NCBI RefSeq assembly: GCF_009914755.1
Contig: NC_060928.1
Strand: one strand, 5' to 3'
Source: the human T2T-CHM13v2.0 reference genome, Homo sapiens
Length of the DNA: 64,000 bases
The notes beneath the pieces are model-generated. The model ran no database searches. It was not told the DNA's origin and saw nothing but the letters and a program-made list of their open reading frames with translations. Each line of letters opens with the position of its first letter. Positions within the stretch are counted from its first letter, which is position 1. Positions 1-64,000 of this stretch are shown here, piece by piece. Made by a program: the position numbers and the translations under genes.

Positions 1-461
1 TCTTCACTCCTTGAATATGGGCTGGCTTTGTGACTTGTTTTGACCAATAGAATGTGGCAGAAGTGACAGGGTGCATATTTTAGAGCTTAAGTCTCAAGAG
101 GCCTTGCAATTTCTGCCTTTTTCCTCTGGAAAAAGGGAGATACCCTGCCCAGGCTATCCTGCTGTAGAGACCGCCTAGGGAGACAGAGCCTGGAGGGCGA
201 GAGAGCATGACGGAAGAGATCCACAGCCACACAGAGGCCTTTCTGGTCACTGGAGCCGGGCCACTAGGCACATGTAGATGTGACGTGATCTTGTGTCCCC
301 TAATTCGGGTTGGTCTGTCCCACCAACACCACGTGGAGCAGACACAAACTGTTCCCACTAAGATTTGCCAAAATTGCAGAATGGTGACCAAACAAAGGTT
401 ATGGATGCTTCAAGCCTCTAAGTTTTGAAGTCATTTGGCATAGAGCAACAGATAATTGATA
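1..461 (+). mobile_element. MaLR MLT1-family LTR (old MLT1F-J type), cut by window edge
   Basis: Typical MLT1 motifs 'ctttgtgacttgttttgaccaatagaatgtggcagaagtgac' and 3' end 'agcaacagataattgata'. Confidence 0.7.
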
Positions 462-1474
462 TGGTGGCAGGTAACTACCACTCAACAAATATGTATAGAT
501 GAATAAATGAGTGAATCAACCTGGCCTCAGCTCTGAAGAGATACAGATTATCTGCTGAGGATCTCTGGTCTATTACATGTACTTGGTAACCTCTCGTATG
601 ACCAAGAGGAGCTAATGTAAATACTTGGACCAATTTGCCCTGTGCTGATTGTCTTTATATTAGTGATCCCTGGTGGATATTTAGAAAATTCCTTTCTGCT
701 TGACAGACAAGACAGCAAACACACAGTTTTAGGGCAGTGAAGTAAGTGCTATGGACAAAAGAGTGTGCATGGCTCCAGGGGATTGTAGTGGAGGAAGCTT
801 ATGGCTGCCTAGAGTGGTCAAGGAAGTCTTCCAAGGGGAGGAGTTGTGAGTTGAGAGGATTTTCTTCAACATCTGGAGCTGCAGAGGGAGCCTTCCAAGC
901 AGTAGAATGAAATGTACAAAGACACATCAGCTGGGGAAGTTTTGCAGTGTACATGTACCAGGAGTGGCTTCTGGACTGTTTTTCACTAGACCTTACTGAC
1001 TAGTCTGAGATATCCCATGTATGTGAGGGGTGGTGGATGGGGCAGCTGGATGGAGGTGATGCTGGGGTGGGGGTGGACAGGGACCTGAGCATAAGCATCC
1101 TTGTTGGCCCCTAAGAGTGGAACTTTTCCCTAAAGACTCAGGAAACCCTTGAAGGATTTTAAGAAGTTTGATGTGATCTTATAAGGGCAGCCCTCAGCTT
1201 TTGAGATTTCAAGGGACCAGAGCAGCTTTCCAAGTCTTGGACTTTGATCCCACATGGCTCTGCTTTCTGTTTGCTGCTGGCTGCCATGCAAAAAGGGCAT
1301 TATCTTCAGGCAACAGCATGTCCTCAGTCTATCCTTTTTCCACTATGCTTAGAAATCTTCAGGGGGTAAGTGCTACGATGAGAACAACTGCTAATTCATT
1401 AAATCATTAACTTGTTCTTCAGTCATTGATATGGGTAACAGACTCCTGAAATAGCATTTTCCTTATGAAACTAG

Positions 1475-1969
1475 TGACAAAGATGTGTTTCTTGGCCAAA
1501 CTTTAGTCAGGCTCCTGAACCTTCTCCTAGGCTCATCTATGCACTTTCTAGTAAAATCCATTTTTAGCAAATAACTGCTGAGTCACTTTGGCAAGAATTC
1601 CCCATCCTCGATACCTGATCAGCCTTGATATCTGATCAGATTCCTCACCCTCTACTGTGTCCTCTGTGATGTCTGATCACCCTGTACCATCTTCAGCAAG
1701 AATCCTCTTAGGTCAAAATTGAGCCAGAATCCTTCTTTCCCCTGATGTGTCCTCTTAGTAATTTTTCATCCACTGGCTCCCCTCCCACTTCTCCCCAGGG
1801 CTCCTTGGCTATAGATTCCCACTTGCCCATGCTGTATTTGGAGTTGAGTGCAACCTCTCTGTACTGCAAAATCCCATTGCCATAGTTGCTGTGCCTATTT
1901 GTGATGGTCTTGAATAAAGTCTTCCTCACCATGTTTCACAAGTATCATTGAAAATTTTTTTCTTTAACG
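1475..1969 (+). mobile_element. ERV1 solo LTR, MER31-like
   Basis: Starts TGACAAAG, ends TTTAACG (CA>CG), AATAAA near 1913, 4-bp TSD CTAG at 1471-1474 and 1970-1973. Confidence 0.8.
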
Positions 1970-2959
1970 CTAGACAGCCAATGTATAGTGCTTTGAGTCT
2001 CTCTGAATATCCCTTCACACTGATAATGAACATACAGAAAGTAGAGTCTCAAGTTAAAGGCGTGTTTTCAGAAATAATTGGAAAATGTTTCTGAGTTAGC
2101 AAATTGTGATTTTCTGCAGTCAGTTTCTGAGGTCACAGAACAAAATATTAGGGAACTTCTCTGAGTGCCATAGATACTATTCTGCTTCAGAAGGTATTAG
2201 ACTTCAGAAGCCAGAGAAAGTTTGTGTATCCCTCCGATCCCTGGGATTTATGACATTCTTAATCAGGAAGAAGGATCTGTAAGATTTCTTCCAATTTCAA
2301 ATGAAGGCAAAATTTATGAGTGGTCAGATGAATAGGCCATCTCTTTCTGGAGACAATTTCATTTCCAGCCTTCATTCAGAGTTAGGATTGATTTATCCCT
2401 TTGGTTAGGTGCCAAATGGTCAGCCCTGAGCAAAGGTAGATGTGAGATGTTTATTAGACTGGAGCATGAGCCTGATGGTGTTCTGCTCCCAGTGGGCGCC
2501 ATGGTCCTGTCCACCCACCAAACCAAGGGCAGGCTGCACAGAGTTGCACTCAGAGCAATGGCAGTCCCAAACTAATAAAAAGTGTAAAGCAGTTTAATCT
2601 CAGTCTCACTCACAGCAGAAGTTTTGAATCTGCTTTTTTCATCTTTTGTACATAAATTTTACTGCCATGTGCCACCCCCAGCCTCTGCTTTCCTCTAAAT
2701 TCCCCATAAAACTCTCTCTAAATGGGAGCACAACAGCCTCTCACTTTTTTCCCCCTTTCCCCATTTCTCTTTGAGTTTAGTTCTTCATTATATTAATCAA
2801 AATTATCCCCCTTCCCTCATTATCTGTACTGAGCCAAAAAAGAGGCAGGGATAAATTTGACCGGAATTCCTCCTCCTTCAACAAGAGGATATGGGGATGG
2901 TCAGGGGAATGCTGAGTTCTGAGCACTGGCCTCATGAAGCCTTGCTTCTCACATGCTCT

Positions 2960-3265
2960 CCGAAAATCCTGACATGGACACAAGAACTGGCCCAAACAAG
3001 CCTACAGGAGATGAAGATGGTGGGAAGCAGAAAGGAGCCATCCCGCCACGGCCATCCTTGACCAGCCAGACCAGCCTCCACGCTAGCTGGCTACCAACAC
3101 AGGAGCAAGCCCAGGAAAACTTAGCCAAGCCTGGTCCAGATCAGCAGAGCCACCCAGGCTTCCTACAGAACTGTGAGAATTAATACATGTCTATTGTTTT
3201 AAGCTGCTGAGTTTGGGGCGGGTGGTTGCTACAGAGCAATATTGTGGTGATAGATAGCCAGTGCT
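2960..3265 (+). mobile_element. MLT1 LTR 3' fragment
   Basis: 'cagaactgtgagaattaatacatgtctattgttttaagctgctgagtttgggg' is the MLT1 3' motif. Confidence 0.65.
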
Positions 3266-4344
3266 ATCTATCTACTCTCTTAAATCCATCATGATTCAGG
3301 CCAGTGTCTAACTTGAATCTCACCTCTTTCCAAGTGGATATCTTTGACTCCTCCAGGCTACCATGATTTTCCTCTCAGACAAATGTCTTCACCAAACAAT
3401 CAGGTATCAATCTTAGTTTTTCTCTTATAACGTTTTCTGTTTTTTCTCTTGTGTGCCAAAGAGTCACTGTATTATCTCATCACTCTGCCCCCACCAAGAT
3501 AATGTTCCACTCTAACGTCTCATTTAGCCCACAGGAAAAAATAAATTTTGAACGTCTACATAAAATTAATCATATCTATTTTGAAACCTAACTCAGACAT
3601 TTTGTTCTGTCTCAGTGGAATCTGTCAAAACAAAAACCAATGAAATAATTGAGTGGTATTAAGGGGGAAAGTAGCTGGCAAGGTTAAATGGTACTAATCC
3701 ACCCTCTATACATTTTAAGCCTTTTTGTCTGGGAAAATCTGCCTTTTCTACTGGACTGTAAGCTTCCTGAGGTCAGCATCCATATCCTGCATCCCTCCTA
3801 AGCCCTCACTGACCACCAACAATTGCTAGTTCTTGGTTATAGATGACTGTCAATTACATGCTTGATGGATCCTTTAAAAAAGGTAACCAGCTAACCATTT
3901 CTTCTAATTGATGGGTATTTTGCAATCCTTGCCTGCCTCGTCCTCTTCCCCTAATTTCTCCTTGATTACTGCCAGGGAAAATTCCTCCATCCCAACCCCA
4001 GGGAGTCTGTTTCATTTCCTAATTACTTTCCCTGCCGAGAACTTTCTTGTCTTGCTGTATCTAACCCAAATTCCCCCTTCTGTAGCTTCAGGCCATTGCA
4101 CCTTAGTCTTAATCCTCTGGAAGGAAGAGTAATTCCCTTGATTAATTTATATTGTAATCTCAAAGCTGTTTATACATCACAATTTCTGCTTTCCCTGGAG
4201 TCTCTTGTTGCTAGATTAGAGGAATAAGATTTCTTTTTTCATTTTTCCTCTATACCTAATTTTTTTGGCTTACAGACCTCTCAGATCTTTCTAGGTGCTG
4301 CAGTTAGATATCTTTCTTTCCAGGCTGATGTATCAGAATTGCTT

Positions 4345-4860
4345 CTCGTTTATTGAATATTTACTCCATGTGTTAGGCACTGGGCTAAGCATTTTTACAC
4401 ACATTATGTTGTTTGACTCTCAGAATGAGACAAGTGTTGTTATTAACCCTATTTAATAGATGAAGAAATGGAAGCCTGGGAAGGTTGAGTCACATCCACA
4501 CAGCACAATAAATTCATACAGCTGATTATTGGCAGAATTGGGGCTTGAGCATCTGTCTTTCCATTCTCAGTGTAAGTTCTTAACTATTGTTCTATACTTT
4601 CTTTAAATATATTATGTTGTCTTCTCAATGATTCTCACCAGGTTACCTAAATGACACCATGTTCTTCTCTTTGGATATCCCTTTGGTTACAGAAATAAGT
4701 GCCTTCAAACAGTTAAAGAATATGGGTTTGAGTATCAGTTTTGAGCACCTATTTTCTCTGTGACCTTGGACAGGTTATTTTCTAATCTGTGAAATGAGAG
4801 GGAAATCATGTATATTACGATTTCAAATGAGATAACTATGAAGCACTATACTATTAGAAT
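4345..4860. mobile_element. Two MIR fragments (minus about 4345-4600, plus about 4710-4860)
   Basis: MIR core motifs 'atagatgaagaaatggaagcct' and 'tgtgaccttggacaggttatt...tctgtgaaatg'. Confidence 0.6.
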
Positions 4861-5071
4861 GGATTTTATTTGTTGGAATTATTTATTTTTGTAACAATTA
4901 ATTATTTATTTTTATCACTAATTTTGAGAGTGAGAAATAGGGGAGTGGGGAACTTGATAAATCCAGAAATATAAAAATAGCCAATAATTATATGGCGTGG
5001 CAGCCTAGTCTGGATTTGGAATTTGGAATTCTACCCTTGACTTTTATCTCTGGTACTTATATGAGTCTGGG

Positions 5072-5458
5072 TGTTATGGACTGAACTGTGTCTTTCAAAA
5101 ATTCTTATGTTGAAGCCCTAGCAGTGAGTGTGATTGTTTTTGGAGATAGGGCTTTTAGGAGGTAGTAAAGGATAAATGAAGCCATAAGGTAAAGTCCTAA
5201 TCCTATAGGACTGGTGACTTTATAAGAAGAGGAAGAGAGAGTGATCTTCATGCGCACACACAGAGGGCCAGGCCACGTGAGGACACAGAGAGCAGGTGGC
5301 CATCTAAAACCCGAGGAGAGAGCCCTCACCAGATAGTGACCCTGCTGACACTTTGATGTGGTACTTCTGGCTTCCTGAACTGTGGGAAAATGCATTTATG
5401 TTGTTTAAGCCACACACTCCATGGTATTTGGTAATGGAAGTCTGATCAGCCTAATACA
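5072..5458 (+). mobile_element. MLT1A/B solo LTR
   Basis: TGTTATGGACTGAA start, CTAATACA end, typical internal motifs. Confidence 0.8.
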
Positions 5459-6471
5459 CTGAGTCAGTCACTGATTGCATTATGGTCAATTCATGGTATC
5501 CCACTAGAATCTTCCCTTGTTGTCAGTGAAGGCATAAACTCCATTTGCAGAGGCGTTTTGTCTGCTTCCCGAGACTTCCTTTCCCATAAGGAATGGTGAA
5601 ATGATCTTGAGTGAATCATCAAGGGAAGGACCATCTCTCAAGATGAGTCTTCGCATGTGGTGCAGCCCTGCAGGGAATCTTCAGCCTTCCTACCCCATGG
5701 GGAGATTCTCCCTTCCTTTTCAGTGTTGGGAAATCAGGGTATTTTTGTTGTTTATTTTTTTATTGATTTTAAAGGAGCCAGTGAGTTCTTTAAAAACACT
5801 TCAGTTCTCTCATCTTCAAGGTAACAATGAAGTCACTTACCTATTACTTAGGCAGGATAGTAGAAGTGAATGAGCATTGTACTAGCTGTGATTCTTTAGC
5901 CGAGATGCTTAACCCTTCTAAGCCTGTTTTCTTTTTCTGTAAGATGAGTTCTGTTAGACCAGATGACAGGTTGGAAAGAAAATGCCTATCTAGACAGGTA
6001 TCAAGGGTGACTGCAGAAACTGGAGCTTACCTCCCCAAGGGGAGCCACTGCTCACCTCCTGTCAGTTGGTGACCTGTGGAATGCACACACTTGGGATTGC
6101 CAGATTTCAGATTTTTCAAAACAAAGTTAGGGATCAGATTTCTTTGCGACATTCCTTGTTTTTTAAATATGGGAAACAGAATTACATTTTATGAAGACTG
6201 TGAGCAAGATGAAGCTGGATAGTCCAAGCAGAAGACCTAGGATGTTACTGCTGGGTGAATGGGGTAAAGCAGGGCTTTAAGACGTGCACATGAATTCTCC
6301 CTTGTTGACAGGTGGGATTGTGAATGAGCTCTCAGGTGATGCAATGCTGCTACTTAGAGTAGCAAGGCAGCTAGATGATCTCTGGAGTAGGTTTCCTTCA
6401 CCTCTAACAGCTGGCGATGATATTGGAATTCTTAAACTTCATAAGACTAACCTACATTGGACATGCATCTT

Positions 6472-8226
6472 TTTTTTTTATTTTTATTGATCATTCTTGG
6501 GTGTTTCTCACAGAGGGGGATTTGGCAGGGTCATAGGACAATAGTGGAGGGACGGTCAGCAGATAAACAAGTGAACAAAGGTCTCTGGTTTTCCTAGGCA
6601 GAGGACCCTGAGGCCTTCCGCAGTGTTTGTGTCCCTGGGTACTTGAGATTAGGGAGTGGTGATGACTCTTAACGAGCATGCTGCCTTCAAGCATCTGTTT
6701 AACAAAGCACATCTTGCACCGCCCTTAATCCATTTAACCCTGAGTGGACACAGCACATGTTTCAGAGAGCACAGGGTTGGGGGGTAAGGTCACAGATCAA
6801 CAGGATCCCAAGGCAGAAGAATTTTTCTTAGTACAGAACAAAATGAAAAGTCTCCCATGTCTACTTCTTTCCACACAGACACGGCAACCATCCGATTTCT
6901 CAATCTTTTCCCTACCTTTCCCCCCTTTCTATTCCACAAAACCACCATTGTCATCATGGCCCGTTCTCAATGAGCTGTTGGGCACACCTCCCAGACGGAT
7001 GGGGCGGCTGGCCAGGCGGGGGGCTGACCCCCCCCACCTCCCTCCTGGACGGGGCGGCTGGCCGGGCGGGGGGCTGACCCCCCCACCTCCCTCCCGGACG
7101 GGGCGGCTGGCCGGGCAGAGGGGCTCCTCACTTCCCAGTAGGGGCGGCCGGGCAGAGGCGCCCCTCACCTCCCGGACGAGGCGGCTGGCGGGCTGACCCC
7201 CCCACCTCCCTCCCGGTCGGGGCGGCTGGCCGGTGGCGGGGGCTGACCCCCCCCACCTCCCTCCCGGACGGGGCGGCTGGCCGGGCGGGGGGCTGACCCC
7301 CCCACCTCCCTCCCGGATGGGGCGGCTGCCGGGCGGAGGGGCTCCTCACTTCTCAGACGGGGCGGCTGCCGGGCGGAGGGGCTCCTCACTTCTCAGATGG
7401 GGAGGTTGCCAGGCGGAGGGTCTCCTCCCTTCTCAGATGGGGCGGCTGGGCAGAGGCGCTCCTCACCTCCCAGACGGGGTCGTGGCCGGGCAGAGGCGCT
7501 CCTCACATCCCAGACGGGGCGGCGGGGCAAAGGCGCTCCCCACATCTCAGACGATGGGCGGCCGGGCAGAGACGCTCCTCACTTCCTAGATGGGATGGCG
7601 GCCGGGAAGAGGCGCTCCTCACTTCCTAGATGGGATGGCGGCTGGGCAGAGACGCTCCTCACTTTCCAGACTGGGCAGCCAGGCAGAGGGGCTCCTCACA
7701 TCCCAGACGATGGGCGGCCAGGCAGAGACGCTCCTCACTTCCTAGATGGGGTGGCGGCCGGGCAGAGGCTGCACTCTAGGCACTTTGGGAGGCCAAGGCA
7801 GGCGGCTGGGAGGTGGAGGTTGTAGCGAGCCGAGATCACACCACTGCACTCCAGCCTGGGCACCATTGAGCACTGAGTGAACCAGACACCATCTGCAATC
7901 CCGGCACCTCCGGAGGCCGAGGCTGGCGGATCACTCGCGGTTAGGAGCTGGAGACCAGCCCGGCCAACACAACGAAACCCCATCTCCACCAAAAAAATAC
8001 GAAAACCAGTCAGGCGTGGTGGCGCGCGCCTGCAATCGCAGGCACTCGGCAGGCTGAGGCAGGAGAATCAGGCAGGGAGGTTGCAGTGAGCCGAGATGGC
8101 AGCAGTACAGTCCAGCTTCGGCTCGGCATCAGAGGGAGACCGTGGAAAGAGAGGGAGAGGGAGACTGGGGAGAGGGAGACCATGGGGAGAGGGAGAGGGA
8201 GAGGGAGAGGGAGAGGGAGAGGGAGA
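6472..8226 (-). mobile_element. Full-length SVA retrotransposon (SVA_D-like)
   Basis: On minus strand: (CCCTCT)n hexamer about 8148-8226, Alu-like about 7770-8140, GC-rich VNTR about 6985-7770, SINE-R about 6485-6985, AATAAA plus short poly(A); perfect 12-bp TSD GACATGCATCTT at 6460-6471 and 8227-8238; TT/AAGA L1-endonuclease-type site. Confidence 0.97.
6985..7770 (-). repeat. SVA VNTR, CpG-rich with G-quadruplex potential
   Basis: Tandem 35-50 bp units such as 'cccccccacctccctcccggacggggcggctggccgggcgggggg'. Confidence 0.95.
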
Positions 8227-8594
8227 GACATGCATCTTAAAGTCTGTTCTTCACCCACCTAGACCTGCATTCCTCTTGTCTCTGTCCCTCTGTGTCACAC
8301 CTCTATCACACTAACATCCTGAATTCCATTTGACCTTAAAGTAATTATAGTCTCTTTGGGTCATTTTGGATGCTTGGCATTGCTGGATATTACAGATGAC
8401 ATATATGATATAGAGGCATCCCAGGTTTTTCCAGGATGATTGCATGGGAGCTATCATAGGATGATATGAGAAGAGCAGAGATTGCAAAATGGGAAAACTG
8501 AACATAGAATAAGAAATGATGGTCACAATTTCAGACTCAGGTTTTAGGTTTTTCCTGATAAGACCCTCATAAATTAGATTGTTCTGGTGATAGG

Positions 8595-9905
8595 GGCAGG
8601 AATTTATTCACTCAGCCACTTAATAAGAATTTATTCTTTGCGTGTGATGTGCCAGGTAGTGTTCTTCTGGGTAGGGATGTAACAGAAAGCAAGGCAAAAT
8701 TCCCTTTTCTAATGGAGCTACATTCCAGTGAGAGAAACAGATAAGAAACCAGGAAACAAACAAATAAGTAATATAATGTCAGACAGTAATGAATGCTGTG
8801 AAGAAAAAAAAATATCAAGGTTAGGGGATAGAGTTTGCTGTTGGAGGAGTGGGAGCTTCTCTGAGTGGTCACGGAAGGTGTCACCAGGCAATGTGAAATT
8901 CCACTTCATGGTATCCAGATTTTTCATGATCTGGCTCTAGCCTCACCTTCCACTATCTACCTTATAGTTCGTGACTCAGAAAAGCTGAGCCTCGATCTGT
9001 TTTTCCTTCCTGTGCTTCTTCTGTCTGGCTGTTCCTTCTATCTGAACTGTCTTCCTTCCCTCATCTGGTTAGCTCCTAATAATCCCTGTAGGCTCCACTT
9101 GGGTGTCTCTTCTGCTTAAAGCATGCCCTGAGCTGCCCATTACACCCCGTCCCTCACTGGGACTGCCAGTGGTTATCCTTTAACCTCAGCAATCCGCTAA
9201 TGCCTTCTGCACTACTTTTCATTGCATTCTCAGTTTCTATTCAGTTGTCTCTATCAATTGGAACAGACCAGCTCAAAGGGGTTTAAATAATGGGCAAAAA
9301 ATCTAGACTCTTGCTGCTGGGATTGCACAGGTTGATTGGGCTGCAGGGCTGACCTAATCTGGGTGCTTCTGCTGAGTTTCTCTGTGATTCTCTTGCCCTG
9401 CCATCCTCTAGGTGCTGGCTTCATCTCCAAGTTGGCTGTAATGATTTTACTACATCCAGTGGCCAGAGAAAGAGACAGCAGACTTTCCCTCTTTATCTCA
9501 TTGAACTCTTAGAGGTCATGTGGCTGCTTCTGAGTCAGTCTTTTAATTGGGAAGGCTGGGTGCTGACCCTCTCAGGCCTGGGTTCCTGCACTAATCCCTG
9601 GCAAGGCTAAGGGGTTCCCCTTAGAACTGTCATGCACAATCTTCAAGCCAGGAATGGGGTCACCTTGTCCTTGGACCCATAAGTGGCAGAAGGCAGATAA
9701 CTGAACAAGAGCAGGGGTCTGTTAAGAAGGAGGAAGGGGCTACAGATGCTGAGTAAGCTGTCAACGGTCTTTGCTATGTTTGAGTCCACCATTAGATGAA
9801 TCTCCTTGAGGACAGTAATACTGCCTTTTTCATCTCTGTACTCCCAATACTTGGCACAGTGTCTAACATATAGCAGGCATTCAAGAAAAACCTGTTGAAT
9901 GACTA
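8595..9905. mobile_element. L2 fragments with an intervening old MLT1 LTR (minus, about 9240-9775)
   Basis: L2 3' motifs ('ttggcacagtgtctaacatatagcaggcattcaag...tgttgaatga'); MLT1-like interior. Confidence 0.5.
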
Positions 9906-10929
9906 AGTTATAAGGATATTAAAATATAAGTTAGTTAGAAGGAAGACAACCTTAAGAGAAAAGCCACATTTTGGCCAAATGAAGAAAATCCATGTATATT
10001 TCGCAGCACTTTATCCCTACCTCATGGCTAACCCTACCCTTTGTTATTCCAGATGATGCATGTGCTTCTAACTGTAGAAATGTCCTTGTCAATCACTAAA
10101 ATTAAGTAAGTATCTAGTGGACAAAGGTTTGAAGGACAATAAGTCATTGAAAAATGTAGACTGATCGGCAAATAGTGGACAGCATATGAAGCCGTGGCCT
10201 CCACCTCCTGGTGGGTGCTGTTGATGGCCATAGATCAAACTAAATGCTGCAGGCAGAGATTCACTGAGTTCAGATACTATCCAAATGTTCTGAAACCATT
10301 GGGTGAATGATCCCTGGAAATTTTAATCACCGTATTGAAAGTCCTTCAGGGAACAACAACATTTAGACTAAATATGACTTCTGGCACTCTGCCACATTAC
10401 GCAGGTCTGCAGGATGATGGTGGGAATCTGCACTGACCTCTTCTAGTCAGTCACTTTCCTGTATGTGCAACTTTTGGTGACAAGATGCATGAACCCAACT
10501 GGAACCAGCTGAAGATTATGGAGTTGCTCTCAGCGTCCACTAAAAGCCAGAATCCAGGCTTTGGGAAGGAAAGGCAAATCCAGCACCTCGAAAACTAGAC
10601 TGAGAGACCTGAACTCCACCAAGATTTACTCGCTGTCACTCTTGGCTTTTCTCTGTTTTTGGAGCGCTGATCTCTCCCAGTTTCTACAGATGATGTTGCA
10701 GCTCTTTGCTTTGCTTCTTCTGAACTTGGTCTCCAGAGGCAAACGCTCACAGGAAATATTGTGATTGGCACAAACTTGGGTGACACCCACACAATTTGGA
10801 CCAATTAGTGGCCATGAGCTCAGGTCCAATTATTGGGCCAGCTTGGGTTAGAGATCTTCTCTCAGACCAGTGACACACCAGTGTTTAATATGCTAAGTTC
10901 ATGCACCTCTCATTTGCAGCAAGTGTGCC

Positions 10930-11042
10930 CAGACCTTGGAATCTCTTAGCTGTGTGATCTTGGACAAGTTATTTAACTCTTTGTGACCAAGGTCGCTTAT
11001 CTGCAAGTGAAAATAATAATATTATATGGACATTGTTGTGTA

Positions 11043-11084
<42 letters not shown>

Positions 11085-11205
11085 GTATGAATGGATAATG
11101 TTCATTAGCTCTCACAATGTCACAATGTCCATATCGTTATTATTCCCATTGTTTAGAACAGTGCCTGAGACATAGTAAGTGCTGTATAAGTTGTAGCTTA
11201 CCAAT
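10930..11205 (+). mobile_element. MIR interrupted by (TG)n(TA)n and an inverted copy of itself
   Basis: MIR core 'agctgtgtgatcttggacaagttatttaac', MIR tail resumes at 11151 'gtttagaacagtgcctgagacatagtaagtgct'. Confidence 0.75.
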
Positions 11206-11939
11206 TAGCTATTAACTGGGTCAGACCCGGAAAGAGTGTTTCACCAAAAGAAGCGTGGGCCTTAGGTTGCTGCTTGACCTTGCCTATTTCTCCTAATGAT
11301 AATGTTGAAATTGTGGCCCAGATGAGTGGCCCTGTCTATTAGACTCAGCTGCTTGCTACTGGATTCCCCTGATGCTGGCCATATTTAAATACAGAAAGAC
11401 CCAATCCTGGGTCATCTAAACCACTCTGAAAGGGCATTGCCAATCCTTCTGACCAAGGTCAAGGTTGGCATGTGGGGCCTGTGCCTGCATGGGGGGCCAA
11501 ATGCCCTCTTGATTCTTCATGTCATTGCATTCATGGGCTCAAAAATGCAAGCCTTGGCTTCAGTGCAGTTCCTCATTCTCCAGAATGATGCATCAGTGTG
11601 TACTCTGAAAGGCCTTGTTGCCACCTGTCCCTGGCCTGAAGGGTCAAGATTAAGGACACCATGAAAAATATCTTGTTATGTTTAGTTTGTGTTTGACTTG
11701 GGAAATCTATAATTAGGATCACCTAGCATTATCCAGAAGAGTTATTCATGCCTTATAAACACTACCAACAGAATTAGAAGAACAAGTTTGGTCAGCAAGC
11801 ACACATTAAAACATGATGTCTTTGGTTGATAGAAAAATCTGACAAATCCTATTTCTATTTTCCAAAAGAGTGAGCAGTCTTATGAGAGAGTCTTTTGGAT
11901 CAGAAGCCTGTGTGTCTTTAAAAACATATATGGAACTGT

Positions 11940-12550
11940 GGCACCCCTGAGCTTACAAAATCTCCAGTGGTTCCCACAGCTCTTAGAATACAATTTGCAG
12001 TCCTTATCAGGGGTTATAAGACCCCTGATCTGCATTCTTTAATATGGTGGCCTCTGAACACAAGTCACTATTTAAATTAAATGCAGTTACAATTAAAAGT
12101 TTAGTTTGTTATTTTCATTGGCCTCATTTTAGGTGCTGAATAGATGCACCCATATTAGACAGCACAGATATAGAGCATCACTATAATTCCAGAAGTTTCA
12201 CCATCTTTCATTTTCTCCAGCACACAAAACTTTTTCCCACCATTACACATTTCTCCCTTCTTCCCTCTTCGCCTCTGTAACTCATCCGGTTTCAGGTTAA
12301 GTGTTACCTTCTCAGAGAGGCTTTCCTTGATCTCTCCTTCAAAATTGGGTCCCCCAATTAGTCTTTCTCATAGCAGCCTGTCCTTTGCTTTCATGCTACT
12401 TAAGATTTATGGTTATGTAGGTATTTTTGTGGGGAATGCCTGACTTCCCCTCTAAGTTGTAAGCTCATGAGGACAGTCAGTGTCAGTACTTTAACCTCAC
12501 TGTTCAACATATAGCAGGTGCTCAATCAATATTTGTTGAATGAATGCATG
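11940..12550. mobile_element. L2 3' region interrupted by a MER3-like hAT MITE (about 12030-12200)
   Basis: L2 tail 'tagcaggtgctcaatcaatatttgttgaatgaatg'; MER3-like 'ccatattagacagcacagatatagagcat'. Confidence 0.6.
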
Positions 12551-13629
12551 ATTGCCTGGGTTCTCATATGTGCCACCCCCACATGACACATTCTTTTTGG
12601 TTTTCAGAGGAGACAGAAACCTTAATTTTCTCTTTCCACATATATTTTCTTCCTCCCCTTACTCTGCTATAGGTCACACTTAAAATTCCCTTGCAATCTG
12701 CTCTTCCAAGCTAGCCCATTAGAGCCTGTCTCTGTGCCATGTCTGTGCCATAACCATGTTAATGGGATGTACAGTTTCCCTGGAAAAAAGGAAGGTATGT
12801 TGGCAGAGGAAACTAAACTTTCTTGTTCAAAGTCTATGGTTTATTTTTCATAATACTAATTGACAGGGTAAGCTATTTTATTTTTCCTATATCTATGTAA
12901 TTAATATGTCCACTTTAGAAATCAATTATCCTTGATAATTACCATTGGTGCTATGGCTATAAACTGAATGCCAGTCTTGCTAACAAACTGAATAAGACAT
13001 AATTTCTTGTTGTTCAAAGAGATGATAAACTCTAATCAGCAGCAAATTCAATCAAAACTTACTGACATCAATTGAAATCACATTAGACTTTGTAAAAAAT
13101 AGGATAATTATGCTCGTCTTGTAAGTTGCAGGTATTGTAACAACTCTAAAATGTGGGCCTGTTTGAATAAATGCTTATGTTTGCTGGCTCTACGCAAGCA
13201 GATGCAGAAATGTATAATCTGCATAAATAAATCAGGAGATTATTTTTCCCCCTTATAGCTCTTTAGTTCTATGAGATTCAATTAATTCAACTTTTTTTTT
13301 TTAATGGGCCCAGGGTAATGAGGTAAGCAGGTGTTAGTGTGTTGGCCACTGAAGCAGGATAGCCCCTGGTACAGATTTGTCACATGGGGTTACTTTTTAA
13401 ATCTCCCTTGATTATTTAGAGATAAACTTAATAGTGATTAAGATAATGACTCCTGGAGCTATGCTGGCTGGGGTCAAGTCCCAGCTCCACTGCTCAGAAC
13501 TGTGCGTCTTAGCCAAGTGTAGGGAGGATGTAGGTGCTCTGTCCCGATCCCTCTGAGTCCCTCTTAGTGGATTCACTGGGATGACCCTTACCCAATGACT
13601 GAAGAGCACAGGAATACAAAGGGCTCAGT

Positions 13630-14770
<1,141 letters not shown>

Positions 14771-15564
14771 GATATTTTTAGTACCTAGACAAATCTGAGG
14801 CAAAGGTTTCCTGAGGCAAGGCAGGGCATGAACAGAAGTGGGTATCAGAGAGCAGTGAGCCTCTGTGCATCTTATCCCTGGATCTGTTTCAACATCAAGC
14901 TTCTTGTTTTATGGATTAAAAAAATATGTATGTGACAAAGGACTTTAGGACCGATACAACAGGTATAAATTACTCTAAGTTTTGAGGGGGAGAAGGTGTC
15001 ACATTTCTAGATTTGTCTAAATCACGTAAACCCTGGCTCCGGGTCTCTGCTCACCAAGGTCCCTGAGAAGCCCAATGACAGCCACATGACTGGCCTGCTT
15101 TGCAATCCCGGGGCTTCCACACACTATAATAATATAGGGAGAGAGGAGGCTGCGAGGCATCTGTCCCCACTGATCACACCACTCTGCTACAAATGCAGAG
15201 GTCAGGTCCTGTTCCTTCAATGTCCTTTCTGGCATCTCTGCTTCCAGTGACACCAGAGACATGCCTCACAACACATCTTTCCCTCACTTGGATCAGCACT
15301 GTGTCCCAAGGCCCCTCCCTTGGCCCCCTGAAGTCACTGAATTTAGTGTCCAGGCTCTCCGTAGTCGCCCCCACACAACCTCTCCAAGGTCCTGTGGTCC
15401 TGGAGTGATGTCTGAGAGTAGACTGCAGCCTCCATCCCTGCTGCAGCCTAAAGCCTTTGCCCTCGCCTTGCAGCATGGGATCCAGCCCCCTGGTAACAGG
15501 TCAGTCCTTCTCCTTTGCCCTCAGAGGACAAATGCCTCCATTCTCTTTCCCACTAAACGCGCTG

Positions 15565-15877
15565 TCCGATAGGGTGACCATGAGTGCCATGCGACTATTC
15601 CTGGAGCAGCTGACATGTATCTAGTTCAAATTGCAACATGCTGCAAGTGTGAGATTTACACCATATTCTGGGGACTTGGTACAAAGGAAACGTAAAATAT
15701 TTCAATAATAGTTTTTATATCACAAACATGTTGAAATAATATTTTTAAACTATTGGGTTGAATAAATATATTATGAAAATTAATTTCACCTATTTCATTT
15801 TACTCTTTCAAGTGCTTACTAGAAAATTTAAAGTTCACACGTGGTTCACATTATATTTATTTTGGACAGCAGCACTC
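15565..15877. mobile_element. MER33-like hAT-Charlie MITE
   Basis: Terminal inverted ends 'gcgctgtccgatag' and 'ttggacagcagcact' around an AT-rich interior. Confidence 0.7.
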
Positions 15878-16445
15878 TCTGCCCAGTGCCTTTCTCCCCA
15901 CCTCAGAATGAAAAGCTAGGGGAACAGGAGGGAGCATGTGCAGGGAAGCCCCCTCCCATCAGGCCTGAAGTGCAAGTAGGCCTGTCCCTGTTCCTGCCTC
16001 ACTCTTCCTGGAAAGCCTGGATCTCTGCATCTGAGCACCTTGCTGCCCTGGTCTGTTGCGAGCATGTCAAGGAGGTAAACAGGGTTACTACATTGTGAGC
16101 CAATGTCTTGGTCTTATTTATTGTTAATGTTCTCTCTGGTTTTACAGATGAGGGGGCCAAAGCCCAGAGAGGACAAGCAACTTATTTCTTTTTTTTAATT
16201 TTTTTATTTTATTTTATTTTTTTATTTTATTATTATTATACTTTAAGTTTTAGGGTAATGTGCACAATGTGCAGGTTTGTTACATGTCTATACCTGTGCC
16301 ATGTTGGTGTGCTGCACCCATTAACTCGTCATTTAGCATTAGGTATATCTCCTAATGCTATCCCTCCCCCCTCCCCCCTCCCCACACCCCACAACAGTCC
16401 CTGGAGTGTGATGTTCCCCTTCCTGCGTCCATGTGTTCTCATTGT

Positions 16446-20273
<3,828 letters not shown>

Positions 20274-20336
20274 TATGATGTTAGCTGGTTATTTTGCTCG
20301 TTAGTTGATGCAGTTTCTTCCTAGCCTTGATGGTCT

Positions 20337-21354
20337 TTACATTTTGGCATGTTTTTGCAGTGGCTGGTACCGGTTGTTCCTTTCCATGTTTAGTGCTCCC
20401 TTCAGGAGCTCTTTTAGGGCAGGCCTGGTGGTGACAAAATCTCTCAGCGTTTGCTTGTCTGTAAAGTATTTTATTTCTCCTTCACTTATGAAGCTTAGTT
20501 TGGCTGGATATGAAATTCTGGGTTGAAAATTCTTTTCTTTAAGAATGTTGAATATTGGCCCTCACTCTCTTCTGGCTTGTAGAGTTTCTGCTGAGAGATC
20601 TGCTGTTAGTCTGATGGGCTTCCCTTTGTGGGTAACCCGACCTTTCTCTCTGGCTGCCCTTAACATTTTTTCCTTCATTTCAACTTTGGTGAATCTGACA
20701 ATTATGTGTCTTGGAGTTGCTCTTGTTGAGGAGTATCTTTGTGGCGTTCTCTGTATTTCCTGAATCTGAATGTTGGCCTGCCTTGCTAGATTGGGGAAGT
20801 TCTCCTGGATAATATCCTGCAGAGTGTTTTCCAGCTTGTTTCCATTCTCCCCATCGTTTTCAGGTACACCAATCAGACGTAGATTTGGTCTTTCCACATA
20901 GTCCCATATTTCTTGGAGGCTTTGTTCATTTCTTTTTATTCTTTTTTTCTCTAAACTTCCCTTCTGACTTCATTTCATTCATTTTGTCTTCCATCACTGA
21001 TACCCTTTCTTCCAGTTGATCACATCAGCTCCTGAGGCTTCTGCATTCTTCACGTAGTTCTCGAGCCTTGACTTTTGGCTCCATCAGCTCCTTTAAGGAC
21101 TTCTCTGCGTTAGTTATTTTAGTTATCCATTCGTCTAATTTTTTTTCAAAGTTTAAAACTTCTTTGCCATTGGTTTGAATTTCCTCCTGTAGCTCGGAGT
21201 ACTTTGATTGTCTGAAGCCTTCTTCTCTCAGCTCCTCAAAGTCATTTTCCGTCCAGCTTTGTTCTGTTGCTGGTGAGGAGCTACGTTCCTTTGGAGGAGG
21301 AGAGGCGTTCTGCTTTTTAGAGTTTCCAGTTTTTCTGCTCTGCTTTTTCCCCAT
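20337..21354 (-). pseudogene. L1 ORF1p, disrupted
   Basis: MGKKQSRKTGNSK start; premature stops at about 21025 and 20562; 1018 nt versus canonical 1017. Confidence 0.93.
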
Positions 21355-21930
21355 CTTTGTGGTTTTATCTACTTTTGGTCTTTGATGATGGTGACGTACA
21401 GAAGGGTTTTTGGTGTGGATGTCCTTTCTCTTTGTTAGTTTTCCTTCTAACAGACAGGACCCTTAGCTGCAGGTCTGTTGGAGTTTGCTAGAGGTCCACT
21501 CCAGACCCTGTTTGCCTGGGTATCAGCAGCGGTGTCTGTAGAACAGTGGATCTTGGTGAACCACAAATGCTGCTGCCTGATCGTTCCTCTGGAAGTTTTG
21601 TCTCAGAGGAGTACCCAGCCGTGCGAGGTGTCAGTCTGCCCCTACTGGGGGATGCCTCCCAGTTAGGCTGCTTAGGTGTCAAGGATCCACTTGAGGAGGC
21701 AGTCTGCCCATTCTCAGATCTCCAGCTGCGTGCTGGGAGAACCACTGCTCTCTTCAAGGCTGTGAGACAGGGACATTTAAGTCTGCAGAGGTTACTGCTG
21801 TCTTTTTGTTTGTCTGTGCCCTGCCCCTAGAGGTGGAGCCTACAGAGGCAGGCAGGCCTCCTTGAGCTGTGGTGGGCTCCACTCAGTTCGAGCTTCCCAG
21901 CTGCTTTGTTTACCTAATCAAGCCTGGGCA

Positions 21931-22098
21931 ATGGCAGGCGCCCCTCCTCCAGCCTCGCTGCCACCTTGCAGTGTGATCTCAGACTGCTGTGCTAGCAATC
22001 AGCGAGATTCCGCGAGCATAGGACCCTCCGAGCCAGGTGCGGGATATAATCTCCTGGCATGCTGTTTTTTTAAGCCCGTTGGAAAAGCACAGTATTAG
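21931..22098 (+). pseudogene. L1 antisense ORF0, frameshifted to 55 aa
   Basis: MAGAPPPASLPPCSVISDCCASNQRDS matches the ORF0 N-terminus; the C-terminal IRVGVTRFSRC lies in another frame after the T-run near 22066-22072. Confidence 0.8.
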
Positions 22099-22734
22099 GG
22101 TGGGAGTGACCCGATTTTCCAGGTGCCATCTGTCACCCCTTTCTTTGACTAGGAAAGGGAACTCCCTGACGCCTTGTGCTTCCCGAGTGAGGCAATGCCT
22201 CGCCCTGCTTCGGCTCGCGCACGTTGCGCTGCACCCACTGTCCTGCACCCACTGTCTGGCACTCCCTAGTGAGATAAACCCGGTACCTCAGATGGAAATG
22301 CAGAAATCACCTGTCTTCTGTGACTCTCACGCTGGGAGCTGTAGACCAGAGCTGTTCCTATTCGGCCATCTTGGCTCCACCGCGACTTACTTCAAGTCAC
22401 ACAGATTGAGTTACAAGAGGGTGGCACATCCATGGCTCTTGCCATCACACCACAGTATCCACTGCAGTCCCAATGGCAAGAGAAAGTGGCAGGCAGAGTC
22501 AGACAGGAAAGAAGTGCCGACGACAAGGGGCGACCACACAACCCTGATTTTTGAGAATGCTACTGGGATGACTGTAGGTATCTGTGGCCCGTGACGTGAG
22601 TACACCCCAGCTCCATCCTAATCTTGAATTCTTTGTCCTTCACTTACATTTTTCAGACCCTCAGTATTTAAGTCTTATTTCTATGAAAGATATTTTGGTG
22701 ATGGTAGCATGGGTTTTTTTTGTTTATTAAATTT

Positions 22735-22893
22735 ATTATATATATATATGTGTGTGTGAGTGTATATATGTATATACATATATTTCAAGTATATATATAT
22801 ACACATATATATATATCAAGTGTCTGATCCTCATGCACTTGCAAATGCTTTTTGTGAGCTGTTTTGCTGTCATTTTAACTATATATATATATA
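22735..22893. repeat. Irregular (TA)n/(TG)n tract containing a 60-bp copy of 24259-24318
   Basis: Direct comparison, 59/60 identical. Confidence 0.95.
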
Positions 22894-24797
22894 GTTGAAA
22901 ACTGCTTCAAATCCCTTGTGAGACAAGGCAGAGTAAAACCAAACCAGTGCACACAAATTTCAATAATTTCTGTGCTGTCCCCTTTGGTGTTGTCTCATGA
23001 GGTGCCCCAGAAAGAAGGCTGAGGAAGGAGTGCAGTCTCTCACACAGCACACAGCAGCACACAGCCGGCGAATGGTTCTTCCCCAGGGGGTTGGATACCT
23101 GTCTTTTAATAAAATGCAGACCAGCCTCAGGGGGCAAGGTGGTGAGAGACTTTGGTGGGCCTGCAGAGATGTGGAAAGACACAGGATCAGTTCAAATCCC
23201 TGCAAGCTCCTGTTACCACTTAAGTTTCTTCCCACACTTTCTTCCTCCTTGGGGGATAACATTGCTTTTCTGCATCAGAAACTCTAGGAGAAGAGGATTG
23301 TATTTCTTGGTGGAATTTCACAAAGACTTGGGTCTACCTTTACCCTCTTTCTTATCTGCATCCAACAATAGAGATTTTGCAAACAGCCAAGGATGTCTTT
23401 TAAGACTGTAATGGAGATCCATGGAAGCTCCCGCTTGCTTCCTTCCTTCGTCACTACCACCACAGCACAGGACATGCAGGAGGCCATAGACCCCAGACCC
23501 CTCTCGTGTTCACTGGAGTAGAGAACCCCATCATGGAACAGTCCATGATGTTTGATTAGAGAGAGCTGGTTTTTGCTGTATTTGCCCTTCATTAAGAATT
23601 TTCCAGGACAATGGGTTGAATGGATGTTCATGGAAGGCAGATAAATGATCTAATGAAAACTTAGTTATCTCATCTTTTAAAAGGCCACAGAGTCATGCTC
23701 ATGATGGCCATTTTTTTGAGCATCTACTTTGTGCCAGGAATTGGGCTAAGCCATTGTCTTGCATGGCAGCTTTCTTTGTTGGAGTGTGTCTTTCATGTGT
23801 GGCTTGCCTCGCTCTTCTGAGACCAGATGTCAGCCAGCCAGGGTAGACACCTCACTTGACAGGAATGAGCATCATGTTTTGTGGAACAGCTGCCCTCCAG
23901 GGAAGCCAGGTCTGCGTCTTACATAATGGGTTGGTGTGTGTGAAATTTGCCAGGTGTTGATTTTGGAAGTCAGGGATGAAAGTCAGGGATGGAGAGGGCA
24001 GGACTGCCACTCACAAGAGTGAAAGAATAATTCAAAAATCTAAATGTGGGAAGGAAGAGGGTGAGAAGGGAGAAAAAAATAGAGAAGTCAACAAGAGCCT
24101 TGGCAGGGGGTGAAGTCCGCAGTGAAAATCCCATGGTGCCAAAATGGCCAAAGGATGCTTTAAAGACAAAAATGTTCTAATGTTTAATTTCAAATGGTTT
24201 GTTTTTCCATGATGCAAACCCATTCTTCATCTCCCTCAGTCTCCCCTCCAAATATTCAATCAAGTGTCTGATCCTCATGTACTTGCAAATGCTTTTTGTG
24301 AGCTGTTTTGCTGTCATTATCATCATGTGGGAATTGAAGAAGGGTTTGAATTCCACATCTGGATCTAGATGAGGCAGAACCCTGTTTCAGCAGAAGCAGC
24401 ACCTTAGAAGTAGATTTGGCTGCAATGATGTAATTGTCCCCCAGTTTTGAAAATAATAATGGTGGAAAGCTCTGGATCTTTATAGATAGTGAAATACAGG
24501 TTCCAATCTTACCAAGATTTCAAGAGTCTGGAAGATTCCAGCAGACATTTCTGTCTACATGTTATTAATTTAGGCTTTCTTTTTCTCTCTTTCTCTTTCT
24601 CTCTCCCTTTCCCCCCCTCTCTCTCATCTTAAGCTTGTATACAGGAATCCACATGTAAAGCTACAGGTAGGTTGAGAAAGATTTTATAAAAACTCTCTCC
24701 AGGGAATTTTGCCCACCAAGAGGCCAGGGAATGGGTGGCGTAAGACAGGAGTAGGTGGCGAACACACTGTCTGTTCCTTTAATAAGACAAAGGGCGA

Positions 24798-25140
<343 letters not shown>

Positions 25141-25998
25141 TCAATTTCTGGTAGGAAGCCCCTACAGGAGATGTAGCAACAAATAAGTTAGTATGTATGC
25201 ACAATGTGTATACATACTTTATCTCAAATTCACACAAAAAAAATTGTATTCAAACTTAAGTAGACCATACCAGCAAAGTAGTTGATATTAGACTTCAGCT
25301 CAGGATTAGTCATGTAAGTCTTTCAACAATTCCATCTATTACATCTCATGCCAAGGGTTATTCAGTGTCTTTTACTACTCATATAAATTGTCTTTACCAA
25401 TATGTTCCTTTGCATTCAGCCCTGTTAACCCCTGGGTTCCCATCGCATTTTACTGTGTCCCAGCCTTAGAAATGCACCGTTATCTTTATGCCTGTGTTAG
25501 CATCTAATCTGGCCATATATATTTCAGGCTTTCCTGGCTATACTTGAGTGATTGGTGTGTCTACCAGAAGCTTCCTGATAAAATACTGCTTTCTCTGCTA
25601 TAGCAGACTTATAGTTTACTTTTAAAATAACTCACTTGAAATTTAACAGGCAGTTTTAAAGCTACATCTGATTTAAGCCCCATAAGTTCTAGCTTTTAAG
25701 AACACGCTTGACTTGCCAACCTGGGGTTTTCTGAGCTGTTGAGTGGAAACACAGGCTTGCCATTGTATTGTGCATTGTGGCTGTGTTCACTGTGGATATA
25801 AAAACAAAACTAAAAAAGCAAACCTGGGCTGGCCTGTTAATAAACTTGGTGACGTTGGATAAACAACCAGAGAATGCCTGAAACTAGGGATGAAATCTTT
25901 CAGTTTATAGATGAGGTGTTTAAGTGGTGCTCTCAGTAAAGAAGGGGAAGAAAATGCAAATCCTTTAAGATATAAGCTTATTATAGCCAGTGATTTTT

Positions 25999-26292
25999 TT
26001 TTTTTTTTTTTGAGACGGAGTCTTGCCCTGTTGCCTAGGCTTGTGTGCAATGGTGCAGTCTCGGCTCACTGCAACCTCTGCCTCCCAAGTTCAAGCAATT
26101 CTCCTGCCTCAGTCTCCTGAGTAGCTGGGATTACAGGCATGCGCCACCACGCCCAGCTAATTTTTTGTATCTTTAGCAGAGATGGGGTTTCACCACGTTG
26201 GCTAGGCTGGTCTTAAAGTCCTGACCCCGTGTTCTTCCCGTCTCGGCCTCCTAAAGTGCTGGGATTACAGATGTAAGCCACCATGCCTGACC
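25999..26292 (-). mobile_element. AluS (Sg-like)
   Basis: 17-bp TSD TATAG(C/T)CAGTGATTTTT at 25982-25998 and 26293-26309. Confidence 0.93.
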
Positions 26293-26325
26293 TATAGTCA
26301 GTGATTTTTAAAAATCAAAGAAATA

Positions 26326-26628
<303 letters not shown>

Positions 26629-29257
26629 TCACTGGATCAATAATATTTATTGTCTTGGCAAATCATAGCATCCTCATGGAGGGAAAGAAAAGGGGCTAGA
26701 CAATCTTCAGCCTCACAAGCAAAGCCCTGAGCAAGAAACCTTCACGAATTCTTTCCCGTGTTTCATAACAAGTCTGTGCCGAAGGCATCAAGATCTCCAT
26801 TTTACAGATGAGGAAACTGGGACTTAGGAGGCACAGGTGGAGTACGTTGCAATCCACCTAAATCCCTGGATCCCAAGCCCATCCTCCTGCTGTGTGGCCA
26901 CTCCCCCACACTTGCCTGGTACTTACGGTTTAGTCTTTGTAGACTCCCGTGGACACCCCTTGCAAACTCAGGAAACCCCCAAGCAGTGCACACACATTCC
27001 TAAAAGTGTCTCATAATTTAGCCTTTTATCCTCATCAGGACTTGTCAAACTCCTGGTCTTAAGAAACAAAGCAAAACTGGCTTTCTGCTAGGTCATTTTT
27101 GCAGAGCAGCATTTGTTTTCTATATATCATTGGTTTTCTAGCACTTCCTGGCTGCTCACAGCATTCTTTCTGTCATTCCTCTTTAAGATTCCACTTTGAT
27201 TTCTCCCATGGAGAAAAATGTTGCTTTTAAAAGTCACAGAAAAAAAAACCCTATTCTGATATGGCCTTGATTTAAAATTGAGGAATAATTTGCAAAGCTC
27301 CTGTTGGAAAGAGGTGGATGCTCTCATGCTCTCCTTGTGGTTCTGTTCCCTGATACAACTATTTTGCAGAGGAATCGTGAAAAACCTTTAAACTTTGTCA
27401 TTAATTATACTTTCAGAAATCTTTCTTAAAAATGATAGTTTCAAAGGTAGAAAGAATTTCATGAGTGAAGAGACTCACTACTGTGTTGTTTTTGGTGGAG
27501 GTGAAAAAAGGGGAAGAATTTAACTGTCTAAAAGCTAGATATAATGTATCTACTAATGAATATTATGGAACTATTAAAAATGATTTTTATGGAAGTTCAA
27601 CTTTCATGTGAAAAACCGAATATATATATTTACATGTTTCTTCTCCAAATCTCACTAAAATGATAGTAAAGGGATTTAAACAAGCATAAGACCATGCATT
27701 CCAAGAGAATAAAGGAAGAGACTAAAGGAGATGAGAGACGGCAGCACAGCTTAGAAAGCTGGACAGCAAGTTGACTGTTGGTAATGAGTTATGTGGCTGA
27801 GAAAGCTGAGCCCTAAGTGCCCACTGGGATGAAGATAAGAAGGAAACAGATCCAATTCAGAGAGCCCTGGAAGACCTCAGGGACTCAAGGCATCAGGCAG
27901 CATCGAGGGGAAAGAATGTGTGGAACTGAAAGGAAGGAGTGCGGGTGAGTTTTCATGGAAGCAGTAAGCCTGGATATTTTCCCCAAATAGGCAATTCTCC
28001 CAAATCACCTCTGCAGAAGATCAGAGGTTTACTCTCAGCAAAAATTAAACCAGACAAATTCCAGATTTAGGGACCTGAGACATAAAATAGGAACAGAGAG
28101 GAGCCTCGTCAGAAAGAAAAAAACAGAGACTGAGTGGGAGTTAACTAACATACTGTACTGTGAAAATCTCAGCCTCCTCTTCCCAACTGTGCGAAGAATG
28201 CTAGCAGGCCAGCTCATAGCGCCTGACAGTACGCTGAAGAATTCTCTAGGTAGCAACTAGGAAGTCCCTCTCTTCCCCCAAATCTGCAGATTTTGATGGG
28301 GGAATCGTACATAATGACCAGGTCCAAGTCCTGTCACTGTATGGTGAAGTTCACTACTTGGTAAGCCTGACCCATACGCAGAAGGCCCAAATGGTTTTTT
28401 AATGGCCCATTCTCAAATAAGAACAGATGGGTAAGGATCACCTGACATTTGCAGAAAGCATATAATATGAAAGTTAGGCGCCAAAACACGCTGTCAACAA
28501 AAAGAAATAGAAAACAAACAATGCGGCAAATGAAGAAATAAAAAACGCCCCCAAATTAATAATAGTTACTTAGGAAGGTAAAACAAGATATTATACTTAT
28601 GAAAAAATTTAAAGGAATATTTATAAAATTTTACAAAGAACTTCTCAAAGTCAAAAATATGAGAGTAGAAATATTAAAAATTCAACAAAAGTGTTGGAAA
28701 GTAAAATTGAAGTAATCTCCCAGAAAGTAGAACAAAGAGAGAAAGATGTATGAGAAACACAGGCAAGTTCCAAAAAGAGGGGACAGAAAAAAAAGGAGGG
28801 ATCTATGGAAATAGGGTAAGAAAATTTCCCAGGTTTTAAAGGGCACACTATGAAGGTTTTTTAAAATGACCTTTATCAAGTCATATTTGAATGAAATTTC
28901 AAAACACTGGAGATAAAGAAAGGATACTGAAATCTCCCAAAGACGAAAGCGTGCTCAGGCAGAGGATTAGGGATCAGAATGACATCAGACTTCTCAATAG
29001 CAACACTTGAAGCTAGGTGACAAAAGAGTAACTTCAAATTCAGAGTGGAAATGAATTTCATTCCAGAATTCCGTATCTAGAAAATACTTATTAAAACGTG
29101 GTGCTGGAATAAAGACATTTTCAGGTGTGCAAGTTCTCAATAATCTTACTTCTCCTACTCCCTTTCTGAGAAGAAAGTGATTCACAACAAAAAAGGAATA
29201 CGACAAGAAGTTGGGGGATGTGAAATTCTGGAAAGGGTCAGTTACCCAGAGGAGCGA

Positions 29258-29678
29258 TGATATAGTTTGGATATTTGTCCCTGCCCAAATTTCATGTTGA
29301 ATGTCAACCCTGATAGGGGCCTGGTGGGAGGTGACTGGCTCATGGTGGTGGATTTCTCATGAATGGTTTAGCACCATCCTCTCAGTGCTGTCCTCTGGAT
29401 AGTGAGCTCTTGTGAGATCTGGCCATCTAAAAGTACGTGGCACCTGTCCCCCTCTCTCTTGCTCCTGCTCTGGCCGTGTGACATGCCTGCTCCCCCTTCA
29501 CCTTCTGCCATGGTTGTAAGCTTTCTGAGTCCTCCCTAGAAGCCGAGTAGATGCCAGCACCGTGCTTCCTGTAAAGCCTGCAGAACCATAAGCCAATTAA
29601 ATCTCTTTTATTTGCATATTATCCACTCTCAGATATCTCAGATATCTCTTTATAGCAATGCAAGAATGGCCTAATACA
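29258..29678 (+). mobile_element. MST (MaLR) solo LTR
   Basis: TGATATAGTTTGG start, CTAATACA end, typical interior. Confidence 0.88.
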
Positions 29679-30046
29679 AGCAGGGAGAGGATTCACAGGG
29701 TGATGGAGAAGAGACATTCAGGGAGGACAGTTTTGCAGCCACCTTGGCCAGCTCCCAGTCTAGACTGAGACAAAAGGTCAGAGAGCTGCAGAGGAGGGTC
29801 ACCAACATAAATACAATTGACAGCTGTGTGGTATTCAGAGGGTTTGAAATAACATTTGTGTTGGGTGCATAGGGAATTAAGCAAATTAAATACAAGGTAA
29901 CTATTAACTTGAAGGAGAATAAAAAGTTACAGAAAGGAGAACTAAGGAGTTACAAATAACATTTATACAGAATCAGTCAGATAAACACTAATACATAGTA
30001 CAACAAGTATCTCTCTGTATCTACATTGGAGAGATGGAGGGAGGGG

Positions 30047-30049
<3 letters not shown>

Positions 30050-30084
<35 letters not shown>

Positions 30085-30091
30085 TGTGTGT
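30050..30091. repeat. (TG)n microsatellite
   Basis: About 20 units with one interruption. Confidence 0.95.
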
Positions 30092-31082
30092 AAAGAGAAT
30101 GAGAGCTAAATTTCTAGAAGGAAGGTAAGGTCTAAACCTGCGAAATTAAGAAGTGGCAGATAAGCGTTATGAGAGGCTGCTGTTTGTCCTCCAATATCAG
30201 TTTCCCTCTGAAGATTTCTCAAATGTGCATCTGCAAAGGCCTGGAGCTCCAAACTGGTGCAGAAACTGCAGAATCTTACCTATTGTGGCCTCAGATGATG
30301 AACATATCACAAAAGATTGAAAGAAATTTTGTGAATGTCTGCATAGCTGAAGATCTCCTGTGGATTGAGGGAGAAGGTGTCCCATTGATGACTACAGTGT
30401 TGAGAAATCAACACTATGTACAGGGAATTCCAAGATATATTTTTATTTGATATGGCAAAATGAGATAATGTGATATTTCATGAATTTCAGTATTATGATG
30501 GAAATCAGACTCACTAAAAAAAGTAATCACAGCACTCCAACTGAGAGCTGTAATAGAATAAAACAAGGAGCATTGCAGAGGCAAAGAGGAAGAGCCCAGC
30601 CCATCCTTGGAGTCCAGTGATTTATACACAGTACTTTAAGCCCCAGCTTGGAAAATGCTAATCTTCACATTCCAGGGAATGCCATTGTTATGCTGTAAGG
30701 TAATGGGGTGAAAATAAATAGCCTCAAGAGAAGTTCAGATAAATGAATGGGTGGTCATGCTAGAGATGGGCATTTTGAGAGGATATTGAAGATGTTTAGA
30801 ACACCTTTTGTTGGGATAGGTTCACAGAAGTTAAATTCCTAGGTATGTTCTCCTGTCTTTTAAGTTAGGCAGTCAAATGGAAACCAGTGCTTCCAACCTT
30901 CCGACAAATTAGCCCTTGTTGCTACTATGAGTTGAAAATACAGAATGTCACCCACTGTGTGCCCCAGAATTGTAGACTTAGGGTTACAAGAGGCCTTAGG
31001 TGTTCCTTCCAGACTGGCCAGGCTCCAATGAGTTGGTAGCTTCACTTTGGACTAATCTAATCATATTATTATGTGTGTGTGT

Positions 31083-31454
31083 GTATTAGTTTATTCTCAT
31101 GCTGCTATGAAAAAATAAATGAGACTGGGTAATTTATAAAGGAAAGAGGTTTAATTGACTCACATTTCCACAGGGCTGGGGAGGCCACAGGAAACTTACA
31201 ATCAGGGTGAAAGGGGAAGCAAACACTTCCTTCCTCACATGGTCGCAGGAAGGAGAAATGCAGAGCGAGGTGGGGAAAACCCCTTATAAAACAATCAGAT
31301 CTCATAAGAACTCACTCACTATCATGAGAACAGCATGGGAGAACTGCCCCCATAACCTAGTCGTCTCCCACGAGGTTCATCCCACCATATGTGGGTATTA
31401 TGGGAACTACAATTCAAGATGAGATTTGGGTGTGGTACAGCCAAACCATATCAG
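31083..31454 (-). mobile_element. THE1 (C/D-like) solo LTR
   Basis: 'tgtattagtttattctcatgctgct...ccaaaccatatca'; GTGTG on both sides as 5-bp TSD. Confidence 0.88.
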
Positions 31455-32387
31455 TGTGTATGTATGTATATATAATACATGATATTACACTACCTGTGTT
31501 ATACTAAAATATGGCATTACATATTTACACTAGAAGTCTCTCCTACTGGAACCCCTTGTGGGCAGGAACTTTCTTATCATCTGGTTTATTAGTTCCAGAT
31601 TGTCAAGCAGAAACATGAACTGTACAAATGGGTCTTTGGTAACCTCACTCTGACATACTCTGCTGTCTCTCCTAGCCCAGACATGAGGAGTCTACGTGTT
31701 TAGAAATGCCCCTCTGGAGAATAGATGTATTGAAAGGAAAAGCTTCAGTAATGAAAATAAAGCTGAAGATGAGTAAACTATATCCTGTAAAATGGATTAT
31801 CTAGATCCATATTACTTTTTGTGTGGATATACCTTTGCCATACCCTGACCAGTGGTGATGTCTCCTTAAGGTTTCTGTTTAGTATCAGCTGTGCTAGGGT
31901 CATCAAGAAAACTACTGAATGACTCTGATGAAACCTCTAACATTGCCAGTAAGAAAAGTAAGGCATAGAAGGATTAAGTGTTTTTCGTGGTCACCCAGAA
32001 TTGACAGGAACAAAGTCTTTTTCCTGCCTGTTCAATCTTCAAATTATGAAGTTTCTTATAGTTTGAGATAAGTAGATATTTTACCATGAAGCTCTAGTGC
32101 CTCTGAAGCTATAGTCTGAGAACATTCTCCATCATAGCCAATTCATTCAGTCAGTGGTTGCCTTGGTTAATACTGTAGCCTATTTGATTGTCATAATTTA
32201 CATAAAATATCAAATCAACCAAAAAAACCCAGATCATTTATGTTGTGGTCTAGTCACATGCATGAACATAAAACTCAATCTCGTGACCATGAATATGAAT
32301 AAAGACAATTTTCCTTTTGGAGTGGTATCCTAGCATCAGAGGATGTCCATTTGCCTGGAACACCTCCAAAAGCACCTGCTGTTAAAG

Positions 32388-32588
32388 TAGGGGTTAGCAA
32401 ACTATGGCCCATGGACCAAATTCATCCCACTGCCTGGTTTTGTAAATAAAGTTTTATTGGAACACAACCACTCCCACCCATTCTTTTACGTATAGTTCCT
32501 TTCACAAATGACAGAGTTGAGTAGTTACGGCAGGGACTAAAATATTTATTACCTGGCCTTTAAAGAAGGTGTTTGTCAAACTCTGTAT
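32388..32588. mobile_element. MER58A-like hAT MITE
   Basis: 'ggggttagcaaactatggccc...gtaaataaagttttattggaacac'. Confidence 0.8.
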
Positions 32589-32719
32589 TAGAGCATGTTT
32601 TCTTGTTAGGAAGCCTGGGTGCCCCTCTAATGTTGACTGATTTTAAATTGGCTACAGTCTCTTTTCAATGTTACCTCTCTGACTACAGAAACATCAAGGG
32701 GAAAAAAACCATCATGAAC

Positions 32720-33100
32720 AGAAGTTTTCAAGTATGACTGAGCAGAATTACCTGGGGAACATTTACAATAGAAATTTTTGGACCCATTCCCAGAGATCAT
32801 GATTCAGTAGGTCTGGAGTAGGGCCTGGGAAACTTACTTTGATACAAATGATTCTGGTGCACAGCCAGGAGCAAGAAACTTGAGGAAAGCACATGGAAGC
32901 TGGAAATGAAACAAGCAGGAAGTGAATTCTGATTCAGTCTTGCTGTGTAAACTTGGGTGAATTGCTTCACTGAGCCTTAGTTACCTCATCTGTAAAGTGG
33001 AAATAACAAGTTTTCCTTCACAGGGCTGTTCTGAGGACCAAAGAAGACAATAGTTATAAAATGTCCAGCACTGTGTTTGCACAGAGTAGACACTTGGTTA
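32720..33100. mobile_element. MER5A-like MITE (about 32720-32885) followed by a MIR
   Basis: 'gattcagtaggtctggagtagggcctgg...gattctggtgcacagcca'; MIR core 'ctcatctgtaaagtgg'. Confidence 0.7.
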
Positions 33101-33544
33101 ATGGTCCCTTCTTTCCTCCACTGGAGAATCCAGTGCCTTGGAAAGCACACCAGTTTGATTTTCTTCATTTTGTCTTGTGTATTATGTTTCCACTTCTGTT
33201 TATGTTAATTTTGCTCTTGTCAAACTATTCCCCAATCCACAAGTCCTTCTCCATGTATATTAAAGCTAGAGGTGTTTGATTTTTTTTTTTTTTTTTTTTT
33301 ACAAATTTGTTTCTCTGGGAAGCACCCAGAGAGCTGAATGACCCTAAATGGCTTGTTAGCCATATGACTGCCAATGGTCTTGATTAATTCTTTAAAACAT
33401 AATTAAGGCCAAGTTTTTAAGTACCTTTAGTGATTTTCTTAAAAACCTTGATATAAGATGATAGACTTTATACATTCAGAAGACAATCCATTGGACAAAT
33501 TGAGATGAAGTTTTGTGAGAATCTCTTTCTTTAGAAATGGAAAG

Positions 33545-34510
33545 ACTTGCTATTAGTTTTTCTTTCAATGTCTGGTAGAATTAAGCAGTGAATCCATCAA
33601 GTTCTGGGCTTTTCTTTGATGAGAGACTGTTTATTACACTTCAGTCTCATTGCTCATTATTAGTTTGTTGAAGTTTTCTGTTTCTTCATGTTCGATCTTG
33701 GAGTTTGTATGTGTCCAGGAATTTATCCATTTCTTCTAGGTTTTCCAACTTGTTGGTATATAGTTGTTCCTAATAGTTTCTAAGGATTCTTTGTGTTTCA
33801 GTAGTCTCAGTTGTTAGTCTCCTTATTTATTTCTAATTTCATTTAGGTCTGCGCTCTGTTTTTCTTAATCTACCTAATGGTTTGTCAATTTTATTTATCT
33901 TTTCAAAAAACCAACTTTTAATTTTGCTGATCTTCTGTATTTTTTGTCTCAATTTCATTTATTTCCGCTCTGATCCTTTTTATTTTCCTTTACTAATTTT
34001 GAGTCAGTTTGTTCTTGCTTTTCTAGTTCCTTGAGGTGCAAGATTATTCAGTTGAAGTCTTTCTACTTTTTTGGTATGAGTGTTTATTGCTATAAATTGC
34101 CTAACTCTTAGTGCTGCTTTTGCTGTATCCCACAGATTTTAGGATGTTACATTTAGTTGTTTCAGAAATTTAAAATTTTTCTTTTTTAATTTCTTTACTG
34201 ACCCATTGATCATTCAGGAACATGTTGTTTGATTTCCATGTGTTTGTATGTTTTCTGGTGTTCCTCTTGTTATTGATTTCTAGTTTTATTCCACTGTGGT
34301 CAGAAAAGAAATTGATATGATTTTGGGATTTGTTGAGGCTCGCTTTGTGGCTTAAGATATGGTCTGTTCTGGAGAATGTTCCATGTGTGGATACAAATAA
34401 TGTGTACTGTTCAGCAGTTGGGTGATTTGTTCTGTAAATGTCAGTTGGGCCTATTTAGTCTAGTGTATAGTTTAACTCCTATGTTTCTTTGTTGATTTTC
34501 TGTCTTGGTC
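33545..34510 (-). mobile_element. Old L1 ORF2 internal fragment
   Basis: Divergent homology to the L1PA3 ORF2 segment at about 18830-19750. Confidence 0.8.
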
Positions 34511-34514
34511 TCTT

Positions 34515-35021
34515 TGTCTTAACATCCTGACTGATTGAGAGTAAGCCATCTATAAGTAACAGACACTGTCGACGTTTTGCTCACCTGTCCTCCTGCCCCC
34601 TCTGAATTAACTGGCAGTCCTAGTAGACTTCTCAGCATGCTAACATCTTCCCACTTCAAGCAGCAGATCGTTCATCTGCTTCACCTGAGACCTTTCTCAG
34701 CTCCTTAGGAGCTTTCTCTCCAGGAGCCAAACACAACCTGGCAGTATGGGGTAGTGGATAATAACCCCAAGTCACCTGTCTGCAGTGGGACAATGCTGTG
34801 GGGTGTTCTACTTGATGCCTCAGAGGGTCACCACAGGGGTTGAGTCTCAGTTGCCCAACATGTTTATCTGCTCTTTGACGTACTCTTTACTGGCTTTTCT
34901 TTCTTCCCTGTCTCAGATTTCTCACTTCCTCACAGGACGTGTGGGATCATCTCCCAGATGAACTACCAGTTCCTAAGTATTTGTCTGAAGGTACGCTCTT
35001 TTGAAAATCAAAACTAAGACC
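34515..35021 (+). mobile_element. ERVL LTR16-like LTR
   Basis: 'gtgggatcatctcccagatgaactacca...aaactaagac' 3' end typical of LTR16. Confidence 0.6.
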
Positions 35022-35078
35022 AGTTTGGACCCAGGACATAACAGAGACCATGGTCTGGCTTTAAACGGGCCGCTTTAA

Positions 35079-37033
<1,955 letters not shown>

Positions 37034-37480
37034 TTTGCTTGTGCATTTCTAGCTTTAGCTTCTTTTTTGCAAGGGGAGCTTAATTATTAGGATCACAGCT
37101 GAGGCCCAAGATATAGGAAAAATAGCCTCTGAGCTCCAAGTTATGTCTATTCTGAATCTCTTGCACTTTGTTCACAGGTGAGCATCTTTAGGCCTCTCTT
37201 AGGACCTGCTAATCTTTTTCTTTGCATTGATGTAACAAACTTGTCTAAATAATTCCCAAATTTATAAATGTTAAAAGCAGCAAATTATAGAAAATTCAGA
37301 GGTTGCTATTAGTACTGCTGCAAATATGGTTGTTACTAGCCTGCTGGTAAACAAGAAGACATAAATTGCTCACAGTAAAAAGCACAGTAGTTTATGACCA
37401 TTAAGTGAAGGGGTGTGTAATCCTACATACATACAGACTCCAAGGGTTTTTTTCTATTTTAGCCTAGTACAATAACTGAT

Positions 37481-37891
37481 TGTCATGGTTAATTTTATGT
37501 GTCAACCTGTCTGGGTCATGGTGCCCAGATACTTGGTCAAACATTATTCTAGATGTTTCTCTGATGTGTTTTTGAATTACATTTAAATCAGTAGATTTCA
37601 AGTAAAGCAGATTTCCCTCTATGATGTGAGTGGGCCTCATCCAATCAATTGAAGTCCTGAGTAGAAAAAAAAAACTGATTTCCTCTGAGCAAGAGAGAAT
37701 TCTGCAGCACATGGCCTTTGGTCTTGAGCTATATTGGCTTTTTTTCTGGGTCTTCAGCCTGCTGCCCTCTCTGCAGATTTTGGACTTGCTAGCCTCTGTA
37801 ATTGTGTGAGCAAATTCTTTAAAATAAGTATCTTTCTCTACATATACGTACACATTCTATTGATTCTGTTTCCCTGGAGAACCCTAATACA
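37481..37891 (+). mobile_element. MLT2 (ERVL) solo LTR
   Basis: TG...CA ends; perfect 5-bp TSD CTGAT at 37476-37480 and 37892-37896. Confidence 0.9.
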
Positions 37892-37914
37892 CTGATATTT
37901 ATAATAATTTACCT

Positions 37915-38210
37915 CTTTGTTCAACACTTATTTATTGAGCACTTATTATGTGCCAAGTACCATTCTAGGAACTTGGAATGGATTATTAAACAATACAGGG
38001 TCTTACAGATTAAGACCCGACCCTGGTGTGCTTTTATTCTAGTGGGGGAAGATAAGTGGTAAAAAGTAAACATGAAGCATTAAATTATGTTCTAACATGC
38101 TAGAAGTGATAAGTGCTATAGAAAACAAAAGTAAAAGGAAGACAGTGTGAGGAGACATTGGGTCATTGGAGAAGGTTAAAATACAATCAATATATTGGGA
38201 AAGTAGGTAA
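37915..38210 (-). mobile_element. L2 3' fragment
   Basis: 'tttattgagcacttattatgtgccaagtaccattctagg'. Confidence 0.7.
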
Positions 38211-38249
38211 CTATGAAAGACTCACAAATGTGCAAATTGCTTTAAATTA

Positions 38250-41110
38250 AGCTTTTAATTTTGAGGTAATTATAATAAATGTGCAGTTGTAAGAAATAAT
38301 ATAAAAAGATCCTATGTACCCTTTATCCAGTTCCCTACTGTGGTAACATCTTGCAAATCTATACTAAAGATCACAACTGGCTATTAACACAAATGCAGTC
38401 AAGATACACAACAGGTGCATCACTACAGGTATTTCTCCTCCTGCCTTTTTATGACCACAGAGCCCTTCATTTCTTTCTTAACCATTACTATAATTTTGTC
38501 ATTTTGAGGATGTTTTATAAAAGGGCCTTATGGTGTGTAAGCTTTCAGAATTGGCTTTTTTCATTTGGCATAGATCCTTGACAATTCATTCATGTCATTG
38601 TGTATATCAATAATTCATTCCTTTTTATTGCTGAGTAGTATTCATGGTATTGATATACCACAGTTTGTCTCACCATTCACCCATTGAAGGGCATCTGAGT
38701 TGTTTCCTGTTTGGGACTATTATGAATCAATTTGCTATAATTTTCCATGTACACATTTTTATGTGAACATATGTTTTTATTACTTCATAATGAATGCCTA
38801 GCGGGTGCAGTTCCAGGGTCCTATGGTAGTTACATGTTTAGTTTTGTAAGAAACTGTCAAACTCTTCCAGAGTAGCTGTGCCATTTAAAATTCCCATCAG
38901 CAATGTATGAGTGATTCAGTTTTACTGCTTCCTCGCCAGCATTTGGTATTATAACTATTTTTAATTTCAGTCATTCTGATAAGTGTGTAATGATATCTCA
39001 TTGTGGTTTTCATCTGTACTTGACTAATGGCTAATGATCTTCCACATCTTTTCAGGTGCTTGTTTGCCATCTGTATATCTTCTGTAGTGAAATGTTTATT
39101 CATGTCCTTTGCCCATTTTCTAATTAGATTGTTTAGGTTTTTTTTTTTTAACTTCAGAGTTTGGAGAAATATATACATATATATATATATATTAGTTCTT
39201 TACTAGCTATGTGGTTTACAAATATTCTCTCCCAGTCTGTAGCTTGTTTTTTCATCCTTTCAACAGGATCTTTTGCAGAACAAAAGCTTTTACTTTTGAT
39301 GGAATTCAGTTTACCAATTTTTCCTTTTATGGTTCATGCTTTTGCTGTCAAGTGTAAGATCTCCTTGCCTAACCCTAAATCCTGAAGGTTCTTATCCTCT
39401 GTTTTTTCTTATAAGTTTTGTAGCTTTATGTTTTACATTTAAGTTTATAATTTTGAATTAATATTTGTATTAGGTGTGAAGCTTAGGTCAAGTTTCATTG
39501 TTTTTCCTATGGATTCAATTGCTTCAACACCATTCGTGAAAAGTCTCCATTTCTTTTGTTGAATTGCTTTTGTATAACTTTGTCGAAGATCAGATGGGGA
39601 TATATTTGTGGACCGATTTCTGGATTTTTATTCTCTTCTATTGATCTATGTGTCTATCCCTCCACCGAGACCACACAGTCTTAACTACTGTAGCTATATA
39701 ATATGTCTTAAAATCAGGAGGACTGATTCCTTCCACTTTATTATTTTGCAAAATGGTTTTAGCTATTCCAGTTCCTTTGCTTTTCCATTTAAATTTTAGA
39801 ATGAACCTATCTATGCCTACAAAAAATCTTGCTGGAGTTTTTATGGGAATCGCATTAAATGTGCATATCAATTTGAAGAGAATTGATGTATTTATTGTGT
39901 TGCTTTTTTCAAATCATGAACTCAGCATGTCTCTCCATTTATTTTGATCTGTAATTTATTTCATCAGTGTTTTGTAATTTTTAGCATACAAGCCCTGTGT
40001 ATGTTTTGTTAGATTTAAAACTAAGCATTTTTATTTTTCAATTGCAAATGGTATTTATTGCCTTTTAATTTTCAGTGTCTGTTGGGACAGTTTTAATTTC
40101 TTTATTTCCATTTTCACTTGCATGTCTTTTATTTCCATTGTTGTTGTTTGTTTTCACCTTACAGCACTGGCTAGAACTTCCATCCCTGTGGTGAATAAGA
40201 GTGATGAAAGTGGACACCATCGTATTATTGAATTGAAGGGGTGAGTGCCGCCTTATTACTGTCAGGTGTGGGAAGAAGTTCCACTTCCCCACTCGGCCTC
40301 CATTGACATCCAATGCTGGGAGGGTCCTCATTACTGGTGAGTAAGGTGAGAGCTCCAGATCTTTTCTGAGCTTCCACTGATACCTCCTTGGCTGGAAGAG
40401 GTAGGAATACCTTCTTACTTCTCCCCACATAACCCCCACCAACATCGTGGTGGAGAGGTGGAGGGCCAGCCCCACTACCACTGGGTTGTATTGAAAATCC
40501 TAACTTTCCACTAAGCCTCCTCGGACACCAACTTAGTGTGGAGTGGGAGGTGCACCCAGTTACTTCCATGTGGGGTGCTACTACTGCCCAGCAAAGATGA
40601 AGGTCCTATTTTTATATTCAGCCTCCTTTGATATCCTCTTTCTCCCAGTGGGGAACTGGGGAGCCTCATTACATCTCAGTTGGGATAGAAATCTAGGCTT
40701 TTTACTGGACTTTTGCAGACATGAGTGGAGCACAGAATTTTCTGCTGGGTTTGGCTGGAGATGAGCTGCTATTTTCTGGAAGTTTTCTGACTTGAAAGAT
40801 GGAAGCTTGGTTCGCTTGTTGGGTTGCCCTGTTCCTGGTTCTTTGGTGGAGGAAGCAGGCTTCTGTTGGGCTTTATTTTGTCTGTGCTTGCTCACATCTA
40901 CGGGCTGCTGGCTTCCTTAGGAACAGTTTGGGATATATGAGGGAAGGAGCTTGGGCCCTGAGTTCCCTAGCTGGCCTATCTTCTTCTCTCTACTTTTCAT
41001 AGCCTTCTCATATTTATTTTACCTATAACATCCAAGGTTTTAAGTGTGCTTAACAGAAGGAATAGGAAAAAGCACATTCACTCCATCTTCTCCAAAGTTG
41101 AAGTCCTTCA
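38250..41110 (-). mobile_element. L1MC-like element: 3'UTR plus ORF2 3' part (to about 40260) joined to an L1M 5'-end segment
   Basis: L1MC-type 3' end; ORF2 remnants translate (FNAIPIK, WAKDMNKHF); L1M 5'-terminal motif 'ctccatcttctccaaagttgaagtcc'. Confidence 0.75.
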
Positions 41111-41924
41111 TAAGTTTTTTAAATTTTCTATAGCTAAAATGACTAAATTTTTAGTTATCTAGAAAACTTTCCTATCCAAAGTGACTCATCAAGGACAACT
41201 GTAAAATTTTGTTTTACCACCTATGTTATTAAACTAGAGATTTCCCCCAGAGAGTAACATTTACTTTGCTTGGTATTCGGTTATAACTATCAGATATTTA
41301 AGGCTGAGTCACCTATTTCTAATAACCATGGTGATTGCACCAAATAATTACATATACAACATATGAAAGGCAGTCCTCCAGCCGAGGGATCTATGGAACC
41401 ACAGGTCTGTAGAACTAGAGAGAAGGAGAAAATCATTAAATCCTTCTGCACCGAGGGGTGGATATCTGAGTTGGCAGAGCAGGAGTTGAAGGTGCAGGTT
41501 TTGACATTTTGGCATGGAGTTGGCTGAGCTCAAATTTCTACCCTGTGTTTATAAGCTGGGTGACTTTAGGCAACTTATTTCATCTTATTTTTCCTCAGTT
41601 TCTATTATTTTAAAATGGAGATTATAATCATACATACTTCAGGGGACTGAGGTATGCATTCAATAAGTGAGTGTATATGAAACACTTATAACAATTATTG
41701 GCACATATGACCATTCAATGAATATTACCTACCATAATTACTCATATAGTATGATTTAGAGAGATTAGGAAGACTGCTTTCCACCTATTTTCCTGCCTAT
41801 TTTTCATCAGTAGCTGGGTTTCAACCACTGAGTAATTACTTAGGTGAAGGTATGGGCCCTATTAAATGCAAATTTCACAAGGCCTAGTGTATTATTCTGA
41901 AGGCATCTATACCTTGTATTAGAG

Positions 41925-42390
41925 AGATCTAACTATTGCCTCAGCTGTTGATGGCAGAGGCCCAAAATGACAGTGGCTTAAAGAAAGATGGAAGCTTGGT
42001 TTGATCTCATCTAAAAGTTCAGGTGGTCTGGAAGTTCTGGTCTGCAAAATTGCCAGGGCCCAGGCAGCTTCTGTCTCGTTGCTCTGCCATCTCTAACACG
42101 TTGTCCTTGTCTACATGGTGCTAGATGGCTCATCCTGTATCCATCCACCAAGCATCAGGATGGAGCAGAGACTAAGCAGGAAAGGATCCGCCTTCCTTTT
42201 AAGCACATGTCTCCAAAGAAGCCAGCGTCACTCCCACTCACATCCCATTGGCCAGATACACGTCACCTGGCCACATGTAGCTGCAAGTCAGGCTGGGCAT
42301 GGATTTCTTCAATGCAGTTGACTATGAGACTATCTAAAAATGCAGTTAATATGGAAAGAGAGTTTGCCCCACACTGCAGGGTGGATTAGT
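41925..42390 (-). mobile_element. Old MLT1 LTR
   Basis: 'ctcacatcccattggccagatacacgtcacctggccacatgtagctgcaag'. Confidence 0.65.
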
Positions 42391-42671
42391 GTATCTTCTA
42401 CTGCCTACCTTAAAACCCGTGAAGAATCTTCCTGATTCAAGCCCTGTATCCTCACTCTGTCTTCTTATTTGCCTTGCATATAAACAGTACCTCCTTCTGC
42501 TCTCATCAAAAGCCAGCATTACCAGGGCAACAGGGAGAAAAGTCAGTTGTCTCTGTTTTAGGGCAAAAGATCACCTTCTCTGTCATTCTTGGCTAACAAT
42601 ACTCACGTAGGTTTTGAAAACCTAGGTTATGCTGGCTTTGTGATGTTGGAATAATAGCTAATCTCTCTAAA

Positions 42672-42885
42672 CCAGTGGTTTTCAACGGGGGTAATTTTGC
42701 TCCCCAGGGGACATTTGGCAATGTCTATAGGCGTTTTCAGTTGTCCCAGTTGAGGGAGAGGGCTGTTTTAATGGGTAGAGGCCAGGAATGTGGCTAAATA
42801 TCCTACAATGCACAGAACAGCACCAACTTATAAAACGTTATGTGGTCTGAAAATATTAATAGTGTAGTGGCAGATAAGTTCTGCT
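42672..42885. mobile_element. MER20 hAT MITE inside a MIR
   Basis: 'cagtggttttcaacgggggtaattttgctccccaggggacatttggcaatgtct'. Confidence 0.85.
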
Positions 42886-43092
42886 TTAAGCTTTAGTTTC
42901 TTTCCTGAAAACTGGGACGAAATAGCACCTGCTTCATAGGTTATACGTGAGGAGCCTCTGAACCAGCACTTGTAAAGGATTTAGCCGAGTGCCTGGCCCA
43001 TGGTGGGTTCCAGACAACCTCTGTCCTCAGGGACTCTTAATCTTCTCCTTGTTTTATCTGACTTCTCTGCACTCATCTTCTTGCAATGTTTA

Positions 43093-43722
43093 TTATTATT
43101 ATTTTTAATTTTAGATTCAGAGGGTACATGTGCAAGTTTGCCACCTGGGTATATTGCATAATGCTGGTGTTTGGGCTTCTGATGATCTTGTCGCCCAGGT
43201 AGTGAACACAGTACTCCCAATTGGCAGTTTTTCAATCCTTTTCCACTCCCTGCCTCCCTCTCTTTGGAATCTCTAGTGCTTATTTTCCTATCTTTGTGTC
43301 TGTGTGTATCCAGAGTTTAGCTCCCACTTGTAAGTGAGAACACATGGTATTTGGTTTTGTTTCTGCATTACTTGGCTTAGTATAAATGGCCTCCCCTGCA
43401 TACATGTTGCTGCAAAGGACATGATTTCATTCTTTTTATGGCTGCATAGTATTCCATGTTGTGTATGTACCACATTTTCTTTATCCAGTTGCCACTTACT
43501 AGCACCTAGATTATTCCATGTCTTTGCTATTGTGATAGTGCTGGGATGAACATGTGAGTGCATGTGTCTTTTTGGAAGAACAATTTATTTTACTTTGAGT
43601 AAATACCCAGTAGTGGAGTTGCTGGGTCAAATGGTAGTTGTATTTTTAGTTATTTGAAAAATGTCCAGACTGCTTTCCATGGTGGCCGAACTAATTTGCA
43701 TTTTAACCAGCAGTGTGTAACG
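43093..43722 (-). mobile_element. 5'-truncated older primate L1 (L1PA14-16-like)
   Basis: 3'UTR plus ORF2 end; 17-bp TSD TCT(T/A)CTTGCAAT(G/C)TTTA at 43076-43092 and 43723-43739. Confidence 0.85.
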
Positions 43723-43945
43723 TCTACTTGCAATCTTTAATTAATAGTATGTATGTCTCTTGAGAAGGGGAAATGAGGGAAATTACATTTTACTGTGGAA
43801 CTGGTGGATACCAGAATTTTAACATAAATTACTTTATGTAAACATCTCCAAACCATGTGAAGTTGGCATTACTCTCCCCAACTTGGAAATGGGCCAGTGA
43901 GGCTCAGGGAGATCTCCTAACACCCTGCGAAAACAGAGTTAATCA

Positions 43946-44383
<438 letters not shown>

Positions 44384-44602
44384 AATGGCAAAGAGAATCT
44401 GAAGCACCAGAATGCTCTGGAGGAAGTCAGAAGAGACTGTTGCAGGGAACAAGGATGCAGTCACACTTTTTCCTCAGGTTGGGCTTGTAAAAGCAGCACG
44501 TACTTCAACCTGTTTAGGAGCCTTGGCCATGTTATCTTGTTCCCACAAAATGGTAGGCAGTGTTATCTTCTTTTTTCCTTGTTGAATCCTAGGAATTGGG
44601 TT

Positions 44603-45080
44603 TATATTAGTATCCTAAGGATGTTGTAAGAAATTACCACAAACTGAGTGAACTAATGCAATAGAAATTTACTCTCTTACAGTTCTGGATGCCAAAATTC
44701 TGAAATCAAGGTGTCGGTGGGGCCATGTTCCCTCTAGCCGCTCTAGAGAAGAATCCTTCTTTGCCTCTTCCAGCAATTGATGATTGCTGGCAATTCTTGG
44801 CATCCCTTGGCTTGTGGCTGCATCACTCCCATCTCTGCCTTTGTCTTCACTGGCTTTCTTCCCTGTGCATCTGCATCTCTGCATCTCTGTATCTCTACGT
44901 GGACTTCTCATAAGGACAGCAGTCATTGGATTTTTGCTGATTGTAATCCAGCATGACTTCCTCTTAATTTGATTACATCTGCAAAGACTATTTGCAAATG
45001 AAGGCACATTCACTGGATTCACTGGTGCTGGGGGTTAGGACTTAATAATAGCTCTTGGAGGGACACAATTCAACCCATGA
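44603..45080 (-). mobile_element. MLT1C-like solo LTR
   Basis: 'aattaccacaaactgagtg...gacacaattcaacccatga'. Confidence 0.82.
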
Positions 45081-46900
45081 TGGGTCTAAACAATGTTTTA
45101 TAATTGATATAAAAGCTAAACCATGTTTTCTTAAAACAACTAGAAACTTCTAACCCAGTGGCAACTTTGGGTGTGCAAGAGAGCTCAAAGCAAACTCTCA
45201 GTTTCCTGGCAAGAGAGGAGGCCTCCACTCTGTCACCCCATGGAGACTCCTCCTTGATACTGACATTATTGCAATACATGCAAAACACACAAAAAAATCA
45301 CCTTAGAGTTTGGGAAGGATGAGGATATTTAATGGCAGCAATATAAGTAATTTTTTTTGCCTCTGCATATACTCTTTTTTAATTAAAAAAATAAAAACGG
45401 AAAAACAGATTGGGGTAAAAGCTCTTTAGTTTTTAGAGGTGATATGAAAGGAGAAAACCTGTATGGCTTCTGGTCTTTATACAGTGCATTGGAACAGAAA
45501 GTCTTAATTATACCAATCAAGGTGACATCCTTTTCCACTGAACTATGTATTATATTTTCCCTTCAAGACAAAGATGAACATTTATGCAATTAAAATAGGC
45601 TGATTGAAAAAAATCCGTGTCAGGCATAAGCTCGGATTTATACTTTTGGGCTCAATTGACTGGGGAACATTAAAAAAACTGCACAACTGAGCAAAAATGG
45701 TCTCTTTTCAGCACATATTTTGAACAGGAAAGAGGAGTTTGCTTTCCCCTGCATTCAGCAACCCAGCTCCCCTCCTCATTAGTCCAGTGCAGAGTTGGGG
45801 CTGCTCCCTCAGGTCCTCATCAGCTTACTCAAACATGCTGTAAAATTGATCTGACAGCCCATGAAAGGGAGTTTAGAGGCAGGGAGGGAAGGACATGAGA
45901 GAGCTAAGATTTTGGTGACATGGAACTCTGTATTTTCAAGGCTATCATCATATTTGCCTAGTATTAAGGGCTGTGACATTAGCAAGGCCCTCTGATCTTT
46001 GGGCTACAAAATTGTTGTGACAAGGGCCCTATGTGTGTCTGTGTGTATATGTGTGTGTGTTGAGGGGTATCTTTTGAGTCCTGAGTTTGAAAATACTTAT
46101 TTGTAATAATGGGAAAGAAAGTTCTCTGTGATTGAAGGCTGAATCCTTTTGACATGAAGAGCAAAGACAATTAGCATTTGTTGATCATTTGTTAAATTTC
46201 AGATGCTTTCATTTTTTTTCTTTTAATCACCATGATAATCCTTGAGGTTTGTATTATTATTACCCCATTATACAGATTAGGGCACAGAGACCAAGAAAGA
46301 TATTTGACATATTTAGCAATTGGAAAAACACAGGCAGAGACGATTTGGAGGTACTCTGGCCATAGGTCCTGGAGTTCCCCAGGAGCAAGTTAGGATGGCT
46401 GGGGCCATGGGAAGGTACACCAAGGAATCTTGGGGCAACAACTATTTATAATCACAAAAATATTTCAACTGCCACCAGAGCAAACCAGGTAAATTGGCTC
46501 TGTTTGGAAGAAAAGTTTGCTTTCCCTAAGACAAGCAGTTAGTCACATGGTCTGACTTGGGGTTTGAACTCAGCTCGTTTTACTGCAAATATAATACTCT
46601 TTCCAATATGCCACACTCTCGTCTCCTCACTCTATCCTTCCTGTGAGGTCAGAGCCTGCAAATGTGTCTGGAGGAGGAACAGTGGCAGATATTATCGGGG
46701 GTGAATGAGGTCAGAGGCTTTCCTGTGAATATCTTTGTCAAGGTGATGGAAAAAGTTTCCAGGAACCTTTAGAATGTGTGTCGTGTATCATGAGGATTGG
46801 AGACTACAAAAGAGGAAAAGGTGTTCAAATTCAGAGTTGGATAATTAAAAACAAATATTGTCAACATCAATAATTTTCCCCAGAGTTGCTCCTCCTTTTA

Positions 46901-47346
<446 letters not shown>

Positions 47347-48801
47347 AAGATTTTGGTTCCCCCACACACAAAAAATAGAGTTTGAAATTTAGTGAATTAA
47401 TTGTATTCCATGGCTTTTTCTTTACAGATAGATTCAGGTCTCATAAAAAACTATGCCATCTGTACACATTCTGATATGTACAGCAAAATGCTGTCATTTT
47501 CTTTCAACTGGCAACCCCAAGCTACAAACAAAAACATGCTGGTGGAAATTAAAGGAAATGCCCTCTCTATCCAATTGAAACAGAGAGATGTGTAAAATCC
47601 TTTCTTTTCTTTTCAAGTAAGGGCACAAAACAACATTCCCTTCTCTAAACACAAATAGAAATTTACTCACTGGCTTGGAAAAAACAGGCCAAGAATGGAC
47701 ACTTTTTCCTCTCCAGAGATCAGTGCAGCTCTTATCTCTATTTAAAAACCTTTGAATCTGTGCTTCCTGCTGTTATCTTACATTTTTTAATTTCATCTAT
47801 TTCACTATGCTGTTTTCCTCAGTGAACTAGTACCACCTCTCCCTTCCTTCTTGCAGATTCAAACCTCTTCTGTGATAATCATAGAACTGTAGCATCAGAA
47901 GGCAATTCCCTAAGTGTGGTCTGCCCACATCCCTGGTGGTAAGCCAAATGATCGTAAGTGGTAGAGCGGCAATTACTTTTAAAAAATTTGACAGTCATAT
48001 ATCTATTTCAATGTATAGCAAATATAGAATTGGAACATCAAACTATGATTTTATAGATATTATTGCCTAGGACCATGCTAAGTTTCAGAAGTGAATCTAT
48101 TTAGATCAATAAAAATATATTAAGAAAGTAGTGGCATAGGTGGTGTGTCACTCTAACAGAGCATAAACCAGTTGGGAGACAATCCTACCGAGGTCTGAAG
48201 TGGCATTCTCACACATGGACTATGTTCTCAGCAGCTGGGCAGCTAGCTTCTGCTCATGAGGAGCAGAGGTAACTGGAGTAGCATAGTCTGCATGAGGATT
48301 GAGCAGACCCAAACACAAGTTGAGAGAGGCTGGGCATTAGAAGAACAAATATCTCCTTTTAAGATTGTTCAACCTGACAGTCTGTTCTCAATGTGAACTC
48401 AAGAGGCTGCTTCCTCTACGTGCCCATGCAAAGCACAAATCTGAGATCTTACTATTCCAATTTGAGGAAGAGCCACCTGCACCTTGGAAAAACGGAAGCG
48501 CGTGCAAAAGCCTGAGAACCAGCTGGTTGCAGGCCTGTGCCAGGCCTTTGTGCACTAGGTGTGCCTGGGTCGGGGGAGAAGTCCATGGGGCTGAGCTCAG
48601 GCAGGCCAGTTCTCCGTGTATGTGGTAACAAGAAGGTAAAGGAACAAGAAAAGCTGTTGAACCAGCCATAAATTGGCTGTCTTCCGTGGTATTCAGTGTC
48701 CTGTTTATGACTGTAAATTGGGTATATCTTTATCACAACTGTGCTTTTGGGGAAAACAGGAAGTATTTCTCCTAAGGAATGGGTTTACACAGAATATTTG
48801 G

Positions 48802-49176
48802 TGTATTCGTTCTCACAGTGCTATAAAGAACTACCTGAGTCTGGGGAATTTATGAAGAAAAGAGGTTTAATTGACTCATAGCTCTGCAGGCTTAACAGGA
48901 AGCATGGCTGGGGAGGCCTCAGGAAACTTACAATCATGGTGGAAGGCTAAGGGGAAGCAAGCATGTCTTACCCTGACAGAATAGGAGAAGGGGTTGGGGA
49001 AGTGCCACACACTTTTAAACTATCAGATCTCATGAGAACTCACTCACTCTCACGAGAACAGCATGGAAGAAATCCACCCCCATGATCTAGTCACCTCCCA
49101 CCAGGTCCCTTTCCCAAAATTGGGAATTACAATTCAACATGAGATTTGGGTGGGGACACAGAGCCAAACCATATCA
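48802..49176 (-). mobile_element. MSTA-like solo LTR
   Basis: TG...CA ends; TSD TTTGG / CTTGG. Confidence 0.88.
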
Positions 49177-49181
49177 CTTGG

Positions 49182-49681
49182 TATGTTAGTGAGGGCTCTC
49201 AAGATAAACAGAACTAACAGGATATATCTATATATTTATCTAACGTAGGAGATTATAAGGTATTGGCTCACTCAATTATGAAGACTGAGAAATGTCACAA
49301 TCTGCTTGTCTGCAAGCTGGAGATCCAGAAAAGCTGGTGGTGTAGTTTAATGGACTGAGAGCCAGTGCCATAGATTCAAGTCCAAGCCCGAAGGCCTGAG
49401 AACCAGGAGCTCCAAGGATAGGAAAAGATTTACTTACTAGCTCATGCAGTCAGACAACGAACAAACTCAACCTTCTTCCACCTTTTAGTTCTATTTAAGC
49501 CTTCAACAGATTGGATGATGCCCCCTCACATTGTGGAGGGCATCTGCTTTACTCAGTCTACCAATTCAAATCCTAATCTCTTCTGGAAATAACCTCACAG
49601 AAATATCCAGAACTAATGTGTAATCAGATATCTGGCCATCCTGTGGCCCAGTCAAACTGACACATAAAATTAACCATCACA
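49182..49681 (-). mobile_element. MLT2 solo LTR
   Basis: Ends 'gtcaaactgacacataaaattaaccatcaca'; TSD CTTGG at 49177-49181 and 49682-49686. Confidence 0.88.
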
Positions 49682-51027
49682 CTTGGTATCCTCAACATTG
49701 TGCTAATGAAGACTGAGTTATTTAGACTTTGGAAAAGATACAGTGGACTATTGTGCTCATTTGAGGATGTCCATCAAGTCAGCCTTTAGTACTAAACAAA
49801 AAACAGATAGATATGAAGAATGGATTGTTTAGGCAGATTCTGGCACAGAACATGGCTGATGTTAGAACCTCCCCTCCCCCAGGGTCATGACCTTGGGAAG
49901 AAGAGATGGATAAGTAAACCCTTAGACCCATCTCAATATTACCTCCTCAGTAAGTTCTTTCCTATAATAATTGTACCTTACCCTTCCTTGTTCTTCCATC
50001 TTCTATATCACTTTATCTGGACAACTGTTAGGGTAAGCACACTGCTAATTATATTTTTGTTTAATCCACTTTGATAACATGTTAAGTGCCCAGAGTGTAC
50101 AGATCTCTTCATGATTATCTCTGCACTCTACTCAGAATCCAGTTCAGTGCTTTGTGGAGAATAATAACTCAGAACAATAAAGATGGAACTGAAGGAGGGG
50201 GTATAAGTGGGGAGATGTAGCCACGCTCAGCAAGACAGGGCCATGTGGTCACAGAACTACCCAGGAGACTTTGTGCCTGGCCAGCGCCTAGATGACATTT
50301 GCTGGACACTTGGCACTGATTGCTGCTAGCTGAGTGAGGAAGGGAAAAAAAAAAAAAAAAAAAAATCCCAAAACATATTCAGCTGTTCTAGATTTAAGGT
50401 TTGCCTGGCTGCTTCACGGTCACAATTGAACATGCTGGTTACTCTGGGTAAATTAAATTAGCTCTAAAGATATGCCCAATTGCACCCTAAGTTCCAGGTG
50501 TTGACAAGTCCTTGCCTCGAAACAGGATCATCGGTGACAATAAATTTCACATATTTGGCTTTTGTAAAATCTAAAAGGTTTGTTCATATGGTTATAAATG
50601 GCTAAAGAAAACAGGCAAAGCAGCAGGTGCTAAGATATGTGTTGTTCGGTGGCTTAGACAGGCAGATAAGACCCTTAAATGTTGTAGCCTTTGAACCTGG
50701 GATGGGGCAGAGTGATATCTGATGCCATGGTAAGCAGAGTAACAGGCTGGGGAAGCATTGTCGTTGCATCAACAGGTAGGGGTTTGAGTTCTACCTCTGC
50801 TGCTTAGTGCCTGTGTCACCTTGGACAAGGTTATGTAATTTCTCTGAGGTTCGGTGTTTTTCTTTGGAAAACGGATTTTAAAACACTTGGCTCAGTGCTC
50901 AATAAATAGTAACTTTTTTATTATTTTAATGTAGGACCTCATTTAATCCTTACAATAACTTCATGAGTGCTCTATCAATATCCCCATTTTATAGATGAGG
51001 AAACCAAGGCAATGGAGACTTGGAGAA

Positions 51028-51545
51028 TGTATTACTCAGGGTTCTGTAGAGGGACAGAACTAATAGGATAGACATATATATAAAGGGGAGTTTATTAAGG
51101 AGTATTGACTCACACAATTACAAGGTAAGGTTCCACAATAGGCCATCTGCAAGCTGAGGGGCAAGAAAGCCAGTCCAAGTCCCAAAACCTCAAAAGTAGG
51201 GAAGCCTACAGTGCAGACTTCAGTCTGTGGTCGAAGGTCCAAGAGTCCCAAAGCTGAAGAACTTGGAGTCCAATGTTCGAGGGCAGGAAGTATCCAGCAT
51301 GGGAGAAAGATGTAGGCCAGAATACTAAACCAGTCTAGTCTTTTGATGTTCTTCTGCCTGCTTTTATTCTGGCCTTGATGGCTGCTGATTAGATGGTGCC
51401 CACCCAGATTGAGGATGGGTCTGTCTTTCCCAGTCCACTGACTCAAATGTTAATCTCCTTTGGTAACACCCTCACAAACACACCCAGGAACAATACTTTG
51501 TATCCTTCAATCCAATCAAACTGACACTCAGTATTAACCATCACA
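51028..51545 (-). mobile_element. MLT2A1-like solo LTR inserted in a MIR
   Basis: 'tgtattactcagggttctgtagagggacagaactaatagg...cagtattaaccatcaca'; TSD GAGAA / GAGAG. Confidence 0.9.
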
Positions 51546-51598
51546 GAGAGCATAAGCAAATTGCCCATGGCATTAGAAGTAGAGATGAATTTTGAATG

Positions 51599-52187
51599 TG
51601 TTACCAGACCAACAGGTTTGTATGCCCACTGTGCAGTAACATACCAATACATCGAGACAGCAAGGTTTGCATCAGAGAAAGAGTTCAATTATCACAGGAT
51701 GGCTGAATGAGATGAGAGGGATACTTAAATTCAGCTCCTTGAGAAGTTCTGGGCTGGAGTTTTTAAGGGGATTGTGGAGAGTGAGGGGCTGGGAAATTGA
51801 GGTCATTGGCTACTTGTATTAAGGGGGATGAAATCATTAGAATGTAGGAACAGCATTCTTCAGTGAGTCAGCCTCTTCTTAGTAGTTTCACTGGTATGCA
51901 GGATCTGAAAGAACATCTCCAAATAGAAAATTTAAGCTTCACAATGCCTAAGTTGTTATCTATAGAGCCGTTAAGGGGAATTTTAATCTTGTGACAGGGT
52001 CTGCAAGATTCTGGGGCAACAGGTACCAACAACTATGAGGAAGCAGGTCAGAGAGCCAGCTCCCCTCATAGTTAATGCTGAATGTGCTGCAAGCTGGATT
52101 TATTTTTGTTTCTTCCCCTCCTTTCTTCTTGACTTAAATTCAGTTTTCTTCTCCTTTACTTTTATAAAGTTTATAGGTATGGTTACA
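51599..52187 (-). mobile_element. ERV1 MER4-group solo LTR inserted in the same MIR
   Basis: TG...CA ends; 4-bp TSD AATG / AATC; MER4/LTR8-group-like motifs. Confidence 0.7.
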
Positions 52188-54444
52188 AATCCGTGTCTCC
52201 AGGCCAGCGACTGATCCCACTAACCCACACTGGTAACTTATAGCTATTAGTAATTTATATTCCACAACCAGCATAAACATGCTGGATGGATTCACTTGAA
52301 GTTGTCAACTCTCCTTTTCTTCCAAGATGACTCAGAGACTTGCAAACTGAATACTTGTATAAGATGCATCTCTGTCCTCTTTGGCACCTTGGCATACTGG
52401 GTCACAATGTAATAATTACTTTCATGGTCATCCAGGAACAGACAAATCCCTTCTTTCCTCATGCCTTCATTGTCTTGCCTGAGAAGCAAGAGGGCTGGAG
52501 TTTGAGAGATGATCTCCCAGCTCTCATATGCGTGGGAACGTGAAAGGCAGGCATGGTCCATTGGAAAAGAAAAAAAAAAACCTGTTTGGATCAATAAAAA
52601 GGGACAGGCACAGGAAAACAGTCAGAGCTTGATAGATGAGGGAACATGTCGTTATGTAGGTGGGGAATAAGAGGAAGACAAGGGTGTATAGAGGAAATGG
52701 GAGAGATCTGTGGTTCTTGGGGACTTTATTTAGAAAATTCTTCACAATTCTCAGAAAGCTTAAATAGTTTTTGAAGAAATAGGAGTGAAATTCTTTGGCT
52801 AGAAAGTGGACAGGAGACCACTGGGTCTGTGTGCCTGTGTTTGTGAGAGTGTGAAAGTAGATGGATAAAATTTGCAAGCAGGAATGAGTCAGACAGCCAG
52901 CTTCTGGTACCCTTGCTATAACTATCCAGAAGCATGAGTCCATTCTGGTTTTAGGAGTCAGGAATATAAATGGAATTTGTATTGCAATCCAAGGGTGGGT
53001 GTGAGAACTGGTGAGAATATAATAGATTACTTGTGTTTATGAGGTCTGATATGAGTAGTTCAAGCTGTAAAAGCAAGATATGAGTGAGTCTCATTTTCTT
53101 TGGTTCTTCCAGTTGCCCCTAGAGAGAAAAAGTGGTGACTGGGTATACTCAATCCAATAAATAAATAAACACATACACATTTTGCAATGATTGCTTTCTG
53201 CCGATGTTAAATATACCTCCCAAGTTGGGAAAATGGCTTATATGTTCTACTGTCCCTCCTGCTTTCTGTCTCCCCAGCCCCTCTCTTCCTTCAAGGCTGA
53301 AGGCTTCCATAGTCAGTTGAGACTCTGCTTCACACATTATAATGAAGGCGCTTGCTCTCTAAATGACTCTCTAGTCCTGATTGTGCTAAATAGGGTTTCT
53401 GTGGTTTCAGATGAGGACCATTTTTTGTTTAAATGCTGATGGCCTCCCAGACATTGTAGAATCAGTGGGGTGCTGAGGAGTGAGGGAGAGGAAGCTTCTT
53501 TGCCAGTCTACAAAGAATTGGGGTAGGAAGCAGTGAAAAGAACCCCCTGAGTTTCTAAAACCTCTCAACTGGAGTGGAAGAGGAGGGGTGTCCTTTGTAA
53601 ATTATCCAAACACATTTCCATAAAAGTTGAGCATTTGTACTAAAATGGGATCTTGGCTTCATTTTCCCTGCAAATGGCCAGGGAGAAGGAAGCACTCTCT
53701 CATTGGGTGCAGAGAAGGAAAAATATGGCACCCTGCCTAGAATGGAGATTTTATGTTTTACAGAAATGACTTAGGGAGGACATCCTGCAAGAAGCTGTTG
53801 ATCAGTGAAATGTGTATTTGCTCAAAACACACTTTCCCAGCTGAGCCCCACCCCTTCGTTCCAAGTCTTCCTGGCTGGGTCCTGCACATTTGGCTCCCCC
53901 ATAACCTTGTTTAGGACTGTTTCTGTTGAGGATCACACTGTGCAGAGTTTCAAAGTCATTCTGCTAATGTGAGTGCTTCTCCTATTTTATGCATCAGAAG
54001 GCATTCAAAATCTGTCCACAGTTGAGAGCATCAGAAAAACAAAACAAAACAAAAAACAGGTGTTTATAAAAGCTAACTTACTATATGCCAGACCAATTCT
54101 AAGTGCTTTACAAATATTAACTCATTTAATACTCACAACAAACAGTTGTTGCACTTATTATTGCCCATTTAAAGAAGACTTAGGCATAAACATGTTAGTT
54201 TGCCCAAGGTCACAAAGCTCACGAGTGATGGAGCCCGTATTTCATTCCGAGCTGTCTCACAGCACAGCTCACACTTTAAAGCACAATACTGTAATAAAAA
54301 TAATACCTGCTTCATGGGGTTGTTCTGAAGATCAAATGAGATTATCAATAAAGAAAAGCTGTAATTATCCAATGTGGGAGAAGCAGAAATATTTGGGCTG
54401 TGTTTCTGTTAGATGCTTCTGATAGAAAAATCACAATTGCCAGG

Positions 54445-54650
54445 ATCCATCCTTCCTTCGTTCCTTCGTTCCTTCCTTCCTTCCTTCGTTCCTTCCTTCC
54501 TTCCTTCCTTCCTTCCCTTCCTTCCATTTCCATTTTCCATTGGCTGCCACAGGTGACTGGATACTTGATCTAACTGAGAAGAATTTTGAAATGTGGAAGG
54601 GAGGAAGGAAGGAACAAAGAAGGAAGGAAGTGAGGGAGGGAAGGAAATGG
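54445..54650. repeat. Opposed (TTCC)n and (GGAA)n tracts
   Basis: Pyrimidine tract about 54445-54540 and purine tract about 54590-54648. Confidence 0.9.
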
Positions 54651-55194
54651 CTCTTTTCTTTCCTGTTTCACTTCCCATTCCCTCACTTCTGTGTCCTGAA
54701 CTCACACTTCCAAATCACTTCCCGTCCATGAACCACTGTCACCATCTGCTTTCAGAAGGACCCAGCCTGAGATTCTCTCTCTCTTCCTCCTGCCCTTCCT
54801 TTCTTTCTTTTTTCCCTTAGCCTTTCCTTTTTTTTGAAGTGATATTAACTTTTTTCTTAGATTAGCGGATATTTTGATCTTATTTGAATCATCTGACTGG
54901 AAGACCTAGTTCAAATACAGCAGATTTGGGTAGGTAAAATGTCAGCACTTCTTACCACTCTATCCCAGTGTCCAACCCAGTTCTGGAACATGGCTAGTGT
55001 TCAGTAAATGTCTATCCAAAGATTTTGGAAAGTGTGGGTTAACCATTATTGCCCAATCTACCAAAAACACAAGTGTAAAATGTATTTTTACATTAGCAAA
55101 GTTGGAAAGTTATATTTTCTTTTTCCTTGTCTTTCCCAGAAAAATCATTAACTTAGGTCTGCTGTTTTCTGTATTTCACTTCACATGTGGAATT

Positions 55195-55802
55195 TCAATC
55201 GTTCAAGAAGACAGGAAGGGGTGGAGAAACACTAAATATATATGTACTTACACACACACATATATATATACACATGTATATGTGAGAGTGTGAAAGTAGA
55301 TGGGTAATAGCACTGAAAAAAGGAAAAGGCTCAGGAAGGAAGGAAGGGTAGGAGGAAAAGAGAGAGAATCTTAACCTGGGTCCTTCTGAAAGGAGACTGT
55401 GACAATGGTTCATGGATGGGAAGTTTATTTGGAAGTGTGAGTTCAGGACACAGAAGTGAGGGAAGGGGAAGTGAAACAGGAAAGAAAATACACACACACA
55501 CGCACACACATATGTATGTGTATATATGTATACATATATACATATGGGTGGGTCAGTCAGCTATTGCTGTGTAAAAAACCTTAAAAATATCAGTGGCATA
55601 TAGCATACAAATTTATTTTTCATTTATGAGTCTTAAGTGATATGTGTCACACTAATGTGTATGTATATATATATACACATATATGTGTGTATATATGTAT
55701 ACATACATATACTTATATACATACATATATGTACATATATACACACACACGTGTGTGTGTGTGTGTGTTTCTCCACCCTTTCCTGTCTCCTTGAACTATT
55801 GA
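55195..55802. repeat. Composite cassette: 38-bp inverted ends, three copied local segments, (TA)n/(CA)n filler
   Basis: Base-by-base matches to 52842-52868, 54654-54847 (inverted) and 57341-57451. Confidence 0.95.
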
Positions 55803-56399
55803 GATGATAGGAAAAAGCTTTAGGCATGCCAAAATGGAGATATATTTGTGCCTTTCAAGTGACAGTTTTGAGGATCACTGGCCCACTGATGCTTCTATCT
55901 CTTTAAATTCTTGATTCAGACCAACTACCTAGAATGAACCTTTTCCAGGAGAGACTGTTACCCAGTGGACGAGGAGATGGTAAGGCATAAGTAGGTGCAG
56001 CTGGCATGGTCTGACAAGCGTGTACCGTAAAATGAAATCATCGCACCAGAAGATTCGAGGTGATAAAGTAAAATATGGAAATTTGAACAAAAAAGCAAAG
56101 CAATTCATTGGAGAATTAAAGGCAAGACTAAAAGTCTGGAATAAAGGGGTAATCGTGCTTCATTTTATGGCAGTGGTTTGTGGTTTTATTGATTGGTTGA
56201 CTGATTTGTCATTTGTTGAATGCCTATGTGACAGATTCCCTAACAAGGGCATCTGTGTGTGTTATCTTGATGAACTGTAATTGAGAACTGTAGTCTTGAT
56301 TCCTTAAGTGTATAGACTTGTCTTGTTTACTTTTAATTTTTTTCACCTCCAACATAACCAAGTAGTGATTATAAGGCATCCCTGTAAACCTTTTAAGCT

Positions 56400-56810
56400 G
56401 CTTTTCTATGTTTAAGGACATTCCTATCTTATGAGTTTGCTTCTTTCCAAGGTGAAAGCCAGAAACTCACCTTCCAACTTTCCTTGCTCTGGGTCAGACA
56501 CAATGGTGTGAGATGTCCATGTGGAAACTAGTGTAATGGATATCCAGGTGCTAGGCAGTGACAGGCACGTGGTCCATTGCTGTGCAGAGGTAGCAGTGTT
56601 GGCAGAGGTTCTAGTGGTGCCCCCAGCATCAGAGGAACAATCCATGTTATCTCTGCCCAGAAGTGGCAGTGGTTGTGCCACTTCTGAAGCAGTCCTTTGT
56701 TGTAATTTGAAAGTTATTCCTGAATTTGTAGTCTTCAGTCTTACTTCAGTCTTTCCTTAAATTCCTAGAGCTTTTGTGATCAAACCAGTTGAAATAATCT
56801 CATAACTGAT
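56400..56810 (+). mobile_element. ERVL LTR33-like fragment
   Basis: 'gaaagccagaaactcaccttccaactttccttgc' motif. Confidence 0.5.
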
Positions 56811-56971
56811 TCAATGTCATACTCACGTTTCAAATTTCAAAATGATAGCCTGAGAACTATTTGAAATATCTTCCTTCCACATCAAACACCTGAGAATGAT
56901 AGAATTTTTTTAAAAAAATAATAAAATATTTATTTTAGAAACAATAAATAAATAAGAAAAAGTAGCTTTTA

Positions 56972-57322
<351 letters not shown>

Positions 57323-57515
57323 CTAAAAGAAGGGAAGGCTGTGGGTCAGTCAGCTATTGCTGTGTAACAAACCTTAAAAATATCAGTGGCATATAGCATG
57401 CAAATTTATTTTTCATTCATGAGTCTTAAGTGATATGTGTCACACTAATGTTGAGTTTTATCAGTGAATTAATGGTCATCTCAGTAGTGACACCTGCTGG
57501 TCAGGAAGTAAACTC

Positions 57516-58060
57516 CATTAGTGGCTTTCCATTACACTCTGGATTAAGACCCAAATCTGTAACATTGTCTACAGGGCTCTGTGTGCACTCCCTCATCTCT
57601 CACTACTTCCGGCCTGGCTTATTCCATGGCAATTACGCTGCCTTCATTTAGCCCCTCAAATCAACTGGAATATTTCTAGACTTGAAAACTTTGCACAAGC
57701 TGTTCCTTCTATTCAGAGCACTAACATCACTCTACTTCTCCAATTTGCTTGGCAAATTCCTTTCTCTTCAGAAATCAGTTTAACCTCATCTTACCTATAC
57801 CTTCCCTGTCTTTCCAAGCTAGAATAGTTTTCCTTATTATCTGCTCTTATGATGGCACCTGTTGCTTTCTGTTTGTGTCACTTAGTCACAATATAGTTTT
57901 CTATTATATGCCATACTTTGTTTAATGTCTGTTTCTCCAGTGTGGCTAGAAGATATTTGAGGGTTGGAATCATGATGTTTTTGTTCAGTGTTGTATTATG
58001 AATTATTGATCCAGTGTTGGGTTTTTGGTAGGTTTTCAAGAAATATGAATGAATGCCTGT
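57516..58060 (+). mobile_element. L2 3' region
   Basis: 'ctttgcacaagctgttccttct' and tail 'aaatatgaatgaatg'. Confidence 0.65.
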
Positions 58061-58431
58061 TTAAATAAACTGATACGTCAGGGTATGCACAACTAAATTA
58101 TGAATATATACCAGTGAATTTTGTGAATGTAACTTTTGTGGTTGACTGAGTAAAACATGCACCTCTGTGAAAGAAAGAACTGTAGGGAATTTGCTAGTGT
58201 TTGGTTTCACAAAAATACTGAAAGTTAGTTTGTCTATTATTCTAAGATTGGCTCTTAGGTAATCAACATGTGTCACATTAAGTTGAGCTTTACCAATGAA
58301 CTAATGGTCACTCAGTAGTAACACCTGCTCTTCAGGAAGGACACTCTTCCTTCTCCCCATTAGCTATAATATTTTTATTGTCCTCCTCTTCACAGCTTCT
58401 ATCAAAACTTGAAGTAGACAAGGACCTGATA

Positions 58432-58776
58432 TGCAATGGACTGAATGTTTGTGTTACCCCAAAATTCATTCGTTAAAATCCTAACCTCTAAAGTGATGGT
58501 ATTAGGAAGTGAAGACTTTGGGAGGAGAGTAGTTCCTGAAGGGAGAGCCCTCATAAATGGAATTAGTGCTCATAGAAAAGAGGCTCCTTCTACCATGTGA
58601 GGTTATAATGAGAAGACAGCTGGCTGTGAGGAAGAGAGCCCTCACCAGACACTGAATCTGCTGGAGCCTTGATCTTGGACTTCCCAGTCTCCAGAAGTAT
58701 GAGAAATAAATTCCTGTTGTTTATAAGCCACCTAGTCTATAGTATTCTGTTACAGCAATCCTAATGGACCAAGATG
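58432..58776 (+). mobile_element. MLT1A-like solo LTR
   Basis: 'tgcaatggactgaatgtttgtgttaccccaaaattc...ggaccaaga'. Confidence 0.85.
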
Positions 58777-59298
58777 TTTTTACAACTTGTACATATTGTT
58801 TTACAATCTTGTACATTGTACAACAATGTACAAGAAGTTTTTAGTTGCCTACCTAACCATCCTATGCTCTTTCTTGTTAATTAGAACCAATTTTGTTCAG
58901 ACCTATCAACTTCAAGTCCAAGGATTTTATAAGAGATGAGTCCAGCCCTAGTCCTAGGTATGAGTCTTGATTAGTTTCAACCAACTATGATGATTATGAA
59001 TAGATTTTCATTAAAGAAAATTGAGAACTCCAAAAAAGTAGAAAACATACTGATATTTCACTATGCAAATGCAACCACTTTCCATATTTTCTTGAAATTC
59101 CTTCCAGTCTTTTTTCTATGCACCAGTGAATTGTTTTAGCATATAGTATTCATAACCTCATATGCTATCATACCCTACCTATTTACATATAATACATTGT
59201 GCTCCTTTTTCTAAGTCTAATTCATTCTAATTTATTTTTATTGGCTGCATATTTCTTTAAGAAATTATTTCTCAACTAACATAAAGATGTTACTGTTT

Positions 59299-59730
59299 GT
59301 ATTAGTTTCCTAGAGCTGTGGTAACCAATTACCACAAACTGAGTGGCTTAAAACAACAGAAATTTATTCTCTCACATTTCTGGAGGCTAAAAGTCCAAAG
59401 TCAAGATGCTAGCTGGCCATACTGTCTGTGAAGGCTCTAGGGGAGAAGCTTATCCAGGCCTCTCTCATGGCTTCTGGTGTTGCAGGCAATCCCTTGCCAT
59501 GTAGATGCGTTGCTTCAATCTGTGTCTCCATCCTCATATGGCCTATCCTTGTGTGACTCTGTATGTCTTCTCTTTTTCTTATAAGAACACTAGTCATATT
59601 GGATTAGGGTGGATCTTAACTTGAACACATCTGCAAAGACCCAATTTCCAAATAAGGTACTATTCAAAGGTGCTGGGAATTAGGACTTCAACATACCTTT
59701 TTGGAGGATATAATTCAATTCGTTATACCA
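59299..59730 (-). mobile_element. MLT1B/C-like solo LTR
   Basis: 'tgtattagtttcctagagctgtggtaaccaattaccacaaactgagtggcttaaaacaacag'. Confidence 0.85.
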
Positions 59731-60170
59731 TTCGTCTGAAGTTGAAGAATTATTACAATTTTTTCTATTATATGTACCACAGCATTTAACATCTTCATTC
59801 AGTGTTTTCTACATCTAGAATTATTTACTTAGAATAGATTTCCCAGAGAGGAATTCCTGGGTAAAAGTATGAAAATGAGCATTTTAAAGTTCTTCTACAA
59901 ATTGCTAGGCTCCTTTCCAAAATTACCAATTGCTAATTGCCATTAGCAATACACAAGGGTGTCTCTTTCACCTCATTCTTGTGAGTATTTGGATTTTTTA
60001 GTTTAAAAAATACACACACATAAAATGATCAGGAAAAAATAGTATCTCGTAATGTGCATTGAGATCAAACACTTTCCCATATTTGATTTGCTAATTGCAT
60101 TTCCCTTTTTGGTGAATTTTCTGTTTCTTTCCTTTGTTGACTTACCTATAGGAGTCTTCATGCTTTTCTT

Positions 60171-60584
60171 TTCTTTTTTTTTGAAGCCTAGTTCATATAA
60201 TGACCTACTTTTTTGATTGTCCCAGCCTAAAGAACTTGCCTTTTCTGCACTTTTTTTTATGTTTAATTTTTTTAAATTGTACTTTAAGTTCTAGGGTACG
60301 TGTGCACAATGTGCAGGTTTGCTACATATGTTTACATGTGCCATGTTGGTGTGCTGCACCCATTAACTCGTCATTTACATTAGGTGTATCTCCTAATGCT
60401 TTCCCTCCCACCTCCCCTCACCCCATGACAGGCCCCGGTGTGTGATATTCCCCTTTCTGTGTCCAAGTGTTCTCATTGTTCAATTCCCACCTATGAGTGA
60501 GAACATGCAGTGCTTGGTTTTTTGTTTTTGCGATAGTTTGCTGAAGATGATGGTTTCCAGCTTCCATGGATGAAGCTGGAAACC
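60171..60584 (-). mobile_element. Short L1PA4/5-like insertion with 3' transduction and 5' inversion
   Basis: 17-bp TSD GTCTTCATG(C/G)TTTTCTT at 60154-60170 and 60585-60601; two T-tracts flank 68 bp of non-L1 sequence; inverted L1 piece at 60565-60584. Confidence 0.88.
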
Positions 60585-62279
60585 GTCTTCATGGTTTTCT
60601 TATCTGTTTTTCAAATGTGTTGCATTATTTTTCCTAGTCTGCTGGTTCTCATTTTTTTTTTGTTGTTTTCGTCCTGCAAAAATTCTAATTGGTATGTTCT
60701 TGCCTGCAAGAGTGATTTTGAAAATGTAAACAAGTATAGTGCAAACACAAATCCGTCAAAATGGGTGCTGTCTGTGCACTGTACTAGGATCTGTCTGCCC
60801 ATCTTTCCTTTTATGAATTATTTTATTATTCTTAAAAACAGAAAGTCTTTCTCCCTTCAAAAAAGAGAATTAAATTGAATATTCTTTTAATTTTTGTTTA
60901 TATACATTATATTTTTAATTAATCAGGATATCTTTTAGTATGTGGAATAAGGTAATTATTTAAATATATTGTGTTCCAAATTGTTAGCTGATTGATCCAA
61001 CCTCATTTATTAAATAACTCGAGCTTTTCTGGGAATTGACTTGTGATGAATTCCTTATCATATATTAGAATATGATAGATAATAGGATCATTTTCTGGGC
61101 TGTTGTCCCTGGTGCTATTTTTGCACATATGTCACATTATTTAAATCTTTATAGCTTTATAAAATGCAGTGTACTTCCCCTTTAACATTTTCTTCAATAT
61201 TCGGTTTCTTTTTATAGGTGAATCTTAGAATCATTTTGTCAAAGTCAGGTTGGGATTTTTGTTAAGATTGTAGCAAGCCACACATTAATTTAAGAAGAAT
61301 TTATACTTTAGCAATATCCAGCCTCACCATATGGTATCTCTCTCTCCTTCTATGCAAGACTTCTTTTATATCTTTTCGTAAAGTCTTTCAGCTTTCTATG
61401 TAGGTCACGCAGTTTTCATTAGAATTGTCTCATGATATATTATCATTTTTGTTGTTGCTGGAAATAGGAATTTTTAAATTATTTTATACATTATTTTTGG
61501 TACTCTTTATTTGTTTATCTTGCATTCAAATTGCTAAGTTACATTAAATTTTGATACTTTATACCACATGCCTTTGGAGCTTTTAGACTGATAAGTACAT
61601 GATCTATAAGGAATAATATTTTCTATTTAAAATATTTTTTGGTCAGAATTTCTCAAACAGTGTAAAATATGATGATAAAAAGAATTTGCTTTTTTGGCTC
61701 TTGATTTTGATATGAAGTGACTGCCAACTATCAGTGTGAAATACATTTTCTTTTTCTGGTAAGTAGCTCCTCTTATATTCCTACTTGAATTTTAAAAACA
61801 GACTGGTCATAAATTTTATAAAGTGCCTTTGCACCATTTTGATATAATTTTTGTTGGCTTTGACCTATTGCCGTGATATGTGATAATAATAGCTTTTTAT
61901 TTGCAAACCATTATTAAAATCCTACATTATATCCTGTATGACCCTGGTCCTGGCAGACTTAAAAAATATATAGTTGAATTACACTTAATATTTCACTTTA
62001 TTAATTATTAACAATGGGTTTTAAAATCATTAATTGCTAATAAAACAGCAACGATAATTTGTTTTTGTCACATAGACCTTACCTCATAAAAAGAAAAGAA
62101 TTTTACAACCTAGAGACTTGGTCTAGTACCAGAACCTGGGGCTACTCCAAGATAAAGATATTGTTCATTTACTTATTCATCCATATGGGCATTGTTTGTC
62201 TTTCCACTGTAAATTCTCAAACATTTTCTGAGCAGCCCCTGTGCTGGGAAGAGGTAGAATTTCCAAGGTCAGTCCCTGC

Positions 62280-62495
62280 GGTCAAGAAGACTTAAGTTTA
62301 TATCCTGACTCTTGTTATTTATTTACTGGCTATGTGAACTTGGGCAAGTTTTCTAACTCTGAAGTCTCAAATTTCCTCACTGGCAAAATAGGCATAGTAT
62401 ATAGCACCTGCTTGATAGTTTATATACAAATAGTGTCTATCAAGCTCTTAACGGCGTCTGCATGCCGATACTCAATCCATGTTATGATGTTATTA
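62280..62495 (+). mobile_element. MIR
   Basis: 'ggctatgtgaacttgggcaagttttctaactctgaagtctcaaatttcctcac'. Confidence 0.75.
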
Positions 62496-64000
62496 CTACG
62501 TCCCGGGATATAAAGATGGATAGGTCTGTGCCCTGTGCTGGACAGCAGGGGTTATATAGTAACTGCATATCATCTGGTCCTTCTCAAGCGTCCACTAAAG
62601 GTTTGAGGGTTTTCCCGACTTGTATATTATTCAGGGTCCCTGGGATTCTAGCCCATTTCCCTTCATCGTTCTGAAATCCACACATACACTCCTCATCATC
62701 CAATCTTCATTTCTACCCCTATATAAGGGATAAGAACTGCTGGATAAGAACTAGAACAGTTCAACAATTACAGGAGAAACATAAGCCACATAACCAAGTC
62801 ACCTGTGCCATAATAACTGATGAATTCTTGGTGGGGTAAGACGAGTTGAATATAGTAACGGCGGGTTTCTGTTAAAGCTAGCATCAGTCCATAACCTTGA
62901 GAACTCGGACTTCCAAGGGTGGCCTCTCTTTGCTTTGTCAGCATGAATCAGTAGCCTCAGCTGCAGAAAAGATTCAGAACATGCAGATGGCTTCACTACC
63001 CCAGTGCTGTCCTGATCTCTCCTGACACAAGCTAAGTGTCAGAGGTCTTGGCCTTGATTGCCTTTTAACAACTGGCCTCTGGATTGAACATGCTTCATCT
63101 GTATCATCAAGGTTGGCCGCCTGTTACTTTCCTGGTGATTGTGATGATTTATTTTATTTTGCAAAAATGATTTATTTTCTTGGTCTCCCCTCCTTTGAAG
63201 AAACTTAGCTAACTTGTCTTGTCTCTTTGCCCTCTGCCCCGGACTCTACAGTAAGTCTCATTTCAGAACACTGCCCCTCCTTCCCATGGGTAATGGGGTT
63301 TCTGCAAAGGAAGCCTCTTTGAACCTTTTGGGCTGCTGAATCGTGTCAGCCTGGAGACAAGAAGTTTGTTATGCTCATTGTGTCAGCTGCAGACATAATT
63401 CATGAAACCATCCCAGACACAGGATGTCACCAAGTGATGCTTCAATTTTACAGTCTCCCAGAGCTCCTGTTGGCAAACAGTGTTGGATGAAAGCTGGGAG
63501 GTTTTCAAAGGCCATGGGCCTCCTTTTCCTGCCCCTTGGTTCCCCTTTACTTTGCCTCCTCCATCTTTGCCTTTCTGTATGGGTCATGCTGTGTGCCCCT
63601 AAGATTTTTAAAGCCAATTAGCAGGTTAGAGACTGTCGAGGCATATTGACCTGTGAGATCACAGTATTTACTGTCACCGTAATTTCTCATAATATTGAAG
63701 CTTATACTGGCCCTCTCCATGGCTTTGTTCAAAGCCTGGTGGGGAGAAGGCTGTTTAGATACTGTAATCAGAATTCTTGAGCTGAACCGTTTTTTAATTA
63801 CAGCTTTGATAGGGAGCTGTGCAGTTTGGGAAAGGAGTCCAGCTGGGAGTTAGCATCTCTTTGATCACAAGGCTGAACGATTCACTTTGATCACGGAGAC
63901 AACAGTTCATAAAAGAGCCTGGTCTCTTTCTGAAATTTGCAGGTAAACAGAGGGATCACTTGAATGATCCCTCTGTGGAATGAGCAATTCAGATCCAAGA

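What the first reader, a model, noticed from the sequence alone, without database searches (positions are those of the whole stretch)
55195..55802. Patchwork cassette: four local sequence copies stitched together with (TA)n/(CA)n filler
Seen directly, in order. A 55195-55232 is the reverse complement of 55765-55802 (38 bp, 3 mismatches). TA/CA filler. B 55281-55307 is a direct copy of 52842-52868 (26/27, donor 2.4 kb upstream). C 55305-55488 is an inverted copy of 54654-54847 (about a dozen substitutions in the best 145 bp, plus indels) and overlaps B by the microhomology TAA. CA/TA filler. D 55548-55658 is a direct copy of 57341-57451 (108/111, donor 1.8 kb downstream). About 105 bp of filler, then the second inverted end. 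Donors lie on both sides and both strands within about 3 kb. There is no TSD, poly(A) or transposase, so it only resembles a Pack-MITE. Inference: a germline break-repair scar in which a polymerase alternated template switching with slippage or snap-back synthesis of alternating purine-pyrimidine filler (Pol theta TMEJ or MMBIR/FoSTeS-like). D is much closer to its donor than C, hinting the site broke and captured sequence more than once.
Basis: partly seen in the sequence, partly recalled or inferred. Interest (0 to 1): 0.85.

Follow-up and report, generated by a model that had tools for sequence, protein, structure and literature searches.

The report
Local DNA patchwork inside a TA/CA microsatellite
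A 610-base stretch of human chromosome 4 is a TA/CA dinucleotide repeat interrupted by near-copies of four nearby sequences, most likely an old and harmless scar of DNA copying that jumped between nearby templates.

Summary
All four repeat pairs are real: A/A' 35/38 (37/41 extended), B 26/27, C 166 matches with 16 substitutions and 4 gaps, D 108/111. In the 3.1-Gb assembly each segment matches only its local partner. The 64-kb window has 16 local non-simple duplicate pairs. Twelve touch masked repeats; the other four are exactly these pairs, and all converge on the cassette.

Best reading (0.6): a structure-prone TA/CA array took up pieces copied from -2.4 kb to +1.8 kb by microhomology-primed serial template switching of the FoSTeS/MMBIR type.

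- Pol theta as the main polymerase. Pieces of 27-185 nt copied from 0.5-2.4 kb away are far outside its published range.
- Filler synthesised de novo. The filler resembles ordinary genomic TA/CA arrays.
- More than one capture. Divergence does not differ significantly among segments (p=0.15) and varies more within C (p=0.013).

A dispersed terminal-inverted-repeat (TIR) family is refuted. No outgroup or population data were available, so polarity, dating and event number remain open. I file it as a new member of a known kind, of modest interest.

The parts
55192..55232 (+). A: left arm of the bracketing inverted repeat. It ends in CAC directly against filler 1.
   Evidence: I11, 41 nt, 90%; 35/38; the only other genomic match is A'
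55233..55280 (.). Filler 1: 48-nt TA/CA tract
   Evidence: (D1). No 11-mer from the fillers matched unique DNA within 3 kb, except one chance-level hit from filler 3.
55281..55307 (+). B: direct copy of 52842-52868 (26/27). It begins with TGTG, which is shared with the array motif.
   Evidence: this 26-mer occurs only here and at the donor in 3.1 Gb.
55305..55488 (-). C: inverted copy of 54654-54847. It is joined to B with no filler, through a shared TAA. The left 120 nt are divergent and the right 62 nt nearly identical.
   Evidence: I1 87%, I2 98%; (166 matches, 16 substitutions, 4 gaps)
55489..55547 (.). Filler 2: 59-nt (CA)n then TA/TG tract
   Evidence: its direct similarity to filler 3 was reached by 3 of 300 dinucleotide shuffles
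55548..55658 (+). D: direct copy of 57341-57451 (108/111). It starts with GTG and ends with ATGT, both array-like.
   Evidence: D3
55659..55764 (.). Filler 3: 106-nt TA/TG/CA tract. It contains a quasi-palindrome with a 22-bp stem (55659-55706) and a (CA)5(GT)n palindromic centre abutting A'.
   Evidence: DNA fold -29.5 kcal/mol, z -2.8, 1 of 200 shuffles as good; self-complement 46/50
55765..55805 (-). A': right arm, an inverted copy of A. Its first GTG is continuous with the (GT)n run.
   Evidence: I11
52842..52868 (+). Partner (presumed template) of B, in unmasked unique DNA and preceded by a TG-rich stretch
54654..54847 (+). Partner (presumed template) of C. Its 54654 boundary lies 7 nt from the (GGAA)n array at 54595-54646.
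57341..57451 (+). Partner (presumed template) of D. Positions 57342-57413 resemble an old interspersed repeat (about 78-79% to chr22 and chr18 loci).

Best explanation
The site was an ordinary complex TA/CA/TG microsatellite of roughly 200 nt that can fold into hairpins or a cruciform. During germline replication, or during repair of a break in that array, the growing 3' end came off its template. It ended in TG/TA repeat units. It re-annealed through 3-4 nt of TG-type microhomology to exposed DNA within about 2.4 kb, copied a short stretch, came off again and eventually returned to the array.

This is serial template switching of the FoSTeS/MMBIR type. It left four templated pieces in the array: B plus C (joined to each other, so made in one event), D, and an inverted copy of the flank (A').

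What is shown: the copies, their uniqueness in the genome, their convergence on one site, the short overlaps at the junctions, and the fold potential of the array. What is inferred: that the cassette copies are the derived ones, that the array pre-existed, which polymerase or pathway acted, and how many events there were (one to three). The scar lies in an intron of a predicted lncRNA and shows no sign of function.
For: 1. Four pairs are confirmed and each is genome-unique.

2. Of 16 local (within 3 kb) non-simple duplicate pairs in the 64-kb window, 12 have at least one member in a stretch NCBI masks as repeat. The other 4 are these pairs. Three separate outside partners (B, C, D) and the internal A/A' pair all converge on one 614-nt stretch. 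That is most simply read as one recipient fed by several templates.

3. In the cassette every copy ends abruptly against array sequence or against another copy, while the partners sit in continuous unique DNA.

4. Junction overlaps read: TGTG (filler 1 to B), TAA (B to C), GTG (filler 2 to D), ATGT (D to filler 3), GTG (filler 3 to A'), and only 1-2 nt at C to filler 2. That is 5 of 6 internal junctions with 3-4 nt.

5. C precedes A' in the cassette, while the C partner precedes A on the left. One inverted duplication of a contiguous block would therefore give the opposite order, so separate switches are needed (coordinates).

6. Filler 3 folds far better than its shuffles. TA repeats are documented break and cruciform sites repaired by microhomology pathways (PMC13645644, passages read).

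7. The fillers have no nearby unique template: one 11-mer hit, about 0.75 expected by my estimate. They look like common genomic TA/CA arrays.

8. Germline templated insertions are documented. They include multi-templated ones (PMC8421209, passages) and occur at 2.2% to about 5% of germline SV breakpoints (PMC3638133, passages).

9. The C partner ends 7 nt from a (GGAA)n array. This fits a polymerase that stalled there and switched back, which is an inference.
Against: - No outgroup or population sequence could be examined, so neither the empty allele nor the polarity of copying is shown.
- The microhomologies are short, made of the array's own motif, and read through 3-9% later divergence, so their excess over chance is not established.
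- In 20 other TA/CA arrays of the same kind, 0 of 20 carried a multi-donor patchwork or a bracketing inverted repeat. Such arrays therefore do not commonly do this, and the array may not be the cause.
- Only filler 2 vs filler 3 shows similarity beyond dinucleotide shuffles (3 of 300 reach it). The other five comparisons do not. Common descent of the three tracts from one array is therefore weakly supported.
- The ts:tv ratio of 15:9 looks like ordinary decay and gives no signature of an error-prone polymerase.
- The steep divergence step inside C is not explained by the model without adding gene conversion or error-prone synthesis.
Confidence: 0.6

Rival explanations
1. One double-strand break in unique DNA was repaired by Pol theta end joining (or MMBIR). 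The polymerase alternated template switching with slippage or snap-back, and so itself synthesised the TA/CA filler between the copied pieces.
For: - The fillers sit exactly between templated pieces, and filler 3 ends in a (CA)5(GT)n palindromic centre of the kind snap-back synthesis could make.
- A' is an inverted copy of the same-side flank, which is the geometry of snap-back.
- POLQ-templated synthesis is error-prone, about 1 error in 30 bp (PMC5068794). That could account for part of the divergence in C.
- 0 of 20 ordinary TA/CA arrays show such a patchwork.
Against: - Published POLQ inserts average about 10 bp and mostly come from within 20 bp of the break. Only 2-3% come from more than 1 kb away (PMC5068794). 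Here the pieces are 27-185 nt from 0.5-2.4 kb.
- Filler tracts of 48-106 nt are indistinguishable in kind from arrays found all over the genome.
- A' lies 532 nt from A, not next to it as snap-back would leave it.
Confidence: 0.15
2. Break repair by homologous-recombination machinery or by RNA. Either the broken end made several short strand invasions (multi-invasion/SDSA) into nearby DNA, or it copied pieces of the local nascent lncRNA transcript by reverse transcription (the class of templated sequence insertions without poly(A); recalled from memory, no paper read).
For: - All partners lie in one intron of LOC105374505 (annotation supplied with the finding).
- The pieces have both orientations and no TSD or poly(A).
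Against: - The junction overlaps are 1-4 nt, far below what homologous invasion normally needs.
- All partners lie within 2.4 kb in a gene spanning about 197 kb, which points to proximity in DNA rather than in RNA.
- Nothing here tests for an RNA intermediate.
Confidence: 0.08
3. Reversed polarity. The cassette, or parts of it, is ancestral, and the three outside sites at 52.8, 54.7 and 57.4 kb received copies from it.
For: Polarity was not tested with outgroups. The similarity of the D partner to an old repeat family (57342-57413) does not extend beyond D's borders, so it gives no direction.
Against: - It needs three separate insertions into three places from one 600-nt source, each leaving no junction filler.
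- The copies in the cassette are the ones bounded by array sequence.
Confidence: 0.05
4. A non-autonomous DNA transposon (MITE or Pack-MITE-like) whose terminal inverted repeats are A and A'.
For: A 37/41 inverted repeat brackets about 530 nt of captured-looking DNA.
Against: - A and A', searched with their flanks, match only themselves and each other in 3.1 Gb.
- There is no direct repeat outside the arms.
- The inner ends of the arms abut dinucleotide repeats.
- The longest ORF is 72 aa.
Confidence: 0.02
5. An assembly artefact in a low-complexity region.
For: TA/CA arrays are hard to sequence. Reads were not available to me.
Against: - The copies are diverged (3-9%) rather than identical, as a mis-join of reads would give.
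- The unique segments are long and ordered.
- The assembly is a finished telomere-to-telomere one, according to the annotation note.
Confidence: 0.02

Closest known systems
Complex templated insertions from serial replicative template switching (FoSTeS / MMBIR; the names and original papers are recalled, and MMBIR-type templated insertions were read in PMC8421209)
   Same: Several short pieces are copied from nearby DNA in both orientations and joined through a few nucleotides of microhomology. The templates are retained and there is no TSD or poly(A). Germline examples, including multi-templated ones, are reported.
   Different: The insertions catalogued there are 10 bp up to read length, inverted, and templated within 100 bp. 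Here the pieces are 27-185 nt from 0.5-2.4 kb, two of the four are direct, and all land in one TA/CA array. No accompanying copy-number change is evident.
Pol theta (TMEJ) templated inserts
   Same: Iterated priming, extension and dissociation, with error-prone copying and occasional snap-back (PMC5068794). TA repeats break and depend on this pathway in ecDNA-bearing cancer cells (PMC13645644).
   Different: The scale is different. Those inserts average about 10 bp and are templated mostly within 20 bp of the break. Here the pieces are up to 185 nt, from kilobases away.
Short-range template switch mutations (four-point model; Walker et al. 2021, PMC7954356)
   Same: A reverse-oriented copy of nearby sequence creates or extends an inverted repeat or hairpin, and the events are associated with AT-rich, structure-prone DNA.
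   Different: That model requires a reverse-oriented template within 100 nt. C and A' have templates about 460-830 nt and 530 nt away, and B and D are direct copies.
Pack-MITE / TIR transposon carrying captured fragments
   Same: Inverted ends bracket a mosaic of fragments of host DNA.
   Different: The ends are unique in the genome, and there is no TSD and no family.

Membership tests
Templated insertion by serial template switching (FoSTeS/MMBIR type) | Inserted pieces are near-identical to sequences retained elsewhere nearby | tested here: met
   Four pairs at 90-97% identity, each unique in the genome
Templated insertion by serial template switching (FoSTeS/MMBIR type) | Two or more pieces from different places, possibly in both orientations, joined in one tract | tested here: met
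   B and C are joined directly through TAA. The orientations are +, -, +, -, and the partners lie at -2.4 kb, -0.5 to -0.8 kb, +1.8 kb and in the flank.
Templated insertion by serial template switching (FoSTeS/MMBIR type) | Microhomology at the junctions | tested here: inconclusive
   5 of 6 internal junctions show 3-4 nt overlaps. These consist of the array's own motif and are read through later divergence. No chance model was run.
Templated insertion by serial template switching (FoSTeS/MMBIR type) | The cassette is derived relative to an ancestral allele without the pieces | not testable with these tools
   No primate or other human assemblies are available here. The genome search states that the genome has no relatives held.
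Pol theta TMEJ templated insert | Short insert templated from the immediate flank of the break | tested here: not met
   Pieces of 27, 184, 111 and 41 nt with templates 0.5-2.4 kb away, against about 10 bp average with 37-44% mapping within 20 bp (PMC5068794)
TIR DNA transposon / MITE | Terminal inverted repeats belonging to a dispersed family | tested here: not met
   Each arm with its flank gave 2 genomic matches, itself and the other arm
TIR DNA transposon / MITE | Target-site duplication flanking the ends | tested here: not met
   Outside the arms the sequence reads ...CACATGTGGA and GATAGGAAAA..., with no direct repeat. The same holds for the two alternative insertion boundaries.
Short-range template switch mutation (four-point model) | Reverse-oriented template within about 100 nt of the mutation | tested here: not met
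   The inverted templates are about 460-830 nt (C) and 532 nt (A') away, and B and D are direct. The criterion comes from PMC7954356.
Retrocopy / L1-mediated insertion | Poly(A) tail and TSD | tested here: not met
   No segment ends in poly(A) that is absent from its partner, and there is no TSD

The most novel reading that the evidence does not exclude
The TA/CA quasi-palindromic array is a long-lived 'sink'. It broke or stalled repeatedly over tens of millions of years, and each time it captured a different piece of neighbouring DNA (B+C, then D, with A' separately). It thereby built a new composite sequence without any transposase. If so, structure-prone microsatellites would be recurrent nucleation points for small-scale sequence shuffling in primate genomes.
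Probability: 0.25. Interest if true: 0.55.

Novelty: new member of a known kind. Interest (0 to 1): 0.35.

Why it matters
This is a clean example, resolved to the base, of a germline multi-template insertion fixed in a finished human assembly. Four templates within 4.6 kb all land in one hairpin-forming TA/CA array. It could serve as a test case for dating and ordering template switches with ape genomes. It could also show whether dinucleotide-repeat 3' ends, which find microhomology easily, favour long-range switching. It does not change what is known about mechanism, and nothing suggests a function.

Tried and rejected
1. Dispersed TIR family. Rejected by the genome-wide searches.

2. One simple inverted duplication of the left flank. 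Rejected because C' and A' are in the wrong order.

3. Direction of copying from the old-repeat context of the D partner. The family similarity covers only 57342-57413, inside D, so it is uninformative.

4. Survey of other TA/CA arrays.
- 20 loci were fetched out of the 38 I had picked.
- 4 of 20 loci had non-array islands of 25 nt or more.
- L019's island is a 70-nt, 95.7% copy of the array's own upstream flank.
- L030's 38-nt island matches a site 1.3 kb upstream at 92%. It looks like an L1 fragment (recognised from memory, untested), so it is not a clean case.
- L012 and L026 islands had no local match.
- 0 of 20 resemble the cassette.

5. A 'three or more donors into one 700-nt sink' criterion. 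In the window it flags only the cassette region. It also flags 6 regions in 4 of the 20 other loci, with pair identities mostly 74-93%. I take these to be transposon paralogues, which was not checked. The criterion is therefore not specific and I draw nothing from it.

6. A first self-BLAST of a 14-kb query lost the known C and D hits. That was a culling or masking artefact, and the comparison was redone in 300-nt chunks.

7. Rfam. There were 44 matches at E up to 1 and none reached a gathering score. Filler 3 scores 56 bits against mir-3149 (cut-off 100), with similar sub-threshold hits on both strands to mir-297, mir-466 and mir-1277. I read these as low-complexity resemblance.

8. Small templated bits inside the fillers. 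There was one 11-mer hit within 3 kb, at the chance level of about 0.75 expected by my estimate.

10. No paper on this locus was sought. The five literature searches were about mechanisms only, so I make no claim that the locus is undescribed.

Full report
**What is there**

The window is human T2T-CHM13 chr4:16,368,001-16,432,000, according to the annotation note.
- A: 55192-55232.
- Filler 1: 48 nt of TA/CA.
- B: 55281-55307, a direct copy of 52842-52868, 26/27.
- C: 55305-55488, an inverted copy of 54654-54847.
- Filler 2: 59 nt.
- D: 55548-55658, a direct copy of 57341-57451, 108/111.
- Filler 3: 106 nt.

A global alignment of C gives 166 matches, 16 substitutions and 4 gap events. B and C share TAA at 55305-55307 with no filler between them.

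**Is it more than chance?**

Yes.
- BLAST E-values against the window run from 4e-7 (B) to 1e-55 (C).
- In the whole 3.1-Gb assembly, A and A', each searched with about 50 nt of its outer flank, gave two matches each: itself and the other arm.
- The 26-nt core of B, with up to two mismatches allowed, has two places, the cassette and the site 2.4 kb upstream. The reversed control pattern has none.
- A BLAST-type search with the B partner region found only itself and missed the 27-nt copy. That negative says nothing.
- C and D match only their local partners, apart from two 78-79% hits of 57342-57413 to chr22 and chr18.
- The other 190 of the 193 matches — all but the query's self-match and the C and D partners — fall, in every listed row, in the TA/CA part of the query, on many chromosomes.

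**Everything converges on the cassette**

I cut the 64-kb window into 300-nt chunks and compared them with the window, keeping non-simple pairs no more than 3 kb apart. This gave 16 pairs. Twelve have at least one member in a stretch NCBI masks as repeat, according to the list supplied with the finding. The other four are exactly A/A', B, C and D.

So the only duplicated unique DNA in the window lies in one 614-nt stretch. Three of its partners lie outside the stretch, at three different places. That is the main reason to take the cassette as the recipient. The second reason is that the cassette copies stop dead against array sequence or against each other, while their partners sit in continuous unique DNA. 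Polarity is still an inference, because no outgroup was available.

**What it is not**

- It is not a transposon. The ends are unique in the genome and there is no flanking direct repeat.
- It is not a retrocopy, because there is no poly(A).
- It is not a single inverted duplication. On the left the order is C partner then A, so an inverted copy of that block would read A' then C'. The cassette reads C' then A'.
- No Rfam family reaches its cut-off. Filler 3 gives sub-threshold hits on both strands to miRNA families that look to be built on TA/TG hairpins (my reading), for example mir-3149 at 56 bits against a cut-off of 100.
- The longest ATG ORF is 72 aa.

**The filler**

- The three tracts total 213 nt.
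- They have no template in unique DNA within 3 kb. There was one 11-mer hit where I estimate about 0.75 by chance.
- They align at 73-87% to TA/CA arrays on many chromosomes.
- Twenty such arrays that I fetched have central blocks of 87 to about 1,130 nt, so 213 nt is an ordinary size.
- Filler 2 and filler 3 resemble each other more than 297 of 300 dinucleotide shuffles do. The other five pairwise comparisons are unremarkable.
- As single-stranded DNA, filler 3 folds at -29.5 kcal/mol with a 22-bp stem and a (CA)5(GT)5 hairpin. The z-score is -2.8, and 1 of 200 shuffles folds as well. Fillers 1 and 2 are not exceptional.

I therefore prefer a pre-existing, hairpin-prone array that was interrupted, over filler made by the repair polymerase. 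The evidence is circumstantial.

**Junctions**

From the flank alignments:
- Filler 1 to B shares TGTG, and a looser 8/10 TG-rich match lies just upstream.
- B to C shares TAA.
- C to filler 2 shares 1-2 nt.
- Filler 2 to D shares GTG.
- D to filler 3 shares ATGT.
- Filler 3 to A' shares GTG, continuous with (GT)n.

This fits a 3' end made of TG/TA units priming at short TG-type homologies. However, the overlaps are short and made of the array's own motif, and I ran no chance model for them.

One more detail: the C partner ends 7 nt from a (GGAA)n array at 54595-54646. A polymerase copying towards that array could have stalled there and switched. This is inference.

**One event or several?**

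- B and C were joined in one event.
- For the rest, substitutions are 4/41 (A), 1/27 (B), 16/182 (C) and 3/111 (D).
- Heterogeneity among the four is not significant: chi-square p=0.16, permutation p=0.15.
- C vs D alone gives p=0.05.
- The strongest contrast is inside C: 15/120 in 55305-55426 against 1/62 in 55427-55488, p=0.013.

The step inside C could reflect gene conversion between the inverted copies, error-prone synthesis, or faster decay of the purine-rich left part. The overall ts:tv ratio of 15:9 looks like ordinary decay. Pooled divergence is 24/361, or 6.6%. From recalled primate divergence figures that would put a single event roughly at the Old World monkey-ape split, and D alone much later. 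This is rough and untested.

**Which pathway?**

- Published Pol theta inserts in C. elegans average about 10 bp. Of these, 37-44% map within 20 bp of the break and 2-3% come from more than 1 kb away (PMC5068794, passages).
- MMBIR-type templated insertions occur in the normal human germline, including multi-templated ones. The tool used there looks for inverted templates within 100 bp (PMC8421209, passages).
- Templated insertions or small rearrangements are seen at 2.2% of germline SV breakpoints, and about 5% by long reads (PMC3638133, passages).
- TA repeats extrude cruciforms, break, and are repaired through microhomology (PMC13645644, passages).
- Short-range template switches in apes are enriched in AT-rich DNA but are defined by a reverse template within 100 nt (PMC7954356, passages).

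Pieces of 27-185 nt from 0.5-2.4 kb, in both orientations, fit replicative serial template switching (FoSTeS/MMBIR; the names are recalled) better than Pol theta end joining. Sequence alone cannot name the polymerase.

**How common is it?**

In 20 other TA/CA arrays:
- 4 had islands of 25 nt or more.
- One island is a 70-nt copy of its own upstream flank (L019).
- One is a 38-nt piece that I recognise from memory as L1-like (L030).
- Two have no local partner.
- 0 of 20 show a multi-donor patchwork or a bracketing inverted repeat.

The sample is small and was chosen by similarity to filler 3. Eighteen further loci could not be fetched. A cruder 'sink' criterion was not specific.

**Verdict**

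The cassette is a templated patchwork produced by template switching at a structure-prone microsatellite. Pol theta as the main polymerase, de novo filler and repeated capture are not supported. I file it as a new member of a known kind, probably neutral, of modest interest. The decisive test is alignment to ape and monkey orthologues, which could not be run here.

Noticed in passing
window 54446-54525 and 54595-54646: A (TCCT)n array of about 20 units and a (GGAA)n array of about 13 units face each other as an inverted pair about 70 nt apart (52 nt, 75% complementary). They lie immediately upstream of the C partner. This may be another fold-back or template-switch product, or an H-DNA-prone site.
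   Followed up: partly
window 55655-55761: Filler 3 gives sub-threshold Rfam hits on both strands to miRNA families that look to be built on TA/TG-repeat hairpins (my reading): mir-3149 at 56 bits vs cut-off 100, and mir-297, mir-466, mir-1277, mir-3688, mir-568. I read this as low-complexity resemblance, not a gene.
   Followed up: no
L019 3900-4161 (G000:C3, about 3.786 Mb): A TA/CA array of about 1.1 kb whose only sizeable island (4092-4161) is a 70-nt, 95.7% direct copy of the array's own upstream flank (3900-3969). This is a local duplication that includes the array edge.
   Followed up: no
L030 4860-5450 (G000:C14, about 65.27 Mb): A TA/TG array that starts at what looks like an Alu 3' end. 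It is broken into several blocks by short islands. One is a 38-nt piece 92% like a site 1.3 kb upstream, which I recognise from memory as L1-like. There is also a 20-nt inverted match at 5230-5249 / 5427-5446.
   Followed up: partly
window 57342-57413: Part of the D partner resembles loci on chr22 and chr18 at 78-79%, so it is probably a fragment of an old interspersed repeat. The family was not identified.
   Followed up: partly
window 7097-7769: Three local direct repeat pairs (42-185 nt, 78-93%) lie inside the masked stretch 6460-8232, which begins inside the RefSeq enhancer feature 6403-7098. It looks like a tandem or VNTR-like structure.
   Followed up: no
window 58807-58835: A 29-nt near-palindrome, 26/29 self-complementary.
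   Followed up: no
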